Below, piece by piece: positions 1-64,000 of a DNA stretch of 64,000 bases. Position 1 is the first letter of the stretch, and every line of letters begins with the position of its first letter. This stretch comes from an uncultured Actinomycetes bacterium (GTDB taxonomy: Bacteria; Actinomycetota; Acidimicrobiia; IMCC26256; DASPTH01): assembly GCA_963719245.1 (NCBI GenBank), contig CAVRBG010000005.1:38614-102613 (forward strand), in the 5' to 3' direction. The position numbers and the translations under genes were made by a program. Under the pieces are notes generated by a model. The model saw only the letters and a list, made by a program, of their open reading frames with translations, had not been told where the DNA came from and did not search any database.

Positions 1-1
1 C

Positions 2-1015
2 GACGACCGCGGTCGGCGCCTCGAGGCGTGCCAGTCGCCGGTGTGGGACACCGCGCTCGCGGTCGTCGCGCTCGCCGACGCCGGCGTCCCACGCGACGAT
101 CCCGCCCTCGTGCGGGCGGCCGAGTTCCTGCTCGCACACGAGGTGCACGTGGCGGGTGACTGGTCGGTGCGGCGGCGGCAGCTCGAACCCGGCGGGTGGG
201 CGTTCGAGTTCGCCAATGTGAACTACCCCGACATCGACGACACCGCAGAGGTCGTGATGGCGCTCCGGCGCGTCGAGCATCCCGACACCGCCCGCGTCGA
301 CGCCGCCATCGCGCGCGCGGTGCGATGGGTGGAAGGCATGCAGTGCCGCGATGGCGGGTGGGGCGCGTTCGACGTGGACAACACGAGTCGCGCCTGCGCC
401 CGCCTCCCGTTCTGCGACTTCGGCGAGGTGACCGACCCACCCAGCGCCGACGTCACCGCCCACGTGCTCGAGATGCTGGCGGCCGAGACGGCCGCCGACC
501 CCCGGCGGCTCGCGGCCGGCGTGGCCTGGCTGGAGCGCGAGCAGGAGCCCGAGGGCTCGTGGTTCGGGCGGTGGGGCGTGAACCACGTCTACGGCACCGG
601 CGCCGCGTTGCCCGCCCTGCGCGCCACCGGCCTCACCCCGGACAGGAGCCCGATGCAAGCCGCGGTGCGCTGGCTGGAGGAGCACCAGAACGCCGACGGT
701 GGGTGGGGCGAGGACATCCGGTCGTACCGCGACCCCGCGTCCCGCGGGCTCGGCGTCTCGACCGCGTCGCAGACCGCGTGGGCGCTGCTCGCGCTCCTGG
801 CCGCCGGGGTGCGCACGGACGCCACGACCCGAGGTGTGCACTGGCTGGTGGAGACGCAACGGGCCGACGGCACGTGGGACGAACCGTGGTTCACCGGCAC
901 CGGCTTCCCCGGCGACTTCTCGATCAACTACCACCTGTACCGGCAGGTGTTCCCGGTCATGGCCCTCGGGCGGTTCGTCCGCGAGCAGGACGCACCCAGC
1001 GGAGCAGCTCGGTGA
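2..1015 (+). CDS. shc: squalene-hopene cyclase, C-terminal part (5' truncated by window edge)
   Basis: ACQSPVWDT, catalytic YPDIDDTA (DxDD), repeated QW motifs (QCRDGGWG, QEPEGSW, QNADGGWG, QRADGTW), FTGTGFP. Confidence 0.96.
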   Translation, partial: DDRGRRLEACQSPVWDTALAVVALADAGVPRDDPALVRAAEFLLAHEVHVAGDWSVRRRQLEPGGWAFEFANVNYPDIDDTAEVVMALRRVEHPDTARVDAAIARAVRWVEGMQCRDGGWGAFDVDNTSRACARLPFCDFGEVTDPPSADVTAHVLEMLAAETAADPRRLAAGVAWLEREQEPEGSWFGRWGVNHVYGTGAALPALRATGLTPDRSPMQAAVRWLEEHQNADGGWGEDIRSYRDPASRGLGVSTASQTAWALLALLAAGVRTDATTRGVHWLVETQRADGTWDEPWFTGTGFPGDFSINYHLYRQVFPVMALGRFVREQDAPSGAAR

Positions 1016-1956
1016 CGAACGACCGACCGCAGCGGCGCACGGTGCTGCTCGCGGGTCCGCGCTCGTTCTGCGCCGGTGTCGAACGCGCGATCGACATCGT
1101 CGAGCGCGCGCTCGACCGCTACGGCGCGCCGGTCTACGTGCGTCGCCAGATCGTGCACAACACCCATGTCGTGCGGGACCTCGAAGCCCGGGGGGCACGA
1201 TTCGTCGACGAGCTCGATGCGGTGCCCGACGGCGCGCTGGTGGTGATCGCCGCGCACGGCGTCGCACCGTGGGTCCACGCCGAAGCCCACGAGCGCGGGT
1301 TGCGCGTGATCGACGCGACCTGCCCGCTCGTCGCCAAGGTCCACGCCGAGGCCCGCCGGTTCGCCCGGGACGGGTACCGGATCGTCCTCGTCGGCCACCT
1401 CGAGCACGAAGAGGTGCAGGGCACGGTCGGGGAGGCGCCGGAGGCGATCGAGGTCGTCGACGAGCCCGAGGCCGCCGACCAGGTGCAGGCGGCCGATCCC
1501 GAGCACGTCGCGTACCTCACCCAGACCACGCTCGCGGTCGACGAGGTCCAGGAGGTGGTCGACGCGTTGCGCGCGCGCTTCCCCTCGCTCACCGGTCCTC
1601 GCGCCGACGACATCTGCTACGCCACGCAGAACCGGCAGGAGGCTGTCCGCAGCCTGGCCGCGGAGTGCGACCTGATGCTCGTCGTCGGGTCCCGCAACTC
1701 GTCCAACTCGAACCGTCTCGTCGAAGTGGCCGAGCGGTTCGGCTGCACCGCCCGCCTGCTCGAGGACGCCTCCGAGCTCGATGCCGCCCTCGTCCGCGAG
1801 GCATCGACGATCGGGATCACCGCGGGCGCGTCGGCGCCCGAATCGCTGGTGCAGGGGGTGGTGGAGGCGCTCGCGGCCTTCGGCCCCGTCGACGTGGTCG
1901 AGCGTGACGTCGTGCAGGAGTCGATGCGCTTCACCCTTCCCGTGGAGGTGCGCTGA
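1012..1956 (+). CDS. ispH: 4-hydroxy-3-methylbut-2-enyl diphosphate reductase
   Basis: PRSFCAGVERAI, IVHN, AHGV, DATCPLV, DICYATQNRQ, NSSNS, TAGASAPE; GTG start overlaps shc stop (GTGA). Confidence 0.96.
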   Translation: MTNDRPQRRTVLLAGPRSFCAGVERAIDIVERALDRYGAPVYVRRQIVHNTHVVRDLEARGARFVDELDAVPDGALVVIAAHGVAPWVHAEAHERGLRVIDATCPLVAKVHAEARRFARDGYRIVLVGHLEHEEVQGTVGEAPEAIEVVDEPEAADQVQAADPEHVAYLTQTTLAVDEVQEVVDALRARFPSLTGPRADDICYATQNRQEAVRSLAAECDLMLVVGSRNSSNSNRLVEVAERFGCTARLLEDASELDAALVREASTIGITAGASAPESLVQGVVEALAAFGPVDVVERDVVQESMRFTLPVEVR

Positions 1957-2963
1957 TGGCACTCCCCTTGCGTCAACAGGTCCGCGTCGCGTCCTACGTC
2001 GCGAAGCAGAAGCTCGCGAGGCGCAAGCAATTCCCGCTGATCGTCGAGCTCGAGCCGCTCTTCGCGTGCAACCTCGAGTGCGCGGGCTGCGGCAAGATCC
2101 AGTTCCCCACGGAGATCCTCCGGCGCCGGGTCAGCGTGGAGGATGCGGTCGCGGCGATCGAGGAGTGCGGTGCACCGATGGTGTCCATCGCGGGCGGTGA
2201 GCCGCTGCTGCATCCCGACATCGAGGAGATGGTGCAGGCGTTCGTCGACCGGAAGCGGTTCGTGTACCTCTGCACCAACGGCGTGCTCATGCGGCGGAAG
2301 CTCGACCGCTTCCAGCCGTCGCCCTACTTCAGCTGGGTCGTCCACATCGACGGGCTGCGCGAGCGCCACGACACGTCGGTGTGCCGATCCGGGGTGTTCG
2401 ACGAGGCGGTCAGCGCGATCCGCGAGGCGAAGGAACAGGGGTTCCGCGTCACCACCAACTCGACCTTCTTCAACACCGACTCCCCCGGCACCGTGCGCGA
2501 GACCCTCGACTTCCTGAACGACGACCTCGACGTCGACGCGATGATGATCTCCCCCGGCTACGCGTACGAGAAGGCACCCGACCAGGAGCACTTCCTGGGT
2601 GTCGAGGAGACGCGGCGGCTGTTCCGCAACGCGTTCGCCGGCGACCGTCGACGCCGCTGGCGGCTCAACCACAGTCCCCTCTTCCTCGACTTCCTCGAAG
2701 GCAAGGTGGAGTACGACTGCACCGCGTGGGCGATCCCGAGCTACTCGGTGTTCGGTTGGCAACGCCCCTGCTACCTGATGGCCGACGGCTACACCGCCAC
2801 CTACCGCGAGCTGATCGAGACCACCGACTGGGACCGCTACGGCCGCGGGCGCGACGAACGGTGCGCCAACTGCATGGCGCACTGCGGCTACGAACCGACG
2901 GCGGTGTTCGCGACGATGGGTTCGCTGCGCGAGTCGCTGCGGGCCGCGGCGTCGACCCGCTGA
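1956..2963 (+). CDS. hpnH: adenosyl-hopene transferase (radical SAM)
   Basis: LEPLFACNLECAGCGKI (CxxxCxxC), GGEPLLH, C-terminal CANCMAHCGYEPT; located in hopanoid operon. Confidence 0.95.
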   Translation: MALPLRQQVRVASYVAKQKLARRKQFPLIVELEPLFACNLECAGCGKIQFPTEILRRRVSVEDAVAAIEECGAPMVSIAGGEPLLHPDIEEMVQAFVDRKRFVYLCTNGVLMRRKLDRFQPSPYFSWVVHIDGLRERHDTSVCRSGVFDEAVSAIREAKEQGFRVTTNSTFFNTDSPGTVRETLDFLNDDLDVDAMMISPGYAYEKAPDQEHFLGVEETRRLFRNAFAGDRRRRWRLNHSPLFLDFLEGKVEYDCTAWAIPSYSVFGWQRPCYLMADGYTATYRELIETTDWDRYGRGRDERCANCMAHCGYEPTAVFATMGSLRESLRAAASTR

Positions 2964-2974
2964 GTGGTGCGGTC

Positions 2975-4726
2975 GTGGCCGTCCTCGACGCCGTCACCGG
3001 TCCCGCCGATCTCCGTGGCCTCGACGCGTCCGCGCTCGACCTGCTGGCCGACGAGTTGCGGGAGGCGATCGTCGAGTCGGTCGCGGCAAATGGAGGACAC
3101 CTCGGGTCGAACCTCGGCGCGGTGGAGCTCACGCTCGCGCTGCACCGCGTCTTCGACTCGCCGCACGACCTGATCGTCTGGGACACGGGCCACCAGGCGT
3201 ACGCTCACAAGCTGGTGACCGGCCGCCGCGAGGGATTCGCCCGGCTTCGCCACGCGGGCGGCGTCTCGGGTTACCCCTCGCGCAACGAGTCGGAGCACGA
3301 CGTCATCGAGAACAGCCACGCGTCGGCCTCGCTCAGCTACTCGTACGGGCTCGCGGTCGGCCGCGACGCGGGCGGTGACGATCGCCACGTGGTGGCCGTC
3401 ATCGGTGACGGCGCGCTCACCGGCGGGATGGCGTACGAGGCGCTGAACAACCTCGGCTGCAGCGGGCGGCGCGTGATCATCGTCGTGAACGACAACGCCC
3501 GCTCGTACGCCCCCACGGTGTCGCGACTGGTGGCCGGGCGCGACGGCGACGCCGCCCGCTTCTTCGCCGCATTGGGGTTCCAGTACGCGGGGCCGGTCGA
3601 CGGTCACGACATCCCCGCGACCGAGCACGCGCTGCTGACCGCGAGCGAGCACGCGGGGCCGTCCGTCGTGCACGTGCTCACCCGCAAGGGTCGGGGGTAC
3701 CGACCGGCGGAGGACGACGCCGAGAAGTGCCTGCACGACGTCTCCCCGTTCGTCGTCGGTTCGGGCGAGCTGCGCTCGCCCCGCCCGGTCACGTACACGG
3801 ACGCGTTCACCGAGGCGCTGCTCGGGCTGGCCGACCAACACCCCGAGCTCGTGGCGCTCACCGCGGCCATGCCGGGATCGACCGGGCTGCTCCCCTTCGC
3901 CGAGCGTCACCCGGACCGTTGCTTCGACGTCGGGATCGCGGAGCAGCACGCGGTGACCGCGGCCGCCGGCATGGCGATGCAGGGGCTCCGGCCGATCGTG
4001 GCGATCTACTCGACGTTCCTCAACCGTGCGTGGGACCAGGTGGTCTACGACGTCGGCCTGCACCGGCTCCCGGTCGTGTTCTGCGTGGACCGCGCCGGCA
4101 TCACCGGCGACGACGGACCCAGCCACCACGGCGTGCTCGACCTCGCGCTGCTCACCAAGGTCCCGGGGATGACGGTGTTCGCGCCGTCGTCGTACGCCGA
4201 GGTGGGCGCCATGCTGCGGGAGGCCCTCCGGATCACGTCGGGCCCGGTCGCGCTGCGCTGGCCGAAGACACCCGCGCCCGCAGGCGATGACGTCGGCACC
4301 GGAACGTGCGCACGACGGGTGCTCGAGGGACGCGACGTCTGCATCCTCGCGGTCGGGAAGATGGTCGAGGCGGCGCGGGAGGCCGCCGTGATCCTCGCCG
4401 GCGACGGCATCCGTCCGACGATCTGGGACGTGCGGGCGGTCCCGCTCGACGAGCGCATGCTCGCGGCCGCGGCCCGCTCCCCGCTCGTCGTCACCGTGGA
4501 GGACGGCATCGCCGAGGGCGGCGTCGGATCGCTGATCACGAGCGCGCTGGCGCGGCGACGGGACGACCATGGTCCACGCGTGGTCGTGCTGGGCACTCCC
4601 CTCGCGTACCTTCCCCACGGCAAGGTCCCCGACCTGCTCGCGCAGCTCGGCCTCGACGGGGCGGGGATCGCCGCCGCCGCGGTCAAGGCGCTCCGCGACC
4701 TCGAACGCGCCGGGGCCGCGGGTTGA
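2975..4726 (+). CDS. dxs: 1-deoxy-D-xylulose-5-phosphate synthase
   Basis: GGHLGSNLGAVEL, WDTGHQAY, GDGALTGG...NDN, FDVGIAEQHA, DRAGITGDDGPSHHG; start approximate (2960 or 2975). Confidence 0.94.
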   Translation: MAVLDAVTGPADLRGLDASALDLLADELREAIVESVAANGGHLGSNLGAVELTLALHRVFDSPHDLIVWDTGHQAYAHKLVTGRREGFARLRHAGGVSGYPSRNESEHDVIENSHASASLSYSYGLAVGRDAGGDDRHVVAVIGDGALTGGMAYEALNNLGCSGRRVIIVVNDNARSYAPTVSRLVAGRDGDAARFFAALGFQYAGPVDGHDIPATEHALLTASEHAGPSVVHVLTRKGRGYRPAEDDAEKCLHDVSPFVVGSGELRSPRPVTYTDAFTEALLGLADQHPELVALTAAMPGSTGLLPFAERHPDRCFDVGIAEQHAVTAAAGMAMQGLRPIVAIYSTFLNRAWDQVVYDVGLHRLPVVFCVDRAGITGDDGPSHHGVLDLALLTKVPGMTVFAPSSYAEVGAMLREALRITSGPVALRWPKTPAPAGDDVGTGTCARRVLEGRDVCILAVGKMVEAAREAAVILAGDGIRPTIWDVRAVPLDERMLAAAARSPLVVTVEDGIAEGGVGSLITSALARRRDDHGPRVVVLGTPLAYLPHGKVPDLLAQLGLDGAGIAAAAVKALRDLERAGAAG

Positions 4727-4729
4727 CCG

Positions 4730-5134
4730 CTAGGCGTCCGCGGCTGCCACCGGTGGGTTCCGCACGAGGGACTCGACGTCGTCGACCGCCCGTGCCAGCA
4801 CCTGCCCGTCGAGCGCATCGGCCAGGCTCTGCCCACCCGCGGCGACCAGCATCGGCACCAACCGGTCGCGGAGGCGGGTGACGCCCCACGAGACCACCTC
4901 GCCCTCGGCCACGGTGTCGATCATCAGGATCCGCTCCTGCTCGGCCGGGGGCTCGTAGTGGTAGTGGGGATCGACGTTGAACAGGTCGAAGCGCAGGTAC
5001 TCGTGCTCGTCGTCACCACCGAGCACCCGCACCGTCGGTCCACCGGACTCGACGCCGTCTTGTAGGAGGGCACGATGCTGGACCACGAACGTGATCGGAC
5101 CCGCCGTCACCGTCGATCCGCTTCCACCGGCCAT
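4730..5134 (-). CDS. hypothetical protein with LRFDxFxxxPHYHY motif (paralog of 13427-13942)
   Basis: Coding-like ORF with GGAGG RBS; shares its motif with a second gene in the window. Confidence 0.75.
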   Translation of the reverse strand: MAGGSGSTVTAGPITFVVQHRALLQDGVESGGPTVRVLGGDDEHEYLRFDLFNVDPHYHYEPPAEQERILMIDTVAEGEVVSWGVTRLRDRLVPMLVAAGGQSLADALDGQVLARAVDDVESLVRNPPVAAADA

Positions 5135-5177
5135 GCTTCACCTCCAGCGCGTGCCGGTCATGATGGCACGGGTCCGG

Positions 5178-5591
5178 CTAGGGCGTCTCCGGGGCTTCGG
5201 CGACCACCATCCACGGCGTGCCGAACCGGTCGGTGCACATGCCGAAGCTGGGCGAGAAGAACGTCTCGATCGGAGGCTGCGTGGCCTCGCCCCCGTCGGC
5301 GAGGGCGCCGAACACGCGTTGCGCCTCCTCGGCGTCGGCAACCGAGCAGGTGACCATCATTCCCTGCACGCCCGTGAACCCGCCGGTCGGGTCGTCCGAC
5401 CCCATCACGATCGCCTCGTCGAGTGTCAGCGCGGCATGGATGATGAAGTCGGCCTGCTCCGGCGGCACCGGGGTGTCCGACGGCGCGTCGGCCATCGACA
5501 TCAGCACGAGCTCACCGCCGAAGATCTCCTGGTAGCGGGTGAACGCCTCGCGGCAATTGCCGCCGAAGAACAGGTACGCGCGGAAGTCCAT
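5178..5591 (-). CDS. VOC/PhnB-family (glyoxalase-like) protein
   Basis: YLFFGGNCREAFTRY, HAAL, MGSD, FGMCTDRFGTPWMV; AGGAGG RBS supports ATG at 5591. Confidence 0.9.
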   Translation of the reverse strand: MDFRAYLFFGGNCREAFTRYQEIFGGELVLMSMADAPSDTPVPPEQADFIIHAALTLDEAIVMGSDDPTGGFTGVQGMMVTCSVADAEEAQRVFGALADGGEATQPPIETFFSPSFGMCTDRFGTPWMVVAEAPETP

Positions 5592-5636
5592 CTCGATCCT
5601 CCTGGTCATCGCTGATGGGCGGTCGCCTGGTGGTCC

Positions 5637-5663
5637 GACCGCGCGCCCGCCGCGAACTCATCG
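5637..5663 (-). promoter_or_regulatory. putative SigG-type ECF promoter (CGATGA-N18-GTC) upstream of VOC gene
   Basis: Minus strand reads CGATGA-GTTCGCGGCGGGCGCGCG-GTC with an 18-nt spacer; matches the mycobacterial SigG consensus as I recall it. Confidence 0.55.
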
Positions 5664-5742
5664 CGTCCAGTGTGCACGCCATTGATGCTGATCGATGACC
5701 GTGAGACCATGACGCGAGCAGTGAGAGCGGGAGAGAGGGCCC

Positions 5743-5931
5743 ATGACGCGCAAGATCGCCGATTGTCGAGATTTTCCCAGTGAGACGGGCTGCACCCTGA
5801 CCATCGCCGGGACCGAATCCGAAGTCCTCGACACCGCGCTGGCGCACGCCATCGCGGTGCACGGGCACGAGGACACCCCCGAGGTTCGCGACTGGCTTCG
5901 CGCCAACCTCAAGGACGAAGCGCCCCAGTAG
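5743..5931 (+). CDS. small DUF1059-like metal-binding protein
   Basis: ADCRDFPSETGCTLTIAG...EVL...HAIAVHGH pattern; GAGAGGG RBS. Confidence 0.8.
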   Translation: MTRKIADCRDFPSETGCTLTIAGTESEVLDTALAHAIAVHGHEDTPEVRDWLRANLKDEAPQ

Positions 5932-5963
5932 GAACGCGCCGCTCCGTCACGACGCCTCGAGAT

Positions 5964-5995
5964 CGGCACCACCGACCCTCGCCCGGTCGGTGCCG
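5964..5995 (+). terminator. GC-rich hairpin, possible terminator
   Basis: CGGC..ACCGACC-loop-GGTCGGT-GCCG inverted repeat about 30 nt after the stop; no U-tract. Confidence 0.35.
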
Positions 5996-6071
5996 TCGAG
6001 CGCGTGGGGAGCACAATGGTGGGCACCACAGCGTTCTCGGGTCGCGCCGCGATCTCACGGGGGAGGAACCA

Positions 6072-7289
6072 ATGACCGCAGTGTTGCAGGGCGTCCGCAT
6101 CCTGGAGGTCGCCGAGCACACCTTCGTGCCCGCGGCGTCGGCCCTGATGGCCGACTGGGGCGCCGAGGTCATCAAGATCGAGCACGTGGAGCGGGGCGAC
6201 GCCATGCGGGGCCTGGCCTCGAGCGGCGTGGTCGACATCGGCGGAGGCGTCCACGCGTTGCTCGAGCACTCGAACCGCGGCAAGCAGAGCCTCGGTCTGG
6301 ACCTCACCACCGACGAGGGCCTGGACATCCTCTACCAGCTCGCCGCCACCTCCGACATCTTCCTCACCAACAAGCTCCCGAGGGTGCGCACCAAGCTACG
6401 GATCGGCGTCGAGGAGATCCGGGCCGCCAACCCGAACATCATCTACGTGCGCGGCACCGGCCAGGGTGAGCGCGGTCCCGACGCGGACAAGGGCTCGTAC
6501 GACAGCCTCGCGTTCTGGAACCGGTCCGGCATCGCCATCGGGATGTCCCGTCCGGAGTACGGGCACATCGTGGGCCCGCCCGGCCCCGGCTTCGGCGACT
6601 CGATCGGCGCCATGACCATCGCCGGCGGGATGATGGGCGCGCTGTACCACCGCGAGCGCACCGGTGAGGCGACCGTCGTCGACGTGTCGCTGTTGGGATC
6701 GGCGATGTGGGCCCACGGCCAGGCCATCGCCCTGTCGCTGCTGGCCGACATCCCGTGGATGCCGCCGCCCGAGGACGCGGTGCGGCGCAACCCGCTGACG
6801 AACAACTACCTCACCAAGGACGGCCGCTGGCTGGCGTTCATCTGTCTCCAGGCCGGCAAGTACTGGCCCGAGCTGTGCGACGTCATGGGTCGGCCGGAGC
6901 TGGCCACCGACCCGCGCTTCGCCGATCACGTCAGCCTGCTCGAGCACAGTGCCGACGCGATCGAGATCCTCACCGAGGTCATCGCCGAGCGGCCGTTGGC
7001 CGAGTGGCGGGAGCGGCTGGAGTCCTTCTCCGGCCAGTGGACGGTGGTGCAGGACACGCTCGAGGTCGCCGACGACCCGCAGACGGTGGCCAACGGCTAC
7101 ATCCAGGACTGCGAGACCGCGGAAGGTACGCCGTTCCGGCTGACCGCGGCGCCGGTGCAGTTCGACGAAGAGGCGCCGGTGCCGAAGCGGGCCCCCGAGT
7201 TCAACGAGCACGGCGACGCCATCCTCGCCGACCTCGGGCTCGACTGGGACACCATCATCGACCTCAAGGTGCGCGGCGTCGTCGCCTGA
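6072..7289 (+). CDS. CaiB/BaiF family (class III) CoA-transferase
   Basis: LQGVRILEV, DWGAEVIKIE, GDAMR, NRGKQSLGLDL, GFGDSIG (catalytic Asp), APEFNEH. Confidence 0.92.
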   Translation: MTAVLQGVRILEVAEHTFVPAASALMADWGAEVIKIEHVERGDAMRGLASSGVVDIGGGVHALLEHSNRGKQSLGLDLTTDEGLDILYQLAATSDIFLTNKLPRVRTKLRIGVEEIRAANPNIIYVRGTGQGERGPDADKGSYDSLAFWNRSGIAIGMSRPEYGHIVGPPGPGFGDSIGAMTIAGGMMGALYHRERTGEATVVDVSLLGSAMWAHGQAIALSLLADIPWMPPPEDAVRRNPLTNNYLTKDGRWLAFICLQAGKYWPELCDVMGRPELATDPRFADHVSLLEHSADAIEILTEVIAERPLAEWRERLESFSGQWTVVQDTLEVADDPQTVANGYIQDCETAEGTPFRLTAAPVQFDEEAPVPKRAPEFNEHGDAILADLGLDWDTIIDLKVRGVVA

Positions 7290-7294
7290 CGCCG

Positions 7295-9751
7295 TCAGAC
7301 CGGGTTCATGTCGCGGTCGAGGTAGTCCTCCACGATCACCTTCGCCTCGACGAGCTCGCGGTACTCGTTGTCGTCGAGACCGATCACGTCGCGGTACACG
7401 TAGTCGTTGTCCTCGCCGAGGACCGGCGCGCCCCGCTCCCAGCGCTGGGGCACACCTGTGAACGCATACCCGATGTGTGGGTAGCGGCCGACGTCGCGGC
7501 TCGGCAGCGGACGGATCCATTCGCGTGCCGCCACGTGGGGGTCGTTCGCCAGCATCTCCTCGTCGAACTGCGGCCCGGCGGTCACACCGGCGCGCTGCAG
7601 GGAGTGGAACGCGGCCATGACGTCTTCGCCGGTCGTCCAGTCGGTGATGGCGCGGTCGAGCTCGTCGTGGTGCGCGTAGCGGCCCGCCGTGGTCGCGAAG
7701 CGGCTGTCCTTCAGGAGATCTTCGCGACCGATCACGCGGGTGAGCGCGGCCCACTCGTTGTCGTCGCGCACGCTGATCGCCAACCAGCGCTCCTCGCCCC
7801 GGCAGGGGTAGACGCCCTGCGGCGCCCGCTCCGGATCCCGGTTCCCGGTCCGCGTCGGCTCACCGCCGAGCTGCACCTCGACGAACGCGTCGCCGAGCTG
7901 GTTGAGCACGTTCTCGATCTGGGCGAGCTCGATGAGCTGCCCGCGGCCGACCGCGGCCCGGTAGTGCAGCGCGGCGAGCACGGCGAACGCGCCCGCCGGC
8001 CCGGTCGCGGCGTCCATGTACATCGTCGGCGGCGTCTCGACCATCTCGATGTCGTGGTGACCGACGAGCTGCGCGAAGCCGCTGAGGCCGTCGAACTGCG
8101 CGCCGAACCCGGTGTAGTTCGCCCAGTCGCCGTTGAGACCGGCGGCCGGGATCCGCAGCACGAGCATGCGCGGGTTGCGGTCGAGCAGCTGGGACTCGTG
8201 GATGCCGATCTGGTGGAGCGTCGAGGTCTTGAGGTTCTCCACGAAGACGTCGGACCGCTCGACGAGTCGCATCAGCAGCTCGTGGCCTTCGGGACGGCGC
8301 GGATCGAGCGTGCAGGACAGCTTGTTGCGGGCGATGGAGTTGTTCATCGCGTGGCGGTTGTACGGACGGTCCACCGCGCCCTCCATCGGGGGCGCGTACA
8401 TCGAGAGCAGGCTCCCGAGGAGCATCGTCGGGCTCGGCCGCGGGAGGTAGCCCTTGGTGGTGGGAGGGAACACCGACGGGTTCTCGACCCGGATCACCTC
8501 CGCGCCGAGGTCGGCCAGCAGCTGGGTGACGTACGGCCCCGACCAGACGGTGGTGAAGTCGAGGACCCGGACGCCCCGGAGGGGCGGGGCGTCAGGATCG
8601 GTCGCTCGATCCGGCGGAGTCGCCGGGCGGGCGGGCCGACGCACGGTGATCGCGCCGTCCTCGGTGGACGGCGCGACCGGCGCGGGAGCGTGGCGCCGCC
8701 AGCCACCCTCGGCGTGCCGGTACGGCGGACCGGGCAGCAGCACCGGGCCGATGGTCGGGTCGTCGCACTCGGTCCAGAAGCCGCGCTGGTGCAGATGGTC
8801 CGCCTGCAAGACCTCGGCGGGCGAGTACACGCCGGCGAACGGCCACCCGGCCGCCTGCGCCGCCGCGGTGCCCTCCGCCCGCGTGTGCTCGAACAACCAC
8901 GGGTACAGCACGGAGTCCAGGATCTCCTTGGTCTCCGGGTTCCCGAACGCGTCGGGACGGGCGAACGCCTCGCGCAGCGAGTCGTCCCCAAGCACCGAGA
9001 GCATCTCCTCGAGCTGCTGGGGCGTGGACATCATCGAGACGTAGCCGTCGGCGCACGGGAAGACGCCGGTGGGCAGCAGGGTGTCGACCGCGTTCGCCGC
9101 GAGCTGCAGCGGCTCGTGCCCCCCGTACTCCCATCCGAGGTAGCGGCACACGCGTGCGGGAATGGCACCGAGCGCCTCGTACGCCGCGCAGTCGACGTGT
9201 GCGCCCGCACCGGAGTCGCGTGCCCGCATGACGCCGGCCAACGCGCCGAGCGCGGCCGTGTGCCCGATCGAGCAGAGGGCGACGAAGCGCGGGGACTTGA
9301 CCGGCACCTCGAGCGCCCGACCCTGAGGGAACGTCGTCCACGAGGCGACCTGCGCCACCAGGTCCGACCACCGGTACGACACGTACGGGCCGGTGGTCCC
9401 GAAGCCGCTGATGGTCGCGACGACCAACGAAGGGAACCGCGCGCGGAGCTCGTCGCGCGCGGTGCCGAAGCTCTCGAGGTCGCCCTCGCCCTGGCTCTCG
9501 ATCACGATGTCCGCCGACCCGACCAGCTCCACCAGCTGCTCGCGTCCGCGCTCGTCGCCGCGCAACGCGAGCGCGCGCTTGTTGGTGTTCAGGTGGACGA
9601 ACCGCTCCGGGTGCCGGCGCTGCGGATCTCCCGAGGGTGGTTCGACCTTGACCACGTCGGCACCGAGGTCGGCGAACACCTTGGCGCAGTACGACCCCGC
9701 CGGCTCGGTCGACACCTCGACCACCGCGACGTCACTCAGGAGCTGGCGCAT
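7295..9751 (-). CDS. tandem two-domain CaiB/BaiF CoA-transferase
   Basis: Two copies of ADLGA(D/E)V(V/I)(K/R)VE, with HLNTNKR and ARNKLS; 818 aa. Confidence 0.92.
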   Translation of the reverse strand: MRQLLSDVAVVEVSTEPAGSYCAKVFADLGADVVKVEPPSGDPQRRHPERFVHLNTNKRALALRGDERGREQLVELVGSADIVIESQGEGDLESFGTARDELRARFPSLVVATISGFGTTGPYVSYRWSDLVAQVASWTTFPQGRALEVPVKSPRFVALCSIGHTAALGALAGVMRARDSGAGAHVDCAAYEALGAIPARVCRYLGWEYGGHEPLQLAANAVDTLLPTGVFPCADGYVSMMSTPQQLEEMLSVLGDDSLREAFARPDAFGNPETKEILDSVLYPWLFEHTRAEGTAAAQAAGWPFAGVYSPAEVLQADHLHQRGFWTECDDPTIGPVLLPGPPYRHAEGGWRRHAPAPVAPSTEDGAITVRRPARPATPPDRATDPDAPPLRGVRVLDFTTVWSGPYVTQLLADLGAEVIRVENPSVFPPTTKGYLPRPSPTMLLGSLLSMYAPPMEGAVDRPYNRHAMNNSIARNKLSCTLDPRRPEGHELLMRLVERSDVFVENLKTSTLHQIGIHESQLLDRNPRMLVLRIPAAGLNGDWANYTGFGAQFDGLSGFAQLVGHHDIEMVETPPTMYMDAATGPAGAFAVLAALHYRAAVGRGQLIELAQIENVLNQLGDAFVEVQLGGEPTRTGNRDPERAPQGVYPCRGEERWLAISVRDDNEWAALTRVIGREDLLKDSRFATTAGRYAHHDELDRAITDWTTGEDVMAAFHSLQRAGVTAGPQFDEEMLANDPHVAAREWIRPLPSRDVGRYPHIGYAFTGVPQRWERGAPVLGEDNDYVYRDVIGLDDNEYRELVEAKVIVEDYLDRDMNPV

Positions 9752-9786
9752 GGTCGCCGGATGCTAGCGACCCGGCGCGAGTTGCG

Positions 9787-11040
9787 TCAGCCGATGCCGT
9801 ACAGGGCGATGGCGCTCTCCGACGTGATCTCCCGCTTCTGCTCGAAGGTCAGGCCGTCGAGCGCCTCCGCCAGCTCCTCGGTGACACCGGGGAACTTCGC
9901 GTCGGGGTGCGGGTAGTCGCTGGCCCAGATGATGCGTTCGGCCCCGACCAGCGGCGAGTCCGCCGTGGTGCGCAGCATCGCCTCGTCGGGGTCGAAGCTG
10001 ATCCAGCACTGGCGTCGCATGTACTCCGACGGCAGGAGCGAGAGATCGCTCACCTCCCACTGGAACTTCCGGCAGTGGTGGTCGAGGCGCTCGAGCCACG
10101 GGACCAGCCAGCCGCCGTTCGCCTCCAGGAAGATGAACTTCGCCTCCGGGAACCGCTCGCAGACGCCGCCCGCGAGCAGGTAGGCGATGCAGCTCATCAC
10201 GTCGACCGGGTTCGCGATCGCCTGCGTGAACAGCGTGCTCGGCCGTTGCTCCGGGTGGGCCACCTGCTCGTCGCGATCGACCATCCGGTTCGGGTCGAAG
10301 CCGTCGACGTAGGCGCCGTCGGGCCTACGGGGACGCGCCAGGCGGAGGCCGACGCACGCGCCGGGCAGGTCCGGGGCGAGGAACGGGTGCAGGGCGATCG
10401 GGAGGCCGGTATCGGCGGCCGCCTGCCAGATGGGGTCGTAGACGGGGTCGTTGAACGGTCGCCAGTCCACTGCCGGGTTCGGGCGCATGAACACCGACAC
10501 CATGCCCGGCAGCTCGGCGACCCGCCGGATCTCCGCCGCCACCCGCGCCACGTCGTCGGGCTCGTGCATCGGCGGCACCGCGCCGGCGCCGAACAGACGA
10601 CCCTCCCCTTCCTGGACGTGGTCGGAGCACCAGTCGTTGTACGCGCGCGCTTGCGCTTCGGCGAAGTCGATGTCGGTCTCGCTCTGGAGCCCGAGCAGCA
10701 TGGTCGGGTACAGCACCGCGAGGTCGATGTGGTCCTGGTCCATGTCCTGGAGCCGGGCCTTGGCGTTCCAGGCCGCGGGACGCGTCTCGGTGTAGCGCAT
10801 CTCACCGCGGAACGCACGCGCGCGGTCCTCGTCGCTCGCACCCGCGACCCCCGCCGCCGACATGGTGTTGGCGGGCGTGCGGTGGCCGTTGTAGAGGAGC
10901 CATTCCTCGCCCGCCTCGTCCGTCTCCACGTGCCAGATCCGGTCGCGGTACTCAGCGGACGCGTATTCGGGCATTGCCGTCGGATGCTCGAGGATGTGGC
11001 CGTCGGAGTCGATGTAGCGGAGTCCCTCGTCGGTCGCCAT
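9787..11040 (-). CDS. amidohydrolase_2 family metallo-hydrolase/decarboxylase
   Basis: IDSDGHILE, AVLYPT, LEANGGW, WASDYPHPD; AAAGGA RBS before ATG at 11040. Confidence 0.92.
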   Translation of the reverse strand: MATDEGLRYIDSDGHILEHPTAMPEYASAEYRDRIWHVETDEAGEEWLLYNGHRTPANTMSAAGVAGASDEDRARAFRGEMRYTETRPAAWNAKARLQDMDQDHIDLAVLYPTMLLGLQSETDIDFAEAQARAYNDWCSDHVQEGEGRLFGAGAVPPMHEPDDVARVAAEIRRVAELPGMVSVFMRPNPAVDWRPFNDPVYDPIWQAAADTGLPIALHPFLAPDLPGACVGLRLARPRRPDGAYVDGFDPNRMVDRDEQVAHPEQRPSTLFTQAIANPVDVMSCIAYLLAGGVCERFPEAKFIFLEANGGWLVPWLERLDHHCRKFQWEVSDLSLLPSEYMRRQCWISFDPDEAMLRTTADSPLVGAERIIWASDYPHPDAKFPGVTEELAEALDGLTFEQKREITSESAIALYGIG

Positions 11041-11148
11041 CACCGTTCCTTTCGCTCCAGGTCCACCGATGCTCGCGCGGGGGCCACCAGCCCGCAACGT
11101 GGACGCGTCTGGCGCCCGGGCGTGCACCCCGGCAACAGTGACCGCCGA

Positions 11149-12438
11149 ATGGCCGTCGTCCGATCGCGGGTCCCGCGCTCGATCCTCGTGATGCGCCACC
11201 GCGACTTCGCGCTGGTCCAGGTGGGCAACGGTGTGTCGCAGCTCGGGACGTGGGGCCAGTACGTCGCGCTGGGTTGGGCCATCCGGCAGCTGAGCGCGTG
11301 GCCGTTCGCGGTCGCGCTCAGCCTGGTCGCCCAGTTCCTGCCGTTCCTGGTGCTCGCGCCCTTCGGTGGCGCGCTCGCCGACCGCGTGAGCCGGCGCACG
11401 GTGGTGGTGGTCGGCAACATCGTCGCGGTCGTGCCGTCGGTCGCGCTCGGCCTGCTCGTCGCCACGGGAAGCCAGACCATTCCACTGCTGCTCCTGCTCG
11501 CCGCAGCCGGCGGCGTCGCGACCGCGCTGAGCCAGCCGGCGATGAGCGCGGTCGTCGGCGAGATCGTGCCCGCCGCCGAGCTCCCCGAGGCGGTGGCGTC
11601 GGTGAGCGTGATGACCAACCTGACGCGGGTGGCCGGCCCGTCGCTCGCCGCGCTGGTGATCAGCGCGTGGGGTCTCCAGTGGGCGTTCTACCTGAACGCG
11701 GTGAGCTTCCTCGCGGTGGTGATCGCGTGGGCCTTCGTGCGCGCCGACACCCGCCGTCACTCGACCCACGAGCGGCTCCGGACCCAACTCGCGCTCGGCC
11801 TGCGCTTCGCGCGTCGTGACGACCAGATCGGCTTCTTGCTGCTGGTCACGTTCGTGACGACGTTCGTCGTGTACCACGCCGCGCTGCTCCCGGTCATCGT
11901 GACCGACCTCCTCCACGATGGCTCCTCCGGGTACGCATTGCTCACGACCGCCACCGGCGTCGGTGCGATCGCGGGGGCGCTCGTCGCCGGGGAGTTCGTG
12001 ACCGACCAGCGGCGTCGGTTCGCGATCGCGGCGTCGATCGGTTTCATCGCGGCGATGTATCTGGTGATCAGCACGTCGAGGGTCCTGGTCGTGACTGCTC
12101 TGGCACTCGTCGGCTACGGCTTCGCCTTCTTCTCGTTGAGCACGGTCGTCCAGGGCCTGCTGATCGCGGTGTCACCCGATGCCTTCCGGGGCCGGGTCAT
12201 GGGCCTGTACACCATGCTCACCGCGGGCGGCGTGCCCATCGCCGCGCTCATCGGCGGCACGATCGGTTCGGTGTTCGGGCCGGGCGAGGCGGTGGCCTTC
12301 GCGGCCGCGGTCATGCTCGTCTTCCTGGGATGGATCCTCGCCGGCCGACGGCTCCGGGTCGTGCGCTTCGACATCAGCGCGCAGGACCACGACGACCCGT
12401 CGTTCACGGCCGCGCGGGAGCGCGGCACCGTGGCCTAA
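11149..12438 (+). CDS. MFS transporter
   Basis: About 12 hydrophobic segments, GGALADRVSRR motif A, PDAFRGRVMG. Confidence 0.9.
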   Translation: MAVVRSRVPRSILVMRHRDFALVQVGNGVSQLGTWGQYVALGWAIRQLSAWPFAVALSLVAQFLPFLVLAPFGGALADRVSRRTVVVVGNIVAVVPSVALGLLVATGSQTIPLLLLLAAAGGVATALSQPAMSAVVGEIVPAAELPEAVASVSVMTNLTRVAGPSLAALVISAWGLQWAFYLNAVSFLAVVIAWAFVRADTRRHSTHERLRTQLALGLRFARRDDQIGFLLLVTFVTTFVVYHAALLPVIVTDLLHDGSSGYALLTTATGVGAIAGALVAGEFVTDQRRRFAIAASIGFIAAMYLVISTSRVLVVTALALVGYGFAFFSLSTVVQGLLIAVSPDAFRGRVMGLYTMLTAGGVPIAALIGGTIGSVFGPGEAVAFAAAVMLVFLGWILAGRRLRVVRFDISAQDHDDPSFTAARERGTVA

Positions 12439-12490
12439 GCGACACCCGGTGCTTGACAGCTCCTCGCCGCCTCCAGGAGGCTCCGCGCCG

Positions 12491-13420
12491 ATGAAGTTCT
12501 CCACCGGGCTCCCGGGCCTCAACCGTTATCCGCCGATCACGTGCGAGTGGGAAGCGTCGTTGCGCGCGCAGGACTTCCAGCGGGTGGCCCGCACCGCTGA
12601 CGACCTCGGCTTCGACTCCATCGCCATCCCCGAGCACATCGTGATCCCGGCCGACATGATCGATCTGATGGGGCCGTTCTGGTCGCACGCCATGACCGCG
12701 ATGGCCTTCGTCGCCGGCGCCACGACGCGCCTCGTCGTCGATTCGGCCGTGATCGTGATGCCGTACCACGACCCCGTCGTGTTCGCGAAGGCGGTCTCGA
12801 CGCTCGATCTCCTGTCCGGCGGTCGGGTTCGCATCTCCATCGGCGTCGGACATGCGGAACGCGAGTTCGAGGTGCTGCGCGCCCCGTTCCACGAACGTGG
12901 CCGCATGACCGACGAGTACCTCGCGGCGATGATCGAGCTCTGGACCAGCGACGAGCCGGCGTACCACGGCACCTACGTCGACTTCGACGGCGTGGCGTTC
13001 GCGCCGAAGCCCGTCCAGCAGCCCCACCCGCCGATCTGGGTGGGCGGCAACTCGCGAGCGGCGATGCGTCGCGCCGCGCGCCACGACGGCTGGTACCCGT
13101 GGCTCATCACCGCCGAGCAGCTGCCCGAGTGCCTGGCGTACCTCCGTGCGCTGCCGGAGTTCGAGGCCCGCACCCGTCCGTTCGACGTGGCGATGCCGCT
13201 GACGAGGCTCGCGGTGTCCGAGGATCACCGGCCCCTCGACGACGACCTCGGACGGGCACCCGTGCTGCAGGGGAAGCAGGCGACGATCGACGCCATCGGT
13301 GCGCTCCGGGACATCGGCGTCACGTGGACCTCGGTGCCTCCACCGCCGACGCGCTCGCTGACCGAGTACCTCGAGAGCCTGCAGTGGACGGCGGAGGAGA
13401 TCTTCCCCGCGTTCCGCTGA
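12491..13420 (+). CDS. LLM-class (probably F420-dependent) oxidoreductase
   Basis: GFDSIAIPEH, TLDLLSGGRV, PKPVQQPHPPIWVGGNS; GGAGG RBS. Confidence 0.9.
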   Translation: MKFSTGLPGLNRYPPITCEWEASLRAQDFQRVARTADDLGFDSIAIPEHIVIPADMIDLMGPFWSHAMTAMAFVAGATTRLVVDSAVIVMPYHDPVVFAKAVSTLDLLSGGRVRISIGVGHAEREFEVLRAPFHERGRMTDEYLAAMIELWTSDEPAYHGTYVDFDGVAFAPKPVQQPHPPIWVGGNSRAAMRRAARHDGWYPWLITAEQLPECLAYLRALPEFEARTRPFDVAMPLTRLAVSEDHRPLDDDLGRAPVLQGKQATIDAIGALRDIGVTWTSVPPPPTRSLTEYLESLQWTAEEIFPAFR

Positions 13421-13426
13421 GGGCGA

Positions 13427-13942
13427 TCAGCCCACCGGCTGGCGCGCCTTCACCATCAGCGCGCGGACCTCGGCCACCGCCGCGCCCACCTGCTCGGGTT
13501 GGCCGGCCACCTGGTCGGCCAGGTCGCCGACGCCGCAGTGGCGCAGCATGTCCGGGAGGTGGTGCTCGACGCATCCGAGCGAGAACTCGACCGGGTCGCC
13601 GACCGCCAGCTCGTCGATGCGCACGACCGTGTTCACGACCGCCTCCTGGTCGATGTAGTGGTAGTGCGGCTCGTTCTCGAAGCAGTCGAAGCGCAGGTGC
13701 TCGAGCCCGTCGGCGGTGCCGCACACGTGGAGCGTGGCCCCGAAGTCGTCGAACGCGAGGTCGGCCGCGATCGCGCCCTGGTAGGTGTCCTGGATGATCT
13801 CGTTGGTGAGGACGCGGGACTCCACGACCAGCTGCACCGCTCCCGCGTCGACGGGGATGCAGTGCTCCTCGACCATGGGGATGGGCAACCGGTCGAAGCG
13901 GTTGCCGCGGCGGTACGGGGAATCCTGACGGTCGATCGCCAT
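13427..13942 (-). CDS. hypothetical protein with LRFDxFxxxPHYHY motif (paralog of 4730-5134)
   Basis: GATLHV...EHLRFDCFENEPHYHY; GAGGAG RBS. Confidence 0.8.
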   Translation of the reverse strand: MAIDRQDSPYRRGNRFDRLPIPMVEEHCIPVDAGAVQLVVESRVLTNEIIQDTYQGAIAADLAFDDFGATLHVCGTADGLEHLRFDCFENEPHYHYIDQEAVVNTVVRIDELAVGDPVEFSLGCVEHHLPDMLRHCGVGDLADQVAGQPEQVGAAVAEVRALMVKARQPVG

Positions 13943-14033
13943 CGCTCAGCTCCTCTGCACGGGCCTACCCACGCGACGGTAGCGCCGATGGTCGACGGTC
14001 CGGACGCCCCGCACCGTCTGCGAGACTCGGTGC

Positions 14034-14468
14034 ATGGACGAGCTCGACCGGGCGCTGGCTGCGGCCCAGGAACGCTACGAGGCCGCCCTTCGCGCCGAGG
14101 TGGACGAGAAGCTGCGAGAGCAGGAGGCGATGGCCTGGTTCGGGCAGTGGGCGCACCAGGTCGGGATGCCCACCCTCAGCCGTCTGGCCGAACGACTGCT
14201 CGCGGCCGGGCACAAGGCCGTCGTGTCCACCGCGCAGAGCGAGACCGGCGAGGTCGTCACCGATCTCGTGTTCACGTTCACGCAGCAGAACGGCCCCGGC
14301 CAGTGCACCATCGAGTTCCGGCGGGGTCAGGACAGATCCGTCGCCGCGTTCTTCGCGGTGAACGGGACCCAGGGCGCGGGCGGCCGGGTGGAACCTCCTG
14401 ACGCCGCGACGGTCGATCGCCTCGTCCAGGGGTACATCATCGAGGCCCTCGAGGGGCCGCAGTGGTGA
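14034..14468 (+). CDS. hypothetical protein
   Basis: 144-aa ORF with protein-like composition, filling the gap between flanking genes. Confidence 0.6.
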   Translation: MDELDRALAAAQERYEAALRAEVDEKLREQEAMAWFGQWAHQVGMPTLSRLAERLLAAGHKAVVSTAQSETGEVVTDLVFTFTQQNGPGQCTIEFRRGQDRSVAAFFAVNGTQGAGGRVEPPDAATVDRLVQGYIIEALEGPQW

Positions 14469-14489
14469 GCGGTCGCGTGGTCGCGTGAC

Positions 14490-15551
14490 TCACATGTCGA
14501 GCGGCGGATAGAAGGTCTCGGCGCCGACGGCCTCGACCTCGCTGAGCATGTCGCGTTCGTAGACCTCACCCCAGTCCGGGTCGACCAGGCTCAAGGCCTC
14601 CCGGTGGTAGCTCCAGTTCGTCGGATCCAGGCGGTGCGCCTCCTGGAAGTGCGGCACCGCATCGCGCGGGAAGCCGGCCCGGTGCAGGTGCTGCGCGAGC
14701 TCGAAGTGTGCGGCGGCGAGCCCGAACTCGCGCGGGCGCGGCCGTGACCGTTCGATGACCTCCGCCTCCGACAGCACGTACCGGCTGTCGCGGCCGTGCG
14801 CGGCCCAGTCGCGCACCGCAGCGGGGTACCGCTCGGTGTCGTGCATGTTGGTCGTCATCGTCTCGATGATCCGGCGCTGGCGCTCCGGCAGCTGCGCGAT
14901 GAACGACGACTGCTGCGGATCGGCGTCGCGCGACTGCCGCGGCGCGAAGGCGAGCTCGGCCGGGCGGACGATGGTGCCGTCCTCGTCGATCCAGATCCCG
15001 AAGGGCACGTTGGTGATGCCGAACAAGCCGACCATCAGGTGCGCGGGATCGACCAACGACGGATGCGTCGGATGCGCAGCTTCGTGGAAGGGACGGGCGG
15101 CGTCGACGTCAGTGTCGAGCGCGACCGTCACGATCTCGACGCCCGCCGGCGAGACCTCCTCGTGCAGCGCCTGCCACCCGGGCAGGTCGAAGCGGCATCC
15201 TCACCACGACGCCCACGCCATGAGCACGACCTTGCGGCCGCGCACGCGTGCGAGGTCGAACGCGCCACCGTCGAAGTCCTGGAGGACGAGCTCGGGCATC
15301 TGCGTGCTGTCGAGCACGCTACGATTGCCCGACCGTGGTCCCAGCGCCCAGAGCCCGTGGGCCTCGTCGTGCGCGAGCGGCATGCCGAGCCGGTGGGCCA
15401 CGACGGCCACGTCGATGCGACCCTCCGGATCCCGAGCGATCGGCGGCAGCGGTACGCACACCTCGTCCTGGCACGCGCCCTCGGGTTTGATCTCCCAGCC
15501 GCTGATCCGCTCGAACTCCGTGGGGGTGAGGTCGAGCCGGTCGAACGTCAT
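14490..15551 (-). CDS. thioredoxin-fold (ResA/TlpA-like) selenoprotein, WASW-U-GC motif, Sec at codon 117
   Basis: ORFs 15201-15551 and 14490-15131 are in the same frame, separated by a single TGA (15201-15203). Read-through gives GRKVVLMAWASW*GCRFDLPGWQALHEE...VEIVTVALD, a continuous redoxin fold of 353 aa. Confidence 0.88.
15170..15186 (-). promoter_or_regulatory. putative bacterial SECIS hairpin
   Basis: mRNA reads UGA-14 nt-CCUGCC-CGGGU-GGCAGG: a perfect 6-bp stem with a G-containing apical loop just 3' of the UGA. Confidence 0.7.
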
Positions 15552-15649
15552 GGCAAACGGTACCGCCGTCCGCCGGCGCCGCTCGCCTGGCGTGCTCCCG
15601 CCCCCAGAACGTAGAATTGCACGGAGTCCAAATCGACGAGGGGGTTGTC

Positions 15650-16891
15650 GTGACCAGCACGGAGTACATCCAGATCACCCACCGGGAACTGCCGTACACC
15701 ACGTTCGACGCCGACAACCACCTCTACGAGAACCGTGACGCGCTCACCAAGTTCCTCCCGCGCGGGTACGAGGGCGTCATCAAGTACGTCGACATCAACG
15801 GCCGCACCAAGCTCGCCATCCGCGACAAGATCTCCGACTACATCCCCAACCCGACGTTCGGGAAGGTCGCGGTGCCGGGTGGCGCCGGCTACGACGTGAC
15901 GAAGGGCGGCAAGGGCTTCGGCGCCGCGACCGGGTTCGGGAAGATGGTCGCGATGCCGAGCCTCGACGCGTTCTTCGACCCGGAGCCGCGCCTCGAGCTC
16001 ATGAAGGAGATGGGCATCGACCGCACACTCCTGTGGCCGACGCTCGCGAGCGCGCTCGAGGAGCGCATGGCCGACGACCCCGACACCGTGTGCGTGGTGA
16101 TCCACGCGTTGAACGAGTGGCTGCACGAGCACTGGAGCTACGTGTACTCCGACGCCATCTACTCGACGCCGATCATCTCGCTGGCCGTGCTCGACCGCGC
16201 GCTCGAGGAGCTCGAGTACATCCACGAACGGGGCGCCAAGATCTTCCTGATCCGCGTGGCGCCGGTCCCCACGTGGAAGGGCCGCACGTCGTTCGCGCTC
16301 CCCGAGTTCGACCCGTTCTGGGAGCGGGTGCAGGAGCTCGACCTCGTCGTGGGCATGCACTCGGGCGACTCGGGTTACACGCGCTACACCAACGAGTGGG
16401 AGGGTCTCGGCGACCGAGAGATGACGATCACCGCGGGATCGCGGCGCTCGAACCCGGCGTTCCTCGCGCTGTCGTCGGAGAAGGACAACCTCGTCGACGC
16501 GATGGCGTCGATCATCGGCCACGGCCTGGCCACCCGGTTCCCGAAGCTGCGCTTCATGCCGGTCGAGTTCGGCAGCGGCTGGATCCGGCCGTTCTACCGC
16601 AAGCTGCAGCGCACCTACGACGAAGCCCCTGTGCTGTTCGACGAGAACCCGGTCGACGTGTTCACCCGGAGCGTCTGGGTGCACGCCTTCCACGAGCGGG
16701 ACCCCAAGGGCCTCATCGACCTCGGCATCCCGGCCGACCACATCATGTTCGGCTCCGACTTCCCCCACCCCGAGGGCATGGAAGACCCACTCGCCTACTC
16801 GGAGGTCGTCAAGGACCTCCCGCTGGAGGATCAGGCGCTCATCATGGGCGGGGCGCTGGAGCGGGCGATGAAGGTCGGAGCGCACGCCTGA
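15650..16891 (+). CDS. amidohydrolase_2 family protein
   Basis: FDADNHLYE, LLWPTL, MHSGDSGY, MFGSDFPHPEG; TAGAAT -10 box at 15612-15617. Confidence 0.92.
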   Translation: MTSTEYIQITHRELPYTTFDADNHLYENRDALTKFLPRGYEGVIKYVDINGRTKLAIRDKISDYIPNPTFGKVAVPGGAGYDVTKGGKGFGAATGFGKMVAMPSLDAFFDPEPRLELMKEMGIDRTLLWPTLASALEERMADDPDTVCVVIHALNEWLHEHWSYVYSDAIYSTPIISLAVLDRALEELEYIHERGAKIFLIRVAPVPTWKGRTSFALPEFDPFWERVQELDLVVGMHSGDSGYTRYTNEWEGLGDREMTITAGSRRSNPAFLALSSEKDNLVDAMASIIGHGLATRFPKLRFMPVEFGSGWIRPFYRKLQRTYDEAPVLFDENPVDVFTRSVWVHAFHERDPKGLIDLGIPADHIMFGSDFPHPEGMEDPLAYSEVVKDLPLEDQALIMGGALERAMKVGAHA

Positions 16892-16909
16892 ACGCAGAAC
16901 GCGACCCGG

Positions 16910-17242
16910 ATGAGCAACGACGACGAGTTCATCGACGCCGCCCCGACCGACTACCTGGAGCCGGGCGAGACCGCCACGGTCGACGTCGACGGCGTGCCGG
17001 TGACCCTCGCCAACGCGGGCGGGAGCTGGTGCGCGTTCGAGAGCACGTGTCCGCACCAGGCCACGCCGCTGGGCGGAATACCGTTGATGCGGAACGTGCT
17101 GTTGCAATGCCCCGAACACGGATCGATCTTCGACGTGACGACCGGCAAGTGCGTCCTGCCCTCCGAGGACGGCTGGTCCGGCCCGTTGCGTACGTACCGC
17201 ACGCAGGTCGTCGACGACGTGGTGCAGGTCTCGCTGCACTGA
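16910..17242 (+). CDS. Rieske [2Fe-2S] ferredoxin
   Basis: CPHQ...CPEHGSIFDVTTGK (CxH...CxxH), 110 aa. Confidence 0.92.
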   Translation: MSNDDEFIDAAPTDYLEPGETATVDVDGVPVTLANAGGSWCAFESTCPHQATPLGGIPLMRNVLLQCPEHGSIFDVTTGKCVLPSEDGWSGPLRTYRTQVVDDVVQVSLH

Positions 17243-17290
17243 CGTTGAGACCCGCATGACCGAAGGCCCAACGACAAGGACGGCGTCTCC

Positions 17291-18490
17291 GTGACGATCA
17301 CCAACGAGAGCGACATCTACTACGACCCGTTCAACAAGGAGATCGACAAGGATCCGCACCCGTTGTGGAAGCGGATGCGCGACGAGGCGCCGCTCTACCG
17401 CAACGAGAAGTTCGACTTCTACGCGCTGAGCCGCTACGACGACGTCGAGAAGGCCCTCGTCGACTGGGACACCTACCGGTCGGGGAAGGGGTCGACGCTC
17501 GAGACGATCATGGCCGGGTTCGACATCCCGCCGGGACTGATCCTGATGGAGGACCCCCCGATCCACGACCTCCACCGCGGCCTGCTCTCGCGCGTGTTCA
17601 CGCCCAAGGCCATGAACGCGATCGAGCCGAAGGTGCGCGAGTTCTGCGCCCGCACCCTCGACCCGCTGGTCGACGTGGGTCGCTTCGACTTCATCGCCGA
17701 TCTCGGCGCGGTGATGCCGATGCTCACCATCGGCATGCTGCTCGGGATCCCGGAGGAGGACCAGGTGGCGATCCGCGACCGGATCGACGAGGGCCTGCGC
17801 CTCGACGACGACACCGAGGTGCCGGCGGGCGACCTCGCGCTGGCCGGCGCCGAGCTCTTCTCCGACTACATCGAGTGGCGGGCCGAGCACCCGTCCGACG
17901 ACCTCATGACCCAGCTGCTCAACGCCCAGTTCGAGGACGAGACGGGGACGATGCGCAAGCTCGACCGGATGGAGATCCTCACCTACGTGATGCTCCTCGC
18001 CGGCGCCGGGAACGAGACCACCACGCGCCTGATCGGTTGGACCGGCAAGCTGCTCGCCGAGCACCCCGATCAACGGCGCGAGCTCGCGGCCGACCGGTCG
18101 CTGGTGCCCCAGGCGATCGAGGAGGTCCTGCGCTACGAAGCACCGTCGCCGGTGCAGGCCCGGACGGTGAACCGTGATGTCGAGTACTACGGGGAGACGG
18201 TCCGGGAGGGCAGCGTGATGGTGATCCTCAACGGGTCGGGCAACCGCGACGACCGGCACTTCCCGGAGGGCGACTGCTTCGACATCCACCGCTCGATCGA
18301 CCACCACCTGAGCTTCGGCTACGGGCTGCACTTCTGTCTCGGGGCGGCCCTGGCCCGGCTGGAAGGTCGGGTCGCGCTCGACGAGGTGCTGCAGCGCTGG
18401 TCCGACTGGGACGTCGACTGGGACAACGCGAAGCAGGCGCACACCCCGACGGTGCGGGGTTGGGAGCGCCTGCCGGTCGTCACGCGGTAG
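17291..18490 (+). CDS. cytochrome P450
   Basis: AGNETT I-helix, EEVLRY ExxR, heme motif FGYGLHFCLG. Confidence 0.96.
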   Translation: MTITNESDIYYDPFNKEIDKDPHPLWKRMRDEAPLYRNEKFDFYALSRYDDVEKALVDWDTYRSGKGSTLETIMAGFDIPPGLILMEDPPIHDLHRGLLSRVFTPKAMNAIEPKVREFCARTLDPLVDVGRFDFIADLGAVMPMLTIGMLLGIPEEDQVAIRDRIDEGLRLDDDTEVPAGDLALAGAELFSDYIEWRAEHPSDDLMTQLLNAQFEDETGTMRKLDRMEILTYVMLLAGAGNETTTRLIGWTGKLLAEHPDQRRELAADRSLVPQAIEEVLRYEAPSPVQARTVNRDVEYYGETVREGSVMVILNGSGNRDDRHFPEGDCFDIHRSIDHHLSFGYGLHFCLGAALARLEGRVALDEVLQRWSDWDVDWDNAKQAHTPTVRGWERLPVVTR

Positions 18491-18507
18491 GAGCGCCGAC
18501 GCCGGAT

Positions 18508-18534
18508 CCATCCGGATCGGTGCGCAGCTCCGTA
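18508..18534 (+). promoter_or_regulatory. putative autoregulatory ECF (SigK-type) promoter CCATCC-N17-CGTA
   Basis: CCATCC at 18508-18513, CGTA at 18531-18534; the sigma gene GTG lies 7 nt downstream with no RBS (leaderless). Confidence 0.55.
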
Positions 18535-18541
18535 CACCAGC

Positions 18542-19126
18542 GTGGAGCACGACCTGCGCGAGGCGAGCGACGCGGCCTTGGTGGTCGCGATCGCCCGCTT
18601 CCGGCAGGAGGCGCTGGCCGAGGCCTACCGCCGCCACGGTGATGCCGCGTTCGGTCTCGCGGTGCGTGTCGTGCGCGACCGGGCGCTGGCGGAGGAGATC
18701 GTCCAGGAGGTGTTCCTCCGGCTCTGGAACGACCCGGAGCGATTCGATCCGGGAAGAGGCACGCTGCGCGCCTTCATCATGGCGACGGTCCACAGCCGCG
18801 CCATCGACGTGATCCGGGCCGAGTCCGCACGACGGGTGCGCGAGAAGCGCCACGATCGGCTCCATCGCCAGGACGGCTACGACCTCGAGCGCGAGATCGT
18901 CGACCTCACCGTCGCCGAGCAGATCCGGGGTGCGTTGGAGGGCCTGTCCGACGACGAGCGTCGCGCGATCGAGCTCGCGTACTTCGGCGGGCACAGCTAC
19001 CGCGAGGTCGCAACCCTCCTGGAGCAACCGGAGGGCACGGTCAAGAGTCGGATCCGAGTGGGCCTGCGTCGTCTGCGCGACTCACTCGTCGAGGCAGGGA
19101 TCACGTCGGCGTGGACCGAGAGCTGA
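18542..19126 (+). CDS. ECF RNA polymerase sigma factor, SigK-like
   Basis: AEEIVQEVFLRLW, RFDPGRG, LAYFGGHSYREVA...GTVKSRIR. Confidence 0.92.
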   Translation: MEHDLREASDAALVVAIARFRQEALAEAYRRHGDAAFGLAVRVVRDRALAEEIVQEVFLRLWNDPERFDPGRGTLRAFIMATVHSRAIDVIRAESARRVREKRHDRLHRQDGYDLEREIVDLTVAEQIRGALEGLSDDERRAIELAYFGGHSYREVATLLEQPEGTVKSRIRVGLRRLRDSLVEAGITSAWTES

Positions 19127-19887
19127 CCCGCGCCGAGCTCGACGAGCTCCTGCCGTTGTTCGCGCTGGACGCGCTCGACGGTGAGGAACGCGCCCAGGTC
19201 GAGCGCTACGTCGCGCGCGACGCAGCGGCCCACGCCGAGGTGCAGTCGCTCCGCGAAGCGGTCGCACTCCTTCCCGCGGCCGGAGCGCCCGCACCGCCTT
19301 CGCTGTGGTCGACCATCGAGGGCTCCCTCGGCGACGCCGGCGACCACGCGGCGCCGCCCCTGCGGCTGGCGCCGCCGGCGTCTCCCGCATCGCGGCGACA
19401 CGCGCGGAAGCCGGTCCGAGTGGCTGCGGTGGTGCTCGCGGCGGCCGCGATCGTCGCCATCGCCGTGCTCGGGATCCAGGTCGCCCGTCAGCAGGACCGC
19501 ATCGACGACCTCGCGGCGGAGATGCACGGCACGCCGATGCGGGACCAGGCGCTGGCGGCGCGCGCGTCGAAGGACGCCCACGTGATCCGTCTCGGTGCGA
19601 CGAACGGCGCGGGCGGCGCCGAGATCGTGATGCTGCCGGACGGCACCGGGTACTTCATGGATCACCACCTCCCTGCGCTGCCCGCGGGCTCGACCTATCA
19701 GCTGTGGGCCAAGGTCGGTGAGCCGGACTCGTCACGCATGGTGTCGCTCGGGGTGCTCGGCGCCGACCCGGGCGTCGTGCCCTTCCACCTCTCGGCGCCG
19801 GTGACCATGTTCGAGGTCACCAAGGAGCAGGCACCGGGCAGCGGCGCGCCGAACGACTCGGTCGTGATGCGCGGGCAGACGACATGA
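19111..19887 (+). CDS. anti-sigma factor, RskA-like
   Basis: ELLPLFALDALD N-terminus, single TM, LPAGSTYQLW...VSLG...VTKE extracytoplasmic domain; overlaps the sigma gene. Confidence 0.88.
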   Translation: MDRELTRAELDELLPLFALDALDGEERAQVERYVARDAAAHAEVQSLREAVALLPAAGAPAPPSLWSTIEGSLGDAGDHAAPPLRLAPPASPASRRHARKPVRVAAVVLAAAAIVAIAVLGIQVARQQDRIDDLAAEMHGTPMRDQALAARASKDAHVIRLGATNGAGGAEIVMLPDGTGYFMDHHLPALPAGSTYQLWAKVGEPDSSRMVSLGVLGADPGVVPFHLSAPVTMFEVTKEQAPGSGAPNDSVVMRGQTT

Positions 19888-20594
19888 GCGTGACCCCGAC
19901 GCGCCGCCGGTGGCTCCTGTTGGCGATCCCGCAGGTGCTCCTGTTCGGCGGGATGCTGGTCATGCTGATCGTGCACCCGAACGCGTTCACGTCGGCGCTC
20001 CACAGCACCCGGGCGCTGGTCGTCAACGGCATCCTGCTCGGGGGCTGGCTGCTCCTCTCGCTCGTGATCGTGCCCCGTGTGATCCGCAACGTCGCGTGGG
20101 ACACCGCGATCCTGTCCGTGGTCGCATCGGCTGCCATCGTCGTGCTCGTGGTGCCCACGCTGCGCGACACGAAGGTGGTCGAGGAGTTCCCCGCCGCGGT
20201 GGCGGAAGCGACCGCGCCCGCGACCACGCTTCCGGGCGCGGCCCCGACCACTGCACCGGCGCAGCCGGTCAGGATCTCCACCGGCGAGCTGCGCGGCATC
20301 GATCACGACGCGAGCGGGACCGCGTCGGTCTACCGCCGGCCCGGCGGCACGTCGGTCGTCGCGCTCGAGGGCATCGACATCGAACCGGGGCCGGACTACC
20401 GTGTGGTCGTGGTCCGGGGCGAGGACCAACAGAACCCCGGTGACGGGCCCGAGCTCGACGCCCTGCGCGGGAACCAGGGCACGCAGTACTACGAGGTGCC
20501 ACCCGGAACCGATCCCGGCCCCGGGTGGACAGTGCTCGTCTGGTGCCGGGCGTTCGGTGTGCCCGTCGCCAATTCGACGCAGGCAGGGACCTGA
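19884..20594 (+). CDS. membrane protein with C-terminal DM13 domain
   Basis: Three TM helices, then HDASGTA...GPDYRV...LRGNQGTQYYEVP...VLVWCRAFGV. Confidence 0.85.
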   Translation: MSVTPTRRRWLLLAIPQVLLFGGMLVMLIVHPNAFTSALHSTRALVVNGILLGGWLLLSLVIVPRVIRNVAWDTAILSVVASAAIVVLVVPTLRDTKVVEEFPAAVAEATAPATTLPGAAPTTAPAQPVRISTGELRGIDHDASGTASVYRRPGGTSVVALEGIDIEPGPDYRVVVVRGEDQQNPGDGPELDALRGNQGTQYYEVPPGTDPGPGWTVLVWCRAFGVPVANSTQAGT

Positions 20595-20620
20595 ACCGCC
20601 GGCCGCCCCAGAGGGTGCGG

Positions 20621-21022
20621 CTACTTCATGCCGTCTTCGATGCTCGCGACGCTGAAGTCCGCGTTGATCTTGACGGTCACCTTGCTCCCGTCGGACTTCG
20701 TCACGTGCGCCTCGTAGGTCGCACCTTCGGCGTCGTTCTCGACGCGGTCGATGGTCGCTCCGGGCACCGCGGCCTGCGCGGCGGCGGTCACCTTGGTCGC
20801 CGTGTCGCCGGTGAGCACGGCTTCGGTGATGCCGTTGGCGGTGTGACCGCCCTGGCTCGGGTCCGGTGCGGTACCCGAGTCGGCCGCCGCGGTCGTGCTC
20901 GACCCGGAGGACGTGTCGGTTTGCGCCTGGGCGGTGCCCAGGAGCGACGCGCCGACGGCGCCTCCGGCGATCGTGGCGCCGACCAGCGCCCCGCTCAGCA
21001 TGGCCTTCTGTGCGAACTTCAT
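20621..21022 (-). CDS. secreted PepSY-like protein
   Basis: Signal peptide, Ser/Thr linker, AAQAAVPGATIDRVENDAEGATYEAHVTKSDG; AGGAG RBS. Confidence 0.8.
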   Translation of the reverse strand: MKFAQKAMLSGALVGATIAGGAVGASLLGTAQAQTDTSSGSSTTAAADSGTAPDPSQGGHTANGITEAVLTGDTATKVTAAAQAAVPGATIDRVENDAEGATYEAHVTKSDGSKVTVKINADFSVASIEDGMK

Positions 21023-21254
21023 CGAGTCTGTTCTCCTGGGTGCGTTGGGTGCAGCCGCCGCATCTCGACGACCGTGGCCACGATGGGGGATCACTTCAAG
21101 GCGTGCCCTACGCCAGCGCAAGAACAGGTCAAGGATCGGCTGAGAGCTCCGCCGCGGCTCAAGGGTCGAGGCCCATCGGTCGATTCGTGACGGGAGCACT
21201 CCATCCGCAACACTGGTTGCTCCCTCCCGCCCGCTCCCGACGGATTCGAATCAG

Positions 21255-21464
21255 ATGCCCAGCTTCGACGACACCTTCGCGCCTTCCCCCATGCACCCGG
21301 TGAGCGAGGTGCTCACCCGCTACCTCGCCATCACCGCGCCCGCTCGCGCACGCTCAGGAGCGGAGGCGCGCACGCCGCTGCTCTCGTCCCGGTCCCCTGG
21401 CGACGACCGTTCGGCGACGATCCGGGCCGAAGAGCTCTGGGACGCGCTCGGCGACTTCGCCTAG
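21255..21464 (+). CDS. small hypothetical protein
   Basis: 69-aa ORF ending ELWDALGDFA, converging on the cupin gene. Confidence 0.4.
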   Translation: MPSFDDTFAPSPMHPVSEVLTRYLAITAPARARSGAEARTPLLSSRSPGDDRSATIRAEELWDALGDFA

Positions 21465-21488
21465 CCACGCCCCCGCTCCACGACCGGG

Positions 21489-21857
21489 TCAGCCGGTCGG
21501 TGTGCCGTACGAGCCGGCGGTGGAGCTGTCGAACTCGAACGCGACGAACGGCTCGTCGCTGGTGACCCACGCGTCGTGCCCGGGTTGGATCACGTACGCG
21601 TCGCCGGCCGAGATGTCCTGCTCGGTGCCGTCCTCGTGTTGGATGTGCAGGCTGCCCGCGACGACTGCGCCCACGTGGTGGGCCTCGCAGCTGTTGGTGC
21701 CCACGACCGGCTTGATGCACTCCGACCAACGCCAGCCCGGCTGCGCGGTCATCCGCGCCGCCTTGATGCCGTCGAGGTCGAGGATCTCGAGCCGGGTCTT
21801 GTCCGGAGTGCGCACCTCGTCGGCCGAACCGAAGTCCTTCTTCACTACGCCAGCCAT
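21489..21857 (-). CDS. cupin domain protein
   Basis: PGWRWSECIKP...CEAHHVG...GDAYVIQPGHDAWV; GGAGG RBS. Confidence 0.88.
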   Translation of the reverse strand: MAGVVKKDFGSADEVRTPDKTRLEILDLDGIKAARMTAQPGWRWSECIKPVVGTNSCEAHHVGAVVAGSLHIQHEDGTEQDISAGDAYVIQPGHDAWVTSDEPFVAFEFDSSTAGSYGTPTG

Positions 21858-21950
21858 CTGGACCTCCCTCTTCCGCGCGTCACTGCTCCCAAAGTCGGGA
21901 TGATCCCTTCCTACAGGATTTGGCCGTCCCGGTCCACGGGTCGGGGTCGC

Positions 21951-22971
21951 CTACACGGGCGTGAGGTGCTTGGCGAAGCCGACGCGCTCGTAGAGCTCGC
22001 GGATCTGCTCCTTGGCGATCTCGGGCAGGATGGCCTGCGGCGGCCGGGAGTGCGGGTAATCCCCCATCGGCAGTCCGATCACCGCCGCCGCGTACCGGAA
22101 TCCTTCACCCCAGTGGCTGAAGTAGTCCGGGCGCCCCGGGTACCGGATGTACCAGTGCGACACCTCCTCGACGATGCGGTCGAGGCTGTTCTCGCCGCGT
22201 GCTCGATCGCCTCGGCGAGCCGGCCGTCCCAGATCAGGTTCCAGTAGTCGGTGAGGATCGGCCGGTCGGGGGTCTCGTGCAGGTAGCCCGCGGTCCCGAG
22301 CTGCGCCGGCCCGACGATGCCCTGCTGCAACCAGCCGGCGCGGTACACGATCGCGTCGCACTCCCAGATCACCAGGTCCGGCGCCAGCGCGTGCGCCGCC
22401 TTGCTCCGCCAGTGCTCGAGCGTGCCTTCTTTCGTCGCGCACACCGCCGGCACCTCGGTGGCGATGCGGGCCACCTCTTCGGGGGTGAGCACGTAGCCCG
22501 ACGACGGCGAGTTGAACATGCCGAGCGCGACGTCGGTGCGGTCGGCCACGTACTGGAAGAAGCGCAGGACCCCTTCGCCCCCGTGCACCTCCATCGGCGG
22601 CGTCTGCAGGTAGCAGATGTCCGCGCCCGCCGCTTCGGCGTGCTGGGTGAGCTCGACGCAGTCCTTCGCCGCCGCCGCGCTCGTGCACGCCTGGATCACC
22701 GTGGCGGGCGCGATCGCCCGGGCCTCTTCGATCGCGACCTCGACCAGCTGCTTGCGCTCGTCCATCGTCAGCGACCACCACTCGGCGATCCCGCTCGTGA
22801 GCCAGAGCATCGGGTGACCGAGGTCGCCGACGCAGTACCGCACCAGCGCGGGTAGGCGTCCAGGTCGATGTCGTCACCGTCGGTGCCGCTGAAGGGCGTG
22901 TAGAGCGAGTTCCCGATCCCGTGGAGGCCCCCCGAGGCGGCCCACTCCTTGGCGTCCCGTGCACTCGGCAA
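21951..22971 (-). CDS. dihydrodipicolinate-synthase-family class I aldolase (two apparent frameshifts, about 22850 and 22195)
   Basis: YTPF...IDLDAY | YCVGDLG...SLTMDERKQLVE...AEAAGAD...FNSP...ATKEG | RPPQAIL spread over three frames; GAGGAG RBS plus TTG start. Confidence 0.82.
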
Positions 22972-23033
22972 TGCTCCTCCTCAAGGGCCACCCCACGTCG
23001 GGGGCGGTCGCGTCGCAGCCGGTCCGCGCGAGC

Positions 23034-23768
23034 CTAACGACCACCCGCGGCGAGCTTGGCGACGGCATCGCGCGCCTCGTCGTCCGTGGCCCAGTCGAAG
23101 CCCTCCGGCACCGCGTGGTACCGGGCCGCTTCCTCGGCCACGACCGCACGCCGAACGCGCACGTTCTGACGCACCGCCCGCTGGGGGTTCTGCAGGATCT
23201 GTCGCGCCAGCTCTTCGGCTGCGTCGACGTGCCGGCCCGCGTCGACGAGACGGGTGACGATGCCTGCGTGCCACGCCTCCTCGGCGGAGAACCGGCGGCC
23301 CGTCATGGCGACCTCGCAGGCGAATGCGGAGCTCCCGAGCCGCGGGATGGACGTTGCCGTCGGCAGACCGAGCTTGATCTCGGTCACTTCGAACGTCGCG
23401 TCCCGCGCCGCGACGAGGTGGTCGCAGTACAACGCCGTGCCCAACGCGTGCCCGAGGCAATAGCCGTGCACCGCCGCGATCACCGGCTTCCAGTTCACGC
23501 AGTCGCTGAAGGCTTCGTACTCCGTGGTCCGGTTGCTGGTCGTCCCCTCGTCCATGGAGCGCTGCAGGCGGTCGTTGACGTCGCCACCACTCGAGAAGGA
23601 ACGGCCCTGCCCGAACAGGATCCCGATCTGCGCACTGTCGTCCGCGTCGAGGCGCCGCAACCCGTCGACGAGCGCCGCGAGGTCTTCGTCGCGGAGCGCG
23701 TTGTGCTTCTCGGGCCGGTTGAACGAGATGTACGCGATCTCGTCGCGCACCTCGTACCCAACAGTCAT
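23034..23768 (-). CDS. enoyl-CoA hydratase/isomerase family protein
   Basis: FNRPEKHNAL, FSSGGD, KPVIAAVHGYCLG, TEIKLG. Confidence 0.92.
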   Translation of the reverse strand: MTVGYEVRDEIAYISFNRPEKHNALRDEDLAALVDGLRRLDADDSAQIGILFGQGRSFSSGGDVNDRLQRSMDEGTTSNRTTEYEAFSDCVNWKPVIAAVHGYCLGHALGTALYCDHLVAARDATFEVTEIKLGLPTATSIPRLGSSAFACEVAMTGRRFSAEEAWHAGIVTRLVDAGRHVDAAEELARQILQNPQRAVRQNVRVRRAVVAEEAARYHAVPEGFDWATDDEARDAVAKLAAGGR

Positions 23769-23887
23769 GCGTTGACTCTACGACCGTCCGTGATGACGCG
23801 CGGTGCGGTCACGGAATCCACGTCCGTGCCTGCGCCGTAGTACCGCACGACATCCCCCCGCCCCTACCGAATGAGGAGAACCACGAT

Positions 23888-24460
23888 ATGTTCATGATGC
23901 TTCAACGCGCCCGTGCGAGCGGTCGCACGCCTCGAACCGCGCTCGTCGCCCTGCTGGCGCTCGGTGTCATCGCCGCGCTTCCGGTGCTGCTCGGTGCCAC
24001 CAGCGCGAGCGCCGACGTTCCCCAGCGCGCCGCGTTCGCGTTCCTCTCGCCCCGCATCGCCGGCGCGCCGACCGGCGCCGTCGCGATGACCGGCGTCGGC
24101 GCCTACGACACGTCGAGCGGCTCGCTGCGAGCCAGCGGCCTGTTCCGCTGCACCGACACGGTCGCCCAGGGCCCGCTGTCCGGTTGCATGGGCGGGCAGG
24201 GAGTCCGCTGGAGCTCCACGACCCTGAACCCCACGCAACGCTTCGTCTGCGGGACGGACGCGGCCAAGACCGTGACCACGGACAACCGCACCGTCGCGTT
24301 CAACGCCGACTTCTTCCGGCTCGGCGACGTCGGCACCCCGTCGTTCCGGGCGAACGTGATCGTGTCCGCGCGCGACATCGCGCCCGACGTGCCGGGTGTC
24401 CAGAGCACCTGGATCCAGGGCGTCGGCTGTGGATCCGCACTGCAGTTCTTCCGAGGCTGA
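23888..24460 (+). CDS. secreted hypothetical protein
   Basis: Signal peptide ending ASA-D, four Cys; GAGGAG RBS. Confidence 0.75.
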   Translation: MFMMLQRARASGRTPRTALVALLALGVIAALPVLLGATSASADVPQRAAFAFLSPRIAGAPTGAVAMTGVGAYDTSSGSLRASGLFRCTDTVAQGPLSGCMGGQGVRWSSTTLNPTQRFVCGTDAAKTVTTDNRTVAFNADFFRLGDVGTPSFRANVIVSARDIAPDVPGVQSTWIQGVGCGSALQFFRG

Positions 24461-24477
24461 GCGGAGATTGACAGCAC

Positions 24478-24517
24478 GCAACGGGTGGGCGCGGCGACGG
24501 TCGCGCCCAACCGTTGC
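24478..24517 (+). terminator. strong hairpin, probable terminator
   Basis: GCAACGG-G-TGGGCGCG...CGCGCCCA-A-CCGTTGC inverted repeat directly after the stop at 24460. Confidence 0.55.
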
Positions 24518-24543
24518 CACGCGCAATCGTCTATACATCTGGG

Positions 24544-25737
24544 ATGACGAGTGACCTCTACTGGGACCCGTTCACGCCGGAACTCCGGGACGACCCGTAC
24601 CCGTTGTGGAAGCGAATGCGCGACGAGGCGCCGGTCTGGCACAACGACCGGTACGACTTCTGGGTGTTGACGCGCTTCCACGACATCGAGCACGCGCACA
24701 AGGAGTACGAGACGTTCGTCTCCAACCACGGCACCACCGTGGAGACGATGGCGGACGCACCCGTCGACACCGGGATGATCATCTGGACGGACCCACCCCG
24801 GCACACGATGCTCAGGAAGCTCGTGTCACGTGCGTTCACGTCGCGTCGCGTGTCCGCACTCGAGGACCGCGTCCGCGACGTCTGCGCCGAGCTCCTCGAC
24901 CCCCACGTCGGCGGGTCGGAGTTCGACTACGTGCAGGACTTCTCCGCGATCCTCCCGCCGACGATGATCTCGGTGCTCCTCGGCGTGCCCGAGCAAGACC
25001 GCGACTACTTCCGCGGGGTCGTCGACGACATCTTCCACATCGAGGAAGGCGCCGTCGGCATGGTCAACGACGTGGCGACCAAGGCGCTGGTCGACATGAA
25101 CCGCTACCTCGCCGACCAGTTCGAGGATCGAAAGCGGCACCCGCGCGACGACATGTTCACCGACCTCCTCGATGCCGAGATCGTCGACGACGACGGCGAA
25201 CCCCGACAGCTCACCGATTCGGAGCTCACCGAGTTCGTGACCGTGCTGTTCGCCGCCGGGACCGAGACGGTGGCCCGGCACCTCGGCTGGGCCGTCGACC
25301 TGCTGGACCGGCACCCGGACCAACGCGCCGAGCTCGGCGCCGACTTCGCGCTCGTGCCGAACGCGATCGAGGAGATCCTCCGCTTCGAGCCGCCGTCGCC
25401 GGTCAACGCCCGGTTCGTCACCCGCGACGTCGAATTCCACGGCGTCACGATCCCCGCCGAGTCGCGGGTCGTCCTCCTGACCGGGGCGGCGGGTCGCGAC
25501 GAACGCGCGTACCCCGACCCGGACCGGTTCGACATCCATCGCACCTTCGACCTGCACGTCACCTTCGGCTACGGGATCCACTTCTGTCTCGGTGCGGCGC
25601 TAGCCCGCATGGAGGGTCGCATCGGCGTCGAAGAGACGCTCAAGCGGTGGCCGGAGTGGACGGTCGACCGGGAACGGGCGGTGCCGCTCTACACCAGCAC
25701 CGTGCGCGGCTACCTGAACCTCCCGTTCGTCGCCTGA
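24544..25737 (+). CDS. cytochrome P450
   Basis: AAGTETV, EEILRF, FGYGIHFCLG. Confidence 0.96.
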   Translation: MTSDLYWDPFTPELRDDPYPLWKRMRDEAPVWHNDRYDFWVLTRFHDIEHAHKEYETFVSNHGTTVETMADAPVDTGMIIWTDPPRHTMLRKLVSRAFTSRRVSALEDRVRDVCAELLDPHVGGSEFDYVQDFSAILPPTMISVLLGVPEQDRDYFRGVVDDIFHIEEGAVGMVNDVATKALVDMNRYLADQFEDRKRHPRDDMFTDLLDAEIVDDDGEPRQLTDSELTEFVTVLFAAGTETVARHLGWAVDLLDRHPDQRAELGADFALVPNAIEEILRFEPPSPVNARFVTRDVEFHGVTIPAESRVVLLTGAAGRDERAYPDPDRFDIHRTFDLHVTFGYGIHFCLGAALARMEGRIGVEETLKRWPEWTVDRERAVPLYTSTVRGYLNLPFVA

Positions 25738-25739
25738 GG

Positions 25740-26702
25740 ATGAACCCCGTAGCGCGCTTCGACAACCGCATCACGCGGCTCCTCGGCGTCGACGTTCCGA
25801 TCGCCAACTCGCCGATGGGCTTCGTGGCCAAGCCCGACCTCGTGGCCGCGGTGGCGATGGCGGGCGGCATCGGCCTCGTGCCCGGCTCGATGGGCATCGA
25901 CGGTGCCCGCGAAGACATCAAGCGCGTGCGGGACATGACCGACCGGCCCTTCGGCGTGAACCTCCCGATCGCCTACGTCCAGGATCCCTCGATCGCCGAC
26001 ATGCTCCTCGAGGAGCACATCCCCTACGTCACCACCTCGGCCGGCTCACCGATGGCGTACACGCCGGTCCTCAAGGCCGCCGGCATCAAGGTCCTCCACG
26101 TCGTCACGTCGCTCCACACCGCCACGGAGGCGATCGACGCCGGCGTCGACGGCCTGGTGGTGGAGGGCATCGAAGGCGCCGGGCTCAAAGGGCGCACCGA
26201 GGTGGCGTCGTCGGTGCTGCTCCCGCTCCTGGCCCACAAGCTCGACGTGCCGCTCATCGCCGCGGGCGGCGTCGCCGACGGCAGCTCGATGGCGGCCGCC
26301 TTCGCGCTCGGCGCCGAGGGCGTGCAAATGGGCACCCGCATGCTGGCCTCGCTCGAGTCCAACGTGCACGACGGCCTCAAGCAGGCGGTGCTCGCCGCGT
26401 CCGAGACCGACACCGTCCTCGTCAACCGCCAGAACGGCCGACCGCTCCGCGTGCTGCGCACCGAGACCACCGCCGCGCTCGAGTTCGCCACCGAGGGCGA
26501 CCCGATGCGCGAGCTGTTACCGAACGTCCTCACGACGTACACGCAGGGCATCGTCGAGAACTCACTCCCGTCCATCGGTCAGGTGGCCGGGCGCATCGAC
26601 TCGTTGCTGCCCGTCTCCGAGATCATGCGGAAGACGCTCGAAGAGTTCGCCGAGACGATCCAGCTGCTCAACGAGTGGTACCTGCCCGGAGGTTCGCGAT
26701 AG
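25740..26702 (+). CDS. nitronate monooxygenase / FabK-like flavin oxidoreductase
   Basis: PIANSPMG, AGGIG, RPFGVN, VVEGIEGAG, IAAGGVADG, GVQMGTR. Confidence 0.9.
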   Translation: MNPVARFDNRITRLLGVDVPIANSPMGFVAKPDLVAAVAMAGGIGLVPGSMGIDGAREDIKRVRDMTDRPFGVNLPIAYVQDPSIADMLLEEHIPYVTTSAGSPMAYTPVLKAAGIKVLHVVTSLHTATEAIDAGVDGLVVEGIEGAGLKGRTEVASSVLLPLLAHKLDVPLIAAGGVADGSSMAAAFALGAEGVQMGTRMLASLESNVHDGLKQAVLAASETDTVLVNRQNGRPLRVLRTETTAALEFATEGDPMRELLPNVLTTYTQGIVENSLPSIGQVAGRIDSLLPVSEIMRKTLEEFAETIQLLNEWYLPGGSR

Positions 26703-26760
26703 TGCAACCTCGTGCCGACCTCAACCCACGAGGTCGGCGGCCTGCAGCAAAGGAACGACG

Positions 26761-27432
26761 ATGAGTCACGTGGTGCTGGTCCACGGCGCTTGGCACGGTG
26801 CATGGTGCTGGGCGCAGGTGGTCGACGAACTCGACGCGCTCGGCGTGTCGAACGACGCGGTGGAGCTGCCGCTCACCGGCCTGGTCGACGACGCGGCGAC
26901 CGTGCGCGACGCGATCCAGTCGGCGATCGAGCGCGCGGGGCCCGGCGTCGTGGTCGTCGGTCACTCCTACGGAGGGATCGTGATCTCGCAGGCCGCGGCC
27001 GCCATCGACGGTGTGCACCATCTCGTCTACCTCGCGGCGTTCATGACCGAGGAGGGTGAGGACGAGCTGTCGATCATGACCGCGCACGACAGCCCAGTGC
27101 TCGACGCCGTCGTGACCGTCGACGGCGGCGCCGGCATCGATCCCGCGCAGGCGCATGCGCTCTTCTACGGCGACAGCGACGCGGCGACCGTCGCGGAAGT
27201 CGTTCCCTTGCTGCGCCCGATGCGCGGTGGCGGTCGTCTGGACGGCGCGCCCGTGTGGAAGTCGATCCCGTCCACCTACGTGGTGTGCACCGAGGACCGC
27301 GCGCTGCCGCCCGCCGCGCAGCTCGAGATGGCGACGCGGGCGGACGCCGTCGTCGAGTGGCCGACGGACCATTCACCCTTCCTCACTCGTCCTGGAGAGC
27401 TCGCTGCGTTGATCGCCTCGTGCTCACCGTAG
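26761..27432 (+). CDS. alpha/beta hydrolase (esterase-like)
   Basis: VLVHGAWHGAWCW, GHSYGG nucleophile elbow, CTEDRAL, DHSPF. Confidence 0.92.
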   Translation: MSHVVLVHGAWHGAWCWAQVVDELDALGVSNDAVELPLTGLVDDAATVRDAIQSAIERAGPGVVVVGHSYGGIVISQAAAAIDGVHHLVYLAAFMTEEGEDELSIMTAHDSPVLDAVVTVDGGAGIDPAQAHALFYGDSDAATVAEVVPLLRPMRGGGRLDGAPVWKSIPSTYVVCTEDRALPPAAQLEMATRADAVVEWPTDHSPFLTRPGELAALIASCSP

Positions 27433-28513
27433 CGGGAGCAGGCGTCGCTCCTGGAAGAGCTCCAGCCACTCCCGCAGCATGTCCTCGGTGTCGACGCAGT
27501 CGGCGAAGCCGGCCTGGCGGAGCTTCACGGTGCTGAGCACCGCCGGCAGCGCACGCGGCGGCCCGAGTGATCCGAACATGATGTCGGCATAGCCCCACGA
27601 ACCTCCGACGAACGCGGTCATGTCTCGGGGCGACCGGAGGCCATGCCGATCCACCACGTCGGCCCATTCGCCGGCACGCGACGGCATGCCGTCGGCGAGG
27701 CGCATCAGTTCCGGTTCGCCGACGTCCATCCCGAGCGCCTCCGCGACGGTTGGCCACACGTCGCGCCAGGCAAAGACGTCGCCGTTCGTGACGTTGAAGG
27801 TCTCGCCGCGAGCAGATCGGCGCGGTGGCCACCCACGCCAGCGCACGCGCGAGCAGCCGCGCGTCGACTGCCTCCTGCACGTGAGGTGGGCCACCGGGGA
27901 ACGACAGGGGCAACCCGCGCCGGCGCAGGAGCGCGCCGTAGACGCCGAGGACGGGCACGAGGTTCATCGGGCTACCGAACGACTGCCCGTAGACCACCTG
28001 CGGGCGCAAGATCGTCCACGACCACTGCGAACCCGCGGCGAGCTCCCGGAGCCGATCCTCCTGGAGGAAGTAGAAGTTGGTGTGGTCGTCGCGAGGTGCT
28101 CGCTCCTTCGCCGGCACGGGAGACCGGCCGACATGGAGCCCGTACGCCTTCGCCCCTTGGAGCAGCGAGACGTGCTCGAGCGACTCGCCCGTGGTGGCGA
28201 TGAGCGACTCCAAGGCGTTGGTGAACATCGCGAGGTTGCGCTCCATGAGCTCCCGGTCACGCCAACCGCTCGCGAGGTCGACCGACTCCTGCAACGCCGC
28301 GAACACCACATGACTGGCTCCCACCAGCTGGGGCGATCGCGCCGCGACCGTGCAGGCGGCACGGTCGAGCAGGTCGAGCGGCACGTGGTGCACGCCCGGG
28401 ACGTCGGTCGGACGCCGCGACACCCCGACGACCTCCCATCCCGGGAGCCCGACGAAGTGCTCGGCGGCCGCCCGGCCGATCACACCGGTCGCGCCGTAGA
28501 TGACGACCTTCAC
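27424..28513 (-). CDS. PRISE-like (progesterone 5-beta-reductase/iridoid synthase-like) SDR, frameshift at about 27815
   Basis: GATGVIG, GVSRR, QGAKAYG, NFYFLQED, WSWTILRP, then ETFNVTNGDVFAW...STVKLRQAGF in another frame. Confidence 0.85.
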
Positions 28514-28526
28514 CGACGAACCGCAG

Positions 28527-29807
28527 TCACGACCGCGCGAGGTGCCTCGGGTTGGCGACCGTGAGCCGGTCGCGCACCGCGAGCGCGAGCGTCGACCAGT
28601 CATCACCCTGGCGGTCGACCGGCTCTTGGGCGAGCTCACGCACGACGATCGCGAGCGCGTTGCCGGCGACCCGCGCCTGGTAGGCGAGCCGGCGGTCGTC
28701 GCTCGCCATGACGTCGTCGGTCAGGAACTCGCGTACGGCCTCGATCAGCTCGCGCGCGGTCGGCCGCCCGTACGAGGTCGGGGTCGTCCCGGCGCACCAT
28801 CGGCGACGGTGCCGCCATCGCGGCGCGGCATGCTTCGGGGGCGAGGAGCTCGATGAGGTCCCACTCCTGCTCGGCGACGCGCCGGCCGACGGTCGCCAGC
28901 TCCACCGAGCGCACGCGCCCGGACAGGTGGAACGTCGGCCTGCAGCATGCACCCGATGCCCCAGGTGAGCGTCTTCGCGACCAACCACCAGTGCAGCGCG
29001 GCGCGATCCACCCGACGGCCACCGGCCGCCTCGTAGGCGCCGACGAGCTCGTCGAGGGTTCCGAGTCCGCCCACCTCGAGCGGCTCGCCGAAGCGCCACG
29101 CCTTCAACGAGAGCCAGGCGAGATCCTCGAGCGGATCGCCGCGGTGGACGAGCTCCCAGTCGATCACGGCCTCGAGACCCGTGGGACCGACGATCACGTT
29201 GCCCATCCGGAGGTCGCCGTGGATCAACGCGTCCGCGGAGTGTGGCGGGCGGTGCGCGACCAGCCACGCGTGGACCTGCTCGAAGGTGGCGCTGCGATCG
29301 TCGATCCGGAGGTACTTCTGCCAGATCGGCTCCACCGGATCGGGCGCCTCCACGCCGGGTACTTCGGCGGGATCGATCGCATGGAGGCCGGCGAGGAAGC
29401 GGCGCGAGGTCGTCCACCAGCACCTGCCGCGCGACGGCGAACTCGTCGTCGCGGCAGGATGCGACCGCGCGATGGTCTCACCGGGCACGCGTCGCATCAC
29501 GAGCCCGGTCGTGCCGAGGAACGTGCCGTCGTCGTCGGCGAGCACGTCCGGAACCCGCAACCCGGCCCGTCTGCACGCGCGCATCGCGTCGGCTTCGCGG
29601 CGCATGACCCCGCGGGCGCTGGGCTCGACCCGGCGGGTCCCGTCGCAGGATGAGCTCCTCGCCGTTGGCGGTGAACGCCCAGGTCTCGCGTGAGGCCCCG
29701 CCGGTGAGGCGCTGCAGTCCGGCGATCTCGACCGGCGCGCCGAACGCGGGCTCGAGCGCGGCCGCGAGGCCGTCAGATGCCGGCGCGGATTCCGACGGGG
29801 AGGTCAT
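28527..29807 (-). CDS. APH-family phosphotransferase with C-terminal DUF6285-like domain (several frameshifts)
   Basis: LTGGASRETW, HGDLRMGN, VIDWELVHRGDPLEDLAW; tail PTARELIEAVREFL...RVAGNAL...VANPRHL; start approximate. Confidence 0.8.
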
Positions 29808-30793
29808 CGACGATCTGGTCGAGGTACTCGGACAGACCCGCACCCTGGAGGCCGCCGCACGACCACCGGGTCATGCCTTCGGTGAGGCGGGTCACGTTGC
29901 CGTCGCGGCGGTTGCGCAACGGGATGCTGGACCAGACGTCGCCGTGGAGCTCGTAGGTGTGGTCGTCGGTCGTGACGACCACGTGGTTGCGGACGACGAA
30001 CCACTCGTCGTCGTACTCGGAGGTCAGGGCCATCTCCCGCACCGGCACCACCCTGCGTGTCGCCGTAGCGCTCGACATCGGACACGTGGCCGCTGACGTT
30101 GCGGTCCTCGGAGTCGCCCTGACCGCGCAGCGTGCAGCCGATGCCGAGCGGGCCGAAGCTGGCGGTGATCCAGCGGTACCACGGGATGCTCTGCCACACG
30201 CGCGGCCCCCAGGAGTGGTCGCGGAGGCCGAAACCGGCGTCGAGGTCGAAGCGCTGCTCCCCGACCTCGACCATCCCGGCGATCGCCATCTGCTGCTCGG
30301 TGTGGCCGCGCGCGAAGCCGTGGGACGATCCGGCCGGCGGCTCCTCGCCCTCGTCCCACTCGGGTTCGCCGCCCGACGGCTGCGCAGCTGCGGTGACCCT
30401 GAGATCGACGGTGCACGGTTCGTGCGGGTTGCTCGTGAACGCGCGGCCGGGATCGGCCATCTCGCGCGGGTTGGCGAGCAGGCAGACCATGCCGTCGTAG
30501 GTGACGTGGTGCTCCTCGTACGGCGCCACCACCTCGAAACGGAGCCCACCGGCGTCGTGGGCATGGTGCCCGTCGATGTGCGGCCGCTTGAACATGAAGC
30601 CGACCCGTCCGTCCGGCAGGTACAGGCAGACCGTCATCTCCGCGTAGCCCTCGTTGGGCCGGTTCCCCATGCGGATCCAACCTCCGAGGCCGGGCGCCGG
30701 GTCGTAGAAGCTGTAGTAGCGGCTCTCGTTGTAGTTGGGGTCGTCGTCCGGGGTGTGGAAGTAGTCGTCCTCGGGTTCGCGCCGCATGCGCAT
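29773..30793 (-). CDS. hypothetical beta-barrel protein (tocopherol-cyclase/lipocalin-like), frameshift at about 30050
   Basis: NESRYYSF, GGWIRMGNRPN, GHTEQ, GLRDHSWGPRVW, then LTEGMTRW...GAGLSEYLDQ. Confidence 0.75.
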
Positions 30794-30905
30794 GGACCAG
30801 CACCTCGGTGCGTGGGCGTCGGATCGAGCGCAAGGGTACAGCGGCCAACCGTCAGAGTCCTCGGACGTGGTATCGCGTCGGTACCCGACTGATGGACGGT
30901 GGGTG

Positions 30906-32372
30906 ATGGACGGATTCCAGGCCAGCCGAGCGGTGGCGGCGATCCGCGAGCGGCTCGGTCACCCGGTGATCGACTCCGATGGTCATCTGGTCGAGTTCCG
31001 GCCGGTCGCGATGGAGTACATCGCCCGTGCCGGTGGCGCGCGGATGGCCGAGCGCTTCGCCGAGGAGCAGCGTTCCACGTTCCTCTCGCGTGATTGGTAC
31101 GGCCTGAGCCAGGCGGAACGCATGGCCGGTTGGACGCACCGACCGCCGTTCTGGGGTGAGCCGCTGCGCAATCACGGCCTCGATCTCGCCACGGCCTCGT
31201 TCCCGGACCTCATGTACCACCGGCTCGACCAGCTCGGGATCGACTTCACCGTGCTCTACCCCACGATCGGCATCAACCCGCAGGGCTATGCGGACGAAGA
31301 GACACGGCGCGCGTGTTGTCGGGGGCTCAACGACTACTACGCCGACCACTGGATGGGTCATCCGGACCGGATGACGCCGGTGGCGATCATCCCGATGTTC
31401 ACGCCCGCGGAAGCACTCGACGAGCTCGACTTCGCGGTCACCGAACGCGGCTTCAAAGCGGTGATGCTGCCGAGCTACGTGAAGCGGCCGATCAGAACCG
31501 TCGTCGACCGCGCACCCGAGGCTGCCCGCTTCGCCTGGCGGGCCGACACGTTCGGGATCGACAGCGAGCACGACTACGACCCGGTGTGGGCGAGGTGTCG
31601 CGACCTCGGCGTCGTGCCGAGCTTCCACACTCCCGGCGAGGGGTCGACGTTCCACGACTCGATCTCCAACCCCGTCTACAACCACGTCGGGCACTTCGCG
31701 ACCGCGGCGACCGCGATCTGCAAGTCGCTCTTCCTCGGTGGCGTGAGCCAGCGCTTTCCCGAGCTCCGGTTCCTCTTCCTCGAGGGAGGCGTCGGCTGGG
31801 CGCGGTCCCTGCTCGCGGATCTCACGAGCCACTGGGAGAAGCGCAGCCTCGCGGGACTCGCCCGCGACAGCGATCCTCGGCTCGCCGACGCCGACCTCTT
31901 CCTCGCCCTCTACGAGCAGTACGGCGGCACCCTGTGGCGGCAGATGACCACCCCGGAGCTCGCCAAGCGGTGGGTTGTCCATCCCGAGGACCCGAGCGAC
32001 AGCTTCGCGAGCCTGGAGGTCTCGACCGCGGACGAGCTGCGGCGGCTCTTCGTCGAGCGGTTCTACTTCGGGTGTGAGGGAGACGATCCGGTGATGCCGG
32101 CCGCGTTCGACGTCGATCGCAGCCCCGGTGGCGCGCGCTTGCACGCGGTCTTCGGCTCCGACATCGGCCACTGGGACGTCCCACTGATGGACGAGGTCCT
32201 CGAAGAGGTGTACGAGCCGCTCGAGGACGGGATGCTCGATGAGACGGATCTGCGCGACTTCGTCTTCACCAACCCCGTCCGGCTCTGGACGTCCGCGAAG
32301 CCCGACTTCTTCGCGGGGACGATCGTCGAGCATGCCGCCGCCGCGGTCGTCGAGTCAGGAACAGCATCGTGA
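30906..32372 (+). CDS. amidohydrolase_2 family protein
   Basis: HPVIDSDGHLVE, VLYPT, FLEGGVGW, FGSDIGHWDV. Confidence 0.92.
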   Translation: MDGFQASRAVAAIRERLGHPVIDSDGHLVEFRPVAMEYIARAGGARMAERFAEEQRSTFLSRDWYGLSQAERMAGWTHRPPFWGEPLRNHGLDLATASFPDLMYHRLDQLGIDFTVLYPTIGINPQGYADEETRRACCRGLNDYYADHWMGHPDRMTPVAIIPMFTPAEALDELDFAVTERGFKAVMLPSYVKRPIRTVVDRAPEAARFAWRADTFGIDSEHDYDPVWARCRDLGVVPSFHTPGEGSTFHDSISNPVYNHVGHFATAATAICKSLFLGGVSQRFPELRFLFLEGGVGWARSLLADLTSHWEKRSLAGLARDSDPRLADADLFLALYEQYGGTLWRQMTTPELAKRWVVHPEDPSDSFASLEVSTADELRRLFVERFYFGCEGDDPVMPAAFDVDRSPGGARLHAVFGSDIGHWDVPLMDEVLEEVYEPLEDGMLDETDLRDFVFTNPVRLWTSAKPDFFAGTIVEHAAAAVVESGTAS

Positions 32373-32530
32373 TCCGAACGTGATCGAGGGGGCCCCTTCC
32401 CTACGTCCGTCTGGTTCACGCTGGCTCCCTTCGAGCGGACCTGCAGGGCAACGCTCAGGATGCGCCGGCCGGAGCAGCAACGTAACTTGAGCCGCGCTCG
32501 ACGAGGTGGAGGGATCCGGGGGTTGCGGTC

Positions 32531-33259
32531 ATGATCAGAGTCAAAGCGGCGTTCTTCAGCGTCACGCCTCCCCCACCACCAAGCGACGACGGCAGCTACC
32601 TACGGTGGCACCTGCTCGACCACATGGTCGAGCAGTACCAGCTGCCCGGCATCCAATACGCACTGCGCTACATCGCGGACGGCGACTACCTCACCAGCCG
32701 CCTCGTTGCGACCGGGCACCTGGAAGACGTCGGCAACGTCGTGAACTACCTCGTCGGCGATCCCGTGCAGCAGACGCACGACGACTTCATGCAGCTCGGC
32801 CCCCGCCTCGCGGAGATGGGCCGGTTCCCCGAAGTCCGACCGTCGTTGCAGCTGCGCATGCCCGCGCTCCTGCACTGGTACGCCGCCCCCCGAGCCCAGA
32901 TCTCTCCCGAGGTCGTGCCGTTCCGGCCGCATCGAGGTGTCGTCGTGATCATCGAGGAGCCCGCGGACGACGACGTCGCGTCGTGGCTGCAGTGGCTGCA
33001 CGCCGACCACTACCCCGCCCTGCTCGCGACGCCCGGCGTGGCGGGTGCGTGGATGTACGGCACGACGAACACGTGGAAACTGCACCCCGCCACCCGGGGC
33101 GACCCGCAGTACACCACGGTGATCTACCTCGACGACGAGCCGCTCGCGACGACGAAGGCGCTCGCTCCCCTCGTGGAGGAGCGCTGGCGCTCCCAGGCGG
33201 TGCGGCCGCTGTTCGCCGGTCCGCTCCGGACCATGATCCAGTGGGAGGCGTGGCGCTGA
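32531..33259 (+). CDS. hypothetical protein with tandem EthD-like alpha/beta-barrel repeats
   Basis: Two repeats: YLRWHLLDHM...LPGI and WLQWLHADHYPALLATPGV. Confidence 0.65.
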   Translation: MIRVKAAFFSVTPPPPPSDDGSYLRWHLLDHMVEQYQLPGIQYALRYIADGDYLTSRLVATGHLEDVGNVVNYLVGDPVQQTHDDFMQLGPRLAEMGRFPEVRPSLQLRMPALLHWYAAPRAQISPEVVPFRPHRGVVVIIEEPADDDVASWLQWLHADHYPALLATPGVAGAWMYGTTNTWKLHPATRGDPQYTTVIYLDDEPLATTKALAPLVEERWRSQAVRPLFAGPLRTMIQWEAWR

Positions 33260-33290
33260 CCCGGCAGGAGCGATTCGAGGAGGCGCGGGC

Positions 33291-34076
33291 GTGAGCGGCG
33301 GGCGGCTCGACGGCAAGGTCGCGATCATCACCGGGGCGAGCACCGGGCTCGGTCCGGTGATGGCGGCCGTGTTCGTTCGGGAAGGGGCCCGGGTGCTGCT
33401 CGCGGCCCGCCGCGAGGACCTCGTCCGGGAGGCGGCGGCGAACGCCGGCGCGGGTGCCATCGCGATGCGCGCCGACGTGACGAACGAGGACGACGTCGAA
33501 GCCATGGTCGCCCGCGCCGTCGACGAGTTCGGGCACGTCGACATCATGTGCAACAACGCCGCTGCGCCCGGAACGGATCTCTGGATCTGGGAGCAGACGC
33601 TCGAGAACTGGAACGCCACCATCGCCATCGACGTCACCGCCGCGATGCTGTGCACCCGCGCCGTCCTGAACCAGTCGATGCTGGAGCGCCGTTCCGGGGT
33701 GATCCTGAACTTCTCGTCCACCGCCGGGTACAACGGCGTCGTCCGGAAGTCGCACTACGTCACCGCCAAGGCCTCCTTGCGCGCGTTCACCAAGGCGGTC
33801 GCACTCGAGGTCGGCGAACACGGGATCCGGTGCAACTGCGTCGTGCCGGGTGGCATCGACACCGAGCTGTGGCGCAACTGGGTGCAGCGCACGGCCGACG
33901 AGCGGGGCGTCGACGTCGAGAGCCATCGAGCGCGGATGCTCCAGGGCGTGGCGCTGCGCGACATCTCCTCACCCGAGGACGTCGCCAACCTCGCGTTGTT
34001 CCTCGCGAGCGACGAGAGCCGCACGATCACGGGGCAGTCGATCCCGGTCGACGCCGGCGGCTACATGCAGGGCTGA
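33291..34076 (+). CDS. SDR family oxidoreductase
   Basis: TGASTGLG, NNAA, YVTAK (YxxxK), ITGQSIPVDAG. Confidence 0.93.
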   Translation: MSGGRLDGKVAIITGASTGLGPVMAAVFVREGARVLLAARREDLVREAAANAGAGAIAMRADVTNEDDVEAMVARAVDEFGHVDIMCNNAAAPGTDLWIWEQTLENWNATIAIDVTAAMLCTRAVLNQSMLERRSGVILNFSSTAGYNGVVRKSHYVTAKASLRAFTKAVALEVGEHGIRCNCVVPGGIDTELWRNWVQRTADERGVDVESHRARMLQGVALRDISSPEDVANLALFLASDESRTITGQSIPVDAGGYMQG

Positions 34077-34092
34077 GCGGTAGCCTCCCTCC

Positions 34093-35528
34093 GTGAGCGG
34101 GGCGACGCGACGCGCCGGAGCCGGACCGACCCTGACCACCCGCGTCGTCATCGCGAGCACGTTGCTCGCCCTCCTCGGTGGCGCGATCTTCGCCATCCTG
34201 CTGCGTGCGATCGATGACCAGCGCGACGCGGCCGGGCTGGCCCGGCATTCCCAGCAGGTGCTCGTCGCGGCGTCGGAGCTCGAGCGCCGCGTCGTCGACC
34301 TGGAGACCGGGGAACGCGGGTTCCTCATCACGCACCAGGAGCAATTCCTCGCCCCGTGGACCGCGGCTCGGCGCGCCCTCCCGAGCGCCAGTCGGGAGCT
34401 GAACCGTCTCGCCCAGGTCAAGCGGCAGAGGGTGCGCGCCCGACGCATCACCGACGCGGTCGCGTCGTACCTGCGCGATTACTCGGTCCCGACGGTGGAG
34501 GCGGCACGGCGCAACGACCCGTCGGTGGCGTCGGTCGCGAACCTGGCCGCCGGGAAGCGCCGCGTCGACGCGCTACGGACGCAGTTCAGAGGGCTCATCG
34601 CGGGCGAGAACGAGCTCGCCGCGGCGCGGGACGCCCATGCCGACGACGCAGCGCGGCAGTCCGTCGTCGCCGCGGCAGTCGGTCTCGTGGTTTGGTTGGT
34701 CCTCATCGTCGTCTACTGCGTCTATCTGATCCGAGCGGTCGTGCGGCCCGTTCGGCGGGCGGCCACGATGGCGCAACAACTGGCCGGCGGCGACCTCTCG
34801 GTCCGCATGCCCGAGACCAGCACGGGCGAGATACGCGCACTCGAGCAGTCGTTCAACACGATGGGAAGCTCGTTGGAGTCCAGCCAGGCCGAGCTGACGG
34901 CCTCGCGGCGCGGATCGTCGCGGCTGCCGACGAAGCGCGCCGTCGTATCGAGCGCGATCTGCACGACGGCACGCAACAGCGGCTGCTCTCGCTCGCGCTC
35001 GAGTTGCGCTCGGCCGAGGGCGCGGTGCCGCCGGACCTCCCGGCGCTCCGCGGGCAACTGTCCCGCACCGCCACGGGCCTCGCCGAAGTCGTCGGCGACC
35101 TGCAGGAGACCGCTCGCGGGATCCATCCCGCGGTGCTCTCCAAGGGTGGGCTCGGACCCGCGATCAAGGTGCTCACGCGCCGGTCGGTGATCCCGGTCGA
35201 GCTCGAGCTGCGCACCCCCGAGCGCATGTCGGACGGCGTCGAGGTCGCGGCCTACTACGTCGTGTCGGAGGCACTCACCAACGCGGCCAAGCACTCGCGA
35301 GCGTCCGTGGTGCACATCGACGTCTTCTCCACGGACGCGATGCTCCGGCTCTCGATACGCGACGACGGCGTCGGCGGAGCGGACGCGGACCGCGGCTCGG
35401 GACTGGTCGGCCTCCGCGACCGCATCCAGGCACTCGGCGGAACGATCGAGGTCACCAGCCCACCGGGCGAGGGAACGTCGATCCTGGCGGTGATCCCGTT
35501 CGATGGCAATGATGAGTCCGATGAGTGA
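34093..35528 (+). CDS. sensor histidine kinase (CHASE3-HAMP-HisKA_3), frameshift at about 34905
   Basis: DLETGERGFLIT CHASE3, TM, HAMP, then ERDLHDGTQQRL, EALTNAAKHS, DDGVGGA, GSGLVGL. Confidence 0.9.
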
Positions 35529-36205
35529 CCCAGGTCGTCAGACCACCACCGAGTCCGCAGTCCGCATCGCGCTCGGCCGACGATGACGTCCTGCTGCGCG
35601 AGGGCATCGCGAGCCTGCTCGAAGGGCACGGATTCCAGGTGATCGGCCAGGCCGGCGACGCACCGGAACTGCTCGCGCTCGTGCGCGAGCAGCAACCCGA
35701 TCTCGTCATCGTCGACATCCGCATGCCGCCCGGGCACGCGACGGAGGGCCTCGACGCCGCCCGGGTGATACGGCAGGAATTCCCCGCGGTGGCGATCCTC
35801 GTGCTCTCCGCGCACGTCGAGGTGTACGAGGCGATGGAGCTCCTCGCCGGCGGCGAGCGAATCGGGTACCTGTTGAAGAATCGGGTCACCGACGTCGACG
35901 ACTTCGTCGAGTCGCTCCAGCGGATCTCCCGAGGCGGCTCGGTCGTCGACCCGAGCCTGATCCAGGAGCTCGTGACCGCACGGCGGCGGAACGATCCACT
36001 CGAGACACTCACGCCGCGCGAGCGCGAAACGCTCGCGCTCATGGCCGAGGGATTCTCGAATGCCGGCATCGCGCGACGGCTCCTCGTGACCGAAGGGACC
36101 ATCGAGAAGCACGTCAACAGCATCCTGATGAAGTTGGATCTCTCGGAGTCGCACGATGACCACCGGCGCGTCCTCGCCGTGATCACCTTCCTCGACGCGC
36201 GGTAG
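35521..36205 (+). CDS. NarL/LuxR-family response regulator (probable extra G at about 35575)
   Basis: VRIAL(+1)ADDDVLLREG, DIRMPP, GYLLK, LTPRERETLALMAEG. Confidence 0.9.
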
Positions 36206-36209
36206 CAGC

Positions 36210-36593
36210 TCAGGGCTGCTGGTCACCCAAGAGGTCCGTCACCGCCCGCGCCGAGAACCGGGTCTTCGGCACGAACCCGGCGGCGGGACTCGCCGCGATC
36301 AGGTCGGTCAGCTCGGACTCGGGATACGCCGAGATCAGCACGATGCGTGCGTCCCCTGATGACGCGAGCGTCCGGGTGAGGTCGAACCCACTCTCCTCGC
36401 CGAGATCGACGTCGACGATGATCACATCCGGCTGGAGCTCGGCGGCGAGCTCGCACGCCTCGGCGCTCGTGCTCGCGACTCCGACGACGTGGATCCCACC
36501 GTCTTCCAGCACCGTCCGGGCCGCCTCGAGGAAGTGGCCACTGTCGTCGACGATGATCATCCTCAAGGCGACGCTCCGCGATTCGACACTCAT
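36210..36593 (-). CDS. stand-alone response regulator receiver domain
   Basis: IIVDDS, PDVIIVDVDLGEESGF, LISA, GFVPK. Confidence 0.85.
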   Translation of the reverse strand: MSVESRSVALRMIIVDDSGHFLEAARTVLEDGGIHVVGVASTSAEACELAAELQPDVIIVDVDLGEESGFDLTRTLASSGDARIVLISAYPESELTDLIAASPAAGFVPKTRFSARAVTDLLGDQQP

Positions 36594-36761
36594 GCGTTCA
36601 GTATTGCCGCGGAGGTCGCGTGGAGCATTGAAGCCAGCAGGAAGAAGGAGTTGCCACTCGCAGGAGCCGACGGACGGAAGCTGTCTTCGAAGACACCTCG
36701 AGTCCGAAATGCGATCGTGCTCCTGGGTCCTCGTCGAGGACCGATCCCGAGAGGTGACACG

Positions 36762-38336
36762 ATGGCGCGGAAGACGACGACCGCGGCAAGCGGGGCACGG
36801 GCGGCGCCGCACGGCCTCGGCCGTCTCGCCCTCGTGATCGTCCTGTGTGCGCAGCTCGTCGTCGTGCTCGATTTCAGCATCGTCAACGTCGCCCTTCCGT
36901 CCATCAGCAACGCGTTCTCGGCGACGTCCACCTCGGTGCAGTGGGTGGTGACCGCGTACGCCATCACCTTCGGTGGGCTGCTCGTGTTGGGTGGTCGCAT
37001 CGCGGATCTCCTCGGCCGGCGCGAGCTCTTCGTCTGGGGTCTCGTCGGCTTCGCGCTCGCGTCGGCCGCGGGTGGCGTTGCGTCGAGTTTGGCGCTGCTG
37101 GTGCTCGCCCGGGCCGTGCAGGGCATCGCCGCCGCCGCCGTCGCCCCCGCCGCCTTGTCGATCCTCACCACGAGCTTCCGGGATGGTCCGGCCCGAACCA
37201 GGGTCCTCGGGTACTACGGGATCATGTCCTCGGTCGGGTTCGTCGCCGGCCTGGTGCTCGGCGGCGCGATCGTGGAGACCGTGGGGTGGCGGGGAGTGTT
37301 CTTCGTCAATGTGCCGGTCTGTCTCCTCGCGGCGGTGATCGGCCGGCGCGTCATCCCCAGGGCGGCCGCCAGCACGACACGTGTCCACCTCGACGTGGTG
37401 GGCGCCTGCCTCGTGACCGCCGGGGTCGCCGCGCTCGTCTACGCACCGACGGCCGGCGTCGACGAAGGGTGGACGTCGGTACCGTTCCTGGCTGCGGTCG
37501 GGGCCGCCGCGGGGCTCCTCGTCGTGTTCGTCCGGCACGAGCAACACAGTCCGCATCCGGTGATGCCCCTCTCCATCTTCCGGTCGCGGACGCTGGTCGC
37601 GGGCGACGCCGTGACGCTGTTGATCGGGGCGTGGAACGCCGGCGAGGTCCTCGTCCTCAGCCTGTACTGCCAGCAGGTGCTGGGCTACTCGCCCCTCGTG
37701 GCGGGGCTCATCGCGGTACCGCAGGGCATCGGCGGGCTGCTGCGCGGCTTCGCCGGGCCCGGCCTCGTCGCCCGACTCGGCATCAGGCGCTTCCTCGCTG
37801 CCAGCGCGGCGGTCAGCGCGGTCGGTCTCGCGCTCCTTCTGCGGTTCCCGGCCACGAGCCGACCGCCCGTGATCCTGCTCGTCCTGCTCGTCATCGGGCT
37901 CGGCACCACGAGCGCGATGTTCGCCGCCACGGTGGGCGGGACCGCCGGCGTCACCGACGACGAACAGGGGCTCGCCGGCGCGCTGGTCAACACCGCGCGC
38001 CAGGTGGGCGCCGCCATCGGCGTCGCCGGGCTCCTGGCGATCTCCGCCTCCAGCACCGGGTCGGGCGGGGCCTCGACGGCCGATCTGGCCGCCGGCTACC
38101 GCCTGGCGATGGGTGCGGCCGCCGCGCTGGCCATCGCCGCAGTCGTGCTCTCGATCGTCGTCATCCGCGACGGAGTGTCGCGGTCGCACCAGGAGCGGCT
38201 CCACCGTCGGCATCTCGATCGGATCTGGCCGCTCCCGGAGCTGCTCGGACGCCGGACGGTGCACGCACATCAGGGGGGCGGGGCGCGCCTCATCGCGGCA
38301 CGGCCGCTGCGCGCGCCAACGCGCCCCTCACGGTGA
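36762..38336 (+). CDS. DHA2-type (14-TM) MFS transporter
   Basis: LDFSIVNVALPSI, WVVTAY, GGRIADLLGRR, WRGVFFVNVP. Confidence 0.92.
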   Translation: MARKTTTAASGARAAPHGLGRLALVIVLCAQLVVVLDFSIVNVALPSISNAFSATSTSVQWVVTAYAITFGGLLVLGGRIADLLGRRELFVWGLVGFALASAAGGVASSLALLVLARAVQGIAAAAVAPAALSILTTSFRDGPARTRVLGYYGIMSSVGFVAGLVLGGAIVETVGWRGVFFVNVPVCLLAAVIGRRVIPRAAASTTRVHLDVVGACLVTAGVAALVYAPTAGVDEGWTSVPFLAAVGAAAGLLVVFVRHEQHSPHPVMPLSIFRSRTLVAGDAVTLLIGAWNAGEVLVLSLYCQQVLGYSPLVAGLIAVPQGIGGLLRGFAGPGLVARLGIRRFLAASAAVSAVGLALLLRFPATSRPPVILLVLLVIGLGTTSAMFAATVGGTAGVTDDEQGLAGALVNTARQVGAAIGVAGLLAISASSTGSGGASTADLAAGYRLAMGAAAALAIAAVVLSIVVIRDGVSRSHQERLHRRHLDRIWPLPELLGRRTVHAHQGGGARLIAARPLRAPTRPSR

Positions 38337-38473
38337 GCCGTCGTGGCTCGCTCACCACTCGGCCAGGCGCCCTGCTTCCGGCTACCCGGAAGGTCCTCGG
38401 ACCGGCTAGCTGGCCTCCGAAGACGGCGGCTGGCCTGGAAGACGGCGGGCGCGCGCGGCGCGACATTGTCTCC

Positions 38474-38962
38474 ATGAGCGCACACCTGGCATCGGTTCCG
38501 ATCCCGCCGTCGGCGCACGTCGTCGACGGCGACCAATCGTCACCTACGGCTGAGCTCGCGACCGCCGCGTACGCGGAACGCGAGATCGACAACGCGTGCG
38601 CGACCGCCGAGCTGTGCCACGCGGTCGCCACCCGGGCGCACGCCGAGGGCCGCCACCTCGTCGCCGGCGTCCTCGGGGAGTTCGGCGCGCAGTTCTCCGC
38701 GGAAGCCTCGTTGCTCGCGCCGGCCTCGATGCCGGACATCCGATGGCCGCGCCGATCGGTGTCCCGGCTCGACGTGGAGGCCGATCTCGACGGGTGGATC
38801 GAGACGGTCGACGAATCGCTGCAGTACTCGGAGCGGACGCTCCGCTGGATCGCAGGCCGGCCCGATCTCCCCACCCTCGCCCGGGTGACGTTCGACGCAC
38901 TCGCCACCGCACGTCATGCACGACGGCACCTCCTCCTGGCCTGCACCGCACTCGACGCCTGA
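38474..38962 (+). CDS. hypothetical helical protein
   Basis: 162-aa ORF with protein-like composition, directly upstream of a same-strand operon. Confidence 0.55.
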   Translation: MSAHLASVPIPPSAHVVDGDQSSPTAELATAAYAEREIDNACATAELCHAVATRAHAEGRHLVAGVLGEFGAQFSAEASLLAPASMPDIRWPRRSVSRLDVEADLDGWIETVDESLQYSERTLRWIAGRPDLPTLARVTFDALATARHARRHLLLACTALDA

Positions 38963-38989
38963 TGAGGAGTTCCCGAAAGGGGGAAGAAC

Positions 38990-39877
38990 ATGACGCGAAC
39001 CACTGACCCGGTCGCATTCCTCGGGACGGGCACGATGGGCCACGGCATGGTCTCCAGCGCGCTGCGGGCCGGCATCGCCACGATCGTCTGGAACCGCGAG
39101 CCGGAGGCCACCCGCGACCTGGCTGTGCTCGGCGCCGAAGTCGCCGACACCGCCGCTGACGCGGCGCGGCGAGCGAAGATCGTCGTCACGATGGTGACCG
39201 ATGCCGACGCCGTGATCGGCATCGCCCGCGATCAGGGCATGCTCGGCGCGCTCGCCTCCGGCTCGATCTGGGCGCAGATGAGCACCATCGGCGTGGCCGG
39301 TACCGATCGCGTCGCGGCGCTCGTCGCCCGGGAACGGCCCGACGTCACGCTCGTCGACGCGCCCGTGTCAGGCAGCAAGGAACCGGCCGCGCAGGGTCAA
39401 TTGACGATCTTCGCCTCCGGCCCCGAGGTGGCGCAAGCGCCCCTCGGCCCCCTGTTCGATGCTCTCGGCCAACGCACGATCTGGGTCGGACCGGTGGGGA
39501 CGGGAACGCGGGTGAAGCTCGTGAACAACACCTGGCTCGCGTTCAGCGCGGAGGCGCTCGACGCCTCGGTCGCGCTCGCGCACCGGCTCGGGCTCGACAC
39601 CCGGACGGTCGCGACCGCGCTCGGAGGTGGCCCGCTCGTGTCGCCGTGGCAGGCGGCAAAGCTGCAGCGCATCATCGACGACGACTACTCGGCCCAGTTC
39701 GCGTTGTCGCTCGCCCTCAAGGACGTCCACCTCGCGCTCGAAGAGGCCGACGCGGGTCAGTTCGCCGCGCTCGCGTCCCTCGCCGACGAGTGGGAACGCG
39801 TCGTGGACGAAGGATGCGGGGACCAGGACCTCACCATCGTCGCCCGGGCGCTCGAACGACTCGGAGGCACGCCATGA
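38990..39877 (+). CDS. NAD(P)-dependent 3-hydroxyisobutyrate dehydrogenase family oxidoreductase
   Basis: FLGTGTMG, VWNR, VDAPVSGS, KLVNN, KDVHLA. Confidence 0.92.
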   Translation: MTRTTDPVAFLGTGTMGHGMVSSALRAGIATIVWNREPEATRDLAVLGAEVADTAADAARRAKIVVTMVTDADAVIGIARDQGMLGALASGSIWAQMSTIGVAGTDRVAALVARERPDVTLVDAPVSGSKEPAAQGQLTIFASGPEVAQAPLGPLFDALGQRTIWVGPVGTGTRVKLVNNTWLAFSAEALDASVALAHRLGLDTRTVATALGGGPLVSPWQAAKLQRIIDDDYSAQFALSLALKDVHLALEEADAGQFAALASLADEWERVVDEGCGDQDLTIVARALERLGGTP

Positions 39878-40866
39878 CCTCGATCGGCTACACGATGATG
39901 TGTGAGCAAGCCGGACCGAAGCAGTTGGTGCGCGACGTCGCGCTCGCGGAAGAAGCGGGCTTCGACTTCGCCGTCATCAGCGACCACTACTCCCCCTGGC
40001 TCGACTCCCAGGGCCATTCGCCGTACGCGTGGAGCGTGCTCGGCGCGGCGGCCCAGGCGACGAGCCGCATCCCGCTGATGACGTACGTCACGTGCCCGAC
40101 CCGTCGCTATCACCCCGCCGTCGTCGCGCAGAAGGCGGCGACCATGCAACTGCTGTCCGACGGGCGGTTCACGCTCGGGCTCGGCGCGGGCGAGAACCTC
40201 AACGAGCACATCGTCGGTGGGCGGTGGCCCATCGTCAGCGTGCGCCACGAGATGCTCGAGGAGGCGGTCGGGATCATCCGCGCCCTGTGGTCCGGCGACA
40301 CCGTGACCACGCGGGGCAAGCACTTCGACGTCGAGGCCGCGAAGGTGTGGGACCTCCCCGACACCGCGCCGCCGATCGGCATCGCGGTGTCGGGGCCTGA
40401 GAGCTGTCGTCTGGCCGGACGGCACGCCGACGTCATGATCGCGGTCGAGCCCCGCCCCGAGCTCGGCGACCTGTTCGACGACGCCGGAGGCGCGGGCAAG
40501 CCGCGCGTCGGGCAGATCGCGCTGTCGTACGATCCCGACGAGCGACTCGCGGTCAAGCGGGCGATGGACCAGTTCCGCTGGTTCACCGGCAACTGGAGGG
40601 TCAACGCGGAGCTGCCCGTCCCGGCATCGTTCGACGCCGCCGCCCGCACCGTGCGCGAGGACGACGTGTCGACGCGGATGCCCTGCGGGCCCGACGTCGA
40701 ACGCCACGTCTCCGGGATACGCGCCTTCGAGGCCGCGGGCTTCACCCACATCGCGTTGGTCCAGGTCGGCGGGGACACCCAGGAGGGATTCATGAGCTGG
40801 GCGGCCACCGAGCTCCTCCCCGCCCTTCGCGCCGGCGACGCGGACAGATCGTCAGCGAGCCGCTGA
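39874..40866 (+). CDS. F420-dependent LLM oxidoreductase (G6PDH-like family)
   Basis: GYTMMCEQ, ISDHYSPW, TCPT, GLGAGENLNEH. Confidence 0.92.
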   Translation: MTSIGYTMMCEQAGPKQLVRDVALAEEAGFDFAVISDHYSPWLDSQGHSPYAWSVLGAAAQATSRIPLMTYVTCPTRRYHPAVVAQKAATMQLLSDGRFTLGLGAGENLNEHIVGGRWPIVSVRHEMLEEAVGIIRALWSGDTVTTRGKHFDVEAAKVWDLPDTAPPIGIAVSGPESCRLAGRHADVMIAVEPRPELGDLFDDAGGAGKPRVGQIALSYDPDERLAVKRAMDQFRWFTGNWRVNAELPVPASFDAAARTVREDDVSTRMPCGPDVERHVSGIRAFEAAGFTHIALVQVGGDTQEGFMSWAATELLPALRAGDADRSSASR

Positions 40867-40878
40867 CGCGAGGCGTCG

Positions 40879-41625
40879 ATGAGGGCGAAATTCGTCGAGG
40901 ACGCGCGCGAGATGCTCGTGCCGCCGCGTGGTAGCAGGCACGGGCCGCTCCCACCGTTGCTGCTCGGCCTGACCTTCGTCACCGGTCTCGTCGACGCGTT
41001 CAGCTACCTGCTGCTCGGTCACGTCTTCGTCGCCAACATGACCGGCAACGTGGTGTTCCTCGGGTTCGCGTTCGCCGGCGCCGCCGGCTTCTCGATCCTG
41101 GCGTCCCTCGTCGCCCTGGCGTCGTTCTTCGTCGGCGCCCTGGTCGGCGGACGGATCGGTCACGCGCTCGGAGGTCACCGAGGGCACCTGCTCGCCACGG
41201 CGGGCTCGCTGCAGACGCTCCTCTTCGCGGCGTCGGTGGTCGTGGCTGCCGTGGCTGGCGAGCCGGTGTCGAGCGGGTACCGGTACACCTTGATCGTCGT
41301 CCTCGCGCTCGCGATGGGCATCCAGAACGCCACCGCGCGCCGGCTCGCGGTTCCGGATCTGACCACCACGGTCCTCACCTTGACCATCACCGGGGTGGCG
41401 GCCGACAGCAGCGTCGCCGGCGGTGCCGGTTCGGCGGCAGGGCGTCGACTCGTCGCCGTGACCACGATGCTGCTGGGGGCGTTCGCCGGGGCCGCGCTGG
41501 TGCTGGACGTGCACATCGTGGCTCCGCTCGCCATCGCGCTCGTCGTGGCCGCGGTGGTCGCGGTGATCAGCTGGCGCGCCGGCGCGACCGACGAGGCGTG
41601 GGTACGACCGAACTCGACGGCGTGA
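40879..41625 (+). CDS. YoaK/DUF1275 family membrane protein
   Basis: GLVDAFSY, VFVANMTGN, AMGIQNA, TTTVLT. Confidence 0.9.
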   Translation: MRAKFVEDAREMLVPPRGSRHGPLPPLLLGLTFVTGLVDAFSYLLLGHVFVANMTGNVVFLGFAFAGAAGFSILASLVALASFFVGALVGGRIGHALGGHRGHLLATAGSLQTLLFAASVVVAAVAGEPVSSGYRYTLIVVLALAMGIQNATARRLAVPDLTTTVLTLTITGVAADSSVAGGAGSAAGRRLVAVTTMLLGAFAGAALVLDVHIVAPLAIALVVAAVVAVISWRAGATDEAWVRPNSTA

Positions 41626-41720
41626 CCGCGCGGGCATCCAGCGACATCTCGAGGCGTGATCTGGTGCGGCCACGCGGTGACGCGCCAGGATGACGATCCG
41701 AGCACCCCGATTGGAGAGTC

Positions 41721-42602
41721 ATGCCTGACCGCGAGATCGAGATCAACGGCGGCGTCGTCGTGTACGAGTTCGTCGGTCCGGAGGATGGCGAGGTCGTCGT
41801 CATCACGCCGGGCGGCCGCTTCAGCAAGGACTACGGCGGGGTGCACGAGCTGGCGCAGGCACTGGCCGACGGCGGCAAGCGGGTGTTGCTGTGGGATCGG
41901 CCGAACTGCGGCAAGTCGGAGGTGCAGGTCTACGGCCGCTCGGAGTCCCACATGCGAGCGGAGACGCTGGGCTTGGTGCTGCAGCACCTCGGCATCGAGC
42001 AGGTCGTCGCAGCCGGCGGGTCGGGCGGTGCTCGGGACTCGATCATCTTCACGATCATGTGGCCCGACCTCGTGCGCAAGCTCGCGGTGTGGTCGATCGT
42101 CGGCGGGACCTACAGCACGATGTTGCTCGCCACCGCCTACGTCCTGGACGAGCTGGGCGCCGTCCGGAAAAGCGGCATCGAGGGCGTGATCGAGATGGAC
42201 TCCGGCCCGTTCAGTTGGTCCGCGCTCGTCGCCGCGAACCCTCGCAATGCCGACCGCCTGCGCGCGATCGGCAGCGAGGAGTTCGAGCGGGTGATGACCC
42301 GGTGGTTGGACGCCTTCGTCCCGAAGCCGAACGAGGCCATTCCGGGCGTGCCCGATTGGGAGTTCGCCACGATCACGTGCCCGACGTTGGTCATGCGTGG
42401 GGGCGAGAAGGACTACGACCACCCGAAGCGCACGTCGTTCGAGGTGCACGCGTTGATCAGCGGATCCCGGTTGATCGAGCCGCCGTGGCCAGAGGACGCG
42501 TGGGAGCGGGCGGTGGAGGCAACCACCGCCGGGACGGGAAGTCTCTTCGATCCCTGGGTGCAAGCGGCGCCCGTGCTGCTCGACTTCATCGACGAGCCGT
42601 GA
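41721..42602 (+). CDS. alpha/beta fold hydrolase
   Basis: WDRPNCGKS, GGSGG elbow, ITCPTLVMRG...DHP. Confidence 0.85.
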   Translation: MPDREIEINGGVVVYEFVGPEDGEVVVITPGGRFSKDYGGVHELAQALADGGKRVLLWDRPNCGKSEVQVYGRSESHMRAETLGLVLQHLGIEQVVAAGGSGGARDSIIFTIMWPDLVRKLAVWSIVGGTYSTMLLATAYVLDELGAVRKSGIEGVIEMDSGPFSWSALVAANPRNADRLRAIGSEEFERVMTRWLDAFVPKPNEAIPGVPDWEFATITCPTLVMRGGEKDYDHPKRTSFEVHALISGSRLIEPPWPEDAWERAVEATTAGTGSLFDPWVQAAPVLLDFIDEP

Positions 42603-42621
42603 CGTCGCGCCGCGGCCGCGC

Positions 42622-44149
42622 TCAACCGCGCGGCCCGGGGAGCAGCGCCTGGACCGTCTCGATCGAATCCGCGGCCTCGGCCGACTTGTCGTCGCGGTAT
42701 CGGCGGACCCGCGCGAAGCGCAACGCGACACCGCCGGGGTAGCGGGTCGACGCCTGTACGCCGTCGAGTGCGACCTCGACGACGAGCTCGGGACGCACGT
42801 ACACCGTGATCCCGTCGCGCCCGATCTCACGCGCCAAGAGCTCCTCCGTCTGCCATTGCAGCGTGGCGTCGGTGAGACCCTTGAACGTCTTGCCGACCAT
42901 CACGAACGTCCCATCGGGACCCCGCGCGCCGAGGTGCAGGTTCGAGAGCCAGCCCTGCCGCCGGCCGTGGCCCCATTCCACTGCGAGCACGACGAGGTCG
43001 AGCGTCCGCACGGGCTTCACCTTGCGCCACGCGCCGCCGCGACGACCAGCGTCGTACGTCGAGTCGAGCGCCTTGAGCATCACGCCCTCGTGCCCGGCGG
43101 TGATCGCGGCGTCGAGCACCGCGGCGGCCTCGTCGGCCGACGCGGTCACCACACCCGGGATGCTCCGCTCGCCCACGAGCGTGTGCACGACCTCGAGTCG
43201 CTCCCCCAGCGGCTGGTCGATGAGGTCGTCGCCGTCGACGTGCAGCACATCGAAGAAGAACGCGTCGAGCGCACCGGCCGCGCCTCGGCGCGGGTCTGAG
43301 TCGCGGCCGAACGAGCTCATCGTGTCCTGGAAGGCGTGAGGACGGGCCTCGTCGTCGACGCCGATCGCCTCACCGTCGAGCACGACCGCTCGGACGGGCA
43401 GCCCACGCGCCCAGTCAGCGACGCCGGGCAATCGGCCACTGATCTCGTTGAGGTTGCGGGTGTAGATCCTCACGTCGTCGTCGATCCGATGCACCTGGAT
43501 GCGCGCACCATCGAGCTTCCACTCCACCGACGCGGTGCCGACATCGTCGAGCGCGCTCGCGACGTCGGGTGCTCCGGCCGCGAGCATCGGGTGGACGCCG
43601 CGACCCACTTCGAGCCCGATGGCCTGGAGTCCGGGGATGCCGTCGGTGAGCGCGACGACCGCGGTGTGGCCGAGGTCGCCCGACAGCATCGCCGCCCGAC
43701 GTACCAGCGCCGGCGGGTACCGACGCGGCGCGGGCGACGGCATCGGTCATGAGGCCGGCCAGGGCACCCTGGCGCAGCTCGCCGACGAGGACACGTCGGA
43801 GGAAGTCGGCTTCTGCCGGGGTGGCGCGGTCGAACAGCTCGCGCAGGACTGCCTGACGTCCGGCCGCCGAACCGCTCCCGGTCGTGACGACGAGCCGGTC
43901 GAGGGCACGGTCGACGTCGGCGATCGTCAGCGTCGGCACCGCGGCCGAGGCGGCGTCGAGCGCGGAGACGGTGGCCCAGCCCACGCCGATTCGCCCCTGG
44001 CGGGCCTCGCCGGTGAGGAAGCCGACGGCCGCCTCGATCTCATCGGGTGCGAGGTGGCCGAGCAACTCGGCCAGCGACGAGACCTTGGCCGATCGGGCCC
44101 GCGTCGAGCCGACCACGGCCGAGGTGGCGACCAGATCCGCGAGCAACAC
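42622..44149 (-). CDS. ligB: ATP-dependent DNA ligase (actinobacterial LigB type), frameshift at about 43720
   Basis: RQGRIGVGW, GELRQGA, PMLA, EWKLDGARIQ (KxDG), EGVMLK, WRKVKP, ALRFARV. Confidence 0.9.
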
Positions 44150-44303
44150 GGCGCCAGTGTGCCCGACCGTCAACGGGCGCCGAGATCCGTGCGGGGAACC
44201 CGCAAAGTTGTGGCTCAGTTGCTTCTCTTCTCGACGCCCTCTGCGGACAATCGAGAGTGTCGGAGCAGGGCGGCGACGGCCACTACCCGAAGCGGGTGGG
44301 ACG

Positions 44304-44501
44304 GTGTTCATCGACTACTGCTGCCACGACCACGGCGTCGTCGACCAGGCACAAACGCTGATGGATCACGACCGACCGAGAGCCTGCCCCATCTGCGATG
44401 GCCCGCTGTTCGTGGCCCTCGGCGAGGGCCTGCCCAGTCGCCATCGTCCGAGCGTCGCCGGGGTTGGCGGCGAGCTCCCCCGACGTCTCGAGCTGCGCTA
44501 G
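44304..44501 (+). CDS. small zinc-ribbon-like protein
   Basis: 65 aa: YCCHDHG...CPICDG, resembling FmdB-type Zn ribbons. Confidence 0.45.
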   Translation: MFIDYCCHDHGVVDQAQTLMDHDRPRACPICDGPLFVALGEGLPSRHRPSVAGVGGELPRRLELR

Positions 44502-44688
44502 GCGGAAGCACCGGCTCCCGGCGCCGCGTCGTCGCGTCCCGGACTCGAGCTCCGAGGTGGCGGGGGAAGGTTCCTGCCGGCCGGGTACCCCCGCCCGGCC
44601 CGGCAGGGACCGGGCGCGACGCAACCATCCGCCACCTCAGGCCGTCGACGCACCACGATGTGGCCGGCGAGCGATGAGGGAGAGCGTC

Positions 44689-44952
44689 ATGAGCCAACAA
44701 CCCCCGCACGAAGAGAGTCGCAAGCTCAGCGGCGGCGCGATCGCCTCACTGGGCGGCGTCGCGGTGCTGCTGATCTTCATCGTCCAGAACACCGAGGACG
44801 TCCGCTTCGACTTTCTCTGCTTGGACTTCACCTGGCCGCTCTGGCTGTACACCATCGTGACCGCGCTCTTCGGAGCGCTGGTGTGGTTCGGGCTGGGAGT
44901 GATGCGTCGTCACTCCCGCCGCAAGGAACGCCGAGCCGACCGCCGAGACTGA
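44689..44952 (+). CDS. LapA/DUF1049 family small membrane protein
   Basis: LLIFIVQNTEDVRFDFL...WPLWL, two TMs, basic tail. Confidence 0.85.
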   Translation: MSQQPPHEESRKLSGGAIASLGGVAVLLIFIVQNTEDVRFDFLCLDFTWPLWLYTIVTALFGALVWFGLGVMRRHSRRKERRADRRD

Positions 44953-45737
44953 GCGCCTGCGCTCACCGGGACTGCTCCTCGGCGGGCGATCCAGAGGTCC
45001 TCGATCGGCCACTGCGACGCCCAGCCCGCGGACGCGATCTCGTAGTACTCGGGATGCTTCGAACCCGCCCTCGCGTACAGCTCGTGCAGCGCTTCGATGA
45101 CAAAGCCACTGGCTCGCAGAATGCGTATCCAGTCTCCGTGACCGGGGTGGAATTCGATGCCACCACCGGGCCAATGGACACGGTGCAAGCCGCGTTGTGG
45201 TCTCAGCAACCGGTCCCGCGCCTCACCCTCCTCTTCGGGCACACACAGGGTCGCGAGGACGCTGTTCGTCAAGAAGACGAGTCGACCGTCCGGACGCAGG
45301 ATGCGCGCCGCCTCGCGTAGCCAGCGCTCCGGATCACACCACACGCTCGCGCCGTACTCGCTGATGACCAGATCGAAGCTCGCATCGCGGAGAGGTACCG
45401 CGCCGGCGTCGGCCTCGATGAGTGGGAAGTCGACGCCGAACTGGCGCTGACAGCGGTGCGCCGTGTCGAGCTGCGCGGCGGTGAGGTCGACGCCCACGCA
45501 ACGGGCGCCGCGACGCTCGAGCCAGGCCGAGAAGTACGCGGTCCCGCACCCCAGCTCGACCACGTCGAGACCGGCAACGTCACCGAGGACCTTGATGTCG
45601 TGTTCGGGGACTTCGAACAGCCCCCACGTGATCTCGGCCGCGGACCACGCTGACGTCGCGCGCGAGTCGGTGAACTGAGCGTTCACCAGCGTCCACAGGG
45701 TGCGGTTGATCTCGAGATCCTGCCCGGGGTCGGTCAT
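44910..45737 (-). CDS. class I SAM-dependent methyltransferase
   Basis: VVELGCGTAY, GVDLT, ASFDLVISEYGAS, RILRPDG. Confidence 0.92.
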   Translation of the reverse strand: MTDPGQDLEINRTLWTLVNAQFTDSRATSAWSAAEITWGLFEVPEHDIKVLGDVAGLDVVELGCGTAYFSAWLERRGARCVGVDLTAAQLDTAHRCQRQFGVDFPLIEADAGAVPLRDASFDLVISEYGASVWCDPERWLREAARILRPDGRLVFLTNSVLATLCVPEEEGEARDRLLRPQRGLHRVHWPGGGIEFHPGHGDWIRILRASGFVIEALHELYARAGSKHPEYYEIASAGWASQWPIEDLWIARRGAVPVSAGAQSRRSARRSLRRE

Positions 45738-45764
45738 GCGGTCACGGCCGCCCGGCGTCTCGGG

Positions 45765-46061
45765 TCAACCGGCGAGGATCTTGGCCTTCTGCGCGTCGAA
45801 CTCGGCGTCGGTGAGCACACCTTGTGACTTCAGATCGGCGAGCTGCTGGAGCTGCGCGAGCTTGTTGTCCATCGCGTCGTCGGCGGGCGGCGCTGCGGCC
45901 GCGACGGGTGCCGGCTGCGCCGGCTGCTGCTGCTGCTCGTACTGCTGCTGGTCCTGGTCGGCCCAACGGCCGGCCTGGCGACGGGAGACACGATTCGACA
46001 CCGCGGTCGCGGTCCCGGCAACGACGGCGGTACGGGCGACTCCTCGCAGAAGTCCGGGCAC
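45765..46061 (-). CDS. SHOCT domain protein
   Basis: GLLRGVARTAVVAGTA...LQQLADLKSQGVLTDAEFDAQKAKIL. Confidence 0.9.
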   Translation of the reverse strand: MPGLLRGVARTAVVAGTATAVSNRVSRRQAGRWADQDQQQYEQQQQPAQPAPVAAAAPPADDAMDNKLAQLQQLADLKSQGVLTDAEFDAQKAKILAG

Positions 46062-46114
46062 GGTGGTCTACCTCTCGTTCGTCGTCATCGGCGGTTCATG
46101 GTCGTCGGTTCGCA

Positions 46115-46550
46115 TCATGCCTGCGCCTCGGCCGCGTCGAGCGCGGCCAGGATGGCCTGGATCGGAATACGACCCTGGGCGATCAACTGCGCACCGCCGC
46201 GACGCAGCGCGGCGGCGAACGGTCCCGCCCACACGTTCTCGTACACGAGGATGCCGATCGAACTGCCGGGCTCGATGAGCGCGCTCGCCTCGGCGGCATC
46301 GTCCTGGCTGATCAAGCCCGACGAGGCGCCTTCGAACACCGCCAGGTCGGACCCGGCACCCAGATCGGCGATGTTCACGCCCGCAACCGAGCCGTCTTGG
46401 GCTTTCGTAAAGAACGCGAGGTCGAGGATACGGATGATGCCGCGATCAACGAGGTCGAGGAGGATCGGAAAGCCCTCCCCGGTCATCCGGTTGCCCGGGA
46501 ACTCGACGATCAGGTAGTCGATCGGGCCCAGTCTCTTCGACGTCGCTCAC
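46115..46550 (-). CDS. DUF6325-like protein (1-nt indel near 46532)
   Basis: GPIDYLIVEFPG...LVDRGIIRILDL...YENVWA...GRIP; GTG start overlaps the RNase H stop. Confidence 0.8.
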
Positions 46551-47163
46551 TGGTGTCCCCACTCTGCTCGATCTGCCGGAGTCCCTCGCGCGGCGCGCAG
46601 ATTACTCCGCCACGCGAGGCCGCGGTGCCCGGCCGCATCCTCAGCGAGGTCTGCGTGCATCGCAATGCCGGGACCGGGCGACCACGGCCGTCCGGCGTCG
46701 AGCGCTTCGGCTGCTGCACGCGCTCGCTGGTCAGCCGCTTCGTTCGCCGCGTGACCGGTGTGGCCCCGCACCCACTCGAACGTCGGTGTGCGTTCCGACA
46801 TGAGCACGTCCAGATGCTCGACGAGGTCCCGGTTCTTGACCGGCTGGCCCGATGCGGTCTTCCAACCCCGGCGCTTCCAGCCGTGCCGCCATTTTGTGAG
46901 CGCATCGATCACATAGGTGCTGTCGGCCTGGATGTGCACCGGACGACTCGGTTGGCACGGCCTCGAGCAGCATGGCCACCGACAGCAATTCCATGCGGTT
47001 GTTCGTCGTGGCCGCCTCCGCGCCGGCAGCCCAGCAATCCTCGGACACGAACCAGCACCAGCCACCGGGCCCCGGGATTGCGCAGACACGAGCCGTCGGT
47101 GGCCGCCACGAGGCGCGCCGGCAGGCCCTTGCGACCTGCGGTCTCGTCGAGATCGATCGCCAT
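46547..47163 (-). CDS. rnhA: ribonuclease HI (two frameshifts)
   Basis: TDGSCLRNPG | PGGW...TTNNRMEL | DSTYVID...GWKTASGQPVKNRDL...WVRGHTGHAANEAAD; start approximate. Confidence 0.88.
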
Positions 47164-47295
47164 GCTCGAGAACAGATTCGGTTGGTCCACCGCTGCATCG
47201 TGCCAGCCGCCGGCCCAACGCGAGGGATCCCCTCGTGCGGGCACGCAACCCGGGTGAGTATGGTCCGGACGACAGCCGAGCGTGTGGAGCAGGCA

Positions 47296-48496
47296 ATGGA
47301 GCTGAACCCGTTCGACCACGAGTTCCAGAGCAACCCGTACCCGATGTACGAGTGGCTCCGCGAGGAGGCACCCGTCTACTACAACGAGCGTCTCGACTTC
47401 TGGGCGCTCTCGCGCTTCGACGACGTGCTCACCGCGTTGCACGACACCGCGACCTACACGTCGAGCAAGGGTGTCGCGCTCGAGGACGACGGCCAGGGCG
47501 CGTCGAAGTCGATGATCCACATGGACCCGCCCGACCACACGCACATGCGCAAGGTCATCGCACGCCGGTTCACGCCGCGGCGCATCGCCGAGCTGGAGCC
47601 GACCGTGCGCTCGTGGGCACAGGACCTCGCCGGGCGGCTCGACGGCCGTGCGCAGTTCGACGTCGTGACCGACTACGCAGCACTGTTGCCCGCCACCGTC
47701 ATCTCCGTGATGCTCGGCATCCCCGAGAACGAGCACGACCACGTGCGTACGTGGACCGACGAGTACCTCACCCGGCCCGAGGACCGCATCGACCAGACGG
47801 TCGAGAGCAGGAGCGCCGAGGGCAAGCTCGTGCAGCTCGCGGCCACGTACTCCGCCGCGCGCCGGGCCGCGCCCACCGACGACATCCTCAGCGTGCTCGT
47901 GACCATGGAGTTCGAGGGCGAACCGCTCACCGACGCCGAGGTGATCGGCATGTGCATGCTGCTCATCGCCGGCGGCCACGAGACCACCGCGAAATTGATC
48001 CGCGAACGGCGTGCGCATCCTGAACGCGCATCCCGAGCAGTTCGACGCGGTGCGCGCGGATCCGGAGCTCATGGTGCCCGCGGTCGAGGAGCTCCTCCGC
48101 TTCACGAGCCCCACGCAGTTCATGACCCGCACCACGACGCGCGACGTCGAGGTCCGCGGCACGGTCATTCCGGCGGACTCCAAGGTGGCGTTGCTCCTCG
48201 GCTCGGGCAATCGAGACCCGCGCGAGTTCGAACGGCCCGACGAGTTCGACATCCACCGAGGAAACCCGCGCATCCTGGCCTTCGGCCACGGCGCGCACGT
48301 GTGCCTCGGCGCCGCCGTCGCCCGCCTCGAGGGACGCATCGCGTTGCAGGAGTTCGTCGCGCGCTTCCCCCAGTACGTCGTCGACGAGTCGCGCATCACG
48401 TACATGCACTCCGGCAACGTCCAGGGCCCGACGCGCATGCCGGTCACCGTCGTGCCGGTTGCCGCTTCAGGCGTCCTCGCCGCTGGTGGTGACTGA
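47296..48496 (+). CDS. cytochrome P450 (frameshift at about 48000)
   Basis: AGGHETT, EELLRF, FGHGAHVCLG. Confidence 0.93.
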
Positions 48497-48582
48497 CGAA
48501 CGACGGTCGTCGAGGAGCTCTTCCAGCAATGGTCGGCACCATCGTGTTCGTCTGGCCTGCTGCGCTCCGTACTCGCCGGAAG

Positions 48583-50348
48583 TCAGTCGCACAGGCAGGC
48601 CACGGTCTGGTCGAGGACCTGCCAGCGAAACTGGACGGGTGGTGACGCTTCGCCACAACCGGTGCAGCTGATTCGCCACTCGGACCCGATGCGGGCGATC
48701 TCGAGCGGCGCCTTTCCGGTTGACAACAGTTTGGGCTTGACCCTCGGCTTGGCGATGCGCGGCAAACTCGCGAGTTCGAGCTCGAGATACGGCGCGCCGG
48801 CCTCGGGCTGCGGAAGGCCGGCGTCGAGCCGGCGGATCGCCAGGTCGCGTCCCGGGTTCGCACCATCGCTCTGCGCGAAGCTCAGGAACGCGTAAGCGCC
48901 CTCGATCCCCACCTCGGCTGCCAGCGCGTCGGCCGCCCCATCGAGCGCCTGACTTGGTGCTGCCGCGGTCGCCGCGGCACGCTCGTAATGCTCGAGATGC
49001 TCGGGTTCGGGAACGACCTCCGGTCCAGGTGCGGCGAGAAATGTGTCAAGCGCCTGGCGTTGTGCGCTGTCGAAGACTCCGGTCTCCTCCGAGATGCGCT
49101 CGATCTCATCGAGGAACCCGTCGCGTTCCGTGCGATTCGTCGGGTCCTCCGTCGTGTTCTTGGCGAACATGATCACGAAGCGTGCTGCGACTCCCGGCCG
49201 CTTGCGGCGCAGCACTCGGCCCATCCTCTGGATCATCTGGCGTCGAGTCCTGCTCGCGCTCATGACGATCCCGAGGTTCGCGTCTGGTACATCGACGCCT
49301 TCATCGAGCACCCGAGGGGCCGCGACCGCGTGGAGTCTCCGGACCCGGAGATCATCGAGGATCTCGCGGCGTTGACGCCGAGCCGTCGATCCGGTGATGA
49401 GATCGATCGACACCAGCGGATCCAGCCGGTTGATGGCATGGTTCGCGGCGCGCACCGTCTCGGTGAAGATCAGCGCGCCGTCGGCTTCCCGGATGGCCTG
49501 CGCGAGCGTGCCGAGCAGTTCGTACTTGCCGCGGCACTGCGCCACGACGTCACGGCGCCGCGAGAACGCGTCGAGGTACTCGCGGGCGGCGCGGCCGTCG
49601 GCCCCGGCATCGTGCTCGGCGAGGTGCGCGACCCCGGCGAGGAAATCGCCGAACGGCTCGAGCGGCATCCCCTTCACGCCGCGGAGGTGAACGCGAGCGT
49701 TCACGAGCTGCTGCTCCGTCGCGGTGTACTCGGCTCGTTCGTCGACGGACAACTCGACCCCGATGAATGCCACCCGCGGCGGCGCGCACACCCCATCGTT
49801 GATGGCCTGCTCGAAGCCGTACCGGTGGCAGATGCCGCCGAAATACGGCACGAGGAGCTCGGTCACCGCGTCGTCGCTGCGTTCCAGCGTCGCCGTCAGC
49901 CCCAGCCGTTCCTCGTACTGGGGCAGCATCGCGCGCCGCAGCGTCCCGCCGCCGAGACCATGACACTCGTCGGCGATGAGCAGTCCACCTCGCCCGCCCG
50001 GCGGCACCGGTTTGGCGGCCGCCGCCGAATGGCGGGTCGCGACGAGCACGTCGCAGGTTGTCGGACCGTCAGTGCCGCTATCGCCCAACCGCCCGATTCG
50101 GGCTTCCAGCAGCGCCGCCATCAGCCGACCGTGCCACTGCTCCATCAGGACGCACGCGAGGGTACGACCACGAGGACGAAGCGCCCCCTCCGCAACGCAT
50201 CCGCGGCGGCGGCGATCGCGACGTCGGTCTTGCCGGAACCGGTGACCGCCTCGATCACGCCCCGACGTCCGCACTGCAGCCAACTCACGAGCGCATCGAG
50301 CTGCCAGCGGTAGAGCTGATGATCCTCAGCACCGAGGTTGCTCAGCAG
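48583..50348 (-). CDS. superfamily II DEAD/DEAH-box helicase (frameshift at about 50155)
   Basis: LYRWQ, AVTGSGKT, DECH, GLTAT, DEGVDVP, IQRMGRVLR; C-terminal CTGC...CLC; start approximate. Confidence 0.88.
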
Positions 50349-50466
50349 GACTCAACGACTCCTTCGTACGCACATTGGGGAGACAACCGTACCCGTCGCT
50401 CGAACCCCCAAGCGCTGGGCACCCAGGGCGTCCAGCGAGTAGCACGGTTCTCCGGAGGTGCAGCTC

Positions 50467-51246
50467 ATGGATCCACTGTTCGATCTCAGCGGACGACGTG
50501 CGCTCGTGACCGGCGCAGGCCAGAACCTCGGTGCCGGCATCGCCCGGACGCTCGGGCGCATCGGCGCCGAGGTCGTCGTCAACGACCTCGTCGAAGCGCG
50601 TGCGCAAGCGGTCGCCGACGAGATCATCAACGACGGAGGGAAGGCATCCATCGCCCTCTTCGACGTGACCGACTTCGAGTCCGTGATGGCCGGCATCGAT
50701 GCCGCCGGTCACATCGACATCCTCGTGAACAACGCGGGCAACGCCGGCGCCGCCGGGTGGACCGGCGACGGACCCTTCGTCGAGACGACACCCAGCGACT
50801 GGAGTGCCTTCTTCGACGTGAACCTCTTTGGCGTCATGCACTGCGTCCGCGCGGTCACCCCGTCGATGGTCCAGCACAGCTGGGGCCGCGTCATCACGAT
50901 CATCTCGGATGCCGCCCGCACCGGTGAGAACAACATGGCCGCCTACGCCGCGGCGAAAGCCGGCGCCGCCGGATTCACGAGGGCCTACGCACGTGAGGTT
51001 GGCCGGTACGACATCACCGCCAACAACATCGCCATCGGAACCATGCACCGACCGACCAGCGACACCGGGGAGCCCGACGAGCATCAGGCGCAACGAATGA
51101 AGGAGATGTTCCGTCGGTACATCGTTCGCCGTAGCGGCGAACCCGAGGAGGTTGCCGGCCTCATCGCCTACCTCGCCAGTCCGCTCGGCGCCTGGGTCTC
51201 GGGCCAGACCTATCCCGTCAACGGCGGGTACTCCATCGCCCTCTGA
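50467..51246 (+). CDS. SDR family oxidoreductase (FabG-like)
   Basis: TGAGQNLG, NNAG, YAAAK, SGQTYPVNGG; GGAGG RBS. Confidence 0.93.
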   Translation: MDPLFDLSGRRALVTGAGQNLGAGIARTLGRIGAEVVVNDLVEARAQAVADEIINDGGKASIALFDVTDFESVMAGIDAAGHIDILVNNAGNAGAAGWTGDGPFVETTPSDWSAFFDVNLFGVMHCVRAVTPSMVQHSWGRVITIISDAARTGENNMAAYAAAKAGAAGFTRAYAREVGRYDITANNIAIGTMHRPTSDTGEPDEHQAQRMKEMFRRYIVRRSGEPEEVAGLIAYLASPLGAWVSGQTYPVNGGYSIAL

Positions 51247-51617
51247 CCGTCCGAGGCGGCGTCAACTCCACCAGATCGGCGCAGTCGCGACTGCAGCATG
51301 GACAAAATCTGCCGCGGCAGTCGACGACGACGCGGAGGCGCAGCTGCAAAACCGCACCATGACCGAAATCGGGGCAGCAACCGCGGTCAGCGAGACCCTT
51401 GCCGGCGTCGTCTTCGTTGCGGCGATCGCCAGACGGTTGCGCGAGCGCGGCTATGCGCCTTCGTCCGGTTCGACGTCAAGTCGTCGATCCGGTCGTCTGC
51501 GCTGACCTGTTGCCCCACACATGCCGGCCACACCTGCGCTCAGGCTACGGAGGCGATGAAGCTCGCGCAGGGTCAGACGTCGCACCCCAGGGTTACGTTC
51601 GCTCCAGCGAAGCGGGC

Positions 51618-51741
51618 GCGCTCACGGGCTACGCAAGGTACGGCCGCAGTCGAGGGGACCGGTCGCGCCACGGCTCGGCCGGCGGTTCGCGACCGCTCGA
51701 CCTCTCAAGGTTTGCGGGTCGCGTGCCGAAGAGGTGAGTGC
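51618..51741 (+). other. candidate structured RNA leader (rod-like, five nested helices)
   Basis: GCGCTCAC/GTGAGTGC, GGTACG/CGTGCC, CCGCA/TGCGG, GTCGAG/CTCGAC, CGGTCGCG/CGCGACCG; no known family recognised. Confidence 0.3.
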
Positions 51742-51858
51742 ACGAGCGCTCGTTTCCGCGGTCCAGATCGCGAGACGGCCCCGCCACCGACCCGGTGACG
51801 CTTCGGGAACCTCCTCCATCGAGGCCCTCAACGCTCCCCCGTGAAGGAGCGTCCTCCA

Positions 51859-52743
51859 ATGACCGTTCCCGTCGCCGACTACTCGCGCCCGCACAAACCT
51901 CACCGGTTCCTGATCGCCCTCTTCGTGGCCGCACTGGCGGCGATCGGACTCAGTGCCGTCGCCCTCGAGACGGGCACGACGCCGGCTTCTGCGGCGACCG
52001 TGTCCTTCTCCCAATGCAACGGTCATGAGTCCGGACCACCCGGCGGCGCGGCGCTCTCGGTCACCTGTTCGGTGTCGATCATCAACACCATCGACGCGAC
52101 CGGCGGCACCTCGGCAGTCATCTACCTCCGAACGTGCACGCTGAACGGCTGCACCGGCGACACGTCCAGTGCCAACGACGTGATCAACGCGGTGCACCAG
52201 TGCAACAACTCGGACAACGCCGGCGGGAGCGCCACCACCTGCACCGTCGACATCGTCAACAACATCAGTGCGAACGCACCCGCTCCCGCGACCGCGGTGA
52301 CCGTGAACCAATGCAACGGATCCGGTCAGGGCGGCGGGGCCAACGTCAACGCGTGCATCTCGAGCGCCCAAGGGTCACCATCGGTGTCGCAGTGCAACGG
52401 CTCCGGCAATGGTGGAGGAGCAACGCTGGTGTGCGCGGCATCCGGCACGACGAGTGCTGCGTTCCCCGTGACCGTCGACCAATGCAACAGCTCCGAGAAC
52501 GGCGGCGGGAGCACCGTGACCTGCTCGACGACGATCACCACCAACGTCACGGACACGCAAACGGGACCGACACCGCCGTCGGGCACGACGCCCGGATCGG
52601 GAACACCGGTCGGGACGCCGCCCGGCTCCGGCAGTGGTACGGGAACGGACGCGCGAGTTCCCGGCTCCGGGACGCCGACCACCGGCCTGTTCGAAGCACC
52701 CCCGGCACCGCCCGTCGCGGCTCCTCCGCGACTCACCGGCTGA
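51859..52743 (+). CDS. secreted Cys/Gly-repeat protein with C-terminal PRLTG
   Basis: GAAGGAG RBS, signal peptide ending ASA, five QCNxS..GG..C repeats, Pro/Thr/Gly linker. Confidence 0.85.
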   Translation: MTVPVADYSRPHKPHRFLIALFVAALAAIGLSAVALETGTTPASAATVSFSQCNGHESGPPGGAALSVTCSVSIINTIDATGGTSAVIYLRTCTLNGCTGDTSSANDVINAVHQCNNSDNAGGSATTCTVDIVNNISANAPAPATAVTVNQCNGSGQGGGANVNACISSAQGSPSVSQCNGSGNGGGATLVCAASGTTSAAFPVTVDQCNSSENGGGSTVTCSTTITTNVTDTQTGPTPPSGTTPGSGTPVGTPPGSGSGTGTDARVPGSGTPTTGLFEAPPAPPVAAPPRLTG

Positions 52744-52757
52744 GAGCCGCACACCCA

Positions 52758-52791
52758 CGACGGGTCCCCCGGCTTCGGCCGGGGCCCGTCG
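52758..52791 (+). terminator. strong hairpin with cUUCGg tetraloop between convergent genes
   Basis: CGACGGG-TC-CCCCGGC-TTCG-GCCGGGG-CCCGTCG. Confidence 0.65.
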
Positions 52792-52905
52792 GGGTTGGCC
52801 TCCGTTCAGGGTTCCCCGCCCGCCAGCGACGTCGCCGTTCTGACCAGGCGCGGATGGTGGGGTCGGCGAGCGAAGGAGACAGCCTGGAGCGACCCGACGG
52901 CGCGT

Positions 52906-53308
52906 TCACCACGGCACTTCGCCGCGCTCGTCGAAGAAGCGGCCGGTCGGCCCGTCGGCGGGCAGGGTGGCAAAGTCGATCACGACCATGGCCGCCTCGT
53001 CGGGGGTCCGAGTGCCGTCTCCCGTCATGTCGGTGTTGGTGTAGCCCGGATCGACGGCGTTGACCTTGAACGCGGTTCCGCGCAATTCGTTGGCGAATTG
53101 CACCGTGACCGAGTTCAGCGCTGCCTTCGAGACGTTGTAGCTGAGGAGGGGTCGAGCCTGGTACCTGCTGCCGTCCGAGGTGGCCAGCCCCAACGACCCG
53201 AGCCCGCTCGAGACGTTCACGACGCGCGGCGAGTCAGAGCGGCGGAGCAACGGCAGCGCGGCCAGCAACATCCGGATCGCGCCGAACACATTGATCTCGA
53301 AGGTCTCC
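52906..53308 (-). pseudogene. C-terminal half of a carbonyl-reductase-like SDR (Rossmann N-terminus missing)
   Basis: ETFEINVFG, RVVNVSSGLGS, YNVSK, KVNAVDPGYTNTDM, GPTGRFF...VPW; no TGxxxGxG upstream. Confidence 0.8.
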
Positions 53309-53421
53309 GTCGGCGACGACGACGTGGGGGATCCGGTCGGCGTACTTGGCCGGCCAGTGCTCGGCGAACATCGTCGGCGGCTCGACGACGTGGTCGTCGA
53401 GATGAGGTCCTGCGCGTCCAT
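53309..53421 (-). pseudogene. N-terminal fragment of an amidohydrolase
   Basis: GGGAG RBS, MDAQDLI then (shifted) DDHVVEPPTMFAEHWPAKYADRIPHVV; ends abruptly at the SDR fragment. Confidence 0.7.
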
Positions 53422-53448
53422 GGCTGCTCCCTGCTCTCGTTCTGATCC

Positions 53449-53868
53449 TCAGACGGGGATCTCGCGCGGCGCCACCAACACATACGTCGCGTCGACCTCG
53501 GCCAGCACCGTGGCCGCGTCGTCGGCCCGGGTGATCACCGCGTTCACGGCGAATCGGCGGCCCGACGTCGAGCCCGGGGTCGCCCGGCACACGAGCTCGG
53601 TCTCCAGCGGGGTGGGCCGGCGATAGCGGATGGTCATCTCGGCGGTGAGCCGCACCGCGTTGCCGCCGTGGGGGACGAACCCCATCACCTCGTCGGCGAA
53701 GGTCGCCAGCAGACCGCCGTGCACCAGGCCCGGTGCGCCCTCGGCGTCGGGACCGAACCGCACGCGCCCCTCGGCGCCGTCAGCGGTCGAGACGAGCTCC
53801 ACGCCGAGCGCTGCGGGGTTGGTGGTGCTGCAGCCGAAGCACCCTTCGACGTGTCGGAGCTCCGCCAC
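53449..53868 (-). CDS. PaaI family thioesterase
   Basis: CFGCS..NPAALG, EGAPGLVHGGLLATFADE, YRRPTP. Confidence 0.9.
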   Translation of the reverse strand: MAELRHVEGCFGCSTTNPAALGVELVSTADGAEGRVRFGPDAEGAPGLVHGGLLATFADEVMGFVPHGGNAVRLTAEMTIRYRRPTPLETELVCRATPGSTSGRRFAVNAVITRADDAATVLAEVDATYVLVAPREIPV

Positions 53869-53887
53869 CGCACGACCTTTCCCCAAG

Positions 53888-53903
53888 TTGACGACCTTGT
53901 CAA
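53888..53903. promoter_or_regulatory. palindromic operator TTGAC-N6-GTCAA, copy 1
   Basis: TTGACGACCTTGTCAA in the divergent gap; also a -35 box, followed after 18 nt by GAGACT and then GTG at 53924. Confidence 0.75.
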
Positions 53904-53923
53904 GTAACGGGGAGACTGACACG

Positions 53924-55063
53924 GTGACCGGGGCACCGACGCTCGACCTCGACGGGTTCCGTGTCGGGTTCGGGTCGTGGTTGGACGACCACACCGAACT
54001 CGTGGCGCGCCAGCGCGGCTGCACCTCGTCGGAGCTCGCCGACCTGGCGGCGCTCCAGCAGGAATTCCAGGCGGCATTGTTCGATGCCGGTTGGGTGCGG
54101 CACGGTTGGCCGGCCGACCTCGGCGGGTTGGGTGGCGACGCCCGCCACCGTGCGGTGCTGTACGACGAGCTCGGCCGCCGGCGGATCCCGATCCCCGAGT
54201 CGTACCTCACGGTCGAGACGCTGCTGCCCATGTTGAGCGTGCATGCGCCCGAGCTCGCCCGGACGCATCTCGCCGACCTGCTGCGCGGCACGGAGCGCTG
54301 GTGCCAGGGCTTCTCGGAGCCGGACGCGGGCAGCGATCTCGCGTCGCTGCGCACGAAGGCGACACCCGACGGCGAGGACTGGATCGTCGACGGCCACAAG
54401 ATCTGGACGTCGCAGGCGACCATCGCACAACGCTGTGTCGTCCTGCTCCGCACCGGCACGCCGGAGTCGCGTCACCGCGGGCTCTCGATGATGCTGGTCG
54501 ACCACGACACCCCGGGCGTGGAAGTGCGCGGCATCCGCACGATGTCGGGTCGCGACGAGCTGGGTGAGGTGCTCTTCGAGGGCGCACGGGTGAGCGGGAA
54601 CCGGCTCATCGGCGGCGAGGGCGACGGCTGGGCCCTCGCGATGTATCTGCTGCAGTGGGAGCGCGGGATGTACCCATGGCAACGGCAGGCCGGACTCTTC
54701 GGGACGCTCGACGCGCTGCTCGAGCAGGCACCGGAGCGCCTGGAACCGCGCGCGCTCGGCGACGCGTACCTCGCGGTCCTGCCGATGCGGCTGTCGTCGG
54801 GACGCACCATCCGCCGGCTCGCGGCCGGGGAGACGCCCGGCCCCGAGGTGTCGGTCGACAAGGTGCTGCTGGCGCGCGCCGAGCTCGCGGTGTTCGATCT
54901 CGCCGATGCCGTCCTCGACGATGCGGTCGAGCTCGACGACGACGACCACGCCATCGAATGGCGGCACGACTACCTGTTCAGCCGGTCGGCGCCGATCTAC
55001 GGCGGGTCGTACGAGATCCAGCGCCAGATCCTCGCCGACCGGGTCCTGGGACAGCCGCGATGA
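53924..55063 (+). CDS. acyl-CoA dehydrogenase (catalytic-type subunit)
   Basis: WCQGFSEPDAGSDLASL, GHKIWTS, LQWERG, IYGGSYEIQRQI. Confidence 0.93.
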   Translation: MTGAPTLDLDGFRVGFGSWLDDHTELVARQRGCTSSELADLAALQQEFQAALFDAGWVRHGWPADLGGLGGDARHRAVLYDELGRRRIPIPESYLTVETLLPMLSVHAPELARTHLADLLRGTERWCQGFSEPDAGSDLASLRTKATPDGEDWIVDGHKIWTSQATIAQRCVVLLRTGTPESRHRGLSMMLVDHDTPGVEVRGIRTMSGRDELGEVLFEGARVSGNRLIGGEGDGWALAMYLLQWERGMYPWQRQAGLFGTLDALLEQAPERLEPRALGDAYLAVLPMRLSSGRTIRRLAAGETPGPEVSVDKVLLARAELAVFDLADAVLDDAVELDDDDHAIEWRHDYLFSRSAPIYGGSYEIQRQILADRVLGQPR

Positions 55064-56038
55064 GCCACGTGGACGCGATCGACCGCGAGGCGGTCGAGAT
55101 CTTCATTCGCTCGGCGCGGGGCGTGCTCGGCGAGTCCGGTGTCGACGTCGCCCGCGCGCTGGAGGAGCTCGGGTGGCGCGACTTCCTCGCCGCCGATCCG
55201 GCGTCCGCGGTGCCGTCGATGTTCGAGCTGATGGGGAGAATTGCTCCTGGCGAGCCGCGCGCTCGATGACGTCGCCTTCGATGCGCTGGGTTCTGCAGGC
55301 GAGGCGCTGCGTGGGACCGGCCACGCGTTCGGCCACGCGTGAGGGTCCGGACCCGCCGGGGTGTGCTCGGAGGCCGGGCTCACCGTCGACGCCGTCGTAC
55401 TGGGCGGGCGTCGTGACGTTGCGATCGCGCTCGTGGCGAAGGGGCCCACGGGGCCGACCGTGGTGAGCGTCGACCCGTCGAACGTCGACTTCGCGGCGAC
55501 CGCCGGCATCGACCCCTCGCTCGGTCTCGTCCGGGTGCGCGGCACGGTGGCCATGACCGACGTGGTCCGCCACGAGGGCGCGTCGGCGACCGTGGTCGAG
55601 CAGGCGTGCCGACGCGCGTTGGCCCACGAGTTGCTGGGCGTGACCGCCGCGATGCTGGCGATGGCCAACGACTACGCCAAGGTGCGCACGCAGTTCGGTC
55701 AGCCCATCGGGACGTTCCAGGCGGTCAAGCACCGGCTCGCCGACGTGTACGTCGCCCAGCAGGCGGCGGTGTCGGTCGTGGGCGAGTGTTGGCGCTCCGA
55801 ACCCGAGTACACGACCGTCGCCGCGAAGGCGCTGGCCGCCCGCGCCTGCGCGCTGGCGTCGGAGAACTGCCTGCAGGTGCTCGGAGCCATCGGCTTCAGC
55901 CTCGAACACGATCTCCACCGGTTCGTCCGCCGCGGTCGCGTGCTCGACCGCCTGCACGGTTCGGAGGTGGCGCTCCGGCGGGAGCTCGGCCTGCTCCTGC
56001 AGGCACGGGGGTCCGTCCCTCGACCGGGCACGGTCTGA
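55060..56038 (+). CDS. acyl-CoA dehydrogenase, short partner subunit (frameshifted 55240-55340)
   Basis: LEELGW, RTQFGQPIGTFQAVKHRLAD, QVLGAIGFSLEH; ATGA overlap. Confidence 0.88.
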
Positions 56039-56070
56039 CCACGTCACGAGGTCGTCGGGGTCCGTCGAAG

Positions 56071-56086
56071 TTGACGAACCTGTCAA
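56071..56086. promoter_or_regulatory. palindromic operator TTGAC-N6-GTCAA, copy 2
   Basis: TTGACGAACCTGTCAA; TTGACG-N17-CACACT promoter, ATG 7 nt after the -10 box. Confidence 0.75.
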
Positions 56087-56106
56087 GTCCCGTCACACTG
56101 GTCCGC

Positions 56107-57280
56107 ATGGTCATCGACTACCGCCTGTTCGACGCGGACGAGCACTACTACGAAGCGGAGGATGCACTCACCCGGCACCTCGACCGGAAGTACCGGAGCG
56201 CCGTCCGGTGGGTCAACATGGGCGGCCGGCGCACGCTCATCATCGGCGGCAAGCTCCTCCAGCTCATCCCGAACCCGACGTACGATCCGGTCGGGCGACC
56301 GGGCTCGCTCAACAGCTACTTCCGCGCACAGAACCCCGAGGGTCGCTCACTCAAGGAGATCCTGGGCGAGGTGCAGCGCATCCAACCCGAGTACCGCGAC
56401 CGCGACGCGCGCGTGAAGGTGCTCGACGACCAGGGCGTGGAGTTCGCCTGGGTGCTCCCCAGCCTCGGGCTCGGGATCGAGGAGATGCTCAAGGACGACC
56501 TCGAGGGGCTGTTCGCGGTGGTCGCGCGCGTACAACGAATGGCTCCACGACGACTGGGGCTACGACCGCGACGGGCGCATCCAGACCGCACCCCTGCTCC
56601 CCCTCGGCGATCCCGAGGCCGCCGAAGGCGAGTTGCGGCGGGTCCTCGAACGCGGTGCGCGTCTGGTCGTGATGCGCCCCGCACCCGTCGCATCGGTGGC
56701 GGGGCCGCGCTCATTGGGTGACCCGGCCCACGACCGGATCTGGGCGCTCGCCGCCGAGGCGGGCGTGGTCGTGGCGTTCCATGCCGCCGACGACGGCTAC
56801 TCCTACGCCGAAGACTGGGGCGAGAACGGTCGCTACACGGGATTGAAGCAGTCGGCCTTCTCGGAGGTGCTCTCCATCCACAGCGAACGTCCAACCTTCG
56901 ACGCGATGGCGGCGATGGTGTGTCACGGCGTCTACGACCGGCACCCGACGTTCCGCGTGGCCACGGTCGAGCTCGGCTCCGGGTGGGTGCCGTACCTGCT
57001 GCGCCGGTTCCGCATCGCGTACGGCAAGATGCCGCAGAACTTCGGGCGTGATCCGATCGAGTCCTTCCGCGAGCACGTTTGGGTCGCGCCGTTCTACGAG
57101 GACGACTTCGAAGAGCTCGCCGAGCTCATCGGCCTGGAACACGTGCTGCTGGGGTCGGACTGGCCGCACCCGGAGGGCATCGCCCGACCCATCGACTACC
57201 TGGCCGACGTCGCGGGCTTCTCACCAAAAGACCAGCGCCGCATCTTGCGCGAGAATCTGCGCGAGCTCGTCGGGCGATAG
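56107..57280 (+). CDS. amidohydrolase_2 family protein (frameshift at about 56530)
   Basis: FDADEHYYE, IPNPTYDPVGRPG, VELGSGW, LGSDWPHPEG. Confidence 0.9.
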
Positions 57281-57298
57281 CGCGCGGGAGGCGGTTGC

Positions 57299-58432
57299 TT
57301 GCAGTTCGAGTTCACGGAGCTGAACGACGCTGAGCTCGCGCTGCAGGCCGACGTGCGTGAGTTCTTGGCGACGACGTTGCCTCGCGGCTCGTTCGAACCC
57401 GGCCTCGGCATGGCCGGGCGCAAGGATCCAGCGTTCTCGCAGCGACTCGCCGCACACGGGTGGGTCGGGATGTCGTTGCCGAAGGAGTACGGCGGCGGCG
57501 ACCGGTCGGCGGTCGAGCGGTTCGTGGTGGCCGAGGAGCTGCTCCGGTGGGGCGCCCCGGTCGGGCACCACTGGGTGGCCGACCGCCAGAGCGGCCCGCT
57601 GCTCGCCAAGGTCGGAACCGCGGAGCAGAAGGCGCGGTTCCTGCCGGCCATCTGCCGCGGCGAGCTGTCGTTCTGCATCGGCATGAGCGAACCGGATTCC
57701 GGCAGCGACCTCGCATCGGTCGTGACCCGCGCCGTGCGTGCAGATGACGGCTGGATCGTGAACGGCACCAAGGTGTGGACGACTGGCGCCCACGAACACG
57801 ACTGGATGATCGCGCTCGTGCGCACCGGCGACGCCGAGGACCGTCACGCCGGGCTCAGCCAGGTGCTGATCGATCTCCGCGCGCCCGGCGTCGAGGTCCG
57901 TCCGATCCCATTCCTCGACGGCACCGCCGACTTCAACGAGGTGGTGCTCACCGACGTGCACGTCCCCGACACCGAGGTCGTCGGCACCGTCGGCATGGGC
58001 TGGGCCCAGATCGGCCAGGAGCTGGCGTTCGAGCGCGGCGGGCCCGATCGCTGGCTGTCCACCTACCTCGTGCTCGAGCAGTACCTGCGGGAGCACGGAC
58101 CCGACCTCGACCCCTCACTGGTCGAGCTGGCCGGCGCCGCCACCGCGCGGTTCTGGGGGCTGCGCAATCTGTCGTTGTCGGTGGCACGCGCCATCGACGC
58201 CCACACGCAACCCTCGGTGCAGGCTGCGCTGGTCAAGGAGATGGGCACCCGCTTCGAGCAGGACCTCCTCGAAGGCGTGCGCAGGTTGGTCGACGCGGAA
58301 CCGGTGCCGGATTCGCCGTCGTTGTTCGAGCGGCTCCTCGCCAATGCCATCCTGACGTCGCCTGCATTCACCATCCGCGGCGGCACCATCGAGATCCTGC
58401 GCTCCGTCGCGGCGAAGGGCCTGCGCGCGTGA
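57299..58432 (+). CDS. acyl-CoA dehydrogenase (catalytic-type subunit)
   Basis: FCIGMSEPDSGSDLAS, NGTKVWT, LAFERGG, TIRGGTIEIL. Confidence 0.93.
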   Translation: MQFEFTELNDAELALQADVREFLATTLPRGSFEPGLGMAGRKDPAFSQRLAAHGWVGMSLPKEYGGGDRSAVERFVVAEELLRWGAPVGHHWVADRQSGPLLAKVGTAEQKARFLPAICRGELSFCIGMSEPDSGSDLASVVTRAVRADDGWIVNGTKVWTTGAHEHDWMIALVRTGDAEDRHAGLSQVLIDLRAPGVEVRPIPFLDGTADFNEVVLTDVHVPDTEVVGTVGMGWAQIGQELAFERGGPDRWLSTYLVLEQYLREHGPDLDPSLVELAGAATARFWGLRNLSLSVARAIDAHTQPSVQAALVKEMGTRFEQDLLEGVRRLVDAEPVPDSPSLFERLLANAILTSPAFTIRGGTIEILRSVAAKGLRA

Positions 58433-59502
58433 GCGGCATCACCGGCGTCGACCCGCTCCTCTCGGAGACCGCCACGCGCGTCTTCGCCGACACGTCCGGG
58501 TTCGCCGCGGTGGAGCAGGCCGAGGCGGACGGCTGGTCGCAACCCATCTGGGACGCGGTCGCCGAGACCGGCCTCGCCTGGGCGTCGGTGCCGGCGGCGG
58601 CGGGTGGCTCCGGCGGCACCCTGGCCGATGGGGTCGAGGTCCTGCGGATCGCCGGTCGCCATGCGGTGCCACTGCCGCTCGCCGAGACCGGGCTGCTCGG
58701 CGGTTGGTTGCTCGCCGGTGCGGGACTCGAGATCCCCGAGGGCCCCGTCACTGTCGTGCCGGGCACGGCGCGTGACGACGTCGCGTTCCGCGACGGGCGC
58801 CTGACCGGAACCGCCCGCCGCGTCCCGTGGGCCCGGGTGGCCGACCAGCTGGTGCTGCTCCTCGAGGTCGACGACGGCGCGCTGGTCGCGCGGGTCGACC
58901 CCGCCGACGTACGCATCGCGTCAGCCACGAACCTCGCGGGAGAGCCGCGTGACACGGTGGTGTTCGACGACGTGACCCCGCGCGCCGTGGCTCGTGCCGC
59001 CAATGGCGTCGACGCCGACGCGCTGTGGCGACGCGGTGCGTTGGCGCGCACCGCGTCGATGGCGGGAGCGCTCGAACGGCTGTCCGAGATCACGCTCGAG
59101 TACACCGCCGAGCGGCGGCAGTTCGGCAAGCCCGTCGGTACGTTCCAAGCGGTGCAGGCACACCTCGTGCACGGCGCGCAGCAGTCGGTGATCGTCAGCA
59201 TGGCGCTCGCCGCGGCGGTGCGCGCCGCGAGCACCGGCAACGCCCGCTTCGAGATCGCCGCGGCCAAGCTCCTCGCCGACCAGGCCGCCGGTGAGGCGAC
59301 GCGTCACGCGCACCAGGCGCACGGCGCCATGGGCATGACCCGGGAGTACCCGTTGCACCACTTCTCCCGCCGGCTGTGGGCGTGGCGCGGCGAGTACGGC
59401 AACGAGCGCGCCTGGAGCCGGGCACTGGGATCCGCCGTCGCCGACGCGGGCCCCGACCGCCTCTACCCACTGATCACCGGGGGAACGACGGCCCTCGGCT
59501 GA
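58429..59502 (+). CDS. acyl-CoA dehydrogenase, partner subunit
   Basis: PLPLAET, RRQFGKPVGTFQAVQ, HQAHGAMGMTREY; GTGA overlap. Confidence 0.9.
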   Translation: MSGITGVDPLLSETATRVFADTSGFAAVEQAEADGWSQPIWDAVAETGLAWASVPAAAGGSGGTLADGVEVLRIAGRHAVPLPLAETGLLGGWLLAGAGLEIPEGPVTVVPGTARDDVAFRDGRLTGTARRVPWARVADQLVLLLEVDDGALVARVDPADVRIASATNLAGEPRDTVVFDDVTPRAVARAANGVDADALWRRGALARTASMAGALERLSEITLEYTAERRQFGKPVGTFQAVQAHLVHGAQQSVIVSMALAAAVRAASTGNARFEIAAAKLLADQAAGEATRHAHQAHGAMGMTREYPLHHFSRRLWAWRGEYGNERAWSRALGSAVADAGPDRLYPLITGGTTALG

Positions 59503-59541
59503 CCGGGCCCCGCGGTTGCCCGGCCGCGCGGGAGCCGCCAT

Positions 59542-59561
59542 ACTTGACGCCTTCGTCAAGT
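59542..59561. promoter_or_regulatory. palindromic operator TTGAC-N6-GTCAA, copy 3
   Basis: ACTTGACG-CCTT-CGTCAAGT with perfect 8-bp arms, overlapping a CATACT -10-like hexamer upstream of the ligase gene. Confidence 0.75.
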
Positions 59562-59618
59562 CTGCCGACTCCGCCCACGCCCGGTCGGCGAGCCGACCGC
59601 AGAGGAGCCCGAGGAGCC

Positions 59619-61177
59619 ATGTTCCGCCGACCACCGCTCCACTACCCGGACCGTCCGCTGCACCACTTCCTCCAGGACGCAGCCGACCACCATCCGGAGA
59701 AGATCGCGCTGCGCTTCGCCGAGGACGTCTACACGTACCGGGAGCTCGACAGCACCGGGAATTCGTTCGCCAACGCGCTCGCCGCGCTCGGCCTCGGCGC
59801 AGGTACCCGCGTGGCGCTCGTGGTCAGCAACCGGCCGGAGTGGATCATCGCCCAGCACGGCGTGAGCCTGGCCGGCGGCGCCATCGTGTTGCCCAACCCG
59901 TCGTGGAAGGCATCAGAGCTGGAGCACACGTTCTCGCTCACGAACCCCGATGTCGTGATCGCGGACGCGGCGGTGATCGATGCGGTCGAGACCGCCGGTG
60001 CACCGGCGACGAAGATCTGCGTCGACGCCGACGCGCCCGCGGGGTGGATCTCGTTCTGGGATCTGGTCTACGGCACCCCGGGGCGGCGTCCGGAGGCGCT
60101 GCCGGCGAGCGCGCTCGATGCGGACTACGCCTACCCGTTCAGCTCCGGCACCACCGGGCTGCCCAAGGCCGTGCGGCACACGCACCGCTCGCTGGTGGCG
60201 TCCGTCATCAACTGGAACTCCGCTTGCGCCGTCCGCGAGGACGACCACGTGCAGTTCTTCCTACCGTTGTTCCACATCTACGGCATCGCCATCACCGGAT
60301 GCACCTGGGCTTCGGCGGCGACCATCACGTTGTTCCCGCGCTTCGATCTCGACACCATGCTGTCGCACATCGAGGAAGACGCGAGTGACCCTCGGGTTCG
60401 CCGCCGCGCCCATCGCGGTGGCGATGGCGAACCATCCCCAGCTGGAGAAGTACGACTTGTCGTCGTTGCGTTACGTGATGTGGGCAGCCACGCCGATCGC
60501 CGAGGACGTCGCCAGCCGCGTGACCGAGCGGTCGGGCATCCGCTGGTTGCACGCCTACGGCGCCACCGAGGTGCCGGGACTCCACTGCAACCCGGTCGAC
60601 TACCCGGACCGCTGGCGTCTCGACACGCCGGGCCTTCCGGTCTCCGACCTCGAGGTGCGCGTGGTCGACCTCGAGACCCACGAGGACGTCCCCGTCGGCA
60701 CGGAGGGCGAGATCATCGTGCGCGGGCCGCACATGATGGCGGGCTACCTCCCGGCCGAGGCCGATGCGGACGCGTTCCTCGACGGCTTCGTGCGCACCGG
60801 CGACGTCGGATGGGTGGAGCCGGAGGGCTGGATCCACATCACCGATCGCGCCAAGGAGATGATCAAGGTGTCGGGCTTCTCCGTCGCGCCGGCCGAGGTC
60901 GAAGCCACGCTGCACGGTCATCCGGCGGTCGCCGACTGCGGGGTCTACGGCGTGTCCCACCCGAGCAAGGGCGAGGTCCCGAAAGCGGCGGTCGTGCTGA
61001 CGGCCCCCGACGCCGCCACCGCCGACGATCTCCAGCGCGTACGTGGCGGAGAAGCTCGCGGGCTACAAGCACGTGGAGGAGTTCGTGTTCGTGGACGAGA
61101 TCCCGCGCACGACGTCCGGCAAGGTGCTGCGGCGCACACTGAAGGAGCACGACCCGACGCTCCGCGTGTCGCCGTGA
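59619..61177 (+). CDS. AMP-forming acyl-CoA ligase (frameshifts at about 60380 and 61035)
   Basis: FSSGTTGLPKAV, PLFHIYG, AYGATE, RTGDVG, ITDRAKEMIKVSG, PRTTSGKVLRR. Confidence 0.92.
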
Positions 61178-62352
61178 GCATCCGGGCCATCGGCACGTAC
61201 CTGCCGCCGTGGGGCACCGCCCTCGCACGCGTCTCGGGCCGGGACGAGGACGCGGTCACCATGGCGGTCGCCGCGGGCCGCGCCGCGCTCGAAGATGCCG
61301 GCGCTCGGCACGTCGTCCTCGTCACCCGCGACCTGCCGCTGCTCGACGGCGGCAACGGCGCGGCGCTGCTCGCGGGCCTCGGTCTCCCGAGCACGACGAC
61401 GGTGGTCGAGCAGGTCGGTGGTGGGCCGGCCGCGCTCGACGCGGTGCTCGGCGCCGCGGGCGGCACGCTGGTGATCGGCGCGGACACCGGGAGCACCAGC
61501 GGGTCGGCAGCGGTTCTGGTGGGCGCCGGTGACGGCGCGACGGTCGCCCCCGTTGCCCGCGTGCAACGCAGCCTGCCCGTGCGGGCGCGCGGCGGCGACG
61601 GCGTGGTGCACCACTACGACGACCCCCGACTCGAGCGCGAACGCGGCGTGCGGGCCGCGCTGGCCGAGAGCGGCATCGCCGAGAAGGCGGCGGCCACGGT
61701 GGGGCTCCCTCCGAAGGACGCGGCTGCGCTGTGCGAAGGCGACGCCCCGCGCGTGCTGACGACCGGCGCCAGCTCGCCGCTGTTCGCGCTCGCCGCGCTC
61801 GTGGAGAACCGCGCCCGCGGCCTGGTGCTCGCCTTCGAGCAGGCGACCATGACCGCGGCCCAGTTCGAGCCCGGGCCGACGCCGGTGACAGCGCGTCGAA
61901 CGCGTCGTGCAGGAACCGCCGCGGCTTCGGCTCACGGCGGGGCCCGACATCAAGGTCTCGCTTCCTGCCTACGAGCGCGCCTTCGAGTCGAAGGTCCGCC
62001 TGGAAGCGGGGCGCTGCCCGCATTGCGGCACCCTGGCCCTCCCGCCCCGCCACCGGTGCCTCGGCTGCGGTGCGGAAGGCGACGCCGTCCTGGTGGAGCT
62101 GCCCCGGGAGGCGGTCGTCTACACCACCACGACCATCCACACGCCGGTGCCCGGCCTGGCCACGCCGTACACCATCGTGATCGTCGAGCTCGGCGACACC
62201 GGCGTCCGTCTGCTCGCCCAGGTCACCGGCGCGCCCCGGGGAACGTGGACATCGGGCAGCGGGGCGAGATGGTGCTGCGCCGGGTCGCCGAACGCACGGG
62301 CATCCCCGACTACGGCTACGCATTCCTCCCCGACGAGGCGGTGGCCCCGTGA
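61174..62352 (+). CDS. HMG-CoA-synthase-like domain fused to DUF35 Zn-ribbon/OB-fold (frameshifts at about 61890 and 62240)
   Basis: IRAIGTYLP...DEDAVTMAVAAGRAAL; GRCPHCG...PPRHRCLGCG...PYTIVIVEL...IGQRGEMVLRR...YGYAF. Confidence 0.82.
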   Translation: MSIRAIGTYLPPWGTALARVSGRDEDAVTMAVAAGRAALEDAGARHVVLVTRDLPLLDGGNGAALLAGLGLPSTTTVVEQVGGGPAALDAVLGAAGGTLVIGADTGSTSGSAAVLVGAGDGATVAPVARVQRSLPVRARGGDGVVHHYDDPRLERERGVRAALAESGIAEKAAATVGLPPKDAAALCEGDAPRVLTTGASSPLFALAALVENRARGLVLAFEQATMTAAQFEPGPTPVTARRTRRAGTAAASAHGGARHQGLASCLRARLRVEGPPGSGALPALRHPGPPAPPPVPRLRCGRRRRPGGAAPGGGRLHHHDHPHAGARPGHAVHHRDRRARRHRRPSARPGHRRAPGNVDIGQRGEMVLRRVAERTGIPDYGYAFLPDEAVAP

Positions 62353-63509
62353 GGCGGGTGGCGGTCGTCGGCGCGGGCATGACTCCGTTCGGCGAGCACT
62401 TCGGTCTCGGCATCAAGGATCTCGTGCCCATGGCGCTCACCGAGGCGGTCACGAGCGTCGACAAGGGGTTCGACCGCGCCGACATCGACGCCGCCTGGTT
62501 CGGGGAGCTCACGACGACCGACGGGTTCCCGTCCGGCATCCTCGTCGACTCGTGCGGGCTCCTCGACATCCCGGTGACGCGCGTCGAGAACGCCTGCGCG
62601 ACCGGGAACGACGCGGTCCGCAACGCACTCTACGGCGTCGCCAGTGGTCTGCTCGACGTCGCGCTGGTGGTCGGCGCCGACAAGGTGCGCGAGTCGTCGG
62701 CGCGCGGCACGTTCTGGGAGTGGATGAGCCTCACGCGCGACATGGCGTGGGACTACCCGATCGGCGTGGTGGCGCCGGCGAACTTCGCCCTCCACGTGAA
62801 CCGCTATCTGCACGAGTCGGGCGCGACCCGCGAGCACATGGCGATGGTGGCGGTGAAGAACCACCACCACGGCGTGACCAACCCGAAGGCGCAGCTGCGC
62901 TTCGAGATCACGATCGACGACGTGCTCAACGCGCCGACGGTGGTCGAGCCGTTCGGCCTGTACGACTGCACGCCTCAGAGTGACGGCGCGGCCGCGCTGC
63001 TGCTGGTCGGGGAAGAAGTGGTCGACCGTTACACCGACCGGCCGGTGTGGGTCCGGGGCGTCGGGCTCGGCCTCGACCGAGTGATGCACCAGCACAAGGT
63101 CGACATGACCACGTTCCCGCCCACGGTGAAGGCAGCTCGTCGGGCGTACGCGATGGCCGGTCTCGGACCGGACGACATCGACGTGGCCGAGGTCCACGAC
63201 TGCTTCACCGGTGTGGAGCTGATCGACTACGAGGATCTGGGGTTCTGCGATCGCTTCGGCGGCGCGGCGCTCATCGAGTCGGGCGAGACCGAGGTGGGGG
63301 GTCGCCTGCCGGTGAACCCGAGCGGTGGCCTGAAGGCCAAGGGACATCCACCGGGAGCGACCGGCATCGCGCAGTGCGTCGAGCTGTTCGAGCAGCTGCG
63401 CGGCGAGTCGACCAACCAGGTCGACGGTGCGCGCGTCGCGCTGGCCCACAACGTCGGCGGCCCCACCGCGGTGGCGGCGGTCACCATCCTGAGCTCGGTC
63501 CGGGACTGA
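62349..63509 (+). CDS. thiolase family protein (SCP-x type)
   Basis: VGAGMTPFG, RVENACATG, SDGAAA, AEVHDCF, VNPSGGL..KGHPPGATG. Confidence 0.94.
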   Translation: MRRVAVVGAGMTPFGEHFGLGIKDLVPMALTEAVTSVDKGFDRADIDAAWFGELTTTDGFPSGILVDSCGLLDIPVTRVENACATGNDAVRNALYGVASGLLDVALVVGADKVRESSARGTFWEWMSLTRDMAWDYPIGVVAPANFALHVNRYLHESGATREHMAMVAVKNHHHGVTNPKAQLRFEITIDDVLNAPTVVEPFGLYDCTPQSDGAAALLLVGEEVVDRYTDRPVWVRGVGLGLDRVMHQHKVDMTTFPPTVKAARRAYAMAGLGPDDIDVAEVHDCFTGVELIDYEDLGFCDRFGGAALIESGETEVGGRLPVNPSGGLKAKGHPPGATGIAQCVELFEQLRGESTNQVDGARVALAHNVGGPTAVAAVTILSSVRD

Positions 63510-63519
63510 GGGGGCACCA

Positions 63520-64000
63520 TTGGACTTCATCAACATCGAGGTCGACGGGCGCGTCGCCATGGTCACGTTCGATCGCCCGCCGGTGAACGCGCTCAACGCG
63601 CAGGCGTTCCGCGAGATCGAGCAGGCGTTCACCGAGTTGCGCCACGGCACCGACGCTCACGTCGCGATCTTCACCGCGGCCGGCGACCGCGTGTTCTGCG
63701 GCGGCGTCGACCTGAAGGACTCCGCCCGCCGGCACGGGCGCGAGCAGGCCGACGGCGACAGCATCGTCGACCTCCTCGATCCCGGCAGCATCGTGCGTGA
63801 CTGCTTCTGGGCGCTGAGCGACTGTCCGCTCCCCGTGATCTGCGCGGTCAACGGCGCCGCGGTCGGCGCCGGACTCGCGCTCGTCGCCTGCTGCGACATC
63901 GTCATCGCGTCGGAGCACGCACGCTTCGCGCTCCCCGAGATCAACGCCGGAGTGCTCGGCGGAGGCCGCCACCTGCAGCGGATGGTCGGACCGTACAAGA
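63520..64000 (+). CDS. enoyl-CoA hydratase/isomerase (3' truncated by window edge)
   Basis: FDRPPVNAL, FCGGVDL, PVICAVNGAAVGAG, FALPEINAG; not in the ORF track because it has no stop in the window. Confidence 0.92.
   Translation, partial: MDFINIEVDGRVAMVTFDRPPVNALNAQAFREIEQAFTELRHGTDAHVAIFTAAGDRVFCGGVDLKDSARRHGREQADGDSIVDLLDPGSIVRDCFWALSDCPLPVICAVNGAAVGAGLALVACCDIVIASEHARFALPEINAGVLGGGRHLQRMVGPYK

Follow-up and report, generated by a model that had tools for sequence, protein, structure and literature searches.

What does the TGA at 15201-15203 on the minus strand of this locus specify, the end of a short protein or a selenocysteine (Sec) residue at the active site of a longer one? In the window (the whole 64,000-nucleotide stretch of DNA that was analysed), standard ORF calling gives exactly two ORFs at this place, of 116 aa and 213 aa. 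The frame starts with the ATG at 15551-15549 (minus strand) and runs through a 116-codon ORF ending ...MAWASW, which is followed by the TGA (TCA on the plus strand); 23 codons (GCRFDLPGWQALHEEVSPAGVEI) then link this internal TGA in frame to the listed 213-aa ORF with its GTG at 15131. Translation with TGA read as U bore out the layout described in the earlier note, two ORFs in one frame with a single TGA between them, and the codons add up to 116 + 1 + 23 + 213 = 353 with one internal TGA only. The whole predicted selenoprotein gene covers 14490-15551 (minus strand), that is 353 codons and a terminal TGA stop at 14490-14492, and the internal TGA falls at the predicted Sec residue U117. TGA also terminated six of the seven neighbouring ORFs checked, besides the selenoprotein gene itself; since the codon is otherwise an ordinary stop here, the internal TGA is a site-specific event and not the sign of an altered genetic code.

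To characterise the read-through product, it was compared with curated protein family models, and a strong match to NF041054 (WAxxUGC_long, 'ResA-like WAxxUGC motif-containing protein', an equivalog model) was observed. The score of 464.8 bits (cut-off 300; E = 2e-139) was far above chance, and residues 1-353 aligned with model positions 1-354. A six-frame search of the genome with the same model gave 458 bits with one TGA inside the match. The W-A-x-x-U-G-C motif of the family was found as W113-A-S-W-U117-G-C119, with Sec supplied by the in-frame TGA. The WAxxUGC ResA-like family that the earlier note mentioned thus exists as NF041054, and the gene scores over its cut-off. On the sequence evidence set out here and below, we consider it highly probable (roughly 0.93) that the gene is a genuine Sec-decoded member of NF041054 with a product of 353 residues.

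The homologues were then examined at the column of the internal TGA. Among 114 homologue hits from several phyla, 106 carried TGA, five TGC and three TGT, so the alternation of UGA and Cys that the earlier note wished to see at this column was indeed found. The 236 codons 3′ of the TGA were conserved and in frame among the homologues, and the Cys forms had a continuous frame with the motif W-C-G-C; one of them (L079) reached 536 bits against NF041054. In the set of 41 genomes, comprising the window's own and 40 relatives, exactly one TGA was present in each of the 22 above-cut-off matches (22/22). These data bear on the simplest alternative, namely that the locus is a pseudogene or two genes, with the TGA as a true (nonsense) stop after a 116-aa fragment and perhaps a separate 213-aa product from the GTG at 15131. 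Such a reading agrees with the result of standard ORF calling, which yields precisely these two ORFs, and with the use of TGA as the normal stop of neighbouring genes; however, it would break the thioredoxin fold in two within the active site, and it is contradicted by the recurrence of TGA at the same column, by the conserved downstream frame, by the single TGA in every above-cut-off match and by the continuous Cys forms. We therefore regard it as extremely improbable.

A tree of 103 distinct proteins (FastTree) required at least three to five switches between Sec and Cys. The nearest named relatives of the protein were from Acidimicrobiia/Actinomycetes MAGs, at 81-85% identity, in agreement with the actinobacterial type of genome that had been supposed from the window. 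It was also found that the window's own genome holds three paralogues with a TGA, one each on contigs C5, C9 and C1. The paralogue on C1 shares its N-terminal and redoxin parts with NF041054, yet at 214.8 bits it is a member of a sister subfamily below the cut-off. A fourth candidate paralogue, a weak match (G000:C1:355433-355855, with one TGA), was rejected; it proved to be an ordinary Bcp-type peroxiredoxin, and its TGA terminates the gene that lies upstream. The gene's neighbours in the window encode a DUF7700 protein, a 144-aa product with no family assigned, an Amidohydro_2 protein, a Rieske protein, a P450 and a luciferase-like monooxygenase. Each of these recurred in just 3-8 of the 112 loci searched, mostly those of close relatives, and no conserved operon or functional clue was found in the neighbourhood across these loci.

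Soil contigs from three DNA runs and one RNA-library run were compared with the locus. Several of them span 15201-15203 and no difference was seen there among those listed; these contigs come from relatives sharing at most 0.29 of sampled words, and none listed extends for 31 letters or more both before and after the codon. The comparison is neither a confirmation of the TGA nor a sign of transcription.

In order to see if the host could decode UGA as Sec, its genome was searched for the Sec machinery. All four parts that the earlier note had named were present: selA (462.7 bits), an adjacent selB (280.6 bits), selD (404.9 bits) and a tRNA-Sec (65.6 bits), all over their cut-offs, the last with the anticodon tca (UCA) by ARAGORN. 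In the 41-genome set, selA was detected in all 22 relatives with the TGA form, in none of the seven genomes with the Cys form only and in three of the 12 without a homologue. It was also present in all three Sec-form genomes of other phyla and absent from both in-family Cys-form genomes. Combined, selA occurred in 25/25 genomes with the TGA form and in 0/9 with the Cys form alone, a count drawn from related MAGs that are not independent and of which several are incomplete (the window's own genome, G000, is 79.7% complete), with selA present as fragments only in G003 and G012. The pattern of Sec-to-Cys replacement is clean and tied to the loss of selA.

A further requirement of bacterial Sec decoding is a SECIS element close to the UGA. 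A short SECIS-like hairpin, CCUGCC-CGGGU-GGCAGG, was found at 15170-15186 (minus strand), a 17-mer of -9.3 kcal/mol with its 5′ arm at 15186-15181, its loop at 15180-15176 and its 3′ arm at 15175-15170. It begins 14 nt 3′ of the UGA, runs within the codons of D122-L-P-G-W-Q127 and ends on the first base of codon 128. The bSECIS model (PMC13188914, Fig. 2) describes a loop of 3-9 nt, a stem of 4-16 bp, a spacing of 16-37 nt and an MFE of -7.5 kcal/mol or lower, as well as a G within the first two loop positions. The hairpin lies inside all of these ranges, with the 5-nt loop CGGGU, a stem of 6 bp, a UGA-to-loop spacing of 20 nt and the energy given above; its loop has G at position 2 followed by another G, and the G[G/U] signature was seen in all 96 distinct Sec forms.

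The conservation of this hairpin clearly differed between the two forms of the gene. All six stem pairs were intact in 91/96 distinct Sec forms against 1/8 Cys forms (L048). Pairing was retained in 99.1% of cells, with compensatory changes at three pairs, and not one of 500 shuffles reached 99.1%. At the third position of the stem's Leu codon, G was present in 94/96 Sec forms and in 2/8 Cys forms, with an entropy of 0.18 bit against 1.10 at a conserved Leu codon just beyond the stem; the synonymous sites are frozen. Part of the conservation acts at the protein level, because the bases of the hairpin also encode DLPGWQ, a conserved peptide. When the 77 nt downstream of the UGA were folded as a whole, the energy was no better than that of shuffles (z = 0.54); the energy of the whole region was therefore dropped as evidence, and it is the short hairpin alone that stands out. 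When 14400-15700 was compared with Rfam at E ≤ 10, no SECIS family was matched and three chance snoRNA/sRNA matches were obtained. In the own genome, the pattern TGA-N12-16-CTGCC-N5-GGCAG gave five matches, three of which correspond to the paralogues; the remaining two seem to be due to chance, because a reversed control pattern gave four.

We thus propose that the UGA would be decoded as Sec by the genome's own SelA, SelB, SelD and tRNA-Sec, judging from the parts found, and that the 6-bp hairpin with its 5-nt loop within the coding sequence, 14 nt downstream, would direct this decoding; the second TGA of the gene, which is without such a hairpin, would lead to termination. The same result could in principle be obtained if the read-through of the UGA involved no selenium, with Trp, Cys or Arg inserted by a near-cognate tRNA and the hairpin merely acting as a stimulator. 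Stop-codon read-through stimulated by a downstream structure is a known phenomenon, and the present evidence is that of sequence. This explanation nevertheless has to be set against the strict tracking of selA by the TGA forms, against the G[G/U] bacterial SECIS loop signature in every distinct Sec form, and against the position itself, which is that of the nucleophilic Cys of a redox motif where homologues alternate between TGA and Cys only; we judge it very unlikely, and decoding as Sec is the reading followed below.

The region around U117 (about residues 83-196, 14964-15305, minus strand) forms a TlpA/ResA/DsbE-like thioredoxin-fold domain. HMMER against the PDB gave ResA (4nmu, E 6.3e-12), Foldseek gave 2f9s (E 4.8e-11, TM (target) 0.76) and VIA gave 3gl3 (Z 14.2, rmsd 2.2, 138 residues aligned). 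The AlphaFold2 model of the full-length protein had a mean pLDDT of 92.3 and a pTM of 0.89. In the HMMER alignments with the ResA chains of the PDB, U117 was placed on the first and C119 on the second Cys of the CxxC motif, with a gap of one residue inside the motif, leaving U-G-C rather than CxxC. The proposal that Sec takes the position of the catalytic Cys therefore agrees with the alignment to the ResA/TlpA motif, one residue of which is missing here. C119 (codon 15195-15197, minus strand), the likely resolving Cys of U-G-C, was invariant in the 55-sequence alignment A2. The cut-offs of the ResA/TlpA/DsbE models themselves were not reached (NF002854, 50.4 against 170; NF047696, 40.9 against 230; TIGR00385, 21.8 against 123).

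Two further domains flank this fold. The N-terminal domain (residues 1-78, 15318-15551, minus strand) has invariant G18, W19, G25, C27 and C32 in alignments A2 and A3, the codons of the two Cys lying at 15471-15473 (C27) and 15456-15458 (C32) on the minus strand. When it was modelled alone, a pLDDT of 87.4 was obtained, with C27 belonging to strand 25-28 and C32 to strand 31-33; in this model the two strands are adjacent ones of a beta-hairpin, so that the two residues could be neighbours across it. A comparison of the domain with solved structures gave no clear match, the best being Z 3.1 in VIA and E 0.98 in Foldseek; this does not prove that the fold is novel. The C-terminal domain (about residues 205-353, 14493-14939, minus strand) is helical, with helices at 212-342 in the model, and weakly TPR-like; Pfam TPR_2 matched residues 279-312 with 22.3 bits, under the 27-bit cut-off.

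C27, C32, U117 and C119 are the sole Cys/Sec residues of the whole protein and every one of them is invariant. They could for this reason be taken to form together a metal or cluster site, in which case the protein would serve as a metal chaperone or sensor and not in redox catalysis, the more so as the arrangement of the domains is confidently modelled (by the pTM given above) and as TlpA-type proteins act on the copper-site proteins ScoI and CoxB (titles of PDB 4txo and 4txv). However, no metal-binding family was matched in the NCBIfam and Pfam searches, and a disulfide would fit better than a metal site because C27 and C32 may be neighbours across the beta-hairpin. A metal site is in our opinion improbable.

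In the preferred redox reading, the product would be a cytoplasmic selenoprotein, as suggested by the lack of a hydrophobic N-terminus: the Kyte-Doolittle 19-residue mean, a measure of hydropathy only, had a maximum of 0.27 in the first 30 windows and of 1.46 over the whole protein. Sec117 would replace the nucleophilic first Cys of a TlpA/ResA-type fold and would attack a disulfide or another oxidised S/Se centre of a specific cytoplasmic client; C119 would then resolve the adduct, giving a strained Sec-Gly-Cys selenenylsulfide. From the sequence we give about even odds to an isomerase- or reductase-like cycle of this kind. A second redox relay could be provided by the C27/C32 pair, and recruitment of the client could fall to the helical domain. 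The fuller scheme, by which the family would be not just a Sec form of TlpA but a three-domain cytoplasmic selenoenzyme, in which the CxxxxC pair passes electrons to or from the Sec-Gly-Cys centre or forms a four-chalcogen centre with it and the helical domain selects the client, is put forward as a tentative and rather unlikely one.

Alternatively, the protein could be a thiol/selenol peroxidase, reducing peroxides in the manner of a peroxiredoxin instead of acting as a disulfide reductase or isomerase. In general, Sec is a typical residue of peroxidases. The best Pfam match was AhpC-TSA (45.8 bits, followed by Redoxin with 39.7 bits), peroxiredoxins and Bcp proteins appeared among the structural matches (VIA, Z 10-11), and the GOS survey of 2008 filed a UGC-containing family as 'Prx-like' under pfam00578 (PMC2398784). 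On the other hand, the best matches in both sequence and structure were ResA, TlpA and DsbE, and the W-x-x-W-C motif is of the TlpA/ResA type. The peroxiredoxin signature PxxxT/SxxC(U) (PMC13188914) is absent at U117, because the residues preceding it are L-M-A-W-A-S-W, and the AhpC-TSA match reflects the common fold. A peroxidase thus appears unlikely, and we retain the disulfide-directed cycle as the working model.

Standard gene calling splits this gene into two fragments, and the Sec reading restores what is predicted to be a complete redox enzyme; two further paralogues in the same genome will be mis-called likewise. Members of the family occur widely in uncultured Actinomycetota and Chloroflexota of soil. 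Because a genome can have as many as three Sec paralogues and TGA forms strictly co-occur with selA, the family could be a main reason for which soil Acidimicrobiia and some Chloroflexota keep the Sec machinery, an idea as tentative and rather unlikely as the fuller scheme above. The chemistry of U-G-C would be of interest to researchers on selenoproteins and thiol redox reactions, because a natural redox pair spaced by one residue is rare. With a defined SECIS, a domain map and the Sec-to-Cys pattern, the family becomes approachable by experiment.

Finally, the gene was compared with known systems, and the analysis reveals no new kind of system. NF041054 shares the length (353 against 354), the motif and the three-domain span, and no structural difference was seen; the gene is a member. 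By its description, NF041054 probably corresponds to the "UGC-containing TlpA/Prx-like" family that published selenoproteome lists contain, an identity for which the sequence lists supplementing the 2008 and 2016 papers may be relevant. The review PMC13188914 traced that family to Zhang & Gladyshev 2008 (PMC2398784), where it was listed as 'Prx-like (UGC-containing)'. It likewise has one Sec in a UGC motif and a thioredoxin fold of the TlpA/Prx type (cd02966 / pfam00578), and it was reported to be commoner in non-marine samples (PMC13188914, PMC2398784); the relatives found here are mostly soil-type MAGs. The family is thus not new, having been catalogued since 2008 and given a curated model at NCBI, and it is functionally uncharacterised: in agreement with the earlier note, our literature searches found no functional study, the entries being rows in selenoproteome tables. 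The term 'WAxxUGC' was absent from a full-text literature search, a term search of Haft's 2022 preprint was without match, and the main text of Peng 2016 (PMC5029168) mentions neither UGC nor TlpA. What is new here are the three Sec paralogues in one genome, the defined SECIS and the N-terminal CxxxxC domain without a solved-fold match; the published lists give neither the N- and C-terminal domains nor the SECIS, all three of which are described above.

With the extracytoplasmic oxidoreductases ResA, TlpA and DsbE(CcmG) the protein has the thioredoxin fold and the W-x-x-W-C context in common, but it has Sec for Cys, a motif one residue shorter, additional N-terminal CxxxxC and C-terminal helical domains, and no hydrophobic N-terminal segment in the hydropathy plot. 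A chemical parallel to the motif itself is the CXC (Cys-Gly-Cys) mimic of PDI (Woycechowsky & Raines 2003, cited in PMC2672033), for which Table 1 of PMC2672033 gives an E°′ of -167 mV for CGC peptides, near that of PDI. It likewise places one Gly between two redox chalcogens, as do the W-C-G-C forms of the family; the mimic, as cited in PMC2672033, consists of peptides and engineered proteins, whereas the present case is a natural Sec-containing protein and a predicted enzyme.

Translation of the minus-strand frame from the ATG at 15551 gave 116 codons ending in MAWASW, followed by a TGA at 15201-15203; beyond it the same frame stayed open over 23 codons and entered the listed 213-aa ORF, with its terminal TGA at 14490-14492. 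The two ORFs are thus joined, as the earlier note had claimed, into one gene (15551..14490, minus) of 353 sense-plus-Sec codons. Since TGA is the terminator in six of the seven neighbouring ORFs, the organism uses it as a stop, and the internal TGA calls for a site-specific explanation. Contigs from other soil runs neither confirmed nor contradicted this TGA. The reading of the gene as a Sec-decoded selenoprotein was strongly supported (probability about 0.93), being borne out by TGA/Cys alternation, a SECIS hairpin, the Sec machinery and co-occurrence with selA.

The product, with Sec read as Cys, matched NCBIfam NF041054 ("ResA-like WAxxUGC motif-containing protein", 354 model positions) over residues 1-353 with 464.8 bits, the curated cut-off being 300 bits. 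The WAxxUGC ResA-like family named in the earlier note exists and has the gene as a member. In agreement with the note, our literature search found no functional study of the family, and the name 'WAxxUGC' itself in none of the papers searched. A selenoproteome review listing a UGC-containing family cites Zhang and Gladyshev (2008) and Peng et al. (2016). A table of the former (PMC2398784) gives "Prx-like (UGC-containing)" under pfam00578 with the figures 46, 15 and 855, of which, the headings not being visible, 46 was taken as selenoprotein sequences and 855 as Cys homologues; its discussion describes the family as commoner in non-marine samples. That family is probably NF041054, likened by description and not by sequence. 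The gene adds a new member to a functionally uncharacterised selenoprotein family that had been catalogued before.

Six-frame searches were carried out in the window's genome and 40 relatives (41 genomes). All 22 matches above the NF041054 cut-off contained exactly one TGA, and remoter matches (about 180-220 bits) mostly one, sometimes none. From a scan of public species-representative genomes the best 80 of 219 relatives were kept; most were MAGs of Acidimicrobiia and other Actinomycetota, with Ktedonobacteria, Thermomicrobiales, Dehalococcoidia, Dormiibacterota, Solirubrobacteraceae, Frankiaceae and a few more among the other labels. Over all loci, 114 matches covered the motif column, with TGA in 106, TGC in five and TGT in three, so the alignment of homologues revealed the Cys/UGA alternation that had been proposed as a check; Sec forms had the motif W/Y-U-G-C, Cys forms W-C-G-C. 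One Cys form (L079) scored 536 bits on NF041054, indicating that the alternation happens within the family proper. On a FastTree phylogeny of 103 distinct proteins, each 280 residues or longer (seven Cys forms in, one short Cys row out), the seven Cys forms required at least five state changes, or at least three when only well-supported branches were trusted, and thus Sec and Cys were swapped several times. Another Cys-form homologue (SSWCGC; L055, on G008:C8, 1263-1821) was apparently frameshifted, with TGA codons downstream; its break stems either from decay of the copy or from an indel error in the assembly.

The SECIS hairpin, CCUGCC-CGGGU-GGCAGG (15186-15170, minus), lies 14 nt past the UGA and folds at -9.3 kcal/mol on its own. 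The consensus bacterial SECIS (PMC13188914, Fig. 2 legend) has a loop of 3-9 nt, a stem of 4-16 bp and a G within the first two loop positions, with a UGA-to-loop distance of 16-37 nt and an MFE no higher than -7.5 kcal/mol; the hairpin satisfies this model, its UGA-to-loop distance being 20 nt. All six stem pairs were kept in 91 of 96 distinct Sec forms and five pairs in 5 of 96, as against the full stem in only one of eight Cys forms. The loops of the 96 Sec forms were CGGGU (67), CGUGU (19), AGGUU (6), GGUCU (3) and AGUAU (1); in each, a G at loop position 1 or 2 precedes a G or U. Among these sequences, which are kin, 99.1% of alignment cells were paired and three pairs had changed on both sides, for example G-C to U-A with Leu CUG>CUU and Gln CAG>Lys AAG; none of 500 shuffles attained the observed values, and slid registers paired 23-77% of cells. 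The fold of the whole 77-nt region was no better than shuffles. Because the hairpin falls within the conserved peptide DLPGWQ, synonymous sites were compared. The third base of the stem Leu codon had an entropy of 0.18 bit, against 1.10 bit at a conserved Leu codon just outside the stem and 1.67 bit at the Gly codon after the UGA, and 94 of 96 Sec forms, but only two of eight Cys forms, had G there, which argues for a constraint acting on the RNA and relaxed upon Sec replacement.

A pattern search of the window's genome (G000) found the UGA-plus-hairpin signature to be common only to three TGA-bearing paralogues, on contigs C5 (the window's gene), C9 and C1. The C9 copy (L021; G000:C9:296054-297112, plus) shares 82% identity with the window's gene and scores 453.6 bits, above the family cut-off. 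The C1 copy (L022; G000:C1:265513-266379, minus; motif AFSSWUGC) is about 35% identical and shares the N-terminal CxxxxC and redoxin domains; its 214.8 bits place it below the cut-off, in a sister subfamily outside NF041054. In several relatives, two Sec members of different subclades stood side by side, tandem or divergent (L041, 421-1476 and 1636-2613, both minus; G003:C9:43710-44759 and 44787-45896; L066, 3001-4083, plus, and 2011-2925, minus), which suggests old duplications kept as pairs.

The Sec machinery sought in the genome (16 contigs, 79.7% complete) was all found: selA (462.7 bits) with selB adjoining (280.6 bits), selD (404.9 bits) and tRNA-Sec (65.6 bits; tRNA-SeC with anticodon tca by ARAGORN). 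Across the 41 genomes, selA was found in 22 of 22 with a TGA form (only fragmentary or in split frames in G003 and G012), in none of seven with the Cys form only (completeness 66-98%) and in three of 12 without a homologue; the genomes being kin and many incomplete, this is a consistent pattern and not a statistic. Five more genomes, reached through loci, followed suit: two in-family Cys-form genomes, one a 4.7-Mb chromosome-titled record, lacked selA, and three Sec-form genomes (labelled Ktedonobacterales, Solirubrobacteraceae and Dormiibacterota) had it. The fragmented or split-frame selA of G003, G012 and another relative, G020, hints at indel errors in some MAGs. About 24 kb past the window's end, a molybdopterin-oxidoreductase match with one in-frame TGA (G000:C5:126381-126779, minus) is a candidate Sec-containing formate dehydrogenase; a second molybdopterin oxidoreductase (G000:C4:151012-152130, plus) is encoded some 1 kb away from the tRNA-Sec gene.

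The gene sits amid oxidative-metabolism genes (12179-19126): a luciferase-like monooxygenase (12179-13420), a DUF7700 protein (13427-13942, minus), a 144-aa ORF without family assignment (14034-14468), an Amidohydro_2 protein (15617-16891), a Rieske protein (16910-17242), a cytochrome P450 (17291-18490) and an ECF-type sigma factor (18542-19126); this linkage was kept in close relatives only. Nearby, a 709-aa ORF (9787-11916, minus) has its Amidohydro_2 domain confined to residues 350-708, and its long N-terminal extension may come from over-extension of the ORF in this GC-rich DNA or from a gene that is fused or broken.

Pfam detection in the product was limited to the central redoxin domain at about residues 83-196 (45.8 bits for AhpC-TSA and 39.7 bits for Redoxin), with a sub-threshold TPR_2 match at residues 279-312. 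The AlphaFold2 model from a 55-sequence alignment (mean pLDDT 92.3, pTM 0.89) placed this domain close to ResA (Foldseek 2f9s, E 4.8e-11) and DsbE (VIA 3gl3, Z 14.2, rmsd 2.2 over 138 residues). In HMMER alignments to solved ResA chains, the nucleophilic first Cys of CxxC fell opposite U117 and its second Cys opposite C119, and the motif contained a gap of one residue, so the "compressed" U-G-C proposed earlier is real. The only Cys/Sec residues, C27, C32, U117 and C119, were invariant in the 55 sequences. The N-terminal domain of about 78 residues bears C27 and C32 (motif GWEIKPEGACxxxxCVPL) on adjacent strands of a predicted beta-hairpin; modelled alone (pLDDT 87.4), it had no convincing solved-structure match (best Z 3.1, best Foldseek E 0.98). 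The stretch of residues about 205-353 is helical, with a weak resemblance to TPR. As the N-terminus has no hydrophobic segment, the protein is likely cytoplasmic.

The C27/C32 pair may form a second redox centre and the helical C-terminal domain may bind clients; a peroxidase function and a metal-binding role are rival possibilities for the protein. The CxxxxC domain without assigned fold and the natural Sec-Gly-Cys centre most deserve experiment. By analogy with TlpA/ResA chemistry, Sec117 would attack as the nucleophile and C119 would resolve, the two forming a selenenylsulfide across the single Gly. CGC peptides, according to Table 1 of PMC2672033, citing the original study, have an E°' of about -167 mV, near that of PDI, and by this comparison the short spacing of U-G-C points away from a strongly reducing centre and towards one that is isomerase-like or mildly oxidising.
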